NCBI GenBank assembly: GCA_025965315.1
Contig: JAOPXD010000154.1
Span: forward strand, 9,822 to 73,821
Direction: 5' to 3'
DNA length: 64,000 bases
Origin: Marmoricola sp.
Lineage (GTDB): Bacteria; Actinomycetota; Actinomycetes; Propionibacteriales; Nocardioidaceae
How positions within the stretch are numbered: the stretch's first letter is position 1; each line of letters starts with the position of its first letter. Made by a program: the position numbers and the translations under genes. Shown piece after piece: positions 1-64,000 of this stretch. The notes under the pieces were generated by a model, which searched no databases, was not told the DNA's origin, and saw only the letters and a list, made by a program, of their open reading frames with translations.

Positions 1-300
1 ACGGGTGCAGCCCATGTTCATGACGATGTTCGAGCGGTACGTCCGGTACCCGGCCGCCCGGAGCATCGTCGCCATCCCCACCAGGGTGTAGTCACCGGCC
101 ATGAAGCCGGGCACGAGCAGCACCGGCTCGACCGCCTGCGGCCGGTGATGACCGGCGTACGGCAGCGCGGCCCGGGCCTTGCGGTCGGCACGCGCGCGGA
201 CGACGTAGCGGGCTGCCTCGTTGACGATGCTTCCCTCGCGCGAGAGCGCCCTCAGACCCTGGGGTCCGGAGAAGCCTGCGGGCTTGAGGAAGTCGCCCAT
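1..300 (-). CDS. Alpha/beta hydrolase (lipase/esterase-like), 5' part only; runs off the window start
   Basis: Own translation from ATG at 300: MGDFLKPAGFSGPQG...EPVLLVPGFMAGDYTLVGMATMLRAAGYRTY; open to position 1; LLVPGF oxyanion-region motif. Not in the ORF track. Confidence 0.7.
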   Translation of the reverse strand, partial: MGDFLKPAGFSGPQGLRALSREGSIVNEAARYVVRARADRKARAALPYAGHHRPQAVEPVLLVPGFMAGDYTLVGMATMLRAAGYRTYRSNIVMNMGCTR

Positions 301-508
301 CGGTGAGTTCACGGGGCTGAACGTAACGGAAACCACAGTTCTACAAACGAAACTCAACTGATTTCGTGACGCGATTCGGCGAAAGTAGATTCGTAGAATC
401 CGGATCTACCCCCAGCAATCACCCATTTGTCTCCCTGCACGTCACTGAAGGGCACCCCCGATGCCGCGCATCCGTTCCCGACGCACCGCCTCCACCACAC
501 CGCTCGAG

Positions 509-1417
509 GTGGCCGTCAGCAGCGAGCTCTCGGCGCCGGTCAGCCCCGGTGTCGAGCTCTGCTACCAGACCTACGGCGATCCTGATGCCGAGCCGCTGCT
601 GCTGGTGATGGGACTGGGCGGCCCGATGACCTGGTGGGATCCCGAGCTGTGCCGGCTGCTCGCGCGGCAGGGCTTCTACGTGATCCGGTACGACAACCGC
701 GACACCGGTCGCTCGAGCGAGGGCAAGGGCCGGGTCACCCAACCGATGCTGGTCAGGGCCGCGCTCGGCCGGAAGGTGAAAGCCCCGTACGCGATCACCG
801 ACCTCGCCGCCGACGCGTTCGGTCTGCTGGACCATCTCGGGATCGCCTCGGCGCACGTCACCGGCGTCTCCATGGGCGGCATGATCGCCCAGTCGATGGC
901 GATCGCGCAGCCGTCCCGGGTGCGCAGCCTGGTCTCGATCATGTCCACCACCGGTCGCCGTACGGTCGGCTGGCAGGACCCGCGGATCATCCCGGTGCTG
1001 CTCGCGCCCCGCGGCGCGACCAAGGACGCCTACGTCACCACGGCAGCCCGGGTCGGCGCGCTGATCGGCTCCCCCGCCTACCCCGAGGGCGAGGCCGCCT
1101 CGCTCGCCCGCGCCGAGGAGACGTTCGACCGCGGCGTGAACCCCGCCGGGGTGCAGCGCCAGATGCTGGCGATCCTCACCCAGCCCGACCGCGGTCAGGC
1201 GCTGCACGCGCTCCGGATGCCTGCCGCCGTGATCCACGGCATGGACGACCGGATGGTGCATCCTTCCGGCGGCCGCGCCACCGCCCGGGCGATCCCGGGG
1301 GCGAACCTGCTGCTGATCCCGGGCATGGGCCACGACCTCCCGGTCGCCCTGCACGAGACCTTCGCCGACACGATCCGGCGTACGGCCGACAAGGTCAGCT
1401 CACAGGTCAGCTCGTAG
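509..1417 (+). CDS. Alpha/beta hydrolase (MhpC-like)
   Basis: LLVMGLG, RYDNRDTG, nucleophile GVSMGG, C-terminal GMGHDLP. ORF is open from 461; GTG at 509 preferred as start. Confidence 0.85.
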   Translation: MAVSSELSAPVSPGVELCYQTYGDPDAEPLLLVMGLGGPMTWWDPELCRLLARQGFYVIRYDNRDTGRSSEGKGRVTQPMLVRAALGRKVKAPYAITDLAADAFGLLDHLGIASAHVTGVSMGGMIAQSMAIAQPSRVRSLVSIMSTTGRRTVGWQDPRIIPVLLAPRGATKDAYVTTAARVGALIGSPAYPEGEAASLARAEETFDRGVNPAGVQRQMLAILTQPDRGQALHALRMPAAVIHGMDDRMVHPSGGRATARAIPGANLLLIPGMGHDLPVALHETFADTIRRTADKVSSQVSS

Positions 1418-2174
1418 GACTCTTCATCGGATGGCCCACGAGCCAGCCGACCACCTGGAGCGCCTGAGGAATCGTCCACGCCAGCTTCGAGGGGTGGTCG
1501 ACGTTCTTGCGGCCGCTCGCGGAGAGGAAGCTCCTCAGCTTCGACGGGATCAGTCCGCCGGTGATGTGCGGGACGCCGTCGAGCACGAACTTCTCCGTGC
1601 CTCGGTGCAGGAAGAAGACCTCGTCGGAGTGCTCGATGTCGAAGGTCAACGGTGTGCCGGTCAGCCAGTCCTTCGGAGCCGGTACGCCGTCAGGGACCTT
1701 CTTCCAGTACACGCCGAAGTACTTCCAGAGCCGGTGCACGTCCTTCGCCGAACCCGTCAGGGTGCTCCAGTTGGCCGGGCCGTCGTACAGCTTGCGGTAG
1801 GCGGCCAACCGGGTCGGGGTGTCGCGTTCGGGATCGACGGTGATGGTCAGGAACTGGACGTCCTTGCCGTAGCCGGCGGCGTTGACCGCGCGGGACGACG
1901 CAACTATCGAGGCCGTGTCCAGCGGGCAGGTCTCCTGGCACAGCGTCATCGAGTCGCTGATCACCAGGACCTTCGTGGAGAAGTCGGCGAGGTGCACCGT
2001 CTTCCCGGTCGAGTCGGTCAGCGGGAGGTTCAGGATCGACGCCGGTACGGCGCTGCTCAGCTGGGTGCCGACGTTGTTCCCCGGGGCCGCCGGGCCTGCG
2101 CTCGTCTGCCCCCCGCAGGCGGCCAACACGAGGACCAGCGGAGCGAGCAGGACCAGGGCGTACGGACGGCGCAT
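1407..2174 (-). CDS. SCO1/SenC-family copper chaperone lipoprotein
   Basis: Lipobox LAAC, CQETC (CxxxC), FLTITVDPERDTP, conserved His in IEHSD. Confidence 0.9.
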   Translation of the reverse strand: MRRPYALVLLAPLVLVLAACGGQTSAGPAAPGNNVGTQLSSAVPASILNLPLTDSTGKTVHLADFSTKVLVISDSMTLCQETCPLDTASIVASSRAVNAAGYGKDVQFLTITVDPERDTPTRLAAYRKLYDGPANWSTLTGSAKDVHRLWKYFGVYWKKVPDGVPAPKDWLTGTPLTFDIEHSDEVFFLHRGTEKFVLDGVPHITGGLIPSKLRSFLSASGRKNVDHPSKLAWTIPQALQVVGWLVGHPMKSPTS

Positions 2175-2293
2175 GGCCCCACGCTAAGCCGGGACTGGTG
2201 AACGGTGGTGCTCGGGGTCCCGCAGATCATGGGGACGTGCCAGCGACAGATCATGAGTACTGGTTCAGCGTCTCCACGGTTCCTGCGCGGCCG

Positions 2294-2764
2294 TCACGAC
2301 CTACATTGCTTGAGCACGTACGACGTCACCGTCCGGCCGTCCGAGGAGAGCTTCGACGCCATCCGCTGAAGCTTCGCCGTCCCGGCAGCGGTCGGCTTCG
2401 AGATCTCGCGCCTGGCCGTGACGAACGCCGAGAGCAGCTCGTCAACAGCCGCCTTGACGTCCGAGGGCGCACCGGTCTTGACGGTCTTCAGCCCGGCAGC
2501 CAGATCGGCCAGCGTCGAGTCCGAGGCCTGCCCGCTGTAGAGCTTGGTCTGGGTGTCGGTGATCTTCTGGGCCACCCCGGCAAACTTCTTGCACGGCACG
2601 GTGACCTCGGTCGGCTGGCTGCCAGGCGTGGAGGTCCCCAACCGCGTCTGCGGATCCGACGGCGAACCGCTCGCGCCCTTCGATCCGGAGCCCCCGCAAG
2701 CGGAGACCAGGGCCAGGACGACCAGGGCAACGGCGCCGAGATGCAGGCGAACACGACGACTCAC
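2294..2764 (-). CDS. Hypothetical lipoprotein
   Basis: GTG at 2764 gives VSRRVRLHLGAVALVVLALVSAC (signal plus lipobox), then a Ser/Gly linker and a helical domain with two Cys. Confidence 0.7.
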   Translation of the reverse strand: MSRRVRLHLGAVALVVLALVSACGGSGSKGASGSPSDPQTRLGTSTPGSQPTEVTVPCKKFAGVAQKITDTQTKLYSGQASDSTLADLAAGLKTVKTGAPSDVKAAVDELLSAFVTARREISKPTAAGTAKLQRMASKLSSDGRTVTSYVLKQCRS

Positions 2765-2804
2765 GAGACCTCCAGAGGGGCGCAGTTGGTCTAAGTTAAC
2801 AGTC

Positions 2805-3926
2805 ATGCGCCCGGTGCTCGGCCTGGTCGCGGCCGGACTTTCGCTCGCGGCCGCCGGCTGCTCCTTCAGTTCGGTGAATCCCGACGCGCCGGTGCACATC
2901 TCGGGCCGGGTGCTGGACGCCGCCGGGCATCCGCTGACGCACACGAAGGTCCTGCTGTTCAAGCAGGCAGATATCGGCGAGGTCGTCTTCGGGACGGTCT
3001 TGGCGGTCGGCACGCTCTCGACGGTGTGCTTCCTGCCGGATCCGCCGGCGCTGTGCGAGAAGGCCCGGACCGTGACGACCGACAGCGACGGTCGCTACGC
3101 GTTCGACCTCAAGGGCTCCGACACCCAGGGCACCCTCGGTACGGCGTCGACGTTGAACGTGGTGTTCTCCGGTCCGAAGGCCCAGGGCAGCACCACGGTG
3201 AGCTTCACCGCCGAGAAGGCCGACATCACGCTGCCCGATGCTCGTCTGTGGCGTTCCGGGGCGCGTACAGCCGCGGGCTCGGGTGGGATCCGGCTGTCCT
3301 GGAGGTCGTTGCCGGGTTCCGCCGGCAGCCACCCCAGGTACTCGGCGCAGGTGTACGACGGCGACGGCACCGCGCTCTTCACCCAGTCCGCGTCAGGGGG
3401 GAACGCCACGGTCGACCCCCGGGTGCTGGAGGACACCTCCGGCACGGTCGCGGTCAGCGCCGGCACCTCGCTCAGCGGCGGCAGCGGCGGCGGGGACGTC
3501 CGAGCGAGCTTCCTCTCGGCACGGCTCCGGGCCCGCGGTGCCGGAGCGCCACCGTCGCGATCGCACCGCTGCGCAGCCGTGACCGGGACCGGCCCGGTCC
3601 ACGACGGAGCCTTCAGCCGCTGCGCCATCACCGACGGGCGGCTGGGCACGCCGGCCCGGCTGAGCGCCTCCGGCGGAGCGGTGGTCAGCGGTGCCCTCGT
3701 CGACCTCGGGTCGGTCCGACCGATCAGCCTCGTGGTGGCCCGCGGATTCGCCGGTCAGTTCCTGGTCGAGGTGTCCACGAACGGCACCACCTTCAGCCCG
3801 GTCACGACGGACACCGGGTCCGCTGCCGTCGTCGAGGTTCCCGCGGGCACGCGGGCGCGCTACGTGCGACTGCGCTCCCCCACCGGCCTCGACGAGAGCC
3901 TCAGCTCCGAGATCTCCGTCTGGTAG
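2805..3926 (+). CDS. Lipoprotein with a carboxypeptidase-regulatory-like N-terminal domain and a discoidin/F5-8-like C-terminus
   Basis: ATG at 2805, lipobox LAAAGC, ISGRVLDAAGHPL, TTDSDGRYAF, C-terminal VDLG...FLVEVSTNG...ARYVRL. Confidence 0.7.
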   Translation: MRPVLGLVAAGLSLAAAGCSFSSVNPDAPVHISGRVLDAAGHPLTHTKVLLFKQADIGEVVFGTVLAVGTLSTVCFLPDPPALCEKARTVTTDSDGRYAFDLKGSDTQGTLGTASTLNVVFSGPKAQGSTTVSFTAEKADITLPDARLWRSGARTAAGSGGIRLSWRSLPGSAGSHPRYSAQVYDGDGTALFTQSASGGNATVDPRVLEDTSGTVAVSAGTSLSGGSGGGDVRASFLSARLRARGAGAPPSRSHRCAAVTGTGPVHDGAFSRCAITDGRLGTPARLSASGGAVVSGALVDLGSVRPISLVVARGFAGQFLVEVSTNGTTFSPVTTDTGSAAVVEVPAGTRARYVRLRSPTGLDESLSSEISVW

Positions 3927-3955
3927 CCGTACCCGGCTTGCGTCCGGGCGCCTGC

Positions 3956-6900
3956 CTAGATCCGACTCTCGCAGTCGACCCCGGCATCGATGTCGTTCCC
4001 GTACGGCGACGTGAAGTACATGACGATGTCCATCACGAAGTCCGGGATGCTCACCCCGAGGAAGTTCGGGTCCGGAGCGATCAACCAGGCCGGCGGGTTG
4101 GACCCGTCGGAAGGCGGCGGCCCGAGCGTGAACGACGACCCGGAGGTGCTGCCCTCCGCACTCGGCCGCAGCTTCACGGCGAAGTCGCAGTACCCCAGGC
4201 CGATGTCGACCAAGCGGATCCCGAAGACCTTGGCGAGCCGGTTCGACGCCAACCTGAAGTGATCGATCACGTTGTTCAGGTTGATGTGCACCGGACCGGT
4301 GCTGAAGATGTCGATGTCGATGTCACTGATCGGGTTCGCGAACACCAGGTGCAGCGTGTCGTCCAGATCGATCTTGGTGGTGCTGTCGATCCCGAAGGTG
4401 AAGCTGCTGTAGTCGCCCTTGAGCCCGGTGGTGACGCCGAGGTCGAGCTGCAGGTTGCTGGCGTTCTCGAACCCGAGCGTCAGCTTGTGGATGTCGAGGT
4501 TGACCTTGAGGTTTCCGGTGTTCGTGATCGGTCCCGAGGAGAACCCGAGGTCGACGTTGAGGTTGAGGCCACCGGCGGCGTCGAGCAGGAACTTCTCCGT
4601 CGCCGGCGCCGAGGTGATCTTCAGCGTCGTGCCGTCGAGCTGTCCGGTGACCGTGCTGCCCATGTTCTGGATCAGCAGGTCGACGGCTGCGTTGGCGTTC
4701 ACCGGGGTAACGATCGCGGCGGTCGCGGTGGCGTCGATGTCCAGGCCGGGCTGGCTCGCCGTGAGCGTGAAGTCCGGTGCCGTGACGTCCTTGGTCCCGT
4801 CAGCGGCAGTCTCCTGACCGATGCTCAGGTTCACCGCGCTCGGGACGTCGTGCAGGTGCACGGCCGCCGCGAAGTTCAGGTCGCCGACCTTCTTGTACGA
4901 CGCCGTGATGTCACTGATCCCGTGACTCATCGCGATGCCGACCGTCTTCACGTCACCGAGGGAGGCGTCCACGTTGATCGAGGCCGGGATCTCGCTGATC
5001 TCGAGCTTGGCGTCGTCGGTGTTGCCGTAGGTCGCCTCTGCCGTCAGCGCACCGAGGTTCTGGTTCGCCGTGTAGCCGAGGTGCAGCTTGTGGTTCCCGT
5101 CCCCGTCGGTGCTCGAGGTGAACGGACCGAACTTGAAGTCCACCGGCGTCGCGGTCGGGATCTCCTGGGTCAGCTCCAGGGACAGCGGCTGCGGGGCCAG
5201 GGTCGTGAGCTTCACGTCGACGCCCAGCGTGCTGTTCGTCGGGTGGAACCCGTTGACCTGGTAGGTGCCGGCCGGCGCGTTCAGGTCCAGGCTGTCCGGC
5301 AGACCTGTGATGTACAGGTTCGCCCGTACGCCACGGTTGCCCGCGCCGTCCTGGCCGTCGCGCACCGCGATGCCGTGGATCGACGGCGGTGTCGGCGTCG
5401 CGGCCAGCGCGTCGGCCGACTGGGCCGCGGCGACCGACAGCGTCAGGTCGGGGTTGTCGTCACCGGTGTAGGTGATCCGACCACCATCGCTGGTGAGGTC
5501 GATGACCGACGGCAGGTGCGTGAAGTTGCCCGAGGCGACCAGCCGGCTGCCGGCGTCCAGGGTGACGTCCGCTCCGAAGTTGAGCTGACCGTGGTTGCCC
5601 ATGTTCAGCTTGGCCTCGAAGCCACCGCCGTTGCCGTCGGTGATCTTGTCGTAGCTGATCGTCTGCAGGTTGCTCACGTGCAGGCTCGCGTCGAGGTTGC
5701 CGCTCGGCTCGTCGAAGAACGCGTTGAGGTGATCACCGGGCAGCGTGTGCACGCTGGTGTGGTTGGTGACGTCCGCGTCGATCGAACCGATGCCCGTCCC
5801 GTTCGTGACGAACGAGACGTTGCCGTCGGCCCAGCCGGCGTGCCAGCTCGTCGGGATGTCGGCGATGGTCAGCCCGGCGTCGAACGCCCTCGCCCCGCCG
5901 ATGGTGGCCGGGGTCAGGTGCGCCTGCGCCGAGAAGCCGCCGGCTACCGACGAGGCGTCCCACTGGAGCTGGGAGTTCGCACCGTCGAAGGTGACGCCGA
6001 GGGTGGCCGGCACGTTCGTGATGTCCACGGCCACGTGGTCGGTGTTGGCGTCAGTCGCGTTCAGCCCGATCTCGTTGATCACGCTGCTGGCGGCGTACGT
6101 GATCTTGTTTCCGGCCTGCAGGACGTCGATCTCGGAGGGCACCTTGTCGATGAAGGCGGTCGCCTGGTCGTTCGGCGTCGTCACGTAGGCCCGGAAGAGC
6201 CGTGGCGCGGTGTTCTTGAGCTGTAGGTGCAGGTGCTGAGCGGTGGTATCCACCCCGAGGTACCGGAGTCCGCTGTACTGCAGCTCGGCGTGCGTGCTGT
6301 TCGCCAGATCGGTGTCCAGGTAGGCGTGGTCGTCCGCGGTCGGCGGGCTGGCGTAGACCCCGTCGGTGGCGTACTGGAAGAGGATCTTCCCGATGTCCGA
6401 GGACGCCGAGGGGTCGCTCGGACCTGTCCGCGCGTCGAACGTGATCGGGTCGAGCCCGCCGATCTTCATGTACTTCGGAAGGTCGTTGATCAGGCCGTGC
6501 AGGGCCAGGCCGCCGGGCTTCTCGGAGTAGTTGACGTCGATCGACCCGAGACGCGAGTCCGCGTTGTAGGCCACCTGCGGGTTGTCGCCGGAGGTGTTGA
6601 AGGTCAGCCCGATCGTCTGGGGCAGGTCCGTGAGCTTCGCGTCGCCGTGCATCCCGGAGTCGCGGTCGGTGAAGGTCGCGTCCATCTCCGGGATCACGCT
6701 CGAGGCCGTGTAGGTGGCGGCTCCGTTGGCGGGATCGAAGGTGACCTGCACGTTCGCCGGCAGCGCGTCGATGTGCGCGGTGGCCAGGACGTTCGGGTCG
6801 TCCAGGTCGGCGATGGCGTCGAACGACTGACCGCCCGGGCTCAGCCCCAGGGCCACTGCGGTGTTCGCGGACCCGTCGAAGTGCGCGGACTTGAATCCGG

Positions 6901-9061
6901 TGAGGCGGAAGTCCAGGCCGAGCTTGTTGCCCTGCTTGAGCACGGTCGCGTGGTCCTTGCCGGGCAGCGGCAGGATCGACCCGCCGTTGCGGGTCAGCGA
7001 GGCCGTGATCAACCCGATGCCCTGGTTGGCCGAGATGTCGTAGACCCCGGTGCTCTTGGTCTGCGTGAACGCCACGTGCGTCGGGATGCTGGTGGCGTTC
7101 GCGACCAGGTTGGTCTCGTCGCCGGCTTCGCTCTTGTCGTACATCCCGAGGGCGACCGAGCCCAGGTTGGAGTCGGCGTCGTAGGTCACGGCCTGCTGGT
7201 CTGCCGTGGTCACGTCGGTGACGTGGATCGACTTCGGGACCTGGTTCGCTGTCGCGTCGATCTGCTGCTGCAGCACGTTGTCGGCCAGTGTCTTGGTCGA
7301 GAACTGCACCTGCGGGATGGCCGCGTTGGCCGCGTACTTGATGTCCTGGCCGCCCTGCAGGTCCACGTGGACCGCAGTCGGGACGCCGAACACGTCGTAC
7401 TGGCTCTGCGTGTACGAACCCGCGTGGCTCACGTCACCGGTGGCGGTGTCGGTTGCCTGGACGTGCGCGATCGGGGCGCTGGCCTGGTAGTCGATGCTCT
7501 GCTTCTCGCCCTGGTGGACGAGGTCGACGGTGACCGAGGACGGCAGCTTGTCGATGAGCGCCGTGAACACGCGGTCGCTCTTCGGTGAGGTGGTCGTCGT
7601 CTTCTGGTCGACCGTGGCGTTCACGGTGGTCGGCGTGGAGGACTGGACGTTGACGGTGTCCTCGTCCGCGCTGCCGCTGTGGGTGAAACGGGCGTCCGCG
7701 GTGAACTTCTCCGGGAACGGCGACATCTGCATCGAGCCGGCGAGCGGGTTCTCCTCCGAGGGCTGGACGCCGGCCGAGCCGCCGACGAGGTCCTTGACCG
7801 CGAAGGTCAGCGCCTCGGTGGAGCCGGGCTGGCTGCTGGTCACGACCGCGCCGACGCCGATGTCGCCGGCCAGTGCTTTGGCGATGTTCTTGACCGTGAA
7901 GGTCGCACCGGAATTCTGGGCCAGCGTCGAGGCGCGGCCGTCGAAACCGATCTCGATCCGCTTCTTCACGACCGGGGTGTCGTAGACGGCGAAGACGTGG
8001 GCCGGCAACGGCGCACTGTGCAGCCGGGTCACCTGGAACTTGGCACCCACGTCGACGAGGTTGGTCACGGGGAAGAGCGCACCCAGGACATCGGGGACAC
8101 CGTCACCGGTCACGTCGGCAGGGATCGGAACGCCGATCGGCAGCGAGATGCTGCAGGACAGCGGCATGGTCGCCGACTCGGCACAGATCTTGTAGAACGC
8201 CGAGGCCAGGATGTTCACCACGGGAAGGGTGAACAGCACGCCCTCGATCTTGCTGATCAGCTGGAGCAGCTCGTTGACCGCCTGAAGGACCAGCGGCACC
8301 AGCGGGAGCTTGGTGATCGGGTTCGGCGCAAGGCCGATCGGCACGACGTTCGGGGTCAGCACGGCCTTCGCGGGCGTCGAGGACGTCGGCGTCGGGTTCG
8401 AGCTGATCAAGTTCTTCAGGGAGTTCGAGACGGCTCCGTCGGTGTTGCTCTGCAGGCTCGGCGCCGGGGCGTCCTGGGCGACCTTCGTCTGGTCGGCCGA
8501 GGTCAGGCTGTCGGCGGAGGTCAGGTTGTGCGACATCTGGGTGAGCGCCTGGGTGGTCTCATCGGTCTTCACCGGCTGCTGCTGCGCCGGTGGGCCGCTC
8601 GCGTCCGGGTCGTTCTCGAAGCCGTCGCGCATCTGGGCAAGCTCGCTCTTGCCGAAGATGAGCATGTACTCGCCGGTGATGTAGTCGTTCTTCTTCTTGA
8701 TCGACGGGTGGTCCCCGGTGGTGGCGAGCAGGTTGTCGACCAGGCAGGAGTCGAGCCATACCTTGACCTTCTCGCTCATCGAGTGGAAGCCCTCGGCGAG
8801 GATCGCGTCGGGGACCTTGGCGAGCTTGGCGTAGGAGGTCATCCAGTCGTGGTCGGCGAACCGCTTCGACCACAGGTCCACGAACCGGTCCCGGTTCGCG
8901 ACGGTGGCGTCAGGATCGGCCGGGACGTCCGCACACGTGGTGATCAGCTTCTCCGCCGCCGGCGGCGGTGCTGAGCCGGCGGAGGCCGCCGACGGGTTGA
9001 TGAAGCCGGCGACCCCTAGGGACACCACAGCAACCACAGAAACCCAGAATTTTGTCCGCAT
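3956..9061 (-). CDS. Giant secreted beta-rich repeat protein (~1701 aa), function unknown
   Basis: ATG at 9061 starts a Sec signal MRTKFWVSVVAVVSLGVAGFINPSAASA; 5.1 kb without a stop; GC-ending codons; recurring [IL]xx[LVI]Pxx[IVL]x[LV] motif. Confidence 0.9.
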   Translation of the reverse strand: MRTKFWVSVVAVVSLGVAGFINPSAASAGSAPPPAAEKLITTCADVPADPDATVANRDRFVDLWSKRFADHDWMTSYAKLAKVPDAILAEGFHSMSEKVKVWLDSCLVDNLLATTGDHPSIKKKNDYITGEYMLIFGKSELAQMRDGFENDPDASGPPAQQQPVKTDETTQALTQMSHNLTSADSLTSADQTKVAQDAPAPSLQSNTDGAVSNSLKNLISSNPTPTSSTPAKAVLTPNVVPIGLAPNPITKLPLVPLVLQAVNELLQLISKIEGVLFTLPVVNILASAFYKICAESATMPLSCSISLPIGVPIPADVTGDGVPDVLGALFPVTNLVDVGAKFQVTRLHSAPLPAHVFAVYDTPVVKKRIEIGFDGRASTLAQNSGATFTVKNIAKALAGDIGVGAVVTSSQPGSTEALTFAVKDLVGGSAGVQPSEENPLAGSMQMSPFPEKFTADARFTHSGSADEDTVNVQSSTPTTVNATVDQKTTTTSPKSDRVFTALIDKLPSSVTVDLVHQGEKQSIDYQASAPIAHVQATDTATGDVSHAGSYTQSQYDVFGVPTAVHVDLQGGQDIKYAANAAIPQVQFSTKTLADNVLQQQIDATANQVPKSIHVTDVTTADQQAVTYDADSNLGSVALGMYDKSEAGDETNLVANATSIPTHVAFTQTKSTGVYDISANQGIGLITASLTRNGGSILPLPGKDHATVLKQGNKLGLDFRLTGFKSAHFDGSANTAVALGLSPGGQSFDAIADLDDPNVLATAHIDALPANVQVTFDPANGAATYTASSVIPEMDATFTDRDSGMHGDAKLTDLPQTIGLTFNTSGDNPQVAYNADSRLGSIDVNYSEKPGGLALHGLINDLPKYMKIGGLDPITFDARTGPSDPSASSDIGKILFQYATDGVYASPPTADDHAYLDTDLANSTHAELQYSGLRYLGVDTTAQHLHLQLKNTAPRLFRAYVTTPNDQATAFIDKVPSEIDVLQAGNKITYAASSVINEIGLNATDANTDHVAVDITNVPATLGVTFDGANSQLQWDASSVAGGFSAQAHLTPATIGGARAFDAGLTIADIPTSWHAGWADGNVSFVTNGTGIGSIDADVTNHTSVHTLPGDHLNAFFDEPSGNLDASLHVSNLQTISYDKITDGNGGGFEAKLNMGNHGQLNFGADVTLDAGSRLVASGNFTHLPSVIDLTSDGGRITYTGDDNPDLTLSVAAAQSADALAATPTPPSIHGIAVRDGQDGAGNRGVRANLYITGLPDSLDLNAPAGTYQVNGFHPTNSTLGVDVKLTTLAPQPLSLELTQEIPTATPVDFKFGPFTSSTDGDGNHKLHLGYTANQNLGALTAEATYGNTDDAKLEISEIPASINVDASLGDVKTVGIAMSHGISDITASYKKVGDLNFAAAVHLHDVPSAVNLSIGQETAADGTKDVTAPDFTLTASQPGLDIDATATAAIVTPVNANAAVDLLIQNMGSTVTGQLDGTTLKITSAPATEKFLLDAAGGLNLNVDLGFSSGPITNTGNLKVNLDIHKLTLGFENASNLQLDLGVTTGLKGDYSSFTFGIDSTTKIDLDDTLHLVFANPISDIDIDIFSTGPVHINLNNVIDHFRLASNRLAKVFGIRLVDIGLGYCDFAVKLRPSAEGSTSGSSFTLGPPPSDGSNPPAWLIAPDPNFLGVSIPDFVMDIVMYFTSPYGNDIDAGVDCESRI

Positions 9062-9119
9062 GTGTCCGAGACCTTCCGCACTGGTCGAACGGAACGACCG
9101 CCGACGGCCGTCCTGCATC

Positions 9120-9245
9120 GAAGTTGACTATTGACCTGTTGTCGGCGAGTTGACAAGACCATTTCTAAAGATTTCCTGAATGTATGTGAAAGGTGATGAA
9201 CAATCTAAAACCAGACATTTCTTCGTCCTTTTCCGGGTCATTTCG
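9120..9245. promoter_or_regulatory. AT-rich divergent promoter region with TTGAC repeats and a TTGTC-N8-GACAA palindrome
   Basis: Visibly AT-rich; TTGAC at 9124, 9131 and 9150; inverted repeat 9139-9156. Confidence 0.45.
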
Positions 9246-9374
9246 GGCACCCTCGGCGATACGCGCGGACGCGACGGTGAGCAGGAGGTCCGGGACCGGA
9301 GCCGGTACGACGCTGCTCCCCCGGCTGCCGACATCGGTGCCGCGGGTCCCGCCTATCGTGGGGTCGTGCCAGGT

Positions 9375-10370
9375 ATGGATCAGATGTCGCAGCTCTCCCC
9401 GTTCGGGTGGGGTTCCTTCGTGCACCACGGAAACTTCCAGCCCGGCTGGACAGCCGTCGGGATCGTGCTCGTCGTCGGCTACCTCCGCGCGCTGAGCCAC
9501 GGTCAGCGACGCGGTGCGCACCTGTCGACGTGGCGGATCGCCTCGTTCCTCGCGGGCGTCGTGCTGCTGGTCGCCACCGTCAGCTCGGCGATCGACGTCT
9601 ACGCGATGTCGCTGTTCTGGGTGCACATGATCGAGCACCTGCTGCTGATCATGGTCGTCCCTGCGCTGCTCGTGCTGGGCCATCCGCTGACCGTCCTGCG
9701 GCAGGCGCACGACGAAGCCGGCCAGGCCCGGTTCGACGCGGTCGTGCGGTCCGGTCCGGTCGCGCTGCTGACCCACCCGGCCGTCGGCCTGGCCCTGTAC
9801 GCCGCCGTGATCATCGGCACCCACCTGACCGGGTTCATGGACCAGATGGCGATGCACGCCTGGCTGATGACCGCCGAGCAGGCCACCTACGTCATCGCCG
9901 GCTACCTGCTGCTGCTTCCGCTGCTGGGTCGCGAACCGGTCCGCTGGGAGATCCCCTACCTGCCGCGGATCGTGCTGATCCTGGTGGCGATGGTCCCGGA
10001 CACGGTCGTCGGGCTGGTGCTGCTGCAGTCGAACAACGACAGCTTCCCGATGATGTTCGCGATGCACCCGTCCTGGGCGCCGAGCGCGGTCGACGACCAG
10101 CAGATCGCCGGTGGCCTGATGTGGGCGGTCGGCGACGGCCTGATGATGCTGGTCGGCGTCGCGGTCGTGATCGCGATGATCTCCGACCCCCAGCGCGGTC
10201 GCGTCCTGGGCCCCTGGCTGGAGTCGGCCCGGCGGTCGGCGATGGCCGATCACCTCGTCCAGAGCGGCGGCTCGGAGCAGATCGGTGCCGGAGCCGACGT
10301 CGATGACGACGACGCCGTCCTGGACGCCTACAACGCGATGCTCGGACGTCTCTCGGATCCGGGCGCCTGA
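9375..10370 (+). CDS. Cytochrome c oxidase assembly factor, Caa3_CtaG family
   Basis: Multi-TM; YAMSLFWVHMIEHLLLIMVVPALLVLGHP; DDQQIAGGLMWAVGD. Start uncertain. Confidence 0.85.
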   Translation: MDQMSQLSPFGWGSFVHHGNFQPGWTAVGIVLVVGYLRALSHGQRRGAHLSTWRIASFLAGVVLLVATVSSAIDVYAMSLFWVHMIEHLLLIMVVPALLVLGHPLTVLRQAHDEAGQARFDAVVRSGPVALLTHPAVGLALYAAVIIGTHLTGFMDQMAMHAWLMTAEQATYVIAGYLLLLPLLGREPVRWEIPYLPRIVLILVAMVPDTVVGLVLLQSNNDSFPMMFAMHPSWAPSAVDDQQIAGGLMWAVGDGLMMLVGVAVVIAMISDPQRGRVLGPWLESARRSAMADHLVQSGGSEQIGAGADVDDDDAVLDAYNAMLGRLSDPGA

Positions 10371-10382
10371 GCGACACCGAAC

Positions 10383-10402
10383 CCCGGTCCCCGACCCGGG
10401 GG
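10383..10402 (+). terminator. GC hairpin after the CtaG-like gene
   Basis: CCCCGG...CCGGGG inverted repeat just after the stop at 10370. Confidence 0.35.
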
Positions 10403-10417
10403 CACTAGTCTCAGCGG

Positions 10418-12136
<1,719 letters not shown>

Positions 12137-12326
12137 CCCGACGACGACCTACGGGTCGCGAAGGCGGAACGCCGCGGCTGCCGATTTCCGGACCCTGAGG
12201 AGCACCGGTGTCGACGTCGCCGGCTCGTGGTTGCCGTCCCCGGCGTACACGGCCTCGACCTCGCAGGCCACGAGCTTGCCGCGGCGCGACTCTCACCCGC
12301 GTACCCCGCCCCAGTAACCTCGTGCC

Positions 12327-13715
12327 ATGGACTCCGAGCTGTTCAGGATCGAGCACGACTCGCTCGGCGAGGTCCGCGTGCCCGCCGATGCCCTGTGGGG
12401 CGCCCAGACCCAACGGGCGATCGAGAACTTCCCCATCTCCGGCGTGCCGCTCGCCGAGCGCCACGTCCGCGCGCTCGCGCTGATCAAGCTGGCTGCCGCA
12501 CGCGTCAACAGCCGGCTCGACGTCCTCGACGCCGACCGCGCCACGGCGATCGAGGGCGCCGCCTCGAAGGTCGCCGAGGGTGGCGCTACCGATGCCTTCC
12601 CGATCGACATCTTCCAGACGGGGTCGGGCACCAGCTCCAACATGAACATGAACGAGGTGCTCGCCCGGCTGGCGTCGACCGGGAGCACAGCGATCCACCC
12701 CAACGACCACGTCAACGCCAGCCAGTCGAGCAACGACGTCTTCCCGACCTCGATCCACGTGGCTGCAGCGACCGCTGTCGTCGAGGACCTCCAGCCGGCG
12801 CTGGCACTACTGGCGACGTCGCTGGAGGCCAAGGCGGTCGAGTTCGCCGGGCTGGTGAAGTCCGGCCGCACGCACCTGATGGACGCGACCCCGGTGATGC
12901 TCGGGCAGGAGTTCGGGGGCTACGCCGCGACGGTGACCCTGGCCGGCGAGCGGCTCGACGCGGTCCTGCCCCGGGTCCGGGAGCTGCCGCTGGGCGGCAC
13001 CGCTGTCGGCACCGGGATCAATACCCCCGCGGGCTTCTCCGCGGCCGTGATCGCCGAGCTCGCCGAGCTGACCGGGCAGCCTTTCACCGAGGCCCGCAAC
13101 CACTTCGAGGCCCAGGGCACCCGCGACTCGCTGGTCGAGCTCAGCGGGGTCCTCAAGACGATCGCGGTCGGGCTCACGAAGATCTGCAACGACCTGCGCT
13201 GGATGTCCTCGGGGCCGACCACCGGGCTCGCCGAGATCCACCTGCCCGACCTGCAACCGGGATCGAGCATCATGCCCGGGAAGGTGAACCCGGTCCTGCC
13301 CGAGGCAACCCTGATGGTCTGCGCCCAGGTGATCGGCAACGACACCGCCATCACGGTCGCCGGCGCCGCGGGGAACTTCGAGCTGAACGTGATGATGCCG
13401 GTGATCGCCCGGAACCTGCTCGAGTCGATCCGGATCCTCAGCACCTCCACCAGCCTGCTGGCGACCCGGTGCGTCGACGGCATCACCGCCGACGCCGAGC
13501 GGATGCACCGCTACGCCGCGTCCTCGCCGTCGGTGGTCACCCCGCTCAACAAGTACCTCGGGTACGAGGAGGCTGCCAAGGTGGCCAAGGAGTCCCTCAA
13601 GCACGGCCGCACGATCCGGGAACAGGTCCTGGAGATGGGGTACGTCGATCGCGGCGTCGTCACCCTTGAACAGCTCGACGCAGCCCTCGACATCGAAGGA
13701 ATGACCCACCCGTGA
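12327..13715 (+). CDS. fumC: Class II fumarate hydratase
   Basis: [37 protein letters not shown] signature. Confidence 0.93.
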
Positions 13716-14551
13716 GCAAGACCATCGTGATCACCGGTGCGAGCGACGGCATCGGCCTGGAGGCCGCCAGCCAGCTGGCCGCCCAGGGACACCACCTCGT
13801 GCTCGTCGGCCGCAACCCGGCCAAGGTCGCCCGGGCGGTCGAGCGGCTCCGTACCGAGTCACCGGACGCGGTCGTCGAGTCCTTCGTCTGCGACTACGCG
13901 GTCCTCGACGACGTACGACGGCTCGCCGCGGACCTGCTCGCGGCGTACCCGCGCATCGACGTCCTGGTGAACAACGCCGGCGGTGTCTTCGACAAGCGGA
14001 CCACCACCGCGGACGGCTACGAGTCGACCTTCGCGGTCAACCACCTCGCCGGCTTCCTGCTGACCGAGCTGCTGCTGGACCGGATCATCGCCAGCGGCCG
14101 AGCGCGCATCGTCACCACCGCGTCGGTCGGTCACTCCCGGGGCACCATGGACTTCGACGACCTCGGTCTCGAGCGCGGCTACCAGATCATGCGGGCCTAC
14201 AGCCGGTCCAAGCTGGCGAACGTGATGTACACCCGGATGCTGGCCGCGCGGCTCGGCGGCACCGGGGTCACCGCCACCTGCCTGCACCCGGGCGCCGTCG
14301 CGACGAACATCTGGGCCGGCGCGCCTGCGATCGCGAAACCGGTCCTGGGCGTGGCCAAGCGGTTCCTGATGATCACCCCGGAGCAGGGCGGCGCGACGCT
14401 GACCTACCTGGCGACCGGCCCCGAGGTCGACGGGCTCAGCGGCGGGTACTACGAGAAGAACAAGCTCAAGGAGCCGTCCGCGCTGGCCCAGGACGAGGTC
14501 GTCGGGCAGCGGTTGATCGAGACCAGCCGGACGCTGGTCGGGCTGACCTGA
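13712..14551 (+). CDS. SDR family oxidoreductase (retinol dehydrogenase-like)
   Basis: [17 protein letters not shown] (YxxxK); GTGA overlap with fumC. Confidence 0.92.
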
Positions 14552-14560
14552 CCTGCCCGC

Positions 14561-15193
14561 TCAGTAGTAGCCGTGAGCCTTCTTGAACGACCAGGCGGCA
14601 CACGCGGTGCCGTAGCGCTGGTGGATGTAGTTCAGGCCCCAGCGGATCTGGGTCTCGGCGTCGGTGCGCCAGTCGGCCCCCACGGTGGCCATCTTCTTGC
14701 CGGGCAGTGCCTGCGGGATCCCGTACGCCGTGGAGTGCGGGTTGTCGGCGCGGACGTTCCAGTTCGATTCCTGGGTCCAGATGTCGTTGACGCAGTCGAA
14801 GTCCGAGGCGAGCAGCCCGTACTGCGGCATCAACGCCAGGGCCAGCGCCTTGGGGTCGGTCTGGGAGAGGTTCTCGCTACGCGTGACCGCGACGCCGGTC
14901 GCGCTGCCCAGCTCGGCGGCCTTGAGCGCGTTCACCTGTGCCGGTCGGTTGCCGCCGGAGCGTGAGGTCCCCTCGACCCGGGAACCCAGGGCGACCTTGG
15001 ACAGTGGCTTCCCGGCGCTGAGGCTGACCGCGGTGCTCGGCTTCGCCGCGTCGCCGTGCGCGGCGACTCCGGCCGAGACCGTCATCCCGGTGGCGAAAGC
15101 GGCGATGCCGGAGAGGTACACGGCGTTCTTCGCGGTCGCGCGGGCTCGCTTGGGTGGTGCGTTCCGGTGTTTGGGAACGTACTTCTCAGGCAA
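14561..15193 (-). CDS. Secreted lytic transglycosylase (SLT-like) protein
   Basis: Signal/TM segment, catalytic WTQESNW, AYGIPQA, QIRWGLNYIHQRYG. Confidence 0.85.
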   Translation of the reverse strand: MPEKYVPKHRNAPPKRARATAKNAVYLSGIAAFATGMTVSAGVAAHGDAAKPSTAVSLSAGKPLSKVALGSRVEGTSRSGGNRPAQVNALKAAELGSATGVAVTRSENLSQTDPKALALALMPQYGLLASDFDCVNDIWTQESNWNVRADNPHSTAYGIPQALPGKKMATVGADWRTDAETQIRWGLNYIHQRYGTACAAWSFKKAHGYY

Positions 15194-15325
15194 GGCGCGG
15201 ACTCTCAGGTTGTTGGCGACAAGGACCGTCGTACGGCAACGGGGAGGGCCCCACCTTCACCCGAAAGGCGACCAGGAATCAAGTTGGGCACGCCGTATCG
15301 CGAGACTGGTCCACAAGTTGTGACG

Positions 15326-15376
15326 GCTGGGGTCCCTGAGGCGACCTGAGCAGGCCGCTCCAGGGCGACCCCAGCC
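15326..15376 (-). terminator. Hairpin downstream of the PhoH-family gene
   Basis: GGCTGGGGTC...GACCCCAGCC inverted repeat about 10 nt past the stop at 15387. Confidence 0.5.
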
Positions 15377-15386
15377 GATCACGTCC

Positions 15387-16757
15387 TCACATCGAGACGT
15401 GCTCGAGCATCTCCGTGACCAGCGCAGCGATCGGGGAACGCTCCGAGCGGGTCAGGGTGACGTGCGCGAACAGCGGGTGTCCCTTGAGCTTGTCGACCAC
15501 CGCGACCACACCGTCGTGGCGACCGACCCGCAGGTTGTCGCGCTGGGCGACGTCGTGGGTCAGGATCACCTTGGAGTTCGCACCCATCCGGGAGAGCACC
15601 GTCAGCAGCACGTTGCGCTCAAGGGACTGAGCCTCGTCGACGATCACGAACGCGTCGTGCAACGACCGGCCGCGGATGTGCGTCAGCGGCATCACCTCGA
15701 GCATGCCGCGGTCGAGGATCTCGTCGACGACGTCGGGGGTGGTGACGGCACCGAGCGTGTCGAAGACCGCCTGACCCCAGGGCGACATCTTCTCGGACTC
15801 GCTGCCCGGCAGGTAGCCGAGCTCCTGGCCGCCGACGGCGAACAGCGGCCTGAAGACGATGACCTTCTTGTGCTGACGACGCTCCAGGACGGTCTCGAGG
15901 CCGGCGCACAGCGCGAGCGCCGACTTCCCCGTCCCCGCTCGCCCTCCCAACGACACGATCCCGATCTCCGGGTCCAGCAGCAGGTCGAGCGCGATCCGCT
16001 GCTCGGCGGAACGACCGTGCAGGCCGAACACCTCGCGGTCGCCCTTCACCAGGTGCACCCGCTTGTCCGGGCCGACCCGTCCCAGGGCGCTGCCCCGGTC
16101 CGACATCAGCACCAGGCCGGTGTGGCAGGGCAGGTCGCGGGCGTCGGCGAGGTCGATCACGGTGTCGTCGTACAGCTCGTCGATCTCGGTGGACAGCACG
16201 TCGAGCTCGGTCATCCCGGTCCAGCCGGCGTCGGACTCGTGGATCTGCTCGCCGAGGTACTCCTCGGCGTCCAGACCGACGGCCGAGGCCTTGATCCGCA
16301 GCGGGAGGTCCTTGGAGACCAGGGTGACTTGGAAGCCCTCGTTGGCCAGGTTGTTGGCGACCGCGAGGATCCGGGTGTCGTTGTCCCCGAGCCGGAAGCC
16401 CGAGGGCAGCGATGCCGCGTCGGTGTGGTTCAGCTCGACCCTGATGGAGCCACCGTGCTCGCCGATCGGCACCGGACGGTCGAGCCGACCGGCCTCGATC
16501 CGGAGCTCGTCGAGCATCCGCAGCGCCGAGCGGGCGAAGTACCCGAGCTCGGGGTGGTGACGTTTCCCCTCGAGCTCGGTGATCACCACGACCGGGAGCA
16601 CCACCTCGTGTTCCTCGAAGCGCCTGATCGCGCCTGGATCGGCCAACAGGACCGAGGTGTCGAGGACATAGGTACGCCGCCCGGCGACGGGCGGCGTCGT
16701 CGCTCTCGCTGGGCTCTTGCCGGGGGTCTTGCTGGACGCGCGCTTCGCAGTGGCCAC
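15387..16757 (-). CDS. phoH: PhoH-family protein with an N-terminal PIN domain (PhoH2/YlaK-like)
   Basis: [12 protein letters not shown] motif, DNDTRIL, Walker [19 protein letters not shown]. Confidence 0.92.
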
Positions 16758-16915
16758 GAATGTTTCCCCTCACGGACCGACGCGCGCACTCAGCGCCCCG
16801 GTCCTAGCAGTGCTGCTCGGACCGGGACAGGCAGGGGCCTGAGTGCGAACCCCTTGAGCCGTGATTTCTCACGAACCTGCCTTTCGGCACAGCCCCCAAC
16901 CGTTGAGGGCCGTAC
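16758..16915 (-). promoter_or_regulatory. Structured 5' leader of phoH (candidate cis-regulatory RNA)
   Basis: Four hairpins on the minus strand, two with GAAA tetraloops; TACTTT -10-like box just upstream. Confidence 0.45.
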
Positions 16916-17012
16916 GAAAAAAGTACGACGTGCGGATCCAATAATCACGAAGACACGCCCGGTCGCGGGTTACAGGCATGTGAACGGTGTGACGGAAGGG
17001 TCACAGACCCGA

Positions 17013-17789
17013 TCAGGAACCGTAGCGGCGGTCGCGCAGGGCGAAGGCCCTGACCGCACGCAGGAAGTCGACGCGGCGGAAGTCGGGCCAGTAGGCCTCG
17101 CAGAAGTAGAACTCGCTGTGCGCGCTCTGCCAGAGCAGGAAGCCGCCGAGGCGTTGCTCGCCGGAGGTGCGGATCACCAGGTCGGGATCCGGCTGACCCT
17201 TCGTGTACAGGTGCTCGGCGATGTGGTCGACGTCGATGACCTCGGCGAGCTCCTCGATCGTGCGGCCCTTCGCCGCCTCGGCGTGCAGCAGCGCGCGCAC
17301 CGCGTCGGCGATCTCCCGGCGCCCGCCGTACCCGACGGCCACGTTGACCAGCAGGCCCGGCGCATCGCGGGTCGATTCCTCGGCCGCCTTGAGCCGCTCG
17401 GCGGTCTCCGCCGGCAACAGGTCCAGGGCGCCCACCGGGTGCAACCGCCAGCGGTGCTGCTCAGCCAGCGAGGCGACCGCACCTTCGATGACCCGGAGCA
17501 GACCTTCGAGCTCGTTGCTGGGGCGGTTGAGGTTGTCCGTGGAGAGCAGCCACAGCGTGACGACCTCGACACCGACCTCCTCGCACCACTCGAGCAGCGG
17601 CTCGATGTTGGCCGCGCCCGCCTGGTAGCCGTGGGCGGTGTCCGCGCCGACGGCCTTGGCCCAGCGGCGGTTGCCGTCGAGCATCACACCGATGTGCTTG
17701 GGGAGGCGGTCGGTCGGCATCCGCCGCACCATGCGCGCCTCGTACGCCGGGTAGAGCACCCTGCGCACGCCACGTTTCCAGTCCGCCAC
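17013..17789 (-). CDS. uppS: Isoprenyl transferase (cis-prenyltransferase, Rv1086-like)
   Basis: HIGVMLDGNRRW, LSTDNLNR, DPDLVIRTSGEQRLGGFLLWQ. Confidence 0.93.
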   Translation of the reverse strand: MADWKRGVRRVLYPAYEARMVRRMPTDRLPKHIGVMLDGNRRWAKAVGADTAHGYQAGAANIEPLLEWCEEVGVEVVTLWLLSTDNLNRPSNELEGLLRVIEGAVASLAEQHRWRLHPVGALDLLPAETAERLKAAEESTRDAPGLLVNVAVGYGGRREIADAVRALLHAEAAKGRTIEELAEVIDVDHIAEHLYTKGQPDPDLVIRTSGEQRLGGFLLWQSAHSEFYFCEAYWPDFRRVDFLRAVRAFALRDRRYGS

Positions 17790-17878
17790 GTTCTCAGGGT
17801 AACGGGCGGTCTGCCCGGCGCCGGGCCGAACGCGACGAGGAACACCGAGTTCATCGACTCGTTCGGGTGAACGGTTAC

Positions 17879-17895
17879 CTACGGTCGCGTAGCCT
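17879..17895. promoter_or_regulatory. CTACG-N4-CGTAG palindrome overlapping the -10 box (TAGCCT) of the hemolysin III gene
   Basis: Palindrome 17879-17892; TAGCCT 17890-17895 lies 7 nt before ATG 17903. Confidence 0.4.
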
Positions 17896-17902
17896 CGGAG
17901 TC

Positions 17903-18615
17903 ATGACTGCACGAGCCCCCGTCGGCGAAAAAGCCGCCGAACTCAGCCACGAGGCTGCGCTGGCCGTGCACGACGCGATGAACGCGGCGAAGCCGAAGCT
18001 GCGCGGCTGGCTGCACGCCGCGATCTCCCCACTGACCATCGCCGCCGGGGTGGTGCTGATCTGCCTGTCCCCGACCGTCGCCTCCAAGGTCGGCTCGGCG
18101 CTGTTCGCAGCCACCGCGATCCTGCTCTTCACCGTCAGCGGCATCTACCACCGCGGCACCTGGTCCCCGAAGTGGTGGGCGATCCTGCGGCGCTTCGACC
18201 ACGCGAACATCTTTCTGCTGATCGCCGGTTCGTACACGCCGTTCGTGCTGCTCCTGCTGCACGGTGGCGCCCGCGTCGGGATGCTGACGATGGTCTGGAC
18301 GGGCGCGGTGCTCGGCGTCGCCTTCCGGGTCTTCTGGACCGACGCGCCCCGCTGGCTCTACACCCCCCTCTACGTCCTGCTCGGCTGGGCCGCGATCTTC
18401 TACGCCGAGGACTTCGCCGACGGTGGCGGGACCGCGGTGATCACGCTGATCGTCGTCGGTGGTGGGCTCTACACCCTCGGTGGCCTCGTCTACGGCCTGA
18501 AGTGGCCGGACCCGTTCCCGAAGTGGTTCGGCTTCCACGAGATCTTCCACGTCTTCACGATCGCCGCGTTCGTCTGCCACTACGTCGCGGTCTCGATCGC
18601 GACGTACAACCTGCG

Positions 18616-18619
<4 letters not shown>
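17903..18619 (+). CDS. trhA: Hemolysin III family (PAQR) membrane protein
   Basis: [40 protein letters not shown]. Confidence 0.92.
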
Positions 18620-20604
<1,985 letters not shown>

Positions 20605-20619
20605 CTCGCAAGCGGGTTC

Positions 20620-20900
20620 ACGAGTGATACACGAGAACCGGTGCCACTGGCCTCCAGTGGCAGGTGTATCAAAGTCACTTCTCGCGTATCACCGTCGAGC
20701 GCCCCTGCCATTCGGATTCCAATGGCAGGCCCCACATCGATGAGTGCGTCTTCACCGCCGCGAAGTGACGCACCATCCGCACCACCCAGATCGCGACAGA
20801 TTCGTTCGCCTCACGAAGTAGGGTTTCGTGCGCGTTGATCAGCCAGCTTGCTAGCTCGCAACGAGCGGCTGGCTAGCGGTTGCGGTGGTTCTCCGGGTGC
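20620..20900. repeat. Palindrome-rich intergenic element (REP/MITE-like or ncRNA candidate)
   Basis: GTGATACACGAGAA (20624-20637) / TTCTCGCGTATCAC (20679-20692) 13/14 inverted repeat enclosing TGCCACTGG-N3-CCAGTGGCA; further hairpins at ~20704-20729 and ~20841-20874. Confidence 0.5.
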
Positions 20901-21749
20901 TCAGCGATTCAGCGCACTCCAGATCATTGCTGCCATCTTGTGCTGTCCCGTCATGGATAGGTGGTCGAGGTCGCCGGCGAGGTCACCTTTGCCGAGCCGC
21001 ATGGTCTGCATGACACCGCCGTCGGTGCGGCATCTCGAATATTTCGCACACACCTCGCTGATGATCGTCCAGTAGTGGTCGACCAGGCTCTGCAGGTACC
21101 GCTCGTGCTTCGGGTCGACCCTGCCGGTCCTGGGGTCGACCGGGTCGCACGGCCCGGTGCCGGCGATGTGGTCAGGATCGATGGTCATCACTACGCGGTC
21201 GTACTCCTTGACCGACGCCCATTGTGAGACGAAGAAGATCTGGGCACCGGAAAGGTCTCGGTCGACGGCGTCCAGGACCGCAGTCAGCTTCTCTCGGTAG
21301 GGTCCGTAGTTCTGCGGGTCGGTCCCGTCGCACTTGACGTCGTTGTCGATGGACTGAACCAGCACGAGATCGGGGGCCGGCCGCACCTTCGCTGCCTCTG
21401 CCTCCTGGCCGAGCAGGCTGTCGACGGTCGAGCCGTCGATCGCGACGTCTGTGGCGTGACCCTCAACCGCGGGATTCATCGCCAGAACCCGTTGGTAGAT
21501 GCTGTCGACCGCGGGATTCGTGCCGGTGGCCCAGGAGTTCGCGGTCACGTCAGTAGAGGGTCGGGAAGGATCGGAGTTGTAGCCGGTCAGACCGGAATGA
21601 CCGATCGCCGCGATCGACGAGGGGTACCGCGAGTCGGGGGTCGCCGGTCCAGGGCCGCCGACCTCGGAGCTGTGGCCCGACCCGCACGAAGTAGAGAGTG
21701 CGAGCCCGACCGCCAGGGCTGTCATCAGTGAGACCCCGCGCGATGTCAT
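20901..21749 (-). CDS. SGNH/GDSL-like lipoprotein (GHS variant of block I)
   Basis: Lipobox LSTSC; AAIGHSGLTG, QSIDND, DLDHLS. Confidence 0.75.
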   Translation of the reverse strand: MTSRGVSLMTALAVGLALSTSCGSGHSSEVGGPGPATPDSRYPSSIAAIGHSGLTGYNSDPSRPSTDVTANSWATGTNPAVDSIYQRVLAMNPAVEGHATDVAIDGSTVDSLLGQEAEAAKVRPAPDLVLVQSIDNDVKCDGTDPQNYGPYREKLTAVLDAVDRDLSGAQIFFVSQWASVKEYDRVVMTIDPDHIAGTGPCDPVDPRTGRVDPKHERYLQSLVDHYWTIISEVCAKYSRCRTDGGVMQTMRLGKGDLAGDLDHLSMTGQHKMAAMIWSALNR

Positions 21750-22327
21750 CTGCGCTCACTTGCGGGGCGGACGAACGAGGTGCAGGTGCCTAGTGCGGCG
21801 AGCATCAGGAGGGCGTCGAGGATCGCCAACCAAGAGATGTTGGCGACGTGGGCCACTGGGAAGAGCGCGGCGCCCAGCGCGAGTAGTCCGGTCCACCAGC
21901 TCGGTGCGCGATGGCGGAGTGCCGCGGCCGCGATGAGGAAGGTCAGCGGGAAGAAGAAACCCATGGTCTTGAAGACGTTGGCAGGTCCTTGCTCGTTGAA
22001 GAGGTCGTTGCCTCCGAGCGCAACGTGGAGGGCGTTCTCTCCGACACCGGCGTTGCCGATGACGCCGAGCACGGCTACGACGAGTAGGACCGCTTGCACA
22101 CCTCCGCGGGTGAGGCTGGCCAGCTTGAGCGCGGCGACGCCGTAGATCGCTGCGGCGACGATGTGCAGGGCTGCGGTCGTTCCGTCGTCCCAGCCGCGCG
22201 CCGCGTACGAGCAGTCGAGCGCCAGGTAGGCGAGCGGAGCGGCCAGCAGGGAGGCGTCGAGGAGGCGCCGAGCCGGGTCGTCGGGGACCACCAGGTCGGG
22301 CGTGGTGGAGGTGGGCGAGGCAGACAT
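21746..22327 (-). CDS. Hypothetical membrane protein (about 6 TM)
   Basis: ATG at 22327 (MSASPTSTT...); hydrophobic segments; stop overlaps the next start (ATGA). Confidence 0.7.
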   Translation of the reverse strand: MSASPTSTTPDLVVPDDPARRLLDASLLAAPLAYLALDCSYAARGWDDGTTAALHIVAAAIYGVAALKLASLTRGGVQAVLLVVAVLGVIGNAGVGENALHVALGGNDLFNEQGPANVFKTMGFFFPLTFLIAAAALRHRAPSWWTGLLALGAALFPVAHVANISWLAILDALLMLAALGTCTSFVRPASERR

Positions 22328-22393
22328 GTGTCGGGTCCTTCCGGTTGATGCATCGGTCGTGTCAGGATCGACCGAGCCGGAGGGTTCTGTCTG

Positions 22394-22443
22394 CGGGGGT
22401 TTCCCTGGATGCTGCACCTCGAGCGATTCCAGGGATAACCCTG
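22394..22443. promoter_or_regulatory. Two 14-bp GGG-N4-CCC boxes between divergent genes (candidate LuxR operators)
   Basis: CGGGGGTTTCCCTG at 22394-22407 and CAGGGATAACCCTG at 22430-22443. Confidence 0.45.
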
Positions 22444-22479
22444 TGCCTGTGAGCGGCCTTGATGCGCCACGATGGAACG

Positions 22480-23490
22480 GTGAGTGCCGATCAGTCGCGA
22501 CCTGCGGACCTCCTGACGCCCTTGCTGGTCCTCGGGACTGTGGTCGCCCTCGTCTCGACGGGATTCGCCCACGGCTTCTGGCCTGAGAACCTGCACAACG
22601 GAGTGCTCGCACTGGCGTTCGGCGGTGTGGCCGCCTGGACGCTGCTGGTCCGGCCCGGACAGCGCGAGGCAGCGGTCTTCGCCGTTGTCGGCGTGCTGGA
22701 GGCGGTTCTGTTCCTGGGCCGGCAGATCGCTCACGACACTGCCCACGGCGCTGGCTCGTGGTGGGGGTGGTTCGGAGTGTGGCCACTTGCGTTGATCCTG
22801 GGGGTGCTGACCTGGGCCGTCCTCTGCTTCCCCGAGGGGACGGTTCCTTCTCGTCGCTGGCGCTGGGTGACGTTCGGCGTCCTCGCACTCGCCGCGATCC
22901 TCTCGCTGGTCTCGGCACTGTGGCCCGTCGAGTACGCGGCTGCCGGGATCCAGACACGGTCACCGTTCCACCTCGGCGGCCTCCACGCCGTTCGCCAGCT
23001 CTGGGACACGGTGGCGCACCCGGCCTACGCCTTGTTCCAGATCATCTGGGTCGTCGCCCTGTTGTCGCGCTGGCGACGCGCCAACGGCATCCTGAGGAGC
23101 CAGCTGGCGCTGCTGGGCGTCGGAGCCGGACTCGCCACAACCGCCCTGCTGGTGGGACTGGCGATCTGGTCCTCGCCACGCCTAGGCCTGCTGGCGACAC
23201 CACTGGTTCCGATCGCCGCCGGCTGGAGCATGGTCAGCCTGAGCCTGAGCCGGGTGGTCCAGGAGACCCGCGCCAGCGGAGGACTCGCAGGCCTCTCCCC
23301 GCGCGAGAACGAGGTCTTGGACCTGATGGCCCAGGGATTGTCGAACAAGGCCATCTCTGAGGAGCTCCATCTGAGCCTCAAGACCGTGGAGCCCATCGTG
23401 AGCGCCATCTTCAACAAGCTCCGGCTGCCCGCGGACGCGACAACGAACCGCAGGGTCCTGGCTGTGCGGGCCCTGCTCGCGGCGGAGTGA
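22480..23490 (+). CDS. Membrane-anchored LuxR-type transcriptional regulator
   Basis: Multi-TM N-terminus; C-terminal LSPRENEVLDLMAQGLSNKAISEELHLSLKTVE...IFNKL...NRRV. Confidence 0.85.
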   Translation: MSADQSRPADLLTPLLVLGTVVALVSTGFAHGFWPENLHNGVLALAFGGVAAWTLLVRPGQREAAVFAVVGVLEAVLFLGRQIAHDTAHGAGSWWGWFGVWPLALILGVLTWAVLCFPEGTVPSRRWRWVTFGVLALAAILSLVSALWPVEYAAAGIQTRSPFHLGGLHAVRQLWDTVAHPAYALFQIIWVVALLSRWRRANGILRSQLALLGVGAGLATTALLVGLAIWSSPRLGLLATPLVPIAAGWSMVSLSLSRVVQETRASGGLAGLSPRENEVLDLMAQGLSNKAISEELHLSLKTVEPIVSAIFNKLRLPADATTNRRVLAVRALLAAE

Positions 23491-23641
23491 CGCACCGCGG
23501 GCCGTCGGCGGTCTCGTGCGCATAGAGCACTGGTCAGGGTCAGGGTGCCAAGGCGAAATGCCGCCTCCCTCGTGACCCTCGGACGCCGATTCGTAGGTAC
23601 GCGAGCGCCGCGGTTGGTAGCGTCTCCGCCGGAGGTACCGG

Positions 23642-24478
23642 ATGACCATTCAGTGGCGGCTTCGGTGGACCGCAGTTGTCGCGACCTGCCTGCTCGGGGT
23701 CGTCGGCGAACCCCTCGCCAACTCGATCCAGAACTACCCCTTCCAGTACGGCGACGTCTTCTGGATCGTCGGCCTGGGCGTGGTGCCGTTCCTCGCGGTA
23801 CCGACCTGGCGCAACACCGCGAAACCACTGCTGGGTTGGGTGCAGATCGCGCACCCGCTGTTCTACTCACTCGGGTTCTACTGGCAGTACCCCCTCGATT
23901 CACAGTCATGGCTGTGGCCGCTTCTCGTGTTCCTGGGCAACCTTTCATTTGTCGCCTACTGGTGGCTGAACGCCATTGATGACGACGGCCAGCTGCGCAA
24001 TCGGTTGGCGCAGGCAATCATCGGCGTCGGCACCATCGTGTGGACCGGAATAGGGCTGATCATCCTGCTTTGCTACGTTCCCGAGTCGCCGTCCGCGCCG
24101 CACTCCGACTATGCGGTGTTCTCTGGCGGAGCGCTCTATCGGTCGCTCTTCTCAGAGTCGTCGTGGAGCCCAGGTCTCGTCATCTACAAGGGTCTGCTGA
24201 TCTCCGTCGCGGCGCTGACGGTCTGGCTCGCACTGCACGCGCGGCCCCATGAGAAGCGGACGCGATGGCTGATCGCAACCATGGCAATCGTCGGTGCGTG
24301 CTGGGGCAGCGGACTCGACGATGTCGGCGACAACTGGCTTCTCGGCCCGGACGGTCTCCTCGCGACCGTCGTCACCTTCGCCGAGTTCGTCGTCATCCCG
24401 TACCTGGTGGTCGTCCTGACCGCCCACGGAAGGCAACGGGAACGGATAGAAGTCGCTGCTGATCAGGTCGATGCGTGA
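23642..24478 (+). CDS. Hypothetical multi-TM membrane protein
   Basis: Hydrophobic segments throughout; more A/T-ending codons than backbone genes. Confidence 0.6.
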   Translation: MTIQWRLRWTAVVATCLLGVVGEPLANSIQNYPFQYGDVFWIVGLGVVPFLAVPTWRNTAKPLLGWVQIAHPLFYSLGFYWQYPLDSQSWLWPLLVFLGNLSFVAYWWLNAIDDDGQLRNRLAQAIIGVGTIVWTGIGLIILLCYVPESPSAPHSDYAVFSGGALYRSLFSESSWSPGLVIYKGLLISVAALTVWLALHARPHEKRTRWLIATMAIVGACWGSGLDDVGDNWLLGPDGLLATVVTFAEFVVIPYLVVVLTAHGRQRERIEVAADQVDA

Positions 24479-24544
24479 CGGCCCAGCCGTACACGGACGC
24501 GAAATGACGCGACCGGGCCGAGCGTGTCGCATGCGGATCACGCG

Positions 24545-24589
24545 GGACCCCTGGATGTGGAGCAGTTACTTGACTGCCTTGCGTTCCAT
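24545..24589 (-). pseudogene. Remnant of a HepT/DUF86-like toxin gene
   Basis: ATG coupled to the antitoxin stop (TGATG); reads M E R K A V K * L L H I Q G, resembling the N-terminus of actinobacterial DUF86 proteins (recalled as MxRxAAKELLHI), then loses similarity. Confidence 0.65.
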
Positions 24590-25062
24590 CACAGCAGCAC
24601 CGCCTCGCGCTGGATGTCGTCGTCCAGCCCGGGCTTGAGTCCGCCACGTTCGACCAGGTCGATCTCGCGACCGAGGATCTGTTCAATGAGTTGCTTGAAC
24701 CGGATGAAACCGAACGGCGAGGTCCCCTCAGGAGCTTCTACGAGGAGATCGATGTCGGAGTCGGGCCGGGCCTGGTGCCGCGCAGCCGAGACGAAGACGG
24801 CGAGGCCGGAGTAGCCGTGCTCGGCTGCCACAGACTTGAGGATGGGCGCTGCAGCATCCAGCAGGACTTCCGGATGCACGCCATCGAGCGCGGGAGCGAA
24901 TTTGAGCTGTTGACTGACCGCTGGCTGGGAGATGCCCAACGCCTCGGCGACCTGACGCTGGCTCATGCCGGTCGCGATCATCGCGCGCAACGCCAGACCG
25001 CGCCGCAGGCGCGCCAGGCCTTCCTCGCGCTGAGCATCGCGATAGTCCGACAGCAGGGTCAT
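24589..25062 (-). CDS. HTH + minimal nucleotidyltransferase (MntA-like antitoxin), GS motif altered to VS
   Basis: MSQRQVAEALGISQPAVSQ HTH; LAVFVSAARHQARPDSDIDLLVE; ILGREIDLV. Confidence 0.85.
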   Translation of the reverse strand: MTLLSDYRDAQREEGLARLRRGLALRAMIATGMSQRQVAEALGISQPAVSQQLKFAPALDGVHPEVLLDAAAPILKSVAAEHGYSGLAVFVSAARHQARPDSDIDLLVEAPEGTSPFGFIRFKQLIEQILGREIDLVERGGLKPGLDDDIQREAVLL

Positions 25063-25075
25063 AAGATGATCTTAT
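25061..25075. promoter_or_regulatory. Perfect 7-1-7 palindrome over the antitoxin start (candidate autorepression operator)
   Basis: ATAAGAT-G-ATCTTAT. Confidence 0.6.
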
Positions 25076-25197
25076 CAGTGCTACGCAAGCTGCTTCGGAG
25101 CTGGGGCGCACGGTCTCCGTGGTGCGAACGCGCACCGCCGCTCGGGTCTCCCGACTCGCTAGGCTCGGGCAGCAGGCGACGAACGAAGGGGAAGCAC

Positions 25198-26220
25198 GTG
25201 CCCGATCCATCGAGTCCCCTCCGCAAGCTGGGCTTCCTGACCATCGGACTGTTCGACGGAGACGACCCGCGTCCCGGGCACGAGTCGACGCTGTCCGTGA
25301 TCGAGCTCGGCGAGCAGCTCGGGTTCGACAGCGCCTGGGTGCGGCACCGGCACCTGCAGTACGGCATCTCCTCGCCGGTCGCGGTCCTCGCCGCCGCGAC
25401 CCAGCGCACCAGCCGGATCGAGCTGGGCACCGCCGTGATCCCGTTGGGCTGGGAGAATCCGCTGCGGCTCGCCGAGGACCTGGCCACCGTGGACCTGCTC
25501 AGCAACGGGCGGCTCAACCCCGGACTCAGCGTCGGTCCGCCGATGCGCTGGGACGACGTGAGGGACGCCCTCTACCCCGATACCGCCGAGCTCGAGGACT
25601 TCAGTTACGCACGCGTCGAGCGGCTGCTGCGGATGGTCCGCGGGGAGGCCGTCAGCCCCTTCGAGGGCACCGTCGGCATCGAGGACTTCTCCCGCCGCGT
25701 CGAGCCGCACTCCCCCGGTCTGGCGGACCGGCTCTGGTACGGCGGCGCCGGGCTGGCTTCGGCCGAGTGGGCCGGCCAGCACCGGATGAACTTCCTGACC
25801 AGCAGCGTCGTCCGTGCGGAGGAGTCCGAGGACTTCGCCGAGATCCAGCGCTCCCACGTCCGCAGGTTCCGCGAGCACCACCCCGCCGGCAGCGCCGCCC
25901 GCGTCTCCCAGGGCCTGGTGGTGATCCCGACCGACTCAGCGACCGCGGACCAGCGCGCGAGGTACCAGCAGTACGTCGAGGCGCGGACCCCGCGGACCAC
26001 AGCCCCTCAGGGCCCGGCGCGGATGATGTTCGCCCGCGACCTGATCGGTACCTCGGAGGAGATCGCGGAGCAGCTCTACGCCCATGCCGGGTTCCGCGAG
26101 GTGGACGAGGTCGCGTTCGCGCTGCCGTTCTCGTTCGAGCACGCCGACTACGTCCAGATCCTGACCGACATCACTACCCGGCTCGGTCCGGCACTGGGCT
26201 GGAGCCCTGCGTCCGCATGA
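25198..26220 (+). CDS. LLM-class flavin-dependent oxidoreductase
   Basis: GFDSAWVRHRH, TSRIELGTAVIP, ENPLRLAEDLATVDLLSNGRL; GTG at 25198 after a GAAGGGGAAG purine run. Confidence 0.9.
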   Translation: MPDPSSPLRKLGFLTIGLFDGDDPRPGHESTLSVIELGEQLGFDSAWVRHRHLQYGISSPVAVLAAATQRTSRIELGTAVIPLGWENPLRLAEDLATVDLLSNGRLNPGLSVGPPMRWDDVRDALYPDTAELEDFSYARVERLLRMVRGEAVSPFEGTVGIEDFSRRVEPHSPGLADRLWYGGAGLASAEWAGQHRMNFLTSSVVRAEESEDFAEIQRSHVRRFREHHPAGSAARVSQGLVVIPTDSATADQRARYQQYVEARTPRTTAPQGPARMMFARDLIGTSEEIAEQLYAHAGFREVDEVAFALPFSFEHADYVQILTDITTRLGPALGWSPASA

Positions 26221-26272
26221 GCGAACCTGCGCGCTCGGAATGCAGGCAGGGCCTCGTGGGTTGGGGGCAGGT

Positions 26273-27325
26273 ATGAGCATCAAGACTTCTGCCCTGGTCG
26301 CCGAGACCGCCGGCGCGCCCTTCGTCCAGCGAACCATCGAGCACCGCGAGCTCGGTGAGTTCGACATCCTGATCGACATCGCCTTCGCCGGGATCTGTCA
26401 CAGCGACATCCACCAGGTCCGCGAGGAGTGGGGCCGGGCGATCTTCCCGATGGTGCCGGGCCACGAGATCGCCGGCACCGTCGCCGCGGTCGGCAGCGCG
26501 GTCACCCGGCACCGGGTCGGCGACCGGGTCGGCGTCGGCTGCATGGTCGACTCCTGCGGCGACTGCGAGCAGTGCAAGGACGGTCAGGAGCAGTTCTGCG
26601 ACAACGGCAACGTGATGACCTACAACGGCCGCGGGTACGACGGGAACCCGACGTACGGCGGCTACGCCCAGCAGGTCGTCGTCTCCGAGCGCTTCGGCGT
26701 ACGGATCCCTGACGGCATCTCGCTCGACGAGGCCGCGCCGCTGCTCTGCGCCGGAATCACGGTGTGGACGCCCCTCAAGCGCTGGGGAGCAGGTCCGGGC
26801 ACCAAGGTCGGTGTCGTGGGGCTCGGCGGTCTGGGGCACATGGCCGTCAAGCTCGCCGCTGCCCTGGGTGCCGAGGTGACCGTGCTGTCGCGCAGCGACG
26901 CCAAGGCCGGCGACGCTGCCGAGCTCGGCGCGGACAAGTTCATCGCGACCGGCGAGAAGGGCGCGCTGCGGAAGAACACCCGCACCCTGGACCTGATCAT
27001 CAACACCGTCAGCGCCGCACTGCCGATGAACGACTACCTCGGGCTCCTCAAGCCGCAGGGAGCCCTGGTCAACGTGGGCATCCCCTCGGAGAACTACGAC
27101 ATCGCTCCGTTCGCGGTCGTCGGCGGCTCCAAGGTGCTGGCCGGTTCGAACATCGGCGGTATCCCCGCCACCCAGGAGATGCTCGACTTCTGTGCCGAGC
27201 ACGGCATCGGCGCCACGATCGAGACGATCAGCGCGGACGAGGTCGACGCGGCGTACGAGCGGGTCGTCGCCGGCGACGTGCGCTACCGGGTCGTGATCGA
27301 CACCAGCACGATCAACGCCGGCTGA
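26273..27325 (+). CDS. NAD(P)-dependent zinc alcohol dehydrogenase (CAD/AdhC-like)
   Basis: GICHSD, GHEIAG, CGDCEQC, APLLCAGIT, GLGGLG. Confidence 0.93.
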   Translation: MSIKTSALVAETAGAPFVQRTIEHRELGEFDILIDIAFAGICHSDIHQVREEWGRAIFPMVPGHEIAGTVAAVGSAVTRHRVGDRVGVGCMVDSCGDCEQCKDGQEQFCDNGNVMTYNGRGYDGNPTYGGYAQQVVVSERFGVRIPDGISLDEAAPLLCAGITVWTPLKRWGAGPGTKVGVVGLGGLGHMAVKLAAALGAEVTVLSRSDAKAGDAAELGADKFIATGEKGALRKNTRTLDLIINTVSAALPMNDYLGLLKPQGALVNVGIPSENYDIAPFAVVGGSKVLAGSNIGGIPATQEMLDFCAEHGIGATIETISADEVDAAYERVVAGDVRYRVVIDTSTINAG

Positions 27326-27346
27326 CCCCGGGCTGGATCAGCCGGC
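27317..27346. terminator. Hairpin between convergent genes
   Basis: GCCGGCTGA / TCAGCCGGC 9-bp inverted repeat containing both stop codons. Confidence 0.45.
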
Positions 27347-28039
27347 CGGCGTGATCGTCGCCGTCGGCGGGGTCCTGCCGGCGACGACGGCCTTGAGCCG
27401 GTCGACAGCGACCGTCACGAAGTCGTCCAGCTGCGGGAACGCGCCGGCGAGGTCGCCGATGCTGGTCGCGGAGATGCTGTTCTTGATCCGGACCGCGGCC
27501 AGGAACAACCCGAACGGCACCGTCTGGCCGCCCTCGGTCAGCGTGCCGGTCGCCTCCAGGTTGAACTCGTCGTCGGCGCCGTCGATCTTCTCGTCGGTGA
27601 TCGTGACGCTCAGCTTGGTGATGGTGCCGTCCTTGGCGGTGTCGTCGACGCTCGTGCAGCTCGCCATCGACGTCCGGGCCGCGCTGATCGCACCCTTCGC
27701 CGCGGCCACGGACCGGTACGACGTCACCTCCGAGGCCAGCAGCGGGAACCCGGTGTCGCTGGTCGCCTGGTACTCGGACTTCGCCTTGACCGGGGCCTTC
27801 GCCTCGGTCAGCTTGTCGAGCGGTGCCAGGCAGCCGGGGGCGTCGGTGCTGCTGGCGTCGTCGGTCCGGGAGGTGAAGCCGCTGCCGAGGTTGTCCTGGG
27901 TGAGCAGCGCCGAGGTGGCGTCCGCCTTGCTCAACGGGCTGACCTTCGGGGCACTCGAGGAGCCGCTGCTCCCGCAGCCGGTCAGCGCGGCAGCCGTCAC
28001 GAGCACCAGGACGACGCCAGCAGAACGGGACGTGCGCAT
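27338..28039 (-). CDS. Hypothetical lipoprotein (PknH-like sensor fold possible)
   Basis: Lipobox LTGC; ALLTQDNLGSGF; Cys pair. Confidence 0.7.
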   Translation of the reverse strand: MRTSRSAGVVLVLVTAAALTGCGSSGSSSAPKVSPLSKADATSALLTQDNLGSGFTSRTDDASSTDAPGCLAPLDKLTEAKAPVKAKSEYQATSDTGFPLLASEVTSYRSVAAAKGAISAARTSMASCTSVDDTAKDGTITKLSVTITDEKIDGADDEFNLEATGTLTEGGQTVPFGLFLAAVRIKNSISATSIGDLAGAFPQLDDFVTVAVDRLKAVVAGRTPPTATITPAG

Positions 28040-28119
28040 CAGGACCTCCGAGACGGGTTGCCAAGAGTTGCGTCAGTCTGGCGCATCCCGGAGCGGGCGT
28101 GCAGGGGCTGTCTAGGCCT

Positions 28120-28368
28120 CTATGCCTGGGTGTCGAACCCGGAGTTCGCGCGGCTGCTGGTCTTGTCTTCGTCGCCGAAGACGCCCGCCGCAGCGTTCTG
28201 GTCGGTCTTCCTCAGGTGGCGGTACATGCTCCAGCAGAGCAGCGCCACAGCAGCGATCAGACCGATGAACAGGGCGAAGGCACCCCAACCGGCCTTGACG
28301 TTCTTGTCCGCCGGGACCTTGTCGACCAGCGAGACGAAGCCGTGCAGCACGATGACGAAGGTGTTCAT
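28120..28368 (-). CDS. Small single-TM protein (Rv1083-like position)
   Basis: DKNVKAGWGAFALFIGLIAAVALLCWSMYRHLRK; directly downstream of mca. Confidence 0.75.
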   Translation of the reverse strand: MNTFVIVLHGFVSLVDKVPADKNVKAGWGAFALFIGLIAAVALLCWSMYRHLRKTDQNAAAGVFGDEDKTSSRANSGFDTQA

Positions 28369-28380
28369 GACGTCATTGTC

Positions 28381-29304
28381 TCAGGCGCTCTGCTCGGCCA
28401 CGAAGGCAGCACTCTCCCGGACCCCGGTGAACAGGTCGTCCTCGGGAAGCGAGGTCTCCACCAGGCTGGTGACCAGCTCGAAGTCCTCGGTCGGCCAGAT
28501 CCGCTGCTGGACCTCCATCGGGATCTGGAAGAAGAACCCGTCGGGGTCGATCTGGGTGGCGTGCGCGATCAGTGCCTGGTCGCGTACCGGGAAGTACTCG
28601 CCGCAGGGCACCTTCGTGGTGACCCGGGCGTCCCACACCGGATCGGGCTTCCACTCCTTGAGCCGTTCGCCGAAGGACGACTCCAGACCGAGCTCGAGGG
28701 CGGCCTCGTGCAGGGCTACGGCCTTCGGCCGGTTGAAGCCGTGCTGGTAGTAGACCTTGAGGACCTGCCAGGGCTCGCCCGCGTCGGGGTAGCGGGTCGG
28801 ATCGGAGGCGGCCTCGAACGCAGCCATCGAGATCTCGTGGCACTTGATGTGGTCCGGGTGCGGGTAGCCGCCGTTCTCGTCGTACGTCGTCAGGACGTGC
28901 GGCCGGAAGGAGCGGATCAGCCGGACCAGCGGCTCGGTCGCCTCCTCGAGCGGAACCAAGCCGAAGCACCCCTCGGGCAGCGGCGGCTTGGGGTCGCCCT
29001 CGGGCCACCCCGAGTCGACGAAGCCCAACCAGTCCTGGGACACCCCGAGGATCTCGCGGGCCCGCTCCATCTCCGCGCGCCGGATCTCGGTCATGTTCGC
29101 CAGCACGTCGGGCAGGTCCATCTTCGGGTTCAGGATCGACCCGCGCTCGCCGCCGGTGCAGGTCACGACGTGGACATCCACCCCCTCGGCGACGTAGCGC
29201 GCGGTGGAGGCTGCGCCTTTGCTGGACTCGTCGTCGGGGTGGGCGTGCACGTGCATCAGGCGCAGGCCGTTGCGGTCCGGCTTTGGATCAGGCATGGGGT
29301 CCAT
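28381..29304 (-). CDS. mca: Mycothiol S-conjugate amidase
   Basis: [30 protein letters not shown], divergent from DUF4307/greA. Confidence 0.93.
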
Positions 29305-29344
29305 CCTAGGTGGGGCGTCGCGAGGCCCTCCCTATAGTTGCGGC

Positions 29345-29743
29345 GTGAGCGATCTCCTCGAGCAGCGGTACGGCGTTCCGCGACCCCGCAACCGGAAGGT
29401 GATCATCGTCGCGTCGACGGTCCTCGGCGTCGTCTTCTTCGGCTGGGTCGCGTGGGCTGCCTGGTTCAACAGCGACACCGCGTACGACGCCGAGCTCGAG
29501 TCGTTCGACGTGGTCAGCACGCACGAGGTCCGCGTCAAGATGGACATCAAGGTCAGCAAGGACCACATCAAGGGCAGCTGCCTGCTGCGCGCGACGGCGT
29601 CGGACCACACGATCGTCGGCGAGACGAACCTCAGCGTGGCGACGATCGTCAAGGACCAGGGCCGCTGGATCCCGATCCGGACCGAGCGCCGCGCGACGAC
29701 CGTGGAGAAGATCAGCTGCACCGCTGACAAGCACGGCAATTGA
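29345..29743 (+). CDS. DUF4307 (Rv1081c-like) membrane-anchored protein
   Basis: LEQRYG, TM segment, CLLRATASDHTIVGE, IRTERRATT; TATAGT -10 box 6 nt before GTG. Confidence 0.85.
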   Translation: MSDLLEQRYGVPRPRNRKVIIVASTVLGVVFFGWVAWAAWFNSDTAYDAELESFDVVSTHEVRVKMDIKVSKDHIKGSCLLRATASDHTIVGETNLSVATIVKDQGRWIPIRTERRATTVEKISCTADKHGN

Positions 29744-29832
29744 CCCGTTGCTAAGGTAGATGTTTTCCCGTCCTGGTGCCGACGTCATCCCGAGGACGAC
29801 GACCAACCCCTACGGAAGCAGGAGCTGTAGCC

Positions 29833-30330
29833 ATGACTCAGGCAGATGAACGCGACGGCGTGTGGTTGACACAGGCCAAGTACGACGAGCTCACCGCTGA
29901 GCTCGAGGACCTTCGCGGCCCTGCCCGGACCGGTGTCGTGGAGAAGGTCAGCGCCGCCCGCGACGAGGGGGACCTCAAGGAGAACGGCGGCTACCACGCC
30001 GCCCGCGAGGAGCTCGGCAAGCTCGACGGCCGGATCGCCCAGCTCGTCGAGATGCTCAAGAACGCCCGCGTGGGCGAGACACCCGCCGACGACGGCGTGG
30101 TGGAGCCCGGCATGCTCGTCACGATCAGGTTCGTGGGCGACAAGGACACCGAGCAGTTCCTGCTGGGCGCTCGCGAGATGGCCGGCGACGACGTCCAGGT
30201 CTACTCGCCCCAGTCCCCCCTCGGCGAGGCCATCAACGGCGCCTCCACGGGCGACACGGTCAGCTACCCGGCCCCGAACGGCTCGCTGCTCAAGGTCGAG
30301 ATCGTCGACGCGACGCCGTACACAGGCTGA
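29833..30330 (+). CDS. greA: Transcription elongation factor GreA
   Basis: WLTQAKYDELTAELE, ARDEGDLKENGGYHAARE, YSPQSPLG. Confidence 0.96.
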   Translation: MTQADERDGVWLTQAKYDELTAELEDLRGPARTGVVEKVSAARDEGDLKENGGYHAAREELGKLDGRIAQLVEMLKNARVGETPADDGVVEPGMLVTIRFVGDKDTEQFLLGAREMAGDDVQVYSPQSPLGEAINGASTGDTVSYPAPNGSLLKVEIVDATPYTG

Positions 30331-30333
30331 GCC

Positions 30334-31554
30334 TCAGCTGATCTCGATGACCTCGTAGCCACTGGCCCAGAGCTGGCTCAGGACGGCCTCGGCGTGCTCG
30401 GGGCCGCGGGTCTCCAGCTGGACGTGCACCTCGACCTCGTCGATGCTCAGCGATCCCGAGGTGCGCTCGTGGCTGACCTCCAGGACGTTCGCGCCCTGCT
30501 CCGCCAACCCGGCGAGCAGTGCGGCGAGGCCCCCGGGACGGTCCGGGATCCGGACGCCGACGTTCAGGTAGCGGCCTGCTGCGGCCAGACCGTGCCGGAT
30601 CAGCTTGGCGAGCAGCAACAGGTCGACGTTGCCTCCGGAGAGCACCGCGACGGCGGGGGTCGCGTACGCCTCGGGGCGGTCCAGGATCGCGGCCACCGCA
30701 ACGGCGCCGGCTGGTTCGACGACCACCTTGGCCCGTTCCAGCAGCAGTACCAGTGCTCGCGAGATCGATTCCTCGGAGACGGTGACGACCTCGTCGACGT
30801 ACCGCTCGATCGCATCGAACGGGACCTGACCGGGGCGGGCGACCGCGATCCCGTCCGCCATCGTGCGCATCGCTGCCAGTGCGACCGGGTGCCCGGCGGC
30901 CAGTGAGCCCGGGTAGGCGGCGGCACCCTCGGCCTGCACCCCGACGACCCGGACGTCGGGCCGGAGCTCCTTGATCGCGAGCGCCACCCCGGCGATCAGT
31001 CCGCCACCGCCGGTGGGCACCAGCACGGTCGCGGCCTGGGGCGCCTGCTCGACGATCTCCAGACCGCAGGTGGCCTGCCCGGCGACGATGTCGACGTGGT
31101 CGAACGGGTGGATCAGGACGGCGCCGGTCTCCTCGGCGTACTCGATCGCGTGCGCCAGTGCCTCGTCGAGGATCGCCCCGTGGAAGATCACCTCGGCGCC
31201 GTACCCGCGGGTGGCGTTGAGCTTGGGGATCGGGGCGCCCTCGGGCATGAAGACGGTTGCCTTGATCCCGAGCATCCGGGCGGCGAGCGCGACGCCCTGG
31301 GCGTGGTTGCCGGCCGAGGCAGCGACGACACCGCGGGCACGTTCTTCCTCGGACAGCCGGGCCATCCGGACGTAGGCGCCCCGGATCTTGAACGAGCCGG
31401 TGCGCTGCAGGTTCTCGCACTTGAGGAGCACCGGCCCCCCGACCACCGCGGAGAGCCACCGGGACTCCTCCATCGGCGTGGTGATCGCGACGTCGCGCAG
31501 CAGTGCTGCAGCAGCCTCGATCTCGGCCAGCGTGATCGGACCCGGCGCGCTCAT
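30334..31554 (-). CDS. ilvA: Threonine ammonia-lyase with C-terminal ACT domain
   Basis: KCENLQRTGSFKIRGA, ASAGNHAQG, PTGGGGL, ACT domain IPDRPGGL; ATG at 31554 overlaps the upstream stop. Confidence 0.92.
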   Translation of the reverse strand: MSAPGPITLAEIEAAAALLRDVAITTPMEESRWLSAVVGGPVLLKCENLQRTGSFKIRGAYVRMARLSEEERARGVVAASAGNHAQGVALAARMLGIKATVFMPEGAPIPKLNATRGYGAEVIFHGAILDEALAHAIEYAEETGAVLIHPFDHVDIVAGQATCGLEIVEQAPQAATVLVPTGGGGLIAGVALAIKELRPDVRVVGVQAEGAAAYPGSLAAGHPVALAAMRTMADGIAVARPGQVPFDAIERYVDEVVTVSEESISRALVLLLERAKVVVEPAGAVAVAAILDRPEAYATPAVAVLSGGNVDLLLLAKLIRHGLAAAGRYLNVGVRIPDRPGGLAALLAGLAEQGANVLEVSHERTSGSLSIDEVEVHVQLETRGPEHAEAVLSQLWASGYEVIEIS

Positions 31555-32852
31555 TCGGTGCCGTTCTCCGGGTCGGCGGCTGCCAGCTCCGCCAGCTCGG
31601 GGTCGGGGGCCGGATCCTCTTCGGCCGAGGTCTCGGCGTCGTCTCCGAGGTCGGTGAACGAAGCCAGGTGCTGGGCCACCGCGTTCAGCGCCGCCACCAG
31701 CGGTACGGCGATCAGGGCACCGGGTACGCCGGCAACGATCACCCCGGCTGCGATACCGAGGATCACCCCCAGCGGGTGCACCGAGACGAAGCGACCCATC
31801 AGGAACGGCTGCAGCACGTGCGCCTCGAGCTGCTGGATCAGCACGACCCCACCCAGCATCAGCAATGCCACGACCGGCCCGTGCGCGACCAGTGCCACCA
31901 GGACCGCGACGCCACCGGACGCGAGGGCACCGATCAGCGGCACGAACGCGCCGATGAAGACCAGCACCCCGATGGCACCGACCAGCGGCACCTTCAGGAC
32001 GGCAGCGAAGATCATGATGCCGATGGCGTCGGTGGCCGCAACCAGCACGGTGGCCCGGACGAACTGTGTCAGCGAGTGCCAGGCGACCCTGCCCGAGGAG
32101 TCGGCCCGCTCGCGTGCTGCCCGCGGGAAGAGCCGGACCAGCCAGGCCCAGATCAGGGTGCCGTCGGCGAGGAAGAAGTACGTGGAGAACAAGATGATGA
32201 AGAACCCGGCGATGATCTGGCCGACCGCGACCCCGATGTCGGTCGCGTGCGTGGCCAGGTTCTTGCCCTGGGTGGTCACGAAGTCCTGGGCGTTCGCGAT
32301 CCAGTCGTTGACCTGGGAGTTGCTCGCGTGCAGCGGGCCGGTCCGGAGCCAGTCCTTGATCTGCCCCAGCCCCCCGGACACCTTCTCGGAGAGCTGGTCG
32401 GAACCCGAGGCGATCTGCTGGGTGACGAAGATCAGCAGCAGCACGACGATCGCCAGGCCGCCGAGCACCACGAGCAGTGCCGCCAGCTTGCGCCGGACCC
32501 CGATCCGTTCCAGGAGGGCGACCACGGGAGCGGTCAGCGCCGAGATGAACAGCGCGATGACCACCGGGAAGACGATCTCGGCGAAGAAGTTGAGCCCGAG
32601 CAGGATCAGCCCGAGTGCTGCCGCGATCACCAGGAAGCGCCAGGCATAGGCAGCCACCAGGTCGAAGGACCACGGCACCTGCGCCTGGGTGTAGTTGCTG
32701 GTCCCCCCGGACGATCGCAGGGTCGCCGTCACGCTCTGCGTGACGATCTGCGCGGTACGCCGGTCCTCGGCGTCCTGGAGCTCCTCGTCGGACAGGTCTG
32801 CGCCCGGCTTGCGGATGAGGCGAGCACGCCAGCGGTCAGCGAAATCGGTCAT
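31551..32852 (-). CDS. AI-2E (PerM) family transporter
   Basis: Multi-TM; FVPLIGA, QQLEAHVLQPFLMGRFVSVHP. Confidence 0.9.
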   Translation of the reverse strand: MTDFADRWRARLIRKPGADLSDEELQDAEDRRTAQIVTQSVTATLRSSGGTSNYTQAQVPWSFDLVAAYAWRFLVIAAALGLILLGLNFFAEIVFPVVIALFISALTAPVVALLERIGVRRKLAALLVVLGGLAIVVLLLIFVTQQIASGSDQLSEKVSGGLGQIKDWLRTGPLHASNSQVNDWIANAQDFVTTQGKNLATHATDIGVAVGQIIAGFFIILFSTYFFLADGTLIWAWLVRLFPRAARERADSSGRVAWHSLTQFVRATVLVAATDAIGIMIFAAVLKVPLVGAIGVLVFIGAFVPLIGALASGGVAVLVALVAHGPVVALLMLGGVVLIQQLEAHVLQPFLMGRFVSVHPLGVILGIAAGVIVAGVPGALIAVPLVAALNAVAQHLASFTDLGDDAETSAEEDPAPDPELAELAAADPENGTE

Positions 32853-32853
32853 C

Positions 32854-33204
32854 TCAGCGCGCCTTCTCGATCACCATGATCACCGAGAGGATCACCACGC
32901 CGAACAGGGACGTGGTGAGCAGCAGCGGCACCGGCGAGGACGGGATCGGCTTCCCGCTCGCGATCGCGTGGTTGACCGCCAGGTAGCGGTAGTGCCCGCC
33001 GATCGCGGCCACGGCACCCCCGACGACGAGGACCAGGCACAGGATCAGCAGCAGCGGACCGCCGTCGAGGAAGTGCGCGAAACCGACGGCGGCGACGATC
33101 AGTGCGATCGCGGTCCGCTGGTAGGCGAGCAGGGTGCGTTCGCTCGCCAGCGCGAACCGCAGGTCAGGCTCAGCGGCGATGATCGGCTCGGGCAGCTCAC
33201 TCAC
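32854..33204 (-). CDS. YidH/DUF202 membrane protein
   Basis: EPDLRFALASERTLLAYQRT; GTG at 33204 overlaps the metB stop. Confidence 0.88.
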   Translation of the reverse strand: MSELPEPIIAAEPDLRFALASERTLLAYQRTAIALIVAAVGFAHFLDGGPLLLILCLVLVVGGAVAAIGGHYRYLAVNHAIASGKPIPSSPVPLLLTTSLFGVVILSVIMVIEKAR

Positions 33205-34369
33205 GGCCGGGCTCCAGGGCTCGTTCGAGGTCGGCCACCAGGTCCTCGGCGGTCTCGATCCCGACACTGAGCCGGATCAAGTCACCGGGCACCTCGAGAT
33301 CCGTTCCGGCGACGCTTGCGTGGGTCATCCGACCCGGGTGCTCGATCAACGACTCCACCCCTCCCAACGACTCACCGAGGGTGAAGACCTCGGCGCGGGC
33401 ACACACCTCGAGCGCGTGCTCCTCACCACCGGTCACCCGGAACGAGATGATCCCGCCGTACCGCTTCATCTGCCGGCTCGCGACCGCGTGACCCGGGTGC
33501 TCGGCCAGGCCCGGGTAGATCACCTCGGCGACCTGCGGGTGGTTGACCAGGAACTCGACGACCAGCTCCGCGTTGTCGCAGTGCCGGTCCATCCGTACGC
33601 CGAGGGTCTTGAGCCCGCGATGGGTCAGGAAGCAGTCGAACGGACCGGGGACAGCGCCCATCGCGTTCTGGTGGAACCCGATCGCCTCCGCGACAGCCAG
33701 GTCGCGGACGACCACGGCACCGCCGACCACGTCGGAGTGGCCACCGACGTACTTCGTGGTCGAGTGCACGACCAGGTCGGCGCCGAGGGTCAGCGGCTGC
33801 TGCAGGTACGGCGACGCGAAGGTGTTGTCGACCACGAGCAGCGCCCCGGCGTCGTGGGCGATCCCGGCGAGCGCCTCGATGTCGCCGATGTTGAGCAGCG
33901 GGTTCGTCGGGGTCTCGATCCACACCAGCTTGGTCCGGCCCGGCCGGATCGCCGCCCGCACCGAGTCCAGGTCGGAGACCGCCGCCGGGCTGTTCTCGAT
34001 GCCCCACGGGCCGGCGACCTTGTCGATCAGCCGGAAGGTGCCGCCGTACGCGTCGTCGGGGATGACGACGTGGTCGCCGGGCCTGGTCAGCGAGCGCAGC
34101 ACGGTGTCCTCGGCGGCGAGCCCGGACGCGAACGCGAACGCGCGCTCACCCTCCTCGAGGGCCGCGAGCGCGCCTTCGAGGGCGGTCCGCGTGGGGTTGC
34201 CCGAGCGGCTGTACTCGTAGCCGCCGCGGAGCCCGCCGACGCCGTCCTGCTTGTAGGTGCTGGTCGCGTAGATCGGCGGGATCACCGCGCCCGTAGTCGG
34301 GTCCGGGTCGTAGCCGGCGTGGATCGCACGCGTCTCGAACCCTGACTTGAAGCGATGTTCTTGGCTCAC
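33197..34369 (-). CDS. metB: Cystathionine gamma-synthase/lyase
   Basis: YEYSRSGNPTR, WIETPTNP, HSTTKYVGGHSD, ESLGGVESL. Confidence 0.93.
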   Translation of the reverse strand: MSQEHRFKSGFETRAIHAGYDPDPTTGAVIPPIYATSTYKQDGVGGLRGGYEYSRSGNPTRTALEGALAALEEGERAFAFASGLAAEDTVLRSLTRPGDHVVIPDDAYGGTFRLIDKVAGPWGIENSPAAVSDLDSVRAAIRPGRTKLVWIETPTNPLLNIGDIEALAGIAHDAGALLVVDNTFASPYLQQPLTLGADLVVHSTTKYVGGHSDVVGGAVVVRDLAVAEAIGFHQNAMGAVPGPFDCFLTHRGLKTLGVRMDRHCDNAELVVEFLVNHPQVAEVIYPGLAEHPGHAVASRQMKRYGGIISFRVTGGEEHALEVCARAEVFTLGESLGGVESLIEHPGRMTHASVAGTDLEVPGDLIRLSVGIETAEDLVADLERALEPGRE

Positions 34370-34440
34370 GCTGGCGAGCCTAGTTGGTCAGCAGCCGCGG
34401 TGCCGCGTAGCCGTCACGACCCGGCCTCGTTGGTCACCAC

Positions 34441-35370
34441 ATGCCCCTCCGCCGCTCGCTCACGGCAGCCGTCGCCGGCCTGACCGTCGCGCTCGCCCTC
34501 GGCACGCTCGCCGCCCCGGCGCACGCCGATCCGCTCGATCCGATCAACGCGCTGCTGCAGCCGTCGCTGTTCGACCCGATCGTCGGAGCGCTGCCGGCCT
34601 ACCCGACGCCGTACAAGCCGTACACCGGGACGATCTGCCGGAGCGGCAGCCCGCAGTGCATCGTCGACGTGATCGCCGAGATGCAGGCGCGGCTCGTACC
34701 CCTGGCCGCGAGCTGCAGCCACGACGCGATCTTCTCGCTCGCGTACCTGCGGGTGACCCAGAACGTGAAGGCGGCGGCCGACAACGGCTACTTCCACGAC
34801 CGTGCCTGGCTGACCCGGATCGACGCCGTGTTCGCGCAGAAGTACTTCGACACGATGGATGCCTGGAACGCGGGCGACACCGCTGCGGTCCCGAAGGCCT
34901 GGCAGCTCGCGCTCACGGCCACCCGCGACCGGACCATGAGCGGGCTGGGCGACTTCCTGATGAACATGAACGCCCACATCAACAACGACTTCCCCTACGT
35001 CCTCGCGCAGGTCGGCCTGACCGCCGCGGACGGAACCACGCACAAGCCCGACCACAACGCGTACAACGATCGTCTCGACTCGCTGTACCAGCCGGTCTTC
35101 GACGAGGAGACCGCGCGCTTCGACCCGACCTTCAACAAGATCAACATCGGGAACGTCGACGAGGTCCTGGTCGGCGCGATCATGCGCGGCTGGCGCGAGA
35201 TCGTCTGGCGGCACGCGGAGGCGCTCGTCAACGCACCAGCCCTGCTGCGGCCGGTGATCGAGCAGGAGATCGCCGACTACGCCGCCACCCAGGCCGAGTT
35301 CATCAAGCAGGTCTTCGCGAAGAAGGACCCCTCCGCACGGGACGCCTACTGCGCCCTGCACCACGGCTGA
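34441..35370 (+). CDS. Secreted DUF5995-like protein
   Basis: Signal peptide; FSLAYLRVT, FAQKYF, MNAHINNDFP. Confidence 0.75.
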   Translation: MPLRRSLTAAVAGLTVALALGTLAAPAHADPLDPINALLQPSLFDPIVGALPAYPTPYKPYTGTICRSGSPQCIVDVIAEMQARLVPLAASCSHDAIFSLAYLRVTQNVKAAADNGYFHDRAWLTRIDAVFAQKYFDTMDAWNAGDTAAVPKAWQLALTATRDRTMSGLGDFLMNMNAHINNDFPYVLAQVGLTAADGTTHKPDHNAYNDRLDSLYQPVFDEETARFDPTFNKINIGNVDEVLVGAIMRGWREIVWRHAEALVNAPALLRPVIEQEIADYAATQAEFIKQVFAKKDPSARDAYCALHHG

Positions 35371-35437
35371 GCCGTCACCGGGACGTAATCCCCGCAGCGG
35401 GCATTCCCGAACGTGGCCGGGCACACTGGTACGGACG

Positions 35438-35463
35438 GGAACAGTGCCGCAGCTGCCGCGGTT
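35438..35463 (+). promoter_or_regulatory. SigR/SigH-type promoter of msrA
   Basis: GGAAC-N18-GTT, matching the known GGAA(T/C)-N18-GTT consensus. Confidence 0.7.
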
Positions 35464-35494
35464 GTCACGGGTGCACCCGAGGTGAGGAGAACCG

Positions 35495-36139
35495 ATGTTG
35501 TTCAACAAGTTCAAGACCCAGGTCGTCGACCCGGAGCACGCCCTGGCGGGCCGTGCCGAGCCCGGGTTCCGGCTCTCCGAACGGCACCGCGTGCTCGACG
35601 CTCCCCTGGTCACCGACGAGGTCCCCGCGGGCTACGAGGTGGCGCTGTTCGGTCTCGGCTGCTTCTGGGGATCCGAGGAGATCTTCTGGCAGGTCCCCGG
35701 CGTGTGGTCGACCTCGGTCGGGTACGCCGGCGGAACGACCCCCAACCCGTCGTACGAAGAGGTCTGCTCGGGCCGCACCGGTCACACCGAGGCAGTCCGG
35801 GTCGTCTTCGATCCCACGAAGGTCAGCTACGCCGACCTGGTCGCAGCGTTCTACGAGGTGCACGACCCCACGCAGAGCATGCGCCAGGGCAACGACGTCG
35901 GCACCCAGTACCGCTCCGCGATCTACACCTTCTCCGACGAGCAGGCGCAGGTCGCCAAGGAGGTCACCGAGCGCTACCAGCCCGAGCTCACCAAGCGCGG
36001 CTACGGCAGCATCGCGACCGAGATCAAGCCGGCCGTCGAGTACTTCTACGCCGAGGACCACCACCAGCAGTACCTGGCGAAGAACGTAAACGGATACCGC
36101 TGTCACAGCTCGACAGGTATCAAGGTCCCGCGGGACTGA
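35495..36139 (+). CDS. msrA: Peptide methionine sulfoxide reductase A
   Basis: FGLGCFWGSE, YEEVCSGRTGHTE, QGNDVGTQYRS, YYAE-like FYAEDHHQQYL, GYRCH. Confidence 0.96.
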   Translation: MLFNKFKTQVVDPEHALAGRAEPGFRLSERHRVLDAPLVTDEVPAGYEVALFGLGCFWGSEEIFWQVPGVWSTSVGYAGGTTPNPSYEEVCSGRTGHTEAVRVVFDPTKVSYADLVAAFYEVHDPTQSMRQGNDVGTQYRSAIYTFSDEQAQVAKEVTERYQPELTKRGYGSIATEIKPAVEYFYAEDHHQQYLAKNVNGYRCHSSTGIKVPRD

Positions 36140-36288
36140 GGTGAGTGGCACGCCGGTTATCGGGGCGTGGTCGGCATTGTCTCGGCCAGGTCGTCCGCCG
36201 GGGCCGTTCTCCCGCGCTGTGGTGTCTGCGCACGTGGTGTCCGGTTACCTCACGCGCCTAGAACCAGCCCGCCACCTCACCAATGACG

Positions 36289-36320
36289 AGCGCCCCCGCA
36301 CCGGACGGTGCAGGGGCGCT
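36289..36320 (-). terminator. Terminator of the islet operon
   Basis: AGCGCCCCTGCACC-GTCC-GGTGCGGGGGCGCT 14-bp stem with one U-G pair on the minus strand, 19 nt after the stop at 36339. Confidence 0.7.
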
Positions 36321-36338
36321 GCTGGTGTCTCTACGACG

Positions 36339-37058
36339 TCAAGGTCTCGGCGTCGGTGCGGTGGTGCCCCCACCTGGGCCGTTCATCCCGCTGGTGCCAG
36401 TACCTGAGCCGGAGCCCGTACCCGACCCCGGGCCTCCAGCCGCCTGCTTCAACGACTGGGTCGCGTCCGCGGCCTCGTCCTTGACCGTCTCGGCCGAGGA
36501 GCTCGCCTCGTCCTCAACCATCTCGGCGGAGGACTTCACCTCCTCCTGGACGTGCGCAGCGCCGTCCCGGGCCGTCTCCATCAGGTCCCCGGCCGCACTC
36601 GTCGCGGCGTCTTTCAGGTTCTGCGCGCCTTCCTCGATCACCGGCTGTGCCTGCTCCTTAGCAGCGTCGACCGCCTTCCTGGCGACGTCGGCTTCCTGCT
36701 TGCTCGCCGGGATTATCGACGAGACGACCAGGCCGACGCCGAAGGCAGCCAGACCGGCAGCGAGGGGGTTCCCCTTCGCTGTCCGGACCGCGCCCTGCGC
36801 GCCGTGGGCCACGCTGTGTGCGGCGTCCTGAGCGGAGCCGGCCACGTCGGAGGCCTTGTCGGTCATGGTGCTTCCGGCGTCGGAGGCGGTGCCCATCACC
36901 GACTCACGGATCGAGCTGAGCCGGTTGACGGCGGCCTGCTTCTGGCGGTGCACTACCTTCCCCGGGCTCACCTTGTCGCTGAACTCGTCGACGTCCCGCG
37001 CCAGGTTTCGCCGGGACTCCTCGATGCTGCCGGTCAGTTCTTCTGTGCTTTGGCCCAT
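36339..37058 (-). CDS. DUF3618-like protein with helical repeats
   Basis: MGQSTEELTGSIEESRRNLARDVDEFSDKVSP, GNPLAAGLAAFGVGLVVSSIIP. Confidence 0.8.
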   Translation of the reverse strand: MGQSTEELTGSIEESRRNLARDVDEFSDKVSPGKVVHRQKQAAVNRLSSIRESVMGTASDAGSTMTDKASDVAGSAQDAAHSVAHGAQGAVRTAKGNPLAAGLAAFGVGLVVSSIIPASKQEADVARKAVDAAKEQAQPVIEEGAQNLKDAATSAAGDLMETARDGAAHVQEEVKSSAEMVEDEASSSAETVKDEAADATQSLKQAAGGPGSGTGSGSGTGTSGMNGPGGGTTAPTPRP

Positions 37059-37471
37059 TGCACGTCCTCCTTCAGGGTCTGCTGGGTCTCGGGAAGTTGC
37101 GGGTTGCTCTCCTTGAGCTTCGCCTTCCCCCGGAGTGCAAGCACCGCGGCTGCGGCACCGTAGATGACTGCGACGATCAAGCTTGCGAGTTCGCGCGGCA
37201 TCCAGTTGTCGAGCAGGTAAACCAGCGCCAGGGACCCGAAGAACACCGCGAAGTAGCCGGCCAGACCGGCGCCCCCGAACATCCCTGCGCCCTTCGCCGC
37301 CGTAGTCGCCTCCTTCTTGAGCTCGACCTTCGCGAGGTCCAGCTCGGCACGGACCAGGGAACTCAGGTCGGTGCTGATATCGGAGACGATCGCCCCGAGC
37401 GAGCGGGGCTCCCCCTCGCGCTGCTGGCCAACCTCCTGACCGACGTGCTGCCCCACCTGAGGTGCTGTCAC
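37034..37471 (-). CDS. Actinobacterial holin-like membrane protein (Phage_holin_3_6)
   Basis: SLGAIVSDISTDLSSLVRAELDLAKVE, two TMs, LPETQQTLKEDVQWAK. Confidence 0.85.
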   Translation of the reverse strand: MTAPQVGQHVGQEVGQQREGEPRSLGAIVSDISTDLSSLVRAELDLAKVELKKEATTAAKGAGMFGGAGLAGYFAVFFGSLALVYLLDNWMPRELASLIVAVIYGAAAAVLALRGKAKLKESNPQLPETQQTLKEDVQWAKAQKN

Positions 37472-38133
37472 AACAGATCACCGCCCTGCGGCGGCACCAC
37501 CGGGGCGGCGGGGTGCGCGGCACCCGTCTTGTCGGCAGGAACCGGCGAGGGCGCGACCGCGCCAGCGTTGCTTAGCGGGGTGCCCTGCGTGCCGTTGCTG
37601 GTCTGCGGCGAGCTGGGGGCGTCCTTCGCGCCGCGGACCAGACGTCCGGCGACGACCCCGGCGGCAAGTGCACCGAGGAGGAAGGTGCCGGGCCGACGTT
37701 GGGCGAAGGTCTTGACGTCGTCCAGCAACTCCCGCGGCTCGCGGCCATCGATGCTGCTGGACAGCTGCCGGGCCTTGTCCGCCACCTGTCGTGTTAGGTC
37801 CGCAGCGACTCCCCCGTGGGCGCTCGAAGCCATCTGCTCCAGGTCCTCGCCGAAGTTCCGCAGCGTGTCGACGAGGCGGTCCCGCTGGACGTGGGACTGC
37901 TCCTCGACCTGCTTCAGCGACTCGTCGAGCAGCGCCCGGGCATGGTCTTTGGTCTCGGCGGCGAGGTTCTGAGCCTCGTCACGTGCCGTGCCGGCCACCT
38001 GGCCAGCCTGTTCCTTCGCGGCGCTGGCCACCTGAGCGGCCTGCTCCTTGGCGGTCTCGGTCGTCGAGCTGGCCTTGTCCGCCGCTTCCTGTTTCAGATC
38101 CGAGACTTTCTCGGACACGTTAGTACTGGTCAT
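37468..38133 (-). CDS. Hypothetical helical-repeat protein (first gene of the holin/DUF3618 operon)
   Basis: ATG 38133 after GAAGGAG; AKEQAxQVA repeats; RRPGTFLLGALAAGVVAGRL. Confidence 0.8.
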   Translation of the reverse strand: MTSTNVSEKVSDLKQEAADKASSTTETAKEQAAQVASAAKEQAGQVAGTARDEAQNLAAETKDHARALLDESLKQVEEQSHVQRDRLVDTLRNFGEDLEQMASSAHGGVAADLTRQVADKARQLSSSIDGREPRELLDDVKTFAQRRPGTFLLGALAAGVVAGRLVRGAKDAPSSPQTSNGTQGTPLSNAGAVAPSPVPADKTGAAHPAAPVVPPQGGDLL

Positions 38134-38342
38134 CTGATCTCTCCTTCGTGCTAGGCAGAGCGCGTATCTAATGACTACCCAGCACTCCGAGGCGTATGCG
38201 CAGGTCTGCCGGACGGGCCGCTGAGTACGCTTGGAACGGTCCTCGGGGTACCGGGTGCGACCGAAGACCCTCTGACCCGCGGACACCCGAGGGATCACAG
38301 GACTCAAGTTCGTGAATGAACTATCGCCAGCTCACGACTGCT

Positions 38343-38422
38343 ACCACCAGCAGTACCTGGCGAAGAACCCGTTCGGGTACCGCTGCCACTCGGCGACGGG
38401 GATCAAGGTCCCGACCGCCTGA
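38343..38422 (+). pseudogene. msrA: Displaced 3' fragment of msrA
   Basis: Reads YHQQYLAKNPFGYRCHSATGIKVPTA* with host-like GC-ending codons; no upstream msrA body. Confidence 0.85.
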
Positions 38423-38438
38423 CCCGGTTCGACGAACA

Positions 38439-38464
38439 TGTCGTATCCACCTTCCACCGTTCGT
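38439..38464 (+). promoter_or_regulatory. ECF-type promoter, copy 1
   Basis: TGTCGTATCC-N8-CCGTTCGT; overlapped by a perfect 12-bp hairpin CCACCTTCCACC/GGTGGAAGGTGG. Confidence 0.6.
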
Positions 38465-38511
38465 GGACAAGGTGGAAGGTGGTCAGAGCGGCCGCCGAAC
38501 GAGGAGGAGTC

Positions 38512-38877
38512 ATGCCCCAGTACGTGATCGTGTTCAACGCCGAGTGGGTTCCCGACCTCACCGAGGATCAGATCCTGGAGCGCGCTGAGGCCACCGGGGT
38601 GCTGGCCGGCGAGATGAAGGCCGCCGGGGTGTGGGTGTTCGGAGGCGGCCTCGACGCTGATTCGCTGGTGGCCGGCGTCGACCTGGTCGACAGCAAGCCG
38701 GTGCTGCTCGACGGCCCGTACGCCGAGACGAAGGAGCATCTCGGCGGCTTCTGCGTCGTGGACGTGCCCGATGACGAGACGGCCAGCGGCTGGGCCGCGA
38801 AGGTTGCCGTCGCGTGCGGATGGCCGCAGCAGCTGCACCGGTTGGGGGTCCCGCCGCACCTGCGGGGCGACCGGTAG
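38512..38877 (+). CDS. YciI/DGPF family protein
   Basis: DGPYAETKEHLGGF; GAGGAGGAG RBS. Confidence 0.9.
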   Translation: MPQYVIVFNAEWVPDLTEDQILERAEATGVLAGEMKAAGVWVFGGGLDADSLVAGVDLVDSKPVLLDGPYAETKEHLGGFCVVDVPDDETASGWAAKVAVACGWPQQLHRLGVPPHLRGDR

Positions 38878-38910
38878 CTCCTGGCACCTGCTCGAGTGTG
38901 CAGGGCGCGC

Positions 38911-38936
38911 TGTCGTATCCGGCTGCCGCCGTTCGT
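38911..38936 (+). promoter_or_regulatory. ECF-type promoter, copy 2
   Basis: TGTCGTATCC-N8-CCGTTCGT, same arms and spacing as copy 1. Confidence 0.6.
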
Positions 38937-38983
38937 TGAGAAGCTGGACGCGGCCGCACGGGTCACGCCGAGTAGGAGGAGAC

Positions 38984-39337
38984 ATGCCTGAGTACCTGAT
39001 CGCGTTCAACGACGAGTGGGTCGGCGACCACACCGACGAGGAACTCCGGGAGAAGTCCAGGGTCCTCAAGCCGTTGATCGCGGAGATGAAGGCTCTCGGC
39101 GTCCTGATCTTCACCGGTGGCCTGGACGACGCTGCGCCCGTCTTCAGCGTGGACGCCTCGACCGGTACGCCGCTGTTCACCGACGGCCCGTTCGCCGAGA
39201 CGAAGGAGCACCTCGGCGGCTTCGCGGTCGTGGACGTCGCAGACGAGGACGCCGCGCGGCTGTGGGCGGGAAAGATCGCGACTGCCTGCGGTTGGCCCCA
39301 GGAGGTCCACCGGTTCCAGCCCCACCCCGAGCAGTGA
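38984..39337 (+). CDS. YciI/DGPF family protein (paralog)
   Basis: TDGPFAETKEHLGGF; AGGAGGAG RBS. Confidence 0.9.
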   Translation: MPEYLIAFNDEWVGDHTDEELREKSRVLKPLIAEMKALGVLIFTGGLDDAAPVFSVDASTGTPLFTDGPFAETKEHLGGFAVVDVADEDAARLWAGKIATACGWPQEVHRFQPHPEQ

Positions 39338-39339
39338 CG

Positions 39340-39674
39340 CCCGGCTACCTGACGGAACGTGCCTCGGGTGATCTCGGTGAGCCGGTCGGCATCCTCGACG
39401 TGGAGGTACAGGCTCGTCGAGCTCGCTGCTGCGTCGTCCGCTGGTAGTGCTCGACGGCTCACGCGACGTCGTCGACGCGGAAGATCGGCTCGTGGCCCAC
39501 GACCCGAACCGGACCGCCGGTGCGGGCGATCTGGAGATCCCGTTGGCTGGTCATCCAGTCGATGCAGTCGTAGCAGACCCGAACGTCCGTGTCGGGCCAC
39601 AACCTCACAGAACCGCGCGTCAACGGCTCCTCGCAGCACGCACAGGCCGGCGCAGCTGGCAGCAGGTCGCTCAC
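39340..39674 (-). pseudogene. Decayed Cys-rich + VOC/bleomycin-resistance-like gene
   Basis: CACC...CYDC N-terminus, then PIFRVDDVA*AVEHYQR (in-frame TGA), and SLYLHVEDADRL in a shifted frame after an apparent deletion. Confidence 0.6.
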
Positions 39675-40636
39675 CGGTCCATGATCCGGTCTCGGCGGAC
39701 CCTGGTGCCAGCCCCGGTCCGCCAGAGCCCGTACCCGATCCCGATCGCGCCCAGGGTCAGGTCGTAGCGACCGCCCAGGCCGACGAAGAAGTCCAGCAGC
39801 AGGAAGAACCCCAGGATGCCGAGAACAACCCGGAAGGCATCGGCGCCGTACCGGTCACCGGCGACCCGCCCGCGCAGCAGCAGCACACCGAGCGCCACCG
39901 GCGCGAGGCTGAGCACCAGCCCGATCGGCCACGCGAGACCCGTCGACGGGACCGCGTAGACGAGGACGAAGTGCGCTCCGGTGGCGGCGAAGGCAAGGGC
40001 GCTGATCAACCAGGGTCTGGCCGAGACCGTGCGGGTAGGGGCGGACCTCGAGCGAGTCCCGGCCAGGAAGGCAGAGCCGACCAGTGCCAGCGCCAGTCCA
40101 GCAGCGGCGACCAGCTGGCCAGCACCCGGGCTGCCGGCGCTGTCGGCGTACAGGAACGGGACGACGGCGAACAGCACGACCGCGGCTGTACCGAGCCCTC
40201 GGTTGCCGACCCAGGCACGCTGCTGCGCCGCGGGGAACAGCCGCTCGACGACCAGGATCGAGGAACAGATGCTGACGGCCGCGTGGAAGCAGGTCAGGTG
40301 GACGGCGAGCAGGACGTTCGTGTGCCAGATCTCGCTGTACGAGCCGACACCGGTGTCGTGCCAGAACTTCGCGGAGAACCAGAACCGATCGACCAGCGCC
40401 TCCTCGAACACCCCGTACGCCGCCCCGAGCAGGCACAGTCCGGGCAGCCCGAAGCCGAAGCGGCGTGCGATCTCGCGGCACAGAAGCGCCCCGCACCCGT
40501 ACAGACCGGCCGTCAGCGCGAGGTTCCACGGCAGCACCAGGTCCAGCGGCGGCGTCGATCCGGACAACGTCTCTCCGAAGACGGGCGCGACCACCAGGAC
40601 GGTCAGTGCCGGAGTCAGCAGGCGCGCGGATCCCAT
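39671..40636 (-). CDS. Hypothetical multi-TM membrane protein
   Basis: APVFGETLSGS, GLYGCGALLCRE, LGAAYGVFEEAL. Confidence 0.75.
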   Translation of the reverse strand: MGSARLLTPALTVLVVAPVFGETLSGSTPPLDLVLPWNLALTAGLYGCGALLCREIARRFGFGLPGLCLLGAAYGVFEEALVDRFWFSAKFWHDTGVGSYSEIWHTNVLLAVHLTCFHAAVSICSSILVVERLFPAAQQRAWVGNRGLGTAAVVLFAVVPFLYADSAGSPGAGQLVAAAGLALALVGSAFLAGTRSRSAPTRTVSARPWLISALAFAATGAHFVLVYAVPSTGLAWPIGLVLSLAPVALGVLLLRGRVAGDRYGADAFRVVLGILGFFLLLDFFVGLGGRYDLTLGAIGIGYGLWRTGAGTRVRRDRIMDR

Positions 40637-40768
40637 GTCCTCGACACAACCAGAGGACTGCCGGGCCGAGAGCCCTCCTTTGGTATTAGGCTCGAGATCG
40701 GAGGTCTACGGAACTGCCCAGGTCCCGGTGCTCAGGTCCCGGTGCCCAGGTTCCTGCGCTGACCCTGC

Positions 40769-41089
40769 TCAGAGGATCGAGTTCGGCACGAAGATCGGCC
40801 TCTTCTCGACCGCACCCGCGCTCGGTCGGATGAACTCGAACCCGGCCGTCAGCACGACCGTGTGACCGACCGCCACGGTGTTCCGCAGCTGCGACGCGCA
40901 TTCCTGGTGCAGCGGCGGCGCGTGGAAGGCGTTGCGCGCCACCTCGTCCGGCGTACCCAGGAACGCGATCGGGCGTCCCAGCGACTGGCCGCAACCCCCG
41001 CAGACCCGGCTGAGGGCGCACTGCACGACGCGGCGTACGTCCAGGGTGCCGTCCGGCCAGGCGAACGGCGGTGAGGTCAGCACCGTCAC
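40769..41089 (-). CDS. Small Cys/His-motif protein coupled to the desaturase gene
   Basis: GTG at 41089 overlaps the desaturase stop (GTGA); CGGC and PPLHQEC motifs; 106 aa. Confidence 0.65.
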   Translation of the reverse strand: MTVLTSPPFAWPDGTLDVRRVVQCALSRVCGGCGQSLGRPIAFLGTPDEVARNAFHAPPLHQECASQLRNTVAVGHTVVLTAGFEFIRPSAGAVEKRPIFVPNSIL

Positions 41090-42297
41090 GAGGCCGAGCG
41101 CGACCAGCCGCCCAGCTCCGTACGCCGGACCTGTCGCTGCTGGTCGGGCTTGCGCCCGGAGTCGACGGTCACGTCCACCCCGGTCGGGGGCTTGTCGTCC
41201 TTGGTCATCCTGTTCGGCAGGGACAGCTTGGTGATCACCCGGAGGACCTGGCCGTACTGCCGGTGCAGCGGCCCGGTCGTGTAGGGGATGCCGTACTTGT
41301 CGCAGAGTGCCTTCACCCGCGGGGCGATCTCGGCGTACCGGTTGCTCGGCAGGTCCGGGTACAGGTGGTGCTCGATCTGGTAGCCGAGGTTGCCGCTCAT
41401 CAGGTGCAGCAGCGGACCGCCCTCGAAGTTCGCGGTGCCCAGGATCTGGCGCAGGTACCACTCGGCACGGCTCTCGTCGGTGAGCTCGTCCTCGGTGAAG
41501 TGCAGCGCCCCGTCGGGAAAGTGCCCGCAGAAGATGATCAGGTAGGACCAGACGTTGCGCATCAGGTTGGCGGTGGCATTGGCTCTCATGGTGCCGCGCC
41601 ACTCCTTGCCGCTGAGTGCCGGGTAGACGATGTAGTCCTTGAGGATCTGGTTGCGACCCTTCTTCGCGATCTGCTTGAGCTGCCGCTTCATCTCCTTCGG
41701 GTCCTTCTTGCCCTTGCGGATCGCCTCCAGGTCGAGGTCGTGCAGCGCTACGCCCCACTGGAACAGGCCGGCGAGCAGCGCGTTGTAGACCGGCTGGCCG
41801 AGGTTGGCGGGCGACCACTTCTGCTCCCGCGCCATCCGCAGCACGCCGTACCCGATGTCGTTGTCGTAGCCGAGCACGTTGGTGAACTGGTGGTGGATGT
41901 AGTTGTGGCTGTGCTTCCACTGCTCCGCCGGCTGGCCGGTGTCCCACTCCCAGGTCGAGGAGTGGATCTCCGGATCGTTCATCCAGTCCCACTGCCCGTG
42001 CATGACGTTGTGGCCGATCTCCATGTTCTCGAGGATCTTCGCCAGGCCGAGCGCGACCGTGCTGGCGACGAGCGCCGGGCGCCGGAGCTTCTTGTCCAGT
42101 GGCGAGCTCGCGATCATGCCGATCCGGCCACCCGCGGCGAGCCAGCGCTGGGCGGTGATCACGCGGTTGATGTACGCCGCGTCCTTGGCACCGCGCGACT
42201 CCTCGATCTCGGTCCGGATCGCGTCGAACTCACGGCCGAGCTGCTCGACCTCGTCGTCGGTCAGATGGGCGTACTGGGCAACATCGGCGATGGCCAT
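41086..42297 (-). CDS. Acyl-CoA/fatty acid desaturase (DesA3-like)
   Basis: His boxes EIGHNVMHGQW, HNYIHH, QIEHH. Confidence 0.93.
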   Translation of the reverse strand: MAIADVAQYAHLTDDEVEQLGREFDAIRTEIEESRGAKDAAYINRVITAQRWLAAGGRIGMIASSPLDKKLRRPALVASTVALGLAKILENMEIGHNVMHGQWDWMNDPEIHSSTWEWDTGQPAEQWKHSHNYIHHQFTNVLGYDNDIGYGVLRMAREQKWSPANLGQPVYNALLAGLFQWGVALHDLDLEAIRKGKKDPKEMKRQLKQIAKKGRNQILKDYIVYPALSGKEWRGTMRANATANLMRNVWSYLIIFCGHFPDGALHFTEDELTDESRAEWYLRQILGTANFEGGPLLHLMSGNLGYQIEHHLYPDLPSNRYAEIAPRVKALCDKYGIPYTTGPLHRQYGQVLRVITKLSLPNRMTKDDKPPTGVDVTVDSGRKPDQQRQVRRTELGGWSRSAS

Positions 42298-42324
42298 GGG
42301 CGCTCCTTCAGGTCGTGGGGAGGG

Positions 42325-43401
42325 TCAGATGTTCAGGACGCAGGGCCCGACCGGAACGGTCACGCACGTCTGCACCTGCTCGTTGGGCTGATCGAACTCT
42401 GCCCCGTTTCGCAGGTCCCGAACCGTGCCGGAGATCTTGGTGACCGTGCAGGTGTGGCAGATGCCGACCCGGCAGCCGTACGGCATCCCGACGCCCGCCT
42501 GCTCGCCCGCCTCCAGCACGGTGGTGGCACCGTCGGCCTCGATCGACTTGCTGGAGTTCTGGAACGAGATCGTGCCGCCCTCGCCGCCGTCGCCGGTGAA
42601 CGCCAGCGAGAACCGCTCGATGTGCAGCGAGTCCGACAGGTCCGCGGCCTCCCAGTGCCGCTCGACGGCATCCAGCATCGGCGCCGGTCCGCAGGCCCAG
42701 GTCTCGCGCTCGCGCCAGTCGGGGACCAGGTGGTCGAGCCCGTCCCAGCTGAAGATCCCGTCGGTGTCGGTGTGCTGCTCGTGCAGCACCAGCCCGGGAT
42801 GCCTCTCGTGCATCTCGAGCAGCTCCGCGCGGAAGATCATCCGCTCCGGCGTCGTGGACGAGTAGTGCAGCGTGACGTCACCCATCGTCCGGCGCCGGTC
42901 CAGGGTGCGCAGCATCGACATCACCGGGGTGATCCCGCTGCCGCCGACCAGGAACAGCGACTTCGCCGGGGGCGGGTCGGGCAGCACGAAATCCCCGGCC
43001 GGGGTCGCCAACCGCACGATCGTCCCTGGCTGGAGCCCCCGGACGAGGTGCTCGCTCAGCATGCCCTCGGGCATCGCCCGGACGGTGATCGCCAGCGTGC
43101 GACCGGACTTCACCGGAGGCGAGCTCACCGAGTACGAGCGCCACTGGTACTTGCCGCCCACCTGGACGCCGATGCCGACGAACTGACCGGGCCGGTGCTG
43201 GTACTTCCACCCCCACCCGGGCCTGATCACCAGGGTGGCGGCGTCCTCGGTCTCCGGGATGACTTTCTCGACGCGCCCCCGGAGCTCCCGCGAGCTCCAC
43301 AGCGGGTTGAGCAGCGTCAGGTAGTCATCGGGCAGGAGTGGGGTGGTCAACTTGTCGGCTGCTTTGCGGACCCGTTCCCAGGTCACTACTCCGTCGCTCA
43401 C
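42325..43401 (-). CDS. Ferredoxin reductase partner of the desaturase (Rv3230c-like)
   Basis: RSYS, GGSGITP, WACGP, C-terminal 2Fe-2S CRVGICHTC...C; GTG at 43401. Confidence 0.92.
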   Translation of the reverse strand: MSDGVVTWERVRKAADKLTTPLLPDDYLTLLNPLWSSRELRGRVEKVIPETEDAATLVIRPGWGWKYQHRPGQFVGIGVQVGGKYQWRSYSVSSPPVKSGRTLAITVRAMPEGMLSEHLVRGLQPGTIVRLATPAGDFVLPDPPPAKSLFLVGGSGITPVMSMLRTLDRRRTMGDVTLHYSSTTPERMIFRAELLEMHERHPGLVLHEQHTDTDGIFSWDGLDHLVPDWRERETWACGPAPMLDAVERHWEAADLSDSLHIERFSLAFTGDGGEGGTISFQNSSKSIEADGATTVLEAGEQAGVGMPYGCRVGICHTCTVTKISGTVRDLRNGAEFDQPNEQVQTCVTVPVGPCVLNI

Positions 43402-43408
43402 GGGATTC

Positions 43409-43437
43409 AGTGAACAACTGTGGCCTGACTTTTTCAA
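43409..43437 (-). promoter_or_regulatory. Leaderless promoter (TTGAAA-N17-TTCACT) with an overlapping DesT/FabR-like imperfect palindrome
   Basis: -35 at 43432-43437, -10 at 43409-43414, 7 nt to GTG; AGTGAACAACTGTGGCCT at 43409-43426. Confidence 0.5.
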
Positions 43438-43525
43438 TGGGCGGCGACGGGTTTGAACAGCAGGATCAACGATCCTGGGCGCCTGGGTCCTACCCGCCCC
43501 GGCGAGCCCGCACGATGATGGCCAG

Positions 43526-44449
43526 ATGACTGCCTCCCCTGAAGAGCTCGAAGTCCGCACGGGTACCGCCGACGCGAACGGCCTCCGGATCGCCTACGAG
43601 GACATGGGCGACCTCGCCGATCCCGCCGTCGTCCTGATCATGGGTTTCAGCGCCCAGCTGACGTTCTGGCCCGTCGACTTCTGCCGGATGCTCGTCGAGG
43701 GCGGGTACCGGGTGATCCGGTTCGACAACCGCGACGTCGGCCTGTCGAGCAAGCTCGACGGTGTCCGCGTCGCAGGCTTGCTACCGCTCCGGGTCGCCCG
43801 GCACCTGGCCGGCCGCCCGTCCCCGTCGCCGTACACGCTGGTGGACATGTCCGAGGACGTGCTCGGGCTGTGCGACTACCTCGGCATCGGGTCGGCGCAC
43901 GTCGTCGGCGCGTCGATGGGCGGCATGATCGCCCAGATCTTCGCGGCCGACCACGCCGACCGGGTCCGCTCGCTGGGGATCGTCTTCTCCTCGACCAACC
44001 AGCCGTTCCTGCCACCGCCCAGGCCGGCGGCCCTGCGGGCGCTGATCGGCGGCCAGGGGAAGTCGCCGACCCGCGACCAGGTGATCGACCGCCTCGTCAG
44101 AGCCGGGAACACCCTCGGCGGAGCCCGGTACGTCGAGGACGCGGCGGTAGCGCGCGAGCAGGCCGCCGCGAGCTACGACCGCAGCTTCCACCCCGAGGGC
44201 CTCGTGCGCCAGTTCGCCGCGGCGACGGGCACCGGCAACCTGGTGCCGTACGGCCGCAGGATCACCGCGCCGACCGTGGTGATCCACGGATCGCTCGACC
44301 CGATCCTCCGGCCCGGCAACGGCAGGGCCGTCGCCAAGGCGATCAAGGGTGCCCGCCTGCACGTCGTCGACGGCATGGGCCACCACCTGCCCGCGCCGTT
44401 GCTGCCGGAGCTGTCGGCAGCACTGCTCGAGAACTTCGCCCGGGCCTGA
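43526..44449 (+). CDS. Alpha/beta hydrolase (paralog of 509-1417)
   Basis: RFDNRDVG, GASMGG, GMGHHLP. Confidence 0.9.
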   Translation: MTASPEELEVRTGTADANGLRIAYEDMGDLADPAVVLIMGFSAQLTFWPVDFCRMLVEGGYRVIRFDNRDVGLSSKLDGVRVAGLLPLRVARHLAGRPSPSPYTLVDMSEDVLGLCDYLGIGSAHVVGASMGGMIAQIFAADHADRVRSLGIVFSSTNQPFLPPPRPAALRALIGGQGKSPTRDQVIDRLVRAGNTLGGARYVEDAAVAREQAAASYDRSFHPEGLVRQFAAATGTGNLVPYGRRITAPTVVIHGSLDPILRPGNGRAVAKAIKGARLHVVDGMGHHLPAPLLPELSAALLENFARA

Positions 44450-44471
44450 CCGCCCGTCCTGGGCAACGGCG

Positions 44472-45179
44472 TCAGGGACGGTGGCTCGGCAGGTCGAGGA
44501 GCTGCTCGTAGAAGCCGCCGAAACGACCGCCGGGTTCGATCAGGTGGATCTCCAGGATCCAGTGGCACGGCTTGCCCGCCGCGTCGGGACGGCGCATCGG
44601 ACCGGTGCTGCCGTGGGTGACGTAGCAGTCGATCTCGTCGCCGTTGATCTTCTCGTGCGGGAACTCGCCGACGAGGTGGCCGGCGTGGGAGGCACCGTGC
44701 TTCCACCCCGCGTCGGCGATCAGCTCCAGGACGTGCGCGAAGAGCTCCGCCCCGGTGATGTCGGGCCTGGCGTCGAAGTACTGCTTCGCCAGCGTCCAGA
44801 TCCGCCCGAGATCGGCGGTGAGCCGGTGCTTGCGCGGGTCGTCCCCGACGACGTACGTCCGACCGACGTCGGCCTCCCACTGGTCGAAGATCGGGCCGAA
44901 GTCGAAGAAGACGATGTCGTCGGCCCCGATCGTCAGGTCCGGCGGGTTCGACCGGTACGGCTCGAGGGTGTTGATGCCCGACCGGACGATCCGCTTGTGC
45001 CAGAACCGCTGGACGTCGAACAGCTCGTTGGCCAGCTCGCGGATCTGGTCGCTCAGCTCCCGCTCGCTGGTTCCCACGGCCACGAGTCCACGAGCCACGA
45101 CCTCGTCGAACAGCGCGAGAGCCTTGTGCTCGGCGTCGACCAGCGCCCGGACCCGGTCGTGCTCCGGCATCGTCGACAT
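44472..45179 (-). CDS. Stand-alone M24 metallopeptidase domain
   Basis: FFDFGP, EADVGRT, HAGHLVG, ILEIH. Confidence 0.82.
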   Translation of the reverse strand: MSTMPEHDRVRALVDAEHKALALFDEVVARGLVAVGTSERELSDQIRELANELFDVQRFWHKRIVRSGINTLEPYRSNPPDLTIGADDIVFFDFGPIFDQWEADVGRTYVVGDDPRKHRLTADLGRIWTLAKQYFDARPDITGAELFAHVLELIADAGWKHGASHAGHLVGEFPHEKINGDEIDCYVTHGSTGPMRRPDAAGKPCHWILEIHLIEPGGRFGGFYEQLLDLPSHRP

Positions 45180-45223
45180 GGGTGAACGCTACCGAACGGG
45201 CTCCCACCAGGAATACTGCTCCC

Positions 45224-45490
45224 ATGACCCAGAAGCGGATCCTCCGCGCGGCATCCTCGACCCGTACGACGGTGCGCGAGCGCGACAAGATGCTTCGCGA
45301 GGCATTTCGGCTGTACACCCTCGATGCGGACGACATCGAGGTCGAGAACCTGCTCGTGCGGCTGTCCGAGGAGACCCCCGACGGCGTCACCTTCCGGCTC
45401 TTCGACATGGTGAACGTGCTCGTCAACGAGCTCTGCGCCGAGACCGGCGTCAGCCGCGACGAGCTGCTCGCCCGGTTGCAGCGCAGCTGA
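45224..45490 (+). CDS. Small hypothetical protein
   Basis: 88 aa, GC-ending codons, fills the gap between divergent genes. Confidence 0.6.
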   Translation: MTQKRILRAASSTRTTVRERDKMLREAFRLYTLDADDIEVENLLVRLSEETPDGVTFRLFDMVNVLVNELCAETGVSRDELLARLQRS

Positions 45491-45532
45491 GCCGGCGCGG
45501 ATCGGTTGGCTTCGTGCCCTAGCCTCGGGTCC

Positions 45533-47323
45533 GTGCCACTGCTGACCCGCTGGGGACGCGACCTCGACCCGGATCATCCGCTCCCGGAGTACCCGCGCCC
45601 TCAGCTCGCCCGCGGCGAGGACACCTGGGTGAACCTGAACGGTCGCTGGAGCTACGCGTTCGGGACCGAGGAGCGACCTGCGTCGTGGGACGGCGAGATC
45701 GTCGTACCGTTCTCCCCCGAGGCGCCGCTGTCCGGGGTCGGTCGGCAGCTGCAGCCCGACGAGTGGCTCTGGTACCGGCGTAGCGGCATCACCGCACCGA
45801 CGGGCGAGCGGGTGCTGCTGCACTTCGGAGCGGTCGACCAGACCTGCACCGTCTGGGTGAACGGCACCGAGGTCGGCAGCCACACCGGCGGCTACCTGCC
45901 CTTCACGTTCGACGTCACCGATGCCCTGGTCGAAGGCACCCAGACGATCGAGGTCAGGGTCCGGGACCTGTCCGAGACCGGCCCGCACGCGCGTGGCAAG
46001 CAACGCCTGGACCGTGGTCGGATCTGGTACACCGCACAGTCCGGGATCTGGCAGACGGTGTGGCTCGAGGCGGTGCCGACCCTGTACGTCGAGTCACTGG
46101 TGATCACGCCGGACCTGGCCGGCGGCTCGCTCGAGGTGACGGTGGTGGCGAGCGGGACGTCGCCGGTGGCGGTCTCGGTGAACGGCGTGACCACGCCCGG
46201 CGCGGCCGGCGAGGTGATCCGGATCCCGGTCGAGGACCCGCACCCGTGGACCGTCGACGACCCGTACCTCTACGACCTCGAGATCACCTGCGGCGCGGAC
46301 ACCGTCACGTCCTACGCAGCGATGCGCGACTTCGGGTTCGGCATCGACCGGCGCGGCCGACGGCGGTTCCTGCTCAACGGCCGTCCGATCCAGCACACCG
46401 GGGTGCTCGACCAGGGCTACTGGCCCGACGGCCTGCTGACGGCTCCGGCGGACGAGGCGATGGTGCACGACATCACCACCATGAAGGACCTCGGCTTCAC
46501 GATGCTGCGCAAGCACGTCAAGGTCGAGCCGCTGCGCTGGTACCACCACTGCGACCGGCTCGGGATCCTGGTCTGGCAGGACATGGTCAACGGCGGTGGC
46601 CGTTACCGGGAGCTGATCGCGAACCTGCCGGCGCGCTGGCCGATCCGGCTCGCCGACAAGCGGCACGCGCTCTTCTTCCGCGGCGACACTGCCGCTCGCG
46701 AGGAGTTCCGCGCCGAGGTGACGCAGACGGTGACCCTGCTCCGCAACGTCGTCTCGATCGCCGTCTGGACGCCGTTCAACGAAGGCTGGGGCCAGTTCGA
46801 CGCGAACGCGATCGCCGCTGCTGTCAAGAAGCTCGATCCCACCCGCGCGGTCAACCACGTCAGCGGCTGGATCGATCAGGGCGGCGGCGACGTCAAGAGC
46901 TTCCACTCCTACCTGCGCCCGTTCCGGCTCCGGCCGCGCAAGAACGAGAGACGGGTCTACGCGCTGACCGAGTACGGCGGCTACAGCCTCGCCGTCGACG
47001 GCCACGACGCCAGCGCCGTCGAGTATGGCTACCGCCACTGCGAGACGCCCGAGGACCTCGCGGCCGGCTTCGTCGCCCTGCACTACGACCAGATCCAGGA
47101 CGCCGTCGACCTCGGTGTGGCCGCCACCGTCTACACCCAGCTCAGCGACGTCGAGGACGAGCTCAACGGGCTGCTCACCTGGGACCGCGAGGCACTGAAG
47201 ATCCCGGCGGACACCGTGCGCAAGGCGCTCACCCTCGCCGACGGGCGCGAGCGCCCGGTCCGAGCCCTACCCGGCGACCGGGCCGTCGACCCAGTGGCTA
47301 CCGCGCACGACGAAGGCAGCTGA
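45533..47323 (+). CDS. Glycoside hydrolase family 2
   Basis: PEYPRPQL, LHFGAVD, SGIWQTVWLE, LDQGYWPDG, RKHVKVE, PFNEGWG, TEYGG; TAGCCT -10 box 7 nt before GTG. Confidence 0.9.
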   Translation: MPLLTRWGRDLDPDHPLPEYPRPQLARGEDTWVNLNGRWSYAFGTEERPASWDGEIVVPFSPEAPLSGVGRQLQPDEWLWYRRSGITAPTGERVLLHFGAVDQTCTVWVNGTEVGSHTGGYLPFTFDVTDALVEGTQTIEVRVRDLSETGPHARGKQRLDRGRIWYTAQSGIWQTVWLEAVPTLYVESLVITPDLAGGSLEVTVVASGTSPVAVSVNGVTTPGAAGEVIRIPVEDPHPWTVDDPYLYDLEITCGADTVTSYAAMRDFGFGIDRRGRRRFLLNGRPIQHTGVLDQGYWPDGLLTAPADEAMVHDITTMKDLGFTMLRKHVKVEPLRWYHHCDRLGILVWQDMVNGGGRYRELIANLPARWPIRLADKRHALFFRGDTAAREEFRAEVTQTVTLLRNVVSIAVWTPFNEGWGQFDANAIAAAVKKLDPTRAVNHVSGWIDQGGGDVKSFHSYLRPFRLRPRKNERRVYALTEYGGYSLAVDGHDASAVEYGYRHCETPEDLAAGFVALHYDQIQDAVDLGVAATVYTQLSDVEDELNGLLTWDREALKIPADTVRKALTLADGRERPVRALPGDRAVDPVATAHDEGS

Positions 47324-47899
47324 TCCCTCGGTGAGCTCGGCGACGATCTCGCGGGCCACCGGGACGGCGATCGACGGGACCGCCAGCTCCAGGGTCGCCG
47401 CGTCGGTGTAGTCGATCCGGAGCACCGTGGTGCCGCGCGAGCGCAGCTCGTGCTCGAGACGACCGGCAGCGGCGAGGTCGACCGTCACCCGGCACAGCTC
47501 GTGCTGGGTGCGCTCGATCACCGGGGTCGTCTCCATCGCGGCGCGGACGGCGTCGCCGTACGCGCGTGCCAGCCCGCCGGTGCCGAGCAGGGTGCCGCCG
47601 AACCAGCGGGTGACGACCGCGACCACGTCGCTGATCCCCCGACCGCGCAGCGCCTCGAGCATCGGCGCACCACCCGTCCCGGGCGGCTCACCGTCGTCCT
47701 GGGCGCGTTCGAGCAGACCCTGCGGTCCGATCACGTACGCCGAGCAGTGGTGCTTCGCGCTCCAGTGCGCCTTGCGTGCCTGCTCGACGACGCTGCGGGC
47801 GGACATCTCGTCCTCGACCCGGACCAGCGCGCACCGGAACCGCGACCGGCTGACCTCGATCTCGGCCTCACCGTCGGCGGCGATCGTGAGATACCGCAC
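47267..47899 (-). CDS. YigZ/IMPACT family protein
   Basis: EVSRSRF, AKHHCSAY, DDGEPPGTGGAPML, VVTRWFGGTLLGTGGL. Confidence 0.92.
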   Translation of the reverse strand: MRYLTIAADGEAEIEVSRSRFRCALVRVEDEMSARSVVEQARKAHWSAKHHCSAYVIGPQGLLERAQDDGEPPGTGGAPMLEALRGRGISDVVAVVTRWFGGTLLGTGGLARAYGDAVRAAMETTPVIERTQHELCRVTVDLAAAGRLEHELRSRGTTVLRIDYTDAATLELAVPSIAVPVAREIVAELTEGSAAFVVRGSHWVDGPVAG

Positions 47900-47936
47900 G
47901 CGCTTCCCCCCGCTGCACCCCTAGAAGAATGGGAGC

Positions 47937-47972
47937 GGTGGCGGGGTACCCCTCCCAGGATCACCCCGCCAC
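47937..47972. terminator. 11-bp hairpin between cbs and yigZ
   Basis: GGTGGCGGGGT / ACCCCGCCACC. Confidence 0.45.
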
Positions 47973-48091
47973 CTGACCCGTTGTGCACCTGGCCAGAGGC
48001 CGGCGCTGCACCCCAACAGGTCCGGCCGCCTCCATGTGGGGTACGGAAAAAGCGACCGTGCTCCCACCTTAGACGACTGGGTTAAATCGGA

Positions 48092-49480
48092 CTAACGGAA
48101 TGCGGCCAGGAAGGTGAGCAGATCGGCCCGGGTCAGGACTCCGATCGGTCGACCGTCCTCCTGGACCAGCAACGCGTCCGCGTCTCCGAGTGCGGCGATC
48201 GCCTCCGCGACGCCGACCGAGGCGCCGATCGTCGGCAGCGGCGGGCTCATGTGCGCCTCGACCTGGTCGGCCAGCTTGGCCTGTCCGGCGAACAACGCGT
48301 CGAGGATGGCGCGCTCCGAGACCGACCCGGCCACCTCTGCCGCCATCACCGGCGGCTCGGCCCGGACGACGGGCATCTGGGACACGCCGTACTCCTTGAG
48401 GATCCCGATCGCCTCGGCGAGGGTCTCGGTCGGGTGCGTGTGCACCAGGTCGGGCAGGCCGCCGCTCTTGCCGCGCAGCACCTCGCCGACGGTCTGGTCG
48501 TCCTGCGCTGCGAGGAACCCGTACCGGGCCAACCACTCGTCGTTGAAGACCTTGGTCAGGTAGCCGCGACCGGAGTCCGGGAGCAGCACCACGATCACCG
48601 CGTCAGGGTCATCGACCTCGCTCGCGAGCTGCGCCGCCGCGAAGGCAGCCATGCCGGACGACCCGCCGACGAGCAGGCCCTCCTCACGGGCCAGCCGACG
48701 CGTCATCGCGAACGAGTCCGCGTCGGAGACCTCGATGACCCGGTCCGCCACGGTGCGGTCGTAGGTCTCCGGCCAGAAGTCCTCACCGACGCCCTCGACC
48801 AGGTACGGCCGACCGGAGCCCCCGGAGTACACCGAGCCGGCGGGATCCGCGCCGACGACCTGGATCGAGGAGTTCTGCTCCTTCAAGAACCTGCCGACCC
48901 CGGAGATCGTGCCGCCGGTGCCCATGCCGCAGACGAAGTGGGTGATCCGGCCGTCGGTCTGGCGCCAGATCTCCGGGCCGGTGTCCTCGTAGTGCGATCG
49001 CGGGTTGTTCGGGTTGGAGTACTGGTCGGGCTTCCAGGCACCCGGCTGCTTCGAGAGCCGGTCGGAGACGTTGTAGTAGCTGTCCGGGTGCTCCGGCGCG
49101 ACCGCCGTCGGGCAGACCACTACCTCGGCGCCGTACGCCTTGAGGACGTTGCGCTTGTCCTCGCTGACCTTGTCCGGGCAGACGAACACGCACTTGTACC
49201 CGCGCTGCTGGGCGACCAGGGCGAGCCCGACACCGGTGTTCCCCGAGGTCGGCTCGACGATCGTGCCCCCCGGCTGCAGCGCGCCCGAGGCCTCGGCGGC
49301 GTCGATCATCCGGCGCGCGATCCGATCCTTCACCGATCCACCGGGATTGAGGTACTCGACCTTCGCCAGGACCAGCGGACCGGTCCCGGCGCTCTCGGCG
49401 CCCGGCTCCCGCAGGGTCCGGTCGAGCTTGACCAACGGGGTGTTGCCGATCAGGTCCAGGAGCGAATTCGCGTAGTCCAT
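48092..49480 (-). CDS. cbs: Cystathionine beta-synthase with CBS domains
   Basis: KVEYLNPGGSVKDR, EPTSGNTG, GMGTGGT, VEGVG; ATG 49480 after GGAGGA. Confidence 0.95.
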   Translation of the reverse strand: MDYANSLLDLIGNTPLVKLDRTLREPGAESAGTGPLVLAKVEYLNPGGSVKDRIARRMIDAAEASGALQPGGTIVEPTSGNTGVGLALVAQQRGYKCVFVCPDKVSEDKRNVLKAYGAEVVVCPTAVAPEHPDSYYNVSDRLSKQPGAWKPDQYSNPNNPRSHYEDTGPEIWRQTDGRITHFVCGMGTGGTISGVGRFLKEQNSSIQVVGADPAGSVYSGGSGRPYLVEGVGEDFWPETYDRTVADRVIEVSDADSFAMTRRLAREEGLLVGGSSGMAAFAAAQLASEVDDPDAVIVVLLPDSGRGYLTKVFNDEWLARYGFLAAQDDQTVGEVLRGKSGGLPDLVHTHPTETLAEAIGILKEYGVSQMPVVRAEPPVMAAEVAGSVSERAILDALFAGQAKLADQVEAHMSPPLPTIGASVGVAEAIAALGDADALLVQEDGRPIGVLTRADLLTFLAAFR

Positions 49481-49679
49481 GTCCTCCAAGATAGTGGGCC
49501 CGTCGTCGACGTGAAGAACGGGCCTAGCCGGGCGTTCTGAGTGTTACATCGTTGTAGTTTGCAAGCACCGACACGCCCCAAGAGCATCTTTTTTTCACTC
49601 AGACCCCAAATTTCACAGAATTTGGGCCATACTTCGGAGCGAACTGGGGTTTCCCGCCCCCGATCGAGCAGGAGTTCTG

Positions 49680-50972
49680 ATGTCCTTCCACCGAGTCTCC
49701 CGAGCCCTGACCGGCGCCTTCGCCATCGGCGTCGTGGCGGTTCCCGTGCTCGTCGTCGCCAGCAGCCCCGCCTCGCTGACGGCTCAGCTGCAGGCACGCA
49801 CGACCGTCACCTCGACGGCCAGGGTCACCTACCCGGTCGTCGCCCGGAAACCGGTCGACCTGCGCACCTCGGGCAAGCACCCCGGTACGGCGATCAAGGC
49901 TCCCTGCGGCAGCGTCGTTCGCGCCGCGACCCCCGGCATCGCCTACGTGAGCACCTCGACGACCGGCGGCAACCACGTCGTGCACGTCGTGACGAGCCCG
50001 GCCAAGGTCAGCACCTGGTACGCCTACATGCGCTCCAACACGATCAAGAGCGGCCAGCTGGTGAAGGCCGGTCAGCAGATCGGCACCGTCGGCCACCAGG
50101 GCATCGCGACGTCCTGCTCGCTCTACTTCGCGGTGACCTCCGGCCCGGACGCCACCGAGGTCAACCCGACCCGGTGGCTGCGCACCTACGTCGGCAAGCC
50201 GGTCCCGACCGCCTGGCTGGCCGCTATCCCGACGAGCTTCGTGCTCTCCAGCTTCAACACCCTCGGCGCCATCCACACCGTGAAGAACAAGCACTACCCC
50301 GGCTACGCCGTCCGGGTCCCGAAGCAGGTCGCCCTGCTCAACAGCTACAAGGTCGACGTGGCCGGGCTGCAGGAGTTCGAGCACCCGCAGCGCGCGGCGT
50401 TCCTGGCGGCCGCCGGCAGTACCTTCGGCATCTACCCGTCGAACGCCAAGGCCGACAGCGACAACTCGGTGATCTGGCGCAACTCCACGATGGAGTTCGT
50501 CGGTGCGACGACCATGCCGATCCCCTACTTCAAGGGCGGCATCCGGCAGATGCCGGTCGTCGAGCTGCGGCAGCGGTCCACCGGCCTGACGGCGTACTTC
50601 ATGAACGTCCACAACCCGGCCTCGCTGCCCAAGTACGGCGACCAGTCGAAGTGGCGCGCCCAGGGGGTCGCGATCGAGCGCGCCAAGGTGACCGACCTGC
50701 TGAAGACCGGTCGTCCGGTCTTCTTCACCGGTGACTTCAACGACCGCCAGAACGCCTACTGCGGCGTCACCGCCGGCGGCCTGATGACGGCCGGGAACAC
50801 CAGTACGCCGACGACGGCGACCACCTGCACGGTGCCGCCGCACCCGTGGATCGACTGGATCTTCACCGCGGGCCCGTCGCAGTTCGAGAACTACACGATC
50901 GACACGACACCCAAGGACCAGCACATCTCCGACCACCCGATCCTGATCAGCCAGGTCTCGATCACGCACTGA
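49680..50972 (+). CDS. Secreted fusion: degenerate M23 domain + EEP (endonuclease/exonuclease/phosphatase) domain
   Basis: Signal peptide; M23-like HPGTA, TWYAYM, VKAGQQIGTVG, VNP; EEP SFN, LQE, TGDFND, IDWIF, SDHP. Confidence 0.85.
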   Translation: MSFHRVSRALTGAFAIGVVAVPVLVVASSPASLTAQLQARTTVTSTARVTYPVVARKPVDLRTSGKHPGTAIKAPCGSVVRAATPGIAYVSTSTTGGNHVVHVVTSPAKVSTWYAYMRSNTIKSGQLVKAGQQIGTVGHQGIATSCSLYFAVTSGPDATEVNPTRWLRTYVGKPVPTAWLAAIPTSFVLSSFNTLGAIHTVKNKHYPGYAVRVPKQVALLNSYKVDVAGLQEFEHPQRAAFLAAAGSTFGIYPSNAKADSDNSVIWRNSTMEFVGATTMPIPYFKGGIRQMPVVELRQRSTGLTAYFMNVHNPASLPKYGDQSKWRAQGVAIERAKVTDLLKTGRPVFFTGDFNDRQNAYCGVTAGGLMTAGNTSTPTTATTCTVPPHPWIDWIFTAGPSQFENYTIDTTPKDQHISDHPILISQVSITH

Positions 50973-51020
50973 GGGTTCGTCGGGCACACCGCCTCCGGCT
51001 CCCCCGGAGCCGTCCCTAGG

Positions 51021-52058
51021 ATGGTTCGCGTGGGAAGAGCAGCAGCAGCGCGCAAGCTGGCATCAGCGGCGGTCTACGGCGGTGGCGGACTGTCGCTGCT
51101 CGGGGCCTCGCTGTACGGAGTGCTGCGTGCCGAGGCGACGGTCGCGCGCAAGGCGATCGGGCACATCGACGGCCGGGTCCCCGACGCGACCGGCTGGTAC
51201 GGCCGCGGGCGTCCGGGTCCGGCGATCAAGATCGCGCTGCTCGGCGACTCCAGCGCGGCCGGGTACGGCGTCGACACCGTGGAGCAGACGCCCGGAGCAC
51301 TGCTCGGATCCGGGGTGGCGTCGCGGGCGGACCGTCGGGTCCACCTCGGCGCCTTCTGCCTCAGCGGCGCCAAGTCCAGCGACCTGGTCGGCCAGGTACG
51401 CGCAGCCCTCCCGACCGAACCCGATCTCGCAGTGATCCTGATCGGCGCGAACGACGTCACCCACCGGATGCTGCCCTCGGAATCGGTCCGGCACCTCAGC
51501 GAAGCCGTGCGCCGGCTGCGCGACGCGGGTGTCGCCGTGGTCGTCGGCACCTGCCCGGACCTGGGCACCGTACGGCCGATCCCGCAACCGCTGCGCCAGG
51601 TCGCCCGGCGCTGGTCGCGACGGCTCGCTGCCGGTCAGACCATCGCGGTCGTGGAGGCCGGTGGCCGGTCGGTCTCGCTCGGCTCGATCCTCGGACCCGA
51701 GTTCGACGCCGCGCCTGCCGTGCTCTTCGGGCCGGACCGCTTCCACCCCTCGGCCGCCGGCTACGCCTCGTTGGTCAGCGTGCTGGTGCCGTCGGCGCTG
51801 GCCGCGCTCGGCCTCGGCCCGGACGACGAGGAAGCCCCCCGCTCGCACCGCGGCGAGGGCCTGCGCCCGATCAGCAAGGCCGCCGTGCACGCCGCCCGGA
51901 ACCCGGGCACGGAGCTCGGCGGTACCGAGGTGGCGGGCTCCTCGCGCGGCCCGGGCGGTCGCTGGGTGATGCAGATGCGACGTACCTGGCAGACCCTCAC
52001 CGACGCCGAAGCGCCCGACCCGGACGAGTCCGAATCGAGCGCTGCGGTCGAGCGTTGA
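51021..52058 (+). CDS. SGNH/GDSL hydrolase (Rv1075c-like)
   Basis: LLGDSSAAG, GAND, DRFHPS. Confidence 0.9.
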   Translation: MVRVGRAAAARKLASAAVYGGGGLSLLGASLYGVLRAEATVARKAIGHIDGRVPDATGWYGRGRPGPAIKIALLGDSSAAGYGVDTVEQTPGALLGSGVASRADRRVHLGAFCLSGAKSSDLVGQVRAALPTEPDLAVILIGANDVTHRMLPSESVRHLSEAVRRLRDAGVAVVVGTCPDLGTVRPIPQPLRQVARRWSRRLAAGQTIAVVEAGGRSVSLGSILGPEFDAAPAVLFGPDRFHPSAAGYASLVSVLVPSALAALGLGPDDEEAPRSHRGEGLRPISKAAVHAARNPGTELGGTEVAGSSRGPGGRWVMQMRRTWQTLTDAEAPDPDESESSAAVER

Positions 52059-52895
52059 TCAGCGGCGCGTGAAGATCGCGATGATCCGCAGCAGCTCGAT
52101 GTAGATCCAGACGATCGTGACCGTCAGGCCGAAGGCTGCACGCCACGACTCGTTCTCCGGGAGCCCGGCGGCGATGCCGCGCTCGACGAAGTCGAAGTCC
52201 ATGATCAGCATCAGCACACCGAGGCCGAGCCCGATGACGCTCGAGATCAGGCCCATCCCGCCGAGGCCGTTGAAGCCGAAGCTCGCGTGGAAGATGCTGA
52301 GCACGAAGTCGAGCAGCGTCACGGCGACGAAGCCGAACATCATCCCGGTGACCCACATCCGGAACTTGGTGCCGACCTTGATGTTGAAGTACTTGTACGC
52401 CGCCAGCGTTCCGGCGACCGCAGCCACGGTGCCGAGGACGGCTCCGGGGACGACGCCGCCACCGAACTCGACCTGGAAGACCTTGCTCATCGCGCCGATG
52501 AAGAGGCCCTCGAGCGCGGCGTACGCGATCACCAGGGCCGGGCTGATCACCTTCTTGAACGAGTTGACCATGCTCAGGGCGAAGCCGCCGAACGCGCCGA
52601 CGAGCGACAGCGTGTAGAGCATCGAGGCCTTGTCCGAGTCCAGGACGGTCTGACCGGAGACGTTCGTGGTGAGGACGTCACCGGTGGCGACCCAGACGAT
52701 CGCAGCCGTCAGGATCACGGTGCCCAGCGTCAGGCCGGTCTTCTGGACGACCGTGTCGATCGTCATCCGGCCGGTTCCGGCGCCCGTGTGGGTGATCGGG
52801 GAGCCGTAGGTGGTGTCGCCGACGTTGGCGTACGTGGTGCCGCCCTTGCCGTTGAACCCCTCGGAACGGTTGAAGACGGGGTTGTTGCTCTTCAT
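52059..52895 (-). CDS. Bax inhibitor-1/YccA family membrane protein (Rv1072-like)
   Basis: MKSNNPVF, MTIDTVVQKT, DFDFVERG, AAFGLTVTIVWIYIELLR. Confidence 0.9.
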   Translation of the reverse strand: MKSNNPVFNRSEGFNGKGGTTYANVGDTTYGSPITHTGAGTGRMTIDTVVQKTGLTLGTVILTAAIVWVATGDVLTTNVSGQTVLDSDKASMLYTLSLVGAFGGFALSMVNSFKKVISPALVIAYAALEGLFIGAMSKVFQVEFGGGVVPGAVLGTVAAVAGTLAAYKYFNIKVGTKFRMWVTGMMFGFVAVTLLDFVLSIFHASFGFNGLGGMGLISSVIGLGLGVLMLIMDFDFVERGIAAGLPENESWRAAFGLTVTIVWIYIELLRIIAIFTRR

Positions 52896-52976
52896 GGTCT
52901 CCTCCTTGGAGGCCGAACGGGCTCACCAGTCTGGCGCCCGCGTGACGTCTCGATCCTAGCGAGCCGTCACACACTT

Positions 52977-53002
52977 AACGGATCAAGCCGGGGTGGCGTT
53001 CC
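52977..53002 (-). promoter_or_regulatory. SigH/SigE/SigR-type promoter of the BI-1 gene
   Basis: Minus strand GGAAC-N18-GTT. Confidence 0.6.
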
Positions 53003-53042
53003 CGCTGACCACCCCGCGCCGGGCACCTGAAAGGATCGTCCG

Positions 53043-53651
53043 ATGACCGACGCGACGCCGCAACCGATCGGGTACGACGAGTTCGGGATGCGGTTCATGA
53101 CCATGGTGCTGCACCGCGACCGGGTGATGGAGTCGATCAACCGGGTGCTCGGTGACGAGTTCCAGCTCGGGCCGATCGGTGCCGGGCCCGGCCGCAAGGT
53201 CGCCAAGGTGACCGCGAACGGCACCTTCGGGAAGGCGTACGGCGAGGCGCTGGCGGACGTCGTGGGCTACGAGGTCAACCTGCCGGTCGACGTCGCCTTC
53301 CACCTCGACCTCGGTGTCGACATGCTCCGGTTCAATGCCGAGGTGGTGCTCCCGCTGCGCCTGACGATGGAGCTCGTCGAGCCGCTGACGATCCTGTGGC
53401 ACATCACGGCGCCCGACCCCGACGACGTGACCATGACGGTGGCCTCGGACAGCCGACGCGCGAGTGTGCTCCAGAAGCTGACCGGCCTGGACGGCGAGCT
53501 GCGCCGGTTCATCGTGCGGTTCGTGGACCGCGAGCTGGAGAAGCCGCACGTGCAGAAGGCGATGCGGATCGACCTGGTCACGCTGATCGACAACGCCTGG
53601 GAGCACATCGCCGACCAGTTCCTGCCGAACGAACCCGCTGATCGCCGCTGA
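53043..53651 (+). CDS. Hypothetical cytoplasmic protein
   Basis: 202 aa, GC-ending codons, GAAAGGA RBS. Confidence 0.75.
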   Translation: MTDATPQPIGYDEFGMRFMTMVLHRDRVMESINRVLGDEFQLGPIGAGPGRKVAKVTANGTFGKAYGEALADVVGYEVNLPVDVAFHLDLGVDMLRFNAEVVLPLRLTMELVEPLTILWHITAPDPDDVTMTVASDSRRASVLQKLTGLDGELRRFIVRFVDRELEKPHVQKAMRIDLVTLIDNAWEHIADQFLPNEPADRR

Positions 53652-53674
53652 GCGAGCAGTCCGGGTGATCGGGG

Positions 53675-53938
53675 TCAGTGACCCCGGATCGGGCTGAGCC
53701 CGTCGAAGCCCGCGAGCGAGAGCGCCACGATCACCGCAGCGACCGCGCCGAGCAGGATCCCGAAGCCGATTCCCCCGCGCGGGGTGAACAGCAGCACACC
53801 GCCGGCGATGATCGACAGGAAGATCACCAGCAGGATGCGCTGGTCGCCGGCCGCGATGATCAGGTACCCGAGGTTCGCCGCGAACGAGACGATGCCGCCC
53901 TTGAGCATCTCGATCTTCTCGTTGTACTCGTGTTCCAT
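53675..53938 (-). CDS. Small membrane protein (3 TM)
   Basis: ATG 53938 after GGAGA; hydrophobic; follows the mce operon. Confidence 0.65.
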   Translation of the reverse strand: MEHEYNEKIEMLKGGIVSFAANLGYLIIAAGDQRILLVIFLSIIAGGVLLFTPRGGIGFGILLGAVAAVIVALSLAGFDGLSPIRGH

Positions 53939-53990
53939 CGGGTCTCCTGCGTTGCGTTGGTACGACGAGGAGAACTTACACGCGCCGCGA

Positions 53991-55073
53991 TCACGGCGCG
54001 TGCGCAGCACCTCTCCAGGTCTTCTGCGGGTCCCGGCAGGCGACGCCGTAGTCGGGGGCCTCCGGCCTGAGGTCGGTCGTCGAGCGCCACTGCGCAGGCG
54101 GGATGTAGCCCTTCTGGCAGACCGCGCCGCCCTGGGTCAGCTGCAGCACGAACTGGGCCAGCCCGTTGCGCGCCCCGGGCCCGGTGGTGGCGACGCTGTA
54201 CGGGAACGCGACCAGTGCCTCGGCGAGCGACGCCATCCCCAGGTGAGCGATCCTGGCGATCACCGCCAGGTTCTGCCCGAGGTCGAGGAACGACGGCTGG
54301 AGCTGGTCCAGGAGCAGCCCGAGCTCGTGGGCGAGGCTCGACCCGTCACGCAGCGTGGTCCGGATCAGCGGGTCCTTGTTCCGCACGGTCGTGGTGAGCT
54401 CGGCCAGGCTGTGGGTGAACGAGCGGACCGAGTCCGCCTGGGCCTCCTGGGTCCGGAGCACCACGGCAGTGTTGCGGAGCAGACCGACCGTCTCGGGCAG
54501 GTGCGCGTTCGCCTGGTCCAGCAGCGTGGTCGCACCGTCGAGCAGCCGGGCGATGTCCGGGCCGGTGCCGCGGAACCCGGTCCCCAGCTCGGTCACGACG
54601 GTGGAGAGATCGTGGGTGTTCACCGACGAGACGAAGCTGTTGAGACTGGCCAGCAGATCCTGCTCGGGCAGCGGCGTGCTGGTGGCGGCGCGGGCGATCA
54701 CCGACCCGTCGTGCAGGAAGGGACCGGACGCGTCCGGCGGCACCAGGTCGACGTACTGCTCCCCCACGGCGGACCGGTTGTGCACCTCGGCGAGGCTGTC
54801 CGCCGGCACCCGTTGGTGCTTGCTGATCTCCAGGTCGGCATGGATGCCGTCCCCGGCCGGGACGACCTTCCCGACCCTGCCGATCGGCACCCCCCGGTAG
54901 GTGACCTCGGCGCCGGGGAAGATCCCGCCGGAGTCCGCCAGGTCGACGCGGACCTGGTACGTCGTGGAGATGACCAGGTCGGTCAGGTGCGCGTACTCGG
55001 CGCCGCTGTAGCTGATCGCCACCGCTCCCAGCAGGGCGAAGGCCATCAGCCGGCGGCGGACCCCGGACGTCAT
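53991..55073 (-). CDS. mceF: MCE family protein (sixth)
   Basis: GGIFPGAEVTYRGVPIGRV, RSAVGEQYVDL. Confidence 0.85.
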   Translation of the reverse strand: MTSGVRRRLMAFALLGAVAISYSGAEYAHLTDLVISTTYQVRVDLADSGGIFPGAEVTYRGVPIGRVGKVVPAGDGIHADLEISKHQRVPADSLAEVHNRSAVGEQYVDLVPPDASGPFLHDGSVIARAATSTPLPEQDLLASLNSFVSSVNTHDLSTVVTELGTGFRGTGPDIARLLDGATTLLDQANAHLPETVGLLRNTAVVLRTQEAQADSVRSFTHSLAELTTTVRNKDPLIRTTLRDGSSLAHELGLLLDQLQPSFLDLGQNLAVIARIAHLGMASLAEALVAFPYSVATTGPGARNGLAQFVLQLTQGGAVCQKGYIPPAQWRSTTDLRPEAPDYGVACRDPQKTWRGAAHAP

Positions 55074-56059
55074 TGCTGCAGCGCCTTCAGCTTGGACAGC
55101 GACAGGTCGACCTCGATGTGCGAGTTCACGTAGTCGCCGTGGATGGCGGACAGGATCGCGTCCGGGAACGGGAAGCTGAGCATGTACTCGAGCGCCTTCG
55201 GCAGGTTGTCGCCGGCGTCCGCGAGCCGGCCGAGGGTAGGAGCGAGTGCGTGCAGGCTGGCCAGCAGGTCCGCACGCGTGGCGAGCACGGTCGAGGTGCC
55301 CACCTGGGCGAACCGGGTGGTTGCCCGGAGCATCCGGACCAGCGACTTGCGCTGGTCCGCGAGCACCGTCAGCGCCGGCCCGATCCGGTCGAGGGCCTCG
55401 GCGATCGTCCGGTGCCCGTCGCGGAGCCGGGTCGTGAGCCGGTCGAGCCCGTCGAGGGCCCGGGCGATCTGGGACCGGTTGCGTGCCAGGGTCCCGGTGA
55501 GCTGGTCGAGCTCGGTGAGGAGCCCGCGCGCATCGTCCTCGTGACCGTGCAGCGCCTGGTGCAGCTCGGAGGCGATCGTGTGCAGCCGTTCGATCCCGCC
55601 ACCGTTGAGCAGCAGCGAGAGCGCGCCGAGCACCTCCTCGACCTCGATGCTCCGGGTGGTGTGCGAGACCGCGATCACGGCACCGTCGGTGAGCGCACCT
55701 TGCGGGGCCTCGTCGGTCGGCGTCGTCAGCTCGACGTACTTCTCGCCGAGCAGCCCGGTCTGACGGACGGCAGCCACCGCGTTCGCGGGCAGGTGCACGT
55801 CACCGTTGACCACGACGTGCACCTGGGGGTGCCAGCCGTTCAGGTCGATCGAGGTGACCTTGCCGACGGTGACGTCGTCGACCTTCACCGATGCCTGCCG
55901 GGCCAGGTTGAGGGTGTCCGCGAGCTGGATGTCGACGTGGATCGGGTGCGAGCCCAGATCCGGTCCACCCGGGAGCGGGACGTCGTTCAGACCGGCGAAC
56001 CCCGAGCATCCCGAGGTGAGCAGGCCCACCGCGAGCAGCAGCACGAGCAGGCGCTTCAC
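55070..56059 (-). CDS. mceE: MCE family lipoprotein (fifth)
   Basis: Lipobox LTSGC, PLPGG, VKVDDVTVGKV, LLGEKYVEL. Confidence 0.85.
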   Translation of the reverse strand: MKRLLVLLLAVGLLTSGCSGFAGLNDVPLPGGPDLGSHPIHVDIQLADTLNLARQASVKVDDVTVGKVTSIDLNGWHPQVHVVVNGDVHLPANAVAAVRQTGLLGEKYVELTTPTDEAPQGALTDGAVIAVSHTTRSIEVEEVLGALSLLLNGGGIERLHTIASELHQALHGHEDDARGLLTELDQLTGTLARNRSQIARALDGLDRLTTRLRDGHRTIAEALDRIGPALTVLADQRKSLVRMLRATTRFAQVGTSTVLATRADLLASLHALAPTLGRLADAGDNLPKALEYMLSFPFPDAILSAIHGDYVNSHIEVDLSLSKLKALQQ

Positions 56060-57150
56060 CGCTTGCCCCCGAGCAGGGCCAGCAGGGCGTTGCACACCGG
56101 CGTGACCTGCGGGATCCCGATGGCGGCGAGCTCGTCGCAGATCAGCCGCTTGGAGTTCTGCAGGATCGTCAGGACGTTCGCGCGGCTCCGGGCTCCCTGC
56201 AGCTTCGGGTCCCAGGTCCGGTTGAGGTTGTCGATCCCGACCGGGACGGTGTGGATCACCTCGGCCAGGGCACGTTTCTCCCGGACGAGCGCCGCGGTGA
56301 CCGTGACCAGGCCGGAGACGTCCCCGACCAGCTCCGCGCGGTTCTGCTGGACGAAGTCGCGAACCCGGCCGAAGGAGCGGGCGAGGCTGTCGAGCACCGA
56401 GCCGAGCGAGCCGCGCTCGTCGGCGAGGAAGCCGATCACCTCGGCCATCTGCCGGTTGAACGCGCGCACCTGGCCGTCGTCCCCGGCCAGCGTGGAGGTC
56501 AGCTGCTCCAGGGACGACACCGAGGCGAAGAAGTCAGCGCTCGAGTCCCCGAGGGTCCCGGTGGCGCCCGAGACCTCGACCAGCATCCGGTGCAGCTCGG
56601 CGCCGTTGCCGTCGAGCGCCTGGGCCCCGACGTGCAGCACCCGGTTGACGGCGCCGGTGTCGTTCGCACCCTGCTTGTTGACACCCTGCGGTCCGAGCGC
56701 GTCGAGCAGGTCGTGCACGGTGCGGTAGACCCGGTCGAGCTCGACCGGGACCCGGGTCCGGCTCAGCGGGATCCGGTCCCCCGACGCCAGCAGCCCGCTG
56801 CCGGCGCTGCTCTGACCGGTGAGCTGGACGAACCGGTCCGCGACCACCGAGGGCGAGATGATCACGGCGCCGGCGTTCGCCGGAAGCCGGTAGCGGGCGC
56901 TGTAGGTCATCGCGACCCGGACGTGGTCCCCGTCGGGGACGATGCTCGTGACCTTGCCGATCGGGACACCCATCAGCCGGACCTCGGAGCCCTTGTAGAC
57001 GCCGACGCTGCTGACGAAGTCGGCCGAGATCCGCACCTCCCGGGCGCGCGGCCAGAGCACGAACGCCATCGACGCGACGAGTGCCACCACGAGGACGCCG
57101 ATCCCTGTGCGCTGCGTCACCGGGCGCTGCGTCACCGGGCGCCGCGTCAC
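56056..57150 (-). CDS. mceD: MCE family protein (fourth)
   Basis: GVYKGSEVRLMGVPIGKV, SVVADRFVQL, PVELD. Confidence 0.85.
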   Translation of the reverse strand: MTRRPVTQRPVTQRTGIGVLVVALVASMAFVLWPRAREVRISADFVSSVGVYKGSEVRLMGVPIGKVTSIVPDGDHVRVAMTYSARYRLPANAGAVIISPSVVADRFVQLTGQSSAGSGLLASGDRIPLSRTRVPVELDRVYRTVHDLLDALGPQGVNKQGANDTGAVNRVLHVGAQALDGNGAELHRMLVEVSGATGTLGDSSADFFASVSSLEQLTSTLAGDDGQVRAFNRQMAEVIGFLADERGSLGSVLDSLARSFGRVRDFVQQNRAELVGDVSGLVTVTAALVREKRALAEVIHTVPVGIDNLNRTWDPKLQGARSRANVLTILQNSKRLICDELAAIGIPQVTPVCNALLALLGGKR

Positions 57151-57153
57151 CGG
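57109..57153. repeat. 3 x 15-bp tandem repeat at the mceD start
   Basis: GCGCTGCGTCACCGG x2 + GCGCCGCGTCACCGG; encodes VTRRP-VTQRP-VTQR. Confidence 0.85.
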
Positions 57154-58121
57154 GCACCGCCCAGGGTGATCGCGGTGCCGACGTTCGGGATGATCGCGTC
57201 GAACCACCGACCGGAACCGAGGGTGTTGGTGAACACCCGCAGGAACACGTCCAGGTTGCGCACCGTCTCGCCGAGCTGGTGCTGGCGCTGGGCGAGCAGG
57301 GTCACCACACCGTGCAGGTCGCGCAGGGCCGGGTTCAAGGTGGCCTGGTTGTCGGTGACGACGCCGTCGAGCTGATCGGCCAGCGCGGTCGTGGTCACCA
57401 GCAGCCGGTGGATCGCCGTACGGCGGGTCGCGAGCTCAGCCAGGACCTGGTTCGTCGCGGACACCAGGTGGCCGATGTCGCCGCGGCGGCGCGCGAGCAC
57501 CTCGGTCGTCCCACGTGCATGGCGGAGCAGCTCCTTGACCTCGGTGTCCCGGCTGGCGATCGCCGCCGAGAAGGTGGCGAGCCCGTGCAGCACACCGCGG
57601 ACGTGGCTCGGCGAGCCCGCGAAGGTGGTCGCGATCGTGTCGAGAGCCTGGGCGACCCGCTTCTTGTCGATCGCCCCTGCCGTCTCGGTCAGCTGGGAGA
57701 AGGCCTCGACCACGTCGTACGCCGCGGTGGTCCGCGCCAGCGGGATGGTGGCGCCGTGCGCGAGCCGGCCGGAGCCGTGCGGCTCCACCTCGAGGTACTT
57801 GGCGCCGAGGAGGCTGCCCACCTTGATCCCTGCCGTCGTCGTCGATCCGAGGCGCACCGGGCCGCCGACCCGGAACTCGATCACGACGTGGTTGGCGGCG
57901 ATGTCGATCCGGCGCACCGCGCCGACCCGGATGCCCGAGATCTCGACCGGATCGCCTGTCCGCAGCCCGCCGGCATCGGTGAAGTCGGCGCGGTAGCCGA
58001 CCTGCCCGCTGTTCACGAACGGCAGGTCGTCGAGCCGGAAGAGCCCGATCAGCACCACGGCGATGCCGAGGATGCCGATCAGTCCGATCACCAGCGGATC
58101 GCGCTTGGCAGCCCGGCTCAC
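57147..58121 (-). CDS. mceC: MCE family protein (third)
   Basis: AGGLRTGDPVEISGIRVGAV, LLGAKYLEV, IPLART. Confidence 0.85.
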   Translation of the reverse strand: MSRAAKRDPLVIGLIGILGIAVVLIGLFRLDDLPFVNSGQVGYRADFTDAGGLRTGDPVEISGIRVGAVRRIDIAANHVVIEFRVGGPVRLGSTTTAGIKVGSLLGAKYLEVEPHGSGRLAHGATIPLARTTAAYDVVEAFSQLTETAGAIDKKRVAQALDTIATTFAGSPSHVRGVLHGLATFSAAIASRDTEVKELLRHARGTTEVLARRRGDIGHLVSATNQVLAELATRRTAIHRLLVTTTALADQLDGVVTDNQATLNPALRDLHGVVTLLAQRQHQLGETVRNLDVFLRVFTNTLGSGRWFDAIIPNVGTAITLGGAR

Positions 58122-59185
58122 CGCTTGCACCTCGGCGAGCTGTCGTTCAGGTTGATGCTGTTGAACCGGCTGAGCAGGACGCCGAGGATCCCCGGCGGGC
58201 TGCTGCTGGTGTCGATGAACTTCACGCTCAGCTCACAGGCGTAGTAGTTGAACCAGGACCCGTACGACGCGGTCCGGGCGATCGCGGCGTACTTCACCGG
58301 CAGGAAATCGACCACGTGCTCGAGCAGCGCGAGGTTCACCGGCTGGTCGAGGGTCCTCGCCTCGCGGGCCAGCGAGTCCACGTCGGACCTGAGGTCCGGC
58401 CGGGCTCGGGCGAGCAGGTCAGCGGTGACGGTGGTGACCTTGCCGATCTGGTCGATCGCAGCACCCACCGCGTCGCGGTCGTGCGCGATCCCGCCGACGA
58501 ACCGGCTCAGCTCGGTGACGAGCTGGTCGAGCCGCTGGTGGCGGTCGTCGACCGTCCCGAGCACGACGTTGAGGTTGCTGATGACGTGACCGATGACCTC
58601 GTCGCGATCCGCGAGCGTCCTGGTCAGCGACTCGGTGTGGGTGAGCAGCGACGTCACCGTCGATCCCTCGCCCTGCAACGTCTTGATGATGTCCATCGCG
58701 AGATCGTTGACGTCGGTGGGTGAGAGCGCCGCGAACAGCGGCTTGAAGCCGTTGAACAGCTCGTTGAGATCCAGTGCCGGTTCGGTACGGGCGAGCGGGA
58801 TCGTGCCGCCCGCGCGCAGCGTCGACCCCGATCCTGGGACCAGCGCCAGCGTGCGGTCCCCGACGAGGTCCAGGTAGCGGATCTCGGCCCGGGTACCGGT
58901 GGTCAGCGGCAGGCTCTTGTTCAGCGTGAACGTCACGACCGCGGTGGCGTCCGGCTCCAGCGACACCGCGTCGACCTTGCCGACCACCACTCCGGACGCG
59001 CGCACGTCGTCGCCCGGCGCCAACCGGCTGGCGCTCGTGAACAGCGCCCGGAACGTGCCGCGGTCGCTGCCGCCGAACGGCCGCACCGTGGCGATGATCG
59101 TCACGGTCACCACGACCGAGACGAGCAGGAAGGCGATCAGCTTGATCGCTGCCGACCGGACCTGGCGGTCCCGTTCGCTGATCAA
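58118..59185 (-). CDS. mceB: MCE family protein (second)
   Basis: LAPGDDVRASGVVVGKV, IRYLDLVGDR, TEPALDL, YGSWFNYYAC. Confidence 0.85.
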   Translation of the reverse strand: MISERDRQVRSAAIKLIAFLLVSVVVTVTIIATVRPFGGSDRGTFRALFTSASRLAPGDDVRASGVVVGKVDAVSLEPDATAVVTFTLNKSLPLTTGTRAEIRYLDLVGDRTLALVPGSGSTLRAGGTIPLARTEPALDLNELFNGFKPLFAALSPTDVNDLAMDIIKTLQGEGSTVTSLLTHTESLTRTLADRDEVIGHVISNLNVVLGTVDDRHQRLDQLVTELSRFVGGIAHDRDAVGAAIDQIGKVTTVTADLLARARPDLRSDVDSLAREARTLDQPVNLALLEHVVDFLPVKYAAIARTASYGSWFNYYACELSVKFIDTSSSPPGILGVLLSRFNSINLNDSSPRCKR

Positions 59186-60267
59186 GGACCGACCCCGTCC
59201 ATCGCGCTGAGGAACGCCGGGACCGGGAACGACGGGCGCGGCAGCCCGGCGCAGCTCGGACCGCGTCCCGCGTCACCGAGCACCGGCACGTCCTGGGGTC
59301 CGTAGCCCTTGGCCTGGGCTCCGAGCACCATCCGGACCTGGAAGATCCCGTGCTGGAACGGGCCGCTGGAGATCTTCTCGTCGTCGATCAGGCCGGCGAG
59401 CAGGCAGCCGAACTCGGGCGAGAACCGGGCCAGCATCGCCAGCACCGGTGCGCTGTCGTGCAGCAGGGCAGCCGTGGTCGGGGCATTGCTGGCCAGGAAC
59501 GTCGCGCCGATCCCCGAGGCACGCTGCACGTTGGTCAGGAACGCTGCGAGCACCACCTTGTCGGCGGTCAGGGTCCTGGCGGTCACGGTGGTGTTCGCCA
59601 GGATCCTGAGCAGGTCCGGCGCGATCGCGGCGTACACGTCGGAGACCGAGGCCAGCAACCGGATGTCCCGGGCCAGCAGCGGCAGCTGCCGGTTGAAGGT
59701 GTGCAGGAAGGCGTGGGCCGACGAGATCAGGCTGCCGAGCTGGGCACCGCGTCCCTGGAGCCCGGTCGCGATCGCGTCCAGCGTGGTCGACAGGTCCTGC
59801 GGCCGCACGGCGACCAGGACGGGCTCGAGCCGGTCCAGGACGGTGCCCACCTCGATCGCGGTTGCGCCGGTGTCCTCGTGCAGCACCGCGCCGTCGGCGA
59901 CCGCCGGGGCGGTGGATCCTGCCGGGCGCACGAGCTCGACGTACTTCTGCCCGAACAGCGTGGTCGGCAGGATCCTGACCTCGGCGTCGCGCGGGACGTC
60001 GCGCGCCGCAGCCGGGTCCAGCGCCAGACCGATCACGGCGTGGTCGCCGACCTGGCGCACCGAGGTGATCCGCCCGATCAGGGCGCCCTTGAGCCGGACG
60101 TCCCCGTTCTTGTTGAGCTGCAGCCCGGCGCGCTGGGCAACGACGCTCACGTGCACGGCGCTGACGAACGTCTTCTCGTACATCGCGATCGAGAGACCGA
60201 CCAGCCCGAGCAGGACGGCCATCAGCAGGACGCCCTTGAGCTGCAGGCGCACCCGTTCCGCGCTCAC
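59182..60267 (-). CDS. mceA: MCE family protein (first)
   Basis: GTG 60267 overlaps the yrbEB stop; RAGLQL...GDVRLKGALIGRI, TTLFGQKYVEL. Confidence 0.85.
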   Translation of the reverse strand: MSAERVRLQLKGVLLMAVLLGLVGLSIAMYEKTFVSAVHVSVVAQRAGLQLNKNGDVRLKGALIGRITSVRQVGDHAVIGLALDPAAARDVPRDAEVRILPTTLFGQKYVELVRPAGSTAPAVADGAVLHEDTGATAIEVGTVLDRLEPVLVAVRPQDLSTTLDAIATGLQGRGAQLGSLISSAHAFLHTFNRQLPLLARDIRLLASVSDVYAAIAPDLLRILANTTVTARTLTADKVVLAAFLTNVQRASGIGATFLASNAPTTAALLHDSAPVLAMLARFSPEFGCLLAGLIDDEKISSGPFQHGIFQVRMVLGAQAKGYGPQDVPVLGDAGRGPSCAGLPRPSFPVPAFLSAMDGVGP

Positions 60268-61082
60268 CCGGTGATCCGGACGGTCGTGGTCGAGCCCCAC
60301 ACGGCGAAGCTGAAGAAGAAGTCGACCAGGTTGATCAGCACGATCGAGAGCCGGATGGCGCGTCCGACCGCGACCCCGACGCCGGCCGGACCGCCGGAGG
60401 CGTGGAAGCCGTAGTAGCAGTGCACCAGGATGATCAGCACCGCGAAGACGAGCACCTTGCCGAAGGACCAGAGCACGTCCTGCGGCGCGAGGTACTGGAA
60501 GAAGTAGTGGTCGTAGGTGCCCACCGACTGCCCGAAGTACCCGGTGATGATCAGTCGCGAGGCCAGGAACGAGGCGAACAGGCCGACGGCGTACAGCGGG
60601 ATCACCGCGATGAACCCGGCGATCATCCGGGTGGTCACCAGGAACGGGATCGGCGGGATCGCCATCACCTCGAGCGCGTCGACCTCCTCGTTGACCCGCA
60701 TCGCGCCGAGCTCGGCGGTGAAGCCGCAGCCGACGGTGGCAGCCAGGGCCACGCCGCAGATCAGCGGCGCGGCCTCGCGGGTGTTGAAGTACGCCGAGAG
60801 GAACGCCGCGAAGTTGGCCACCCCGATCTGGTCGAGCGAGGCGTAACCCTGGAGCCCGACCTCGGTGCCGACGGCGTACGCGAGGGCGACCATCACCCCG
60901 ACGGTGCCGCCGACGATCGCCAGCCCGCCCTTGCCGAAGGACATGTCGGCCAGGACCGACCAGATCTCCTGCCGGTACCGGGCAAAGGCGCGTGGGGCCC
61001 AACGGGCCGAGGCCACGTAGAAGTCGAGCTGACGGCCCATCTCCTCGGCGGCGTCGCGGGGACGCCTGAGCAGGTCGGTCAT
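60264..61082 (-). CDS. yrbEB: MlaE/YrbE permease B
   Basis: TREAAPL, GCGFTAELGAMRVNEEVDALEVM, GGPAGVG. Confidence 0.9.
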   Translation of the reverse strand: MTDLLRRPRDAAEEMGRQLDFYVASARWAPRAFARYRQEIWSVLADMSFGKGGLAIVGGTVGVMVALAYAVGTEVGLQGYASLDQIGVANFAAFLSAYFNTREAAPLICGVALAATVGCGFTAELGAMRVNEEVDALEVMAIPPIPFLVTTRMIAGFIAVIPLYAVGLFASFLASRLIITGYFGQSVGTYDHYFFQYLAPQDVLWSFGKVLVFAVLIILVHCYYGFHASGGPAGVGVAVGRAIRLSIVLINLVDFFFSFAVWGSTTTVRITG

Positions 61083-61083
61083 C

Positions 61084-61944
61084 TCAGCCTCTCGGGAAGA
61101 GCTGCGAGTAGCTCATGCTGATCGCGTAGTTGACCAGGAACAGGGCTAGGAACGTGGTCACCACGGCTTCGTTGACCGCCTGGCCCACACCGCGCGGTCC
61201 GCCGCCGGCGCGCAGGCCCTTGAAGGAGCCGATCAGCCCGGCGAGAGCGCCGAAGATCAGGCCCTTGAGCAGGCTGGTCATGATGTCCGGCACCGTGGCC
61301 AGCGACCGGAACGAGTCGACGTACACGCCCGGGGTGCCGCCCTGGAGCTCAACGTTGAAGAAGTAGCCGCCGGCGATGCCGACGCCCATCACCAGACCGG
61401 TGAGCATCACCGCGACCAGCATCGATGCCAGCACCCGCGGGGCGACCAGCCGTGCCACCGGATCGACGCCCATCACCTTGAGGGCGTCGATCTCCTCGCG
61501 GATCGTCCGGGCGCCGAAGTCGGCGCAGATCGCCGACCCGGCGCCGCCGGCGAGCAGCAGGGCGGTGGCCAGCGGCGCTCCCTCGCGCACGATCGCGACC
61601 ACCGAGCTGGCCCCGGTGAAGGACTGCGCACCGAGCTGCGAGGACAGGCTGCCCACCTGGAGCGCGACCACCGCACCGAACGGGATCGCGACCAGCGCGG
61701 TCGGCAGGATCGACACCGTCGAGATGAACCAGGCCTGCAGCAGGAACTCCCGGATCTGGAACGGCCGGCGCACCAGTCCGCGCGCCACCTCGAGGCAGAA
61801 CGCGAAGAACTCCCCGAACGCGCGGACGGTCGACAGCACGGCGACCACCGACGGGGAGGACGCGAGTCGCCGTGCTGAAGCTGAGGGGGCGGGCAGTGTT
61901 TCCACGGCAGGTAGGACTCCGGAACCGTTGGTCGAGCACGCCAT
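61084..61944 (-). CDS. yrbEA: MlaE/YrbE permease A
   Basis: REGAPL, GAGSAICADFGARTIREEIDALKVMGVDP, GGPRGVG. Start uncertain. Confidence 0.9.
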   Translation of the reverse strand: MACSTNGSGVLPAVETLPAPSASARRLASSPSVVAVLSTVRAFGEFFAFCLEVARGLVRRPFQIREFLLQAWFISTVSILPTALVAIPFGAVVALQVGSLSSQLGAQSFTGASSVVAIVREGAPLATALLLAGGAGSAICADFGARTIREEIDALKVMGVDPVARLVAPRVLASMLVAVMLTGLVMGVGIAGGYFFNVELQGGTPGVYVDSFRSLATVPDIMTSLLKGLIFGALAGLIGSFKGLRAGGGPRGVGQAVNEAVVTTFLALFLVNYAISMSYSQLFPRG

Positions 61945-62066
61945 TTCCACGACACGCATGCGAAAGGCTGGCTTTTCGGATAGGAACTGGGGAGACGCTA
62001 GCCCGAGTCCCCTACGATGGCAAGGCCTTCGGCGTGCACCGGCGCCGACCGACCCGGGAGGATCCC

Positions 62067-62690
62067 GTGACCGAGACCGCTCGCCGGTACTCCGGCCAGT
62101 CCCCCGACGAACGCGACGCCGAACGGCGGCGCAGACTCCTCGCGACCGGGCGCGAGCTGTTCGGCACCATCGGGTACGCCGGTACCCCCATCGAGCGTCT
62201 CTGCGCCGAGGCGAAGGTGTCGACGCGGCACTTCTACCAGCTCTACGACAACAAGGAAGCCGTCTTCCTCGACGTCTACGAGACCATCACCTCGCTCTCG
62301 TTCGAGCGGGCGGTCGCGGCGCTGGTCGAGACCGCCGACGCGTCGATCGCGGAGCGCGCGCCGTACGCGTTCCTGGAGTACGTCGGACCGATGCTCGAGG
62401 ACATCCGGGTCGCCAGGATCGCGTTCATCGAGATCATGGGGGTCAGCCCGCGGATCGAGGAGCGCCGACTCGCCTACCGCGAGTCGCTCGTCGAGGTGAT
62501 CACCCGCGAGGGCAGGGCGGCGGTGGCCAAGGGCGAGGCCCGTGACCGCGACTTCCGCTTCGCGACCCTGGCCCTGGCCGGCGCGGCGAACGCGATCGTC
62601 TACGACTGGGCCTGCCGCGAGGACCGCGCGGACGTTGCCGAGCTCAAGAAGAAGCTCGGCGACCTCGCACTCACCCTGCTCGTGCTCTGA
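62067..62690 (+). CDS. TetR/AcrR family regulator
   Basis: RRRRLLATGRELFGTIGYAGTPIERLCAEAKVSTRHFYQLY; GGGAGG RBS before GTG. Confidence 0.9.
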   Translation: MTETARRYSGQSPDERDAERRRRLLATGRELFGTIGYAGTPIERLCAEAKVSTRHFYQLYDNKEAVFLDVYETITSLSFERAVAALVETADASIAERAPYAFLEYVGPMLEDIRVARIAFIEIMGVSPRIEERRLAYRESLVEVITREGRAAVAKGEARDRDFRFATLALAGAANAIVYDWACREDRADVAELKKKLGDLALTLLVL

Positions 62691-62708
62691 CGACGAACGC
62701 CGCGTTCT

Positions 62709-62732
62709 GGAAAAGCGAAACGTTTCCTTTTC
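62709..62732. promoter_or_regulatory. Palindrome upstream of the lipase (candidate TetR operator)
   Basis: Perfect core GAAACGTTTC (62717-62726) flanked by GAAAAG / CTTTTC. Confidence 0.45.
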
Positions 62733-62785
62733 ATTTCGTGCGATCGCGACTACCGTGCTCGCATCACCCCTAGGGAGGGAACCTG

Positions 62786-64000
62786 ATGCGCCCACTCACC
62801 ACCGTGCTGGCGACGGCAGCGATCACGCTGACCGCGCTGGCTCCGATCGCCTCTGCCTCTGCAGGCAAAGTGCCCGAACCGAAGCAGGACTCGTTCTACG
62901 CGGTCCCGTCGAACATCGCCTCGTACGCGAACGGCGCGGTGATCTCCTCGCGCAAGATCACGGCGATGCCGTACGCGTTCCCGGTCCCGACGGGCGCGTG
63001 GCAGATCAAGTACCGGACCAACGACGCGCACGGAGCGCCGACGGCGACCGTCACCACGCTGCTGGTCCCGGTGAGCAAGTGGAAGGGCGCCGGCCAGCGG
63101 CCGGTGCTGTCCTACCAGACCGCCGAGGACGGCGTCGGCGACCAGTGCGCGCCGTCGTACGGGATCCGGGCGGGCATCATCGCCTCGAAGGGCAGCAACG
63201 CCGCCGCCGAGTTCGCCCTGATGGCCGGTGGCCTCGCGAACGGTTGGGCCGTGACGGTCCCCGACTACGAAGGTCCGGACTCCGAGTTCCTGGCCGGCCG
63301 GCTCGAGGGCCAGGCCGTTCTTGACGGCGTCCGCGCCAGCACCGCGTTCGGGCAGGGCGGGCTGACCGCGACCAGCCCGGTCGGCCTCTGGGGCTACTCG
63401 GGCGGCGCCTTCGCCACCAGCATCGCCGACCAGCTGCAGGCGACGTACGCGCCCGAGCTCAACGTCCAGGCGATCGCGCTGGGCGGCGAGGTCGCCGAGA
63501 TCCGCAAGACCATCGACGACTTCAGCGGGAGCGCCCTCGGTGGCGCCCTCGCGATGGGCGTCAACGGTCCGCTGCGCGCCTACCCCGAGTTCAACCTGGG
63601 TCAGTACCTGAGCCCGGCCGGGCTGAAGAAGGTGCTCACCGCCAGCGATGACTGCATCTCGACTGCCGCCGGCCGCTACCCCGGTCTGAGCATCGCGAAG
63701 ATCGAGGCGTTCCCGGGCGCGATGGAGCTCCCGGTGGTCGCCAACCTGCTGCACAGCCTCAGCCCGCTCGGCATCGCCGGGACACCGACCGCGCCCGTCT
63801 ACGACTACCACGCGGTCAAGGACGAGCTCGCTCCGATCGGACCGGACCGCGAGCTGATGCACCGCTACTGCGACGCCGGTGCGACCGTCGACCACGTCGA
63901 GCACCCGGTCGGCGAGCACATCAGCGAGGTCGTGACCGGGGCCCCGGGGGCGCTGGCCTTCTTCAAGCAGCGGTTCGCCGGCCAGGCACCGACGAACGAC
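62786..64000 (+). CDS. Secreted lipase (LIP/PF03583-like); runs to the window end
   Basis: Own translation from ATG 62786 (GGGAGG RBS): signal peptide, DSFYAVP, LSYQTAED, VPDYEGP, nucleophile WGYSGG; open to 64000. Not in the ORF track. Confidence 0.88.
   Translation, partial: MRPLTTVLATAAITLTALAPIASASAGKVPEPKQDSFYAVPSNIASYANGAVISSRKITAMPYAFPVPTGAWQIKYRTNDAHGAPTATVTTLLVPVSKWKGAGQRPVLSYQTAEDGVGDQCAPSYGIRAGIIASKGSNAAAEFALMAGGLANGWAVTVPDYEGPDSEFLAGRLEGQAVLDGVRASTAFGQGGLTATSPVGLWGYSGGAFATSIADQLQATYAPELNVQAIALGGEVAEIRKTIDDFSGSALGGALAMGVNGPLRAYPEFNLGQYLSPAGLKKVLTASDDCISTAAGRYPGLSIAKIEAFPGAMELPVVANLLHSLSPLGIAGTPTAPVYDYHAVKDELAPIGPDRELMHRYCDAGATVDHVEHPVGEHISEVVTGAPGALAFFKQRFAGQAPTND

What the first reader, a model, noticed from the sequence alone, without database searches (positions are those of the whole stretch)
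36060..38422. Integrase-less islet inserted into msrA that swaps in a replacement C-terminus and keeps the resolving Cys
Seen: an exact 26-bp direct repeat (36060-36085, 38343-38368) flanks 2.3 kb. After copy 1 the gene ends VNGYRCHSSTGIKVPRD, with atypical codons (GTA, GGA, TGT, ACA, GGT). After copy 2 an orphan tail reads PFGYRCHSATGIKVPTA, with GC-ending codons. The tails share 37 of 54 nt (hand count) and many differences are synonymous, so both look selected as MsrA. Established: phages and ICEs that integrate in genes restore the 3' end from attP. Inference: a circular element used msrA as attB, and the active MsrA now has a foreign C-terminus. No integrase remains, so it is a reduced remnant or is mobilised in trans. 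I know of no described element that targets msrA.
Basis: partly seen in the sequence, partly recalled or inferred. Interest (0 to 1): 0.8.

Follow-up and report, generated by a model that had tools for sequence, protein, structure and literature searches.

The report
Recombinase-less islet in msrA's tail
A 2.3-kb piece of foreign DNA sits in the last codons of the repair gene msrA and supplies a substitute gene end; relatives show that this spot is a recurrent landing site for islands driven by a serine recombinase, and this copy has no recombinase of its own.

Summary
An exact 26-bp direct repeat (36060-36085, 38343-38368) flanks 2,283 bp, and it opens two msrA tails that match at 37 of 54 nt. 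The nearest relative with an uninterrupted msrA (G020) and about 90 genus members end msrA with the "orphan"-type tail (KNPFGYRCH...). K-N/H-V tails occur only in genomes that also hold a second tail.

The same site is occupied by islands carrying a large serine recombinase (LSR) about 35 nt from the orphan tail. These are G001, G394, Nocardioides sp. Soil774 and a complete 22-kb island in G243. Their reconstructed attP is symmetric, with TACGT at -22 and ACGTA at +19 around CA of the QQYL codons. The odd Asn-Val codons (AAC GTA) of this window's new tail are that ACGTA half-site.

The islet has no recombinase and lacks the left half-site, and the genome has no cognate LSR. Its cargo is a single-copy DUF3618/Holin-X operon. 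Similar recombinase-less islets, some in tandem arrays of up to four tails, recur across the family.

Verdict: a real insertion, CIME- or pseudo-SCC-like, at a target gene for which I found no published report. How recombinase-less islets move is unresolved.

The parts
35495..36139 (+). msrA, chimeric: native body up to the repeat, then an element-derived C-terminus
   Evidence: PF01625, E 2.8e-62. Single copy in the genome. The body is 82-85% identical to the msrA of G020 and G001, and the upstream DUF5995 gene is syntenic.
36060..36085 (.). direct repeat copy 1 (attL side), exact 26 bp; holds the 11-bp core CAGCAGTACCT (36065-36075) shared by all junction pairs. The inferred crossover dinucleotide CA is at 36065-36066.
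   Evidence: The core is the intersection of attL/attR identity in 10 genomes. The centre of symmetry comes from the four LSR islands.
36086..36139 (+). foreign msrA tail VNGYRCHSSTGIKVPRD*, which is the P' arm of the former attP. ACGTA at 36084-36088 is the conserved outer half-site motif.
   Evidence: GC3 0.667 against 0.944 for the native tail. 86% identical over 57 nt to the element-borne tail of G001. ACGTA sits at +19..+23 in every K-N/H-V tail.
36140..36338 (.). non-coding left end of the islet
   Evidence: No GC3-supported ORF. No similarity to the other islets or islands.
36339..37058 (-). cargo gene 3: DUF3618 protein (239 aa)
   Evidence: PF12277, E 4.8e-10. Single copy. GC3 0.85.
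37034..37471 (-). cargo gene 2: Holin-X family membrane protein (145 aa)
   Evidence: PF07332, E 4.6e-36. Its GTG overlaps the stop of the gene before it (GTGA). GC3 0.83.
37468..38133 (-). cargo gene 1: 221-aa helical protein with no Pfam family
   Evidence: Only weak sub-threshold NCBIfam matches, to coiled-coil and stator-type models. GC3 0.84.
38134..38342 (.). non-coding right end of the islet, where the LSR gene and the P half-site lie in complete islands; neither is present here
   Evidence: Positions -22..-18 read GCCAG, not TACGT. tblastn of the cognate LSRs finds nothing here.
38343..38368 (.). direct repeat copy 2 (attR side); core at 38348-38358
38369..38422 (+). orphan native msrA tail PFGYRCHSATGIKVPTA*, no longer attached to a gene body
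   Evidence: Together with the repeat before it (38343-38422), 95% identical over 80 nt to the native msrA end of G024 and 90-94% to G020 and G001. The same amino-acid tail ends the native msrA of G024 and G012.

Best explanation
The 2,283-bp islet is the footprint of site-specific integration into the QQYL codons of msrA. The elements responsible belong to a family of genomic islands in Nocardioidaceae that are driven by a large serine recombinase (LSR).

These islands carry an attP whose right arm (P') imitates the last 17-20 codons of msrA. After recombination at CA (36065-36066) the host gene therefore reads on into an element-borne tail. The original tail is left behind as an orphan at the far end.

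The unusual Asn-Val codons AAC GTA are the recombinase's outer half-site (ACGTA) written in the msrA reading frame. That explains the atypical codons.

The copy in this window is recombinase-less. It keeps attL, the core and the native tail, but it has neither the LSR gene nor the left half-site (TACGT at -22), and the genome holds no cognate LSR. I therefore read it as a stranded, CIME- or pseudo-SCC-like islet. Its cargo is a DUF3618 / Holin-X / helical-protein operon, the only copy in this genome.

Shown: the repeat, the empty site, the LSR islands at the same site, the motif symmetry, and the absence of an LSR here.

Inferred: that an LSR made this particular junction; the crossover position; and how the recombinase end came to be missing. 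For that last point I put about 55% on arrival as a recombinase-less cassette mobilised in trans, and about 45% on a secondary loss.
For: The repeat is real and the assembly is sound.

There is an empty site in G020, and the native KNPF tail is found across the genus.

Four islands have an LSR about 35-40 nt from the orphan tail and transcribed away from it. They are G001, G394, Soil774 (at least 30 kb) and G243 (a complete 22,051-bp island in a closed contig). The LSRs are 53-72% identical to each other.

All four have TACGT at -22..-18 and ACGTA at +19..+23, within otherwise diverged arms. G000's attL has ACGTA at the same place.

G000's new tail is closest to G001's element tail, at 86% over 57 nt. 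K-N/H-V tails never occur as a genome's sole tail.

The islet genes have lower GC3 (0.83-0.85) than the flanks (0.91-0.95). None of 80 homologous operons in metagenomes lies beside msrA.

The cyclase-like cassette and the sequence at its right end are 95% identical in G446 and G260, yet different tails follow them. The break in similarity is at the core.
Against: No LSR, LSR fragment or TACGT half-site lies at the islet's right end. The right junction is therefore not a clean reciprocal attR.

Beyond the msrA-like 7 nt, its P-arm similarity to the real P arms is at chance level, 4-5 of 10.

The left limit of msrA homology in orphan tails varies between islets, from about -18 to 0, and lies to the right of the core in G382's third tail. 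One fixed crossover does not by itself explain that.

No excised form, empty-site read or attP-form junction was found. The left end just after the new stop codon is unrelated to that of G001.
Confidence: 0.7

Rival explanations
1. RecA-dependent Campbell insertion. A small circle that already carried an msrA 3' fragment, for example one popped out of another strain's array by recombination between two tails, entered by a single homologous crossover within the 26 bp of identity. No site-specific recombinase acted in this event.
For: This rival predicts the same final structure. The 26-bp exact tract, within 80 nt at 79%, is about the minimum that homologous recombination needs. The left limits of homology vary between islets. 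In G309 and G382 the tails of one array are nearly identical over 60-70 nt, as gene conversion would make them. There is no recombinase in the islet or the genome.
Against: 26 bp is a very poor substrate. The new tail carries the ACGTA half-site of the LSR islands at the exact position. In 13 of 14 orphan-side junctions the msrA homology begins within 18 nt upstream of the same 11-bp core, rather than anywhere in the tail. G382's third tail is the exception. Islets with homologous cargo sit at msrA in two genera whose tails are too diverged for efficient homologous recombination.
Confidence: 0.15
2. A different, unidentified recombination system moves the recombinase-less islets, with a junction about 8 nt left of the core. 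The LSR islands merely share the same hot spot.
For: Four recombinase-less right ends (G000, G210 middle, G446 third and fourth) read GCTACCAC just before the core, with unrelated sequence beyond. None of 9 recombinase-less islets has the TACGT half-site.
Against: CTACCAC is also what a DYH-type msrA reads (G382, G309) and what the genuine P arm of G001 reads, so it may simply be inherited. No candidate enzyme gene was seen in any islet. G000's tail carries the LSR's ACGTA motif.
Confidence: 0.08
3. A local duplication of the msrA 3' end followed by rearrangement, with no mobile element involved.
For: Two msrA tails in direct orientation. The neighbourhood does show local rearrangements and a YciI tandem duplication.
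Against: The tails differ at 17 of 54 nt, and the new one has AT-ending codons. The new tail matches element-borne tails of other genomes better than it matches its own orphan. The insert's genes have a different GC3 and no paralogue in the genome.
Confidence: 0.03
4. An assembly or binning artefact that joins two strains' msrA ends.
For: The genome is a 217-contig metagenome bin. msrA k-mers from many organisms pile up on 35640-36125 in the soil runs.
Against: One unitig spans 36048-38375 with no difference, at the same depth as both flanks. Pieces of the islet also occur in two further samples. The same architecture is present in isolate and closed genomes.
Confidence: 0.02

Closest known systems
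CIMEs (cis-mobilizable elements), e.g. those left at the 3' end of fda by ICESt1/ICESt3-type elements in streptococci
   Same: [quoted passage not shown] Tandem accretion with further elements occurs (definition and three-step model in PMC5704250). The arrays in G446, G382 and G210 look like this.
   Different: The recombinase family here is a large serine recombinase, not a tyrosine integrase. The target is msrA. No conjugation or mobilisation genes were identified in the parts of the parent islands I examined (Soil774, G243). G000's attR lacks the element-side half-site, so 'retained attL and attR' is only half met.
SCC / SCCmec and ccr-less SCC-like cassettes at the 3' end of rlmH (orfX) in staphylococci
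   Same: Large serine recombinases integrate cassettes into the last codons of a conserved gene while keeping it open. Direct repeats flank each cassette. Composite arrays and att pairs without a recombinase gene are common (PMC13739063).
   Different: Different phylum, different target gene, and a single LSR that is not a Ccr. The Soil774 LSR scores 52 bits against a 900-bit cut-off for CcrB. The replaced gene end is about 17 codons long and carries a recognisable half-site.
Phage and island serine integrases that target protein-coding genes (Bxb1 in groEL1, A118 in comK, SPbeta in spsM; my own knowledge)
   Same: LSR with Resolvase + Recombinase + Zn-ribbon domains next to one attachment site. 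Short att sites centred on a non-palindromic dinucleotide.
   Different: Those insertions split or inactivate the target gene, and some restore it on excision. Here the element brings a working replacement end, and the identity between attB and attP is long (11-26 bp) because both encode QQYL.
Integron cassette arrays
   Same: Serial, promoter-proximal stacking of small cassettes of one to three genes, separated by copies of one recombination site. Cassettes have no recombinase of their own.
   Different: No IntI tyrosine recombinase, attI or attC was seen. The repeated site is a protein-coding gene end. Cassette genes lie in either orientation and have their own upstream regions.

Membership tests
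msrA-targeting LSR islands (family defined here from G001, G394, Soil774, G243) | Inserted at the CAGCAGTACCT core in the QQYL codons of msrA, with the native tail left as an orphan | tested here: met
   Core at 36065-36075 and 38348-38358 inside the 26-bp repeat. The orphan tail matches relatives' native tails.
msrA-targeting LSR islands (family defined here from G001, G394, Soil774, G243) | Element-borne msrA tail with ACGTA at +19..+23 (K-N/H-V) | tested here: met
   ACGTA at 36084-36088. The same motif is present in all four LSR islands.
msrA-targeting LSR islands (family defined here from G001, G394, Soil774, G243) | Large serine recombinase gene about 35-40 nt from the orphan-side core | tested here: not met
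   There is no ORF or tblastn match in 38134-38342. The best LSR in the genome is 25% identical and lies on another contig.
msrA-targeting LSR islands (family defined here from G001, G394, Soil774, G243) | P-arm half-site TACGT at -22..-18 | tested here: not met
   G000 reads GCCAG there. Four of four LSR islands have TACGT and none of 9 recombinase-less islets do.
CIME (cis-mobilizable element) | [quoted passage not shown] | tested here: met
   The only genes are a DUF3618 protein, a Holin-X protein and a helical protein.
CIME (cis-mobilizable element) | Retains functional attL and attR of the parent element | tested here: inconclusive
   attL has the host arm, the core and the P' motif. attR has the core and the native arm but not the P half-site. 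Function was not assayed.
CIME (cis-mobilizable element) | Can be excised or transferred together with an element integrated alongside it | not testable with these tools
   No excision joints were found in the soil runs. Arrays in relatives (G446, G382, G210) are compatible with this, but they are not a test.
SCC elements | Ccr-type recombinase and integration at the rlmH 3' end | tested here: not met
   The target is msrA. The family's LSR is far below the CcrB and CcrC cut-offs. It works like an SCC element but is not a member.
Integron | IntI tyrosine recombinase with attI, and cassettes ending in attC | not tested
   No tyrosine recombinase was seen in the loci I read, but I ran no dedicated search.

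The most novel reading that the evidence does not exclude
The 3' end of msrA in Nocardioidaceae works as an integron-like capture platform. Small recombinase-less cassettes, each headed by its own msrA-tail site, are inserted, stacked and exchanged at the QQYL core. The enzymes are serine recombinases supplied in trans by the larger islands. The window's islet would be one such cassette, not a decayed island.
Probability: 0.25. Interest if true: 0.8.

Novelty: new member of a known kind. Interest (0 to 1): 0.55.

Why it matters
It adds a well-defined attachment system to the large serine recombinases. The attB lies in a near-universal gene, the predicted attP spans about 46 bp and is symmetric, and a complete reference island and a cultured host (Nocardioides sp. 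Soil774) are available.

It shows plainly how one short sequence can serve two masters: a recombinase half-site and the C-terminus of an enzyme.

It also shows that SCC- or CIME-style accretion of recombinase-less cassettes at a gene end occurs in soil Actinomycetota. The cassettes carry stress, metal, regulatory and small-enzyme cargo.

For genome annotation, orphan msrA tails are a cheap marker for such islets.

Tried and rejected
(1) Excision or empty-site reads. Four soil runs were laid on 35400-39000. The only joints that skip the islet have about 30-nt sides at 90% likeness and come from other organisms' msrA. There is no evidence of excision.

(2) attP-form junction (G000 right end joined to a KNV tail) in 241 million metagenome records: 0 hits.

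(3) The same islet elsewhere. The best cargo homologue in metagenomes is 71% identical in protein, and in the genus 65-72% in DNA. None lies beside msrA.

(4) A cognate recombinase in this genome. There are only two unrelated LSRs, and the better-matching one is about 25% identical. The assembly is 90.5% complete, so absence is not proven.

(5) The islet as a deletion derivative of the G001 island. The left ends diverge directly after the stop codon, so it is not the same island.

(6) Conserved right-end (P-arm) motif among recombinase-less islets. Similarity beyond the msrA-like 7 nt is at chance level. A shared GAATGAAC in G000 and G446 was not pursued, and I do not rely on it.

(7) Holin-X as a sign of a prophage remnant. 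There are no other phage genes. The three-gene cluster recurs in the genus at loci away from msrA and in soil metagenomes.

(8) Promoter and terminator scan of the islet: nothing above the shuffled expectation.

(9) Literature. Six searches for msrA as an attachment site found nothing relevant. 'msrA' hits in staphylococci concern the macrolide-resistance gene.
Full report
OBSERVATION

The window holds msrA at 35495-36139 (PF01625). The 26-mer ACCACCAGCAGTACCTGGCGAAGAAC occurs at 36060-36085 and again at 38343-38368. There is no third copy in the window, even with three mismatches, and none in 100 shuffles. There is none elsewhere in the 4.07-Mb, 217-contig assembly.

The similarity runs on for 80 nt at 79%. 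Codon by codon, five of the ten differing codons are synonymous. GC3 is 0.667 in the new tail and 0.944 in the orphan tail.

A unitig from an independent assembly of a soil run covers 36048-38375 without a difference. Its depth is 19.8, against 19 and 20.1 in the flanks. Fragments of the islet also occur in two other samples of the same study. The structure is real.

THE INSERT

Three minus-strand genes lie between the repeats.
- 37468-38133: a 221-aa helical protein with no family.
- 37034-37471: a Holin-X protein (PF07332).
- 36339-37058: a DUF3618 protein (PF12277).

The first two overlap as GTGA. About 200 bp of non-coding DNA lies at each end. There is no recombinase.

GC3 of the three genes is 0.83-0.85, against 0.91-0.95 for the neighbours. 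All three genes are single-copy in this genome. The closest DNA relatives in the genus are 65-72% identical and lie at other loci. Among 80 homologous loci from metagenomes, none is next to msrA.

EMPTY SITE AND NATIVE TAIL

G020 is one of the two nearest relatives (85% in msrA). Its msrA is uninterrupted and ends ...AKNPFGYRCHTATGIKVPS*. After 0.6 kb comes a YciI region that is 91% identical to 38437-38864.

In 18 further genus members fetched the tail is KNP(F/Y)GYRCH, apart from one KVPNGYRCH variant in G019. A pattern scan of all 103 genomes of the genus gives the same picture. G024 and G012 end with exactly the orphan's amino-acid sequence, and G024 matches 38343-38422 at 95%. So the orphan is the host's own tail.

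THE SAME SITE IS USED BY SERINE-RECOMBINASE ISLANDS

G001 is the other nearest relative. Its msrA ends AKNVNGYRCHSATGIKVPRG* at a contig end. Another contig ends with an orphan AKNPFGYRCH... tail. About 29 nt before that orphan's repeat, the start of a serine recombinase gene reads away from it.

G394 (record title Marmoricola sp. RYN_204) shows the same arrangement, with a VFGYRCH tail.

Nocardioides sp. Soil774 has a 503-aa recombinase with Resolvase, Recombinase and zinc-ribbon domains next to its orphan tail. Its KNVF-tailed msrA is on another contig. The island is at least 30 kb with 59-65% G+C. It carries DUF4062, a weak sub-threshold Card1-like endonuclease match, GGACT and DUF3800 genes. 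An IS3 element breaks the contig.

G243 belongs to another genus and has the whole thing in one closed contig. The island measures 22,051 bp from core to core. msrA ends AKHVNGYRCH... The cargo is two cation-efflux proteins, CopC, CopD/CtaG, ResB, a thioredoxin-like protein, Lnt, a small resolvase and a 705-aa unknown. A 516-aa LSR lies 35 nt from the orphan-side core.

The four recombinases are 53-72% identical to each other. KNV and KHV tails occur in ten of 401 sampled family genomes, in four genera. In the complete genus list they never occur as a genome's only tail.

WHY THE CODONS ARE ODD

I take the first base of the core CAGCAGTACCT as position 0. All four LSR islands then have TACGT at -22..-18 on the element side of the orphan junction. 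They have ACGTA at +19..+23 in the element-borne tail. The sequence in between has diverged.

Joined as attP, this is a 46-bp inverted-repeat site centred on the dinucleotide CA at positions 0-1. In G394 and Soil774 that is also where the identity between the two junctions begins. Size, symmetry and a non-palindromic centre are what is expected of a large-serine-recombinase site (my own knowledge of the family).

In the msrA frame, ACGTA is read as A-AC GTA, which gives Asn-Val where the host has Asn-Pro. The window's new tail has ACGTA at 36084-36088. The rare GTA, and probably the other A/T-ending codons, are therefore a recombinase half-site constrained to encode a usable MsrA end.

That the tail must stay usable is inference. 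The aligned Cys of GYRCH lies one residue after the corresponding Cys of bovine MsrA.

WHAT IS MISSING IN THIS WINDOW

At -22..-18 the window reads GCCAG. Beyond the 7 nt (CTACCAC) that are msrA-like anyway, its right end resembles the true P arms no better than chance, at 4-5 of 10.

No recombinase fragment is present. The genome's two LSRs are unrelated; the better-matching one is about 25% identical. The left end just after the new stop codon differs from that of G001.

Hence attL looks like a true product of attP x attB, but the right junction is not its clean reciprocal.

RECOMBINASE-LESS ISLETS ARE COMMON

Scans of 401 family genomes and of the 103 genus genomes found many cases of two or more tails on one contig.
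- G442: 2.56 kb with a KNVN tail; cargo is a hydrolase, an SDR and a TetR regulator.
- G413 (another genus): 2.58 kb with homologous cargo, at 52%, 33% and 44% amino-acid identity.
- G382: two islets of 4.5 and 2.35 kb.
- G210: two islets of 2.07 and 0.78 kb.
- G309: 456 bp.
- G324: 1.8 kb.
- G446: four tails, hence at least three islets of 1.4-1.6 kb each.

None of them holds a recombinase. Their interiors are unrelated to each other and to the window's islet. The exception is the homologous cargo of G413 and G442 noted above, which was found at protein level.

Internal tails decay. There is a frameshift in G446, a stop codon in G324, and CAGGGG in place of CAGCAG in G382.

One cassette of G446 carries a 418-aa adenylate-cyclase-like gene. 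It recurs at 95% DNA identity in G260, with a tail on each side. There it sits inside a different LSR island between tpiA and secG, while G260's own msrA is uninterrupted. The sequence at the cassette's right end is the same in both genomes, but the tail that follows it differs. So exchange has taken place at the core.

Against a single precise mechanism, the left limit of msrA homology varies from about -18 to 0, and in G382's third tail it lies to the right of the core.

READING

I commit, with confidence 0.7, to the following. The window's junctions descend from integration by this LSR family at the QQYL core. The new C-terminus is the element's P' arm. The islet is now a stranded, recombinase-less unit.

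Whether it arrived without a recombinase or lost it afterwards cannot be settled from sequence.
- For arrival in trans: the recurrence of the islets, the absence of recombinase fragments in about ten of them, homologous cargo in two genera, and the G446/G260 exchange.
- For later loss: the missing half-site, and no cognate enzyme in the genome.

I put this at about 55:45 in favour of arrival in trans.

Homologous recombination of a tail-bearing circle (0.15) gives the same structure. It fits the 26-bp tract poorly and does not explain the half-site.

KNOWN RELATIVES

The closest concepts are two.
- CIMEs: decayed elements that keep their att sites at a gene's 3' end and accrete with newcomers (PMC5704250).
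- SCC elements and their ccr-less relatives at the rlmH 3' end, which are moved by large serine recombinases (PMC13739063).

The present case works like both and is a member of neither. The target gene differs, the recombinase is not a Ccr, and no transfer genes were identified in the parts of the parent islands I examined.

Six searches of the held literature gave no report of msrA as an attachment site. That library is incomplete, so this is absence of evidence only.

VERDICT

It is a new member of a known kind. It also brings a broader lead: tail-flanked cassette arrays at msrA across a bacterial family. Interest 0.55.

Noticed in passing
L073 (G446:C25:1-8000), tails at 4751, 3180, 1790, 172 (minus strand): Four msrA tails in a row, so at least three stacked recombinase-less islets of 1.4-1.6 kb. 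PF-type and VN-type tails alternate, and the second tail is frameshifted. The contig ends inside the array.
   Followed up: partly
L074 (G260:C3:676500-696400), about 4003-12640; cassette about 8420-9912: An 8.6-kb island lies between tpiA and secG. It has its own 467-aa LSR and a small resolvase. It contains a 'tail - 418-aa adenylate-cyclase-like gene - tail' unit that is 95% identical to one cassette of the G446 msrA array. G260's own msrA (L076) is uninterrupted.
   Followed up: partly
L072 (G442) 5374-7932 and L030 (G413) 3725-6307: Two recombinase-less msrA islets in different genera carry homologous cargo: an alpha/beta hydrolase (52% amino-acid identity), a TetR regulator (44%) and an SDR (33%). 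Their tails differ (KNVN against KNPY).
   Followed up: partly
L157+L158 (G243:C1:3309800-3334000): A complete 22-kb LSR island at msrA with copper/zinc and cytochrome-maturation cargo (two CDF proteins, CopC, CopD/CtaG, ResB, a thioredoxin-like protein, Lnt). It also has a small resolvase and a 705-aa protein with no family next to the LSR.
   Followed up: partly
window 39459-39674 (minus strand): A 71-aa ORF (Cys-rich N-terminus, then ...VVGHEPIF) looks like the truncated front of a longer gene. In G020 that gene lies between msrA and YciI (L023, about 2790-3330, minus strand). The region downstream of msrA has been rearranged between close relatives.
   Followed up: no
window 38439-38843 and 38911-39315: A tandem duplication with a 472-bp period. 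It covers both YciI genes and their upstream regions, at 73-82% identity (families D1, D3, D8).
   Followed up: no
L059-L061 (Nocardioides sp. Soil774, G429): The msrA island of at least 30 kb has low G+C (0.59-0.65). It holds DUF4062, a weak sub-threshold Card1-like endonuclease match, GGACT, DUF3800 and a second small resolvase, which looks like a defence island. The contig is broken by an IS3-family element.
   Followed up: partly
L036-L047: Recombinases 60-79% identical in the N-terminus to the msrA-type LSR occur in N. pocheonensis, Isoptericola, Geodermatophilus, Blastococcus and Ilumatobacter. No msrA tail lies nearby, so close relatives of the enzyme appear to use other targets.
   Followed up: no
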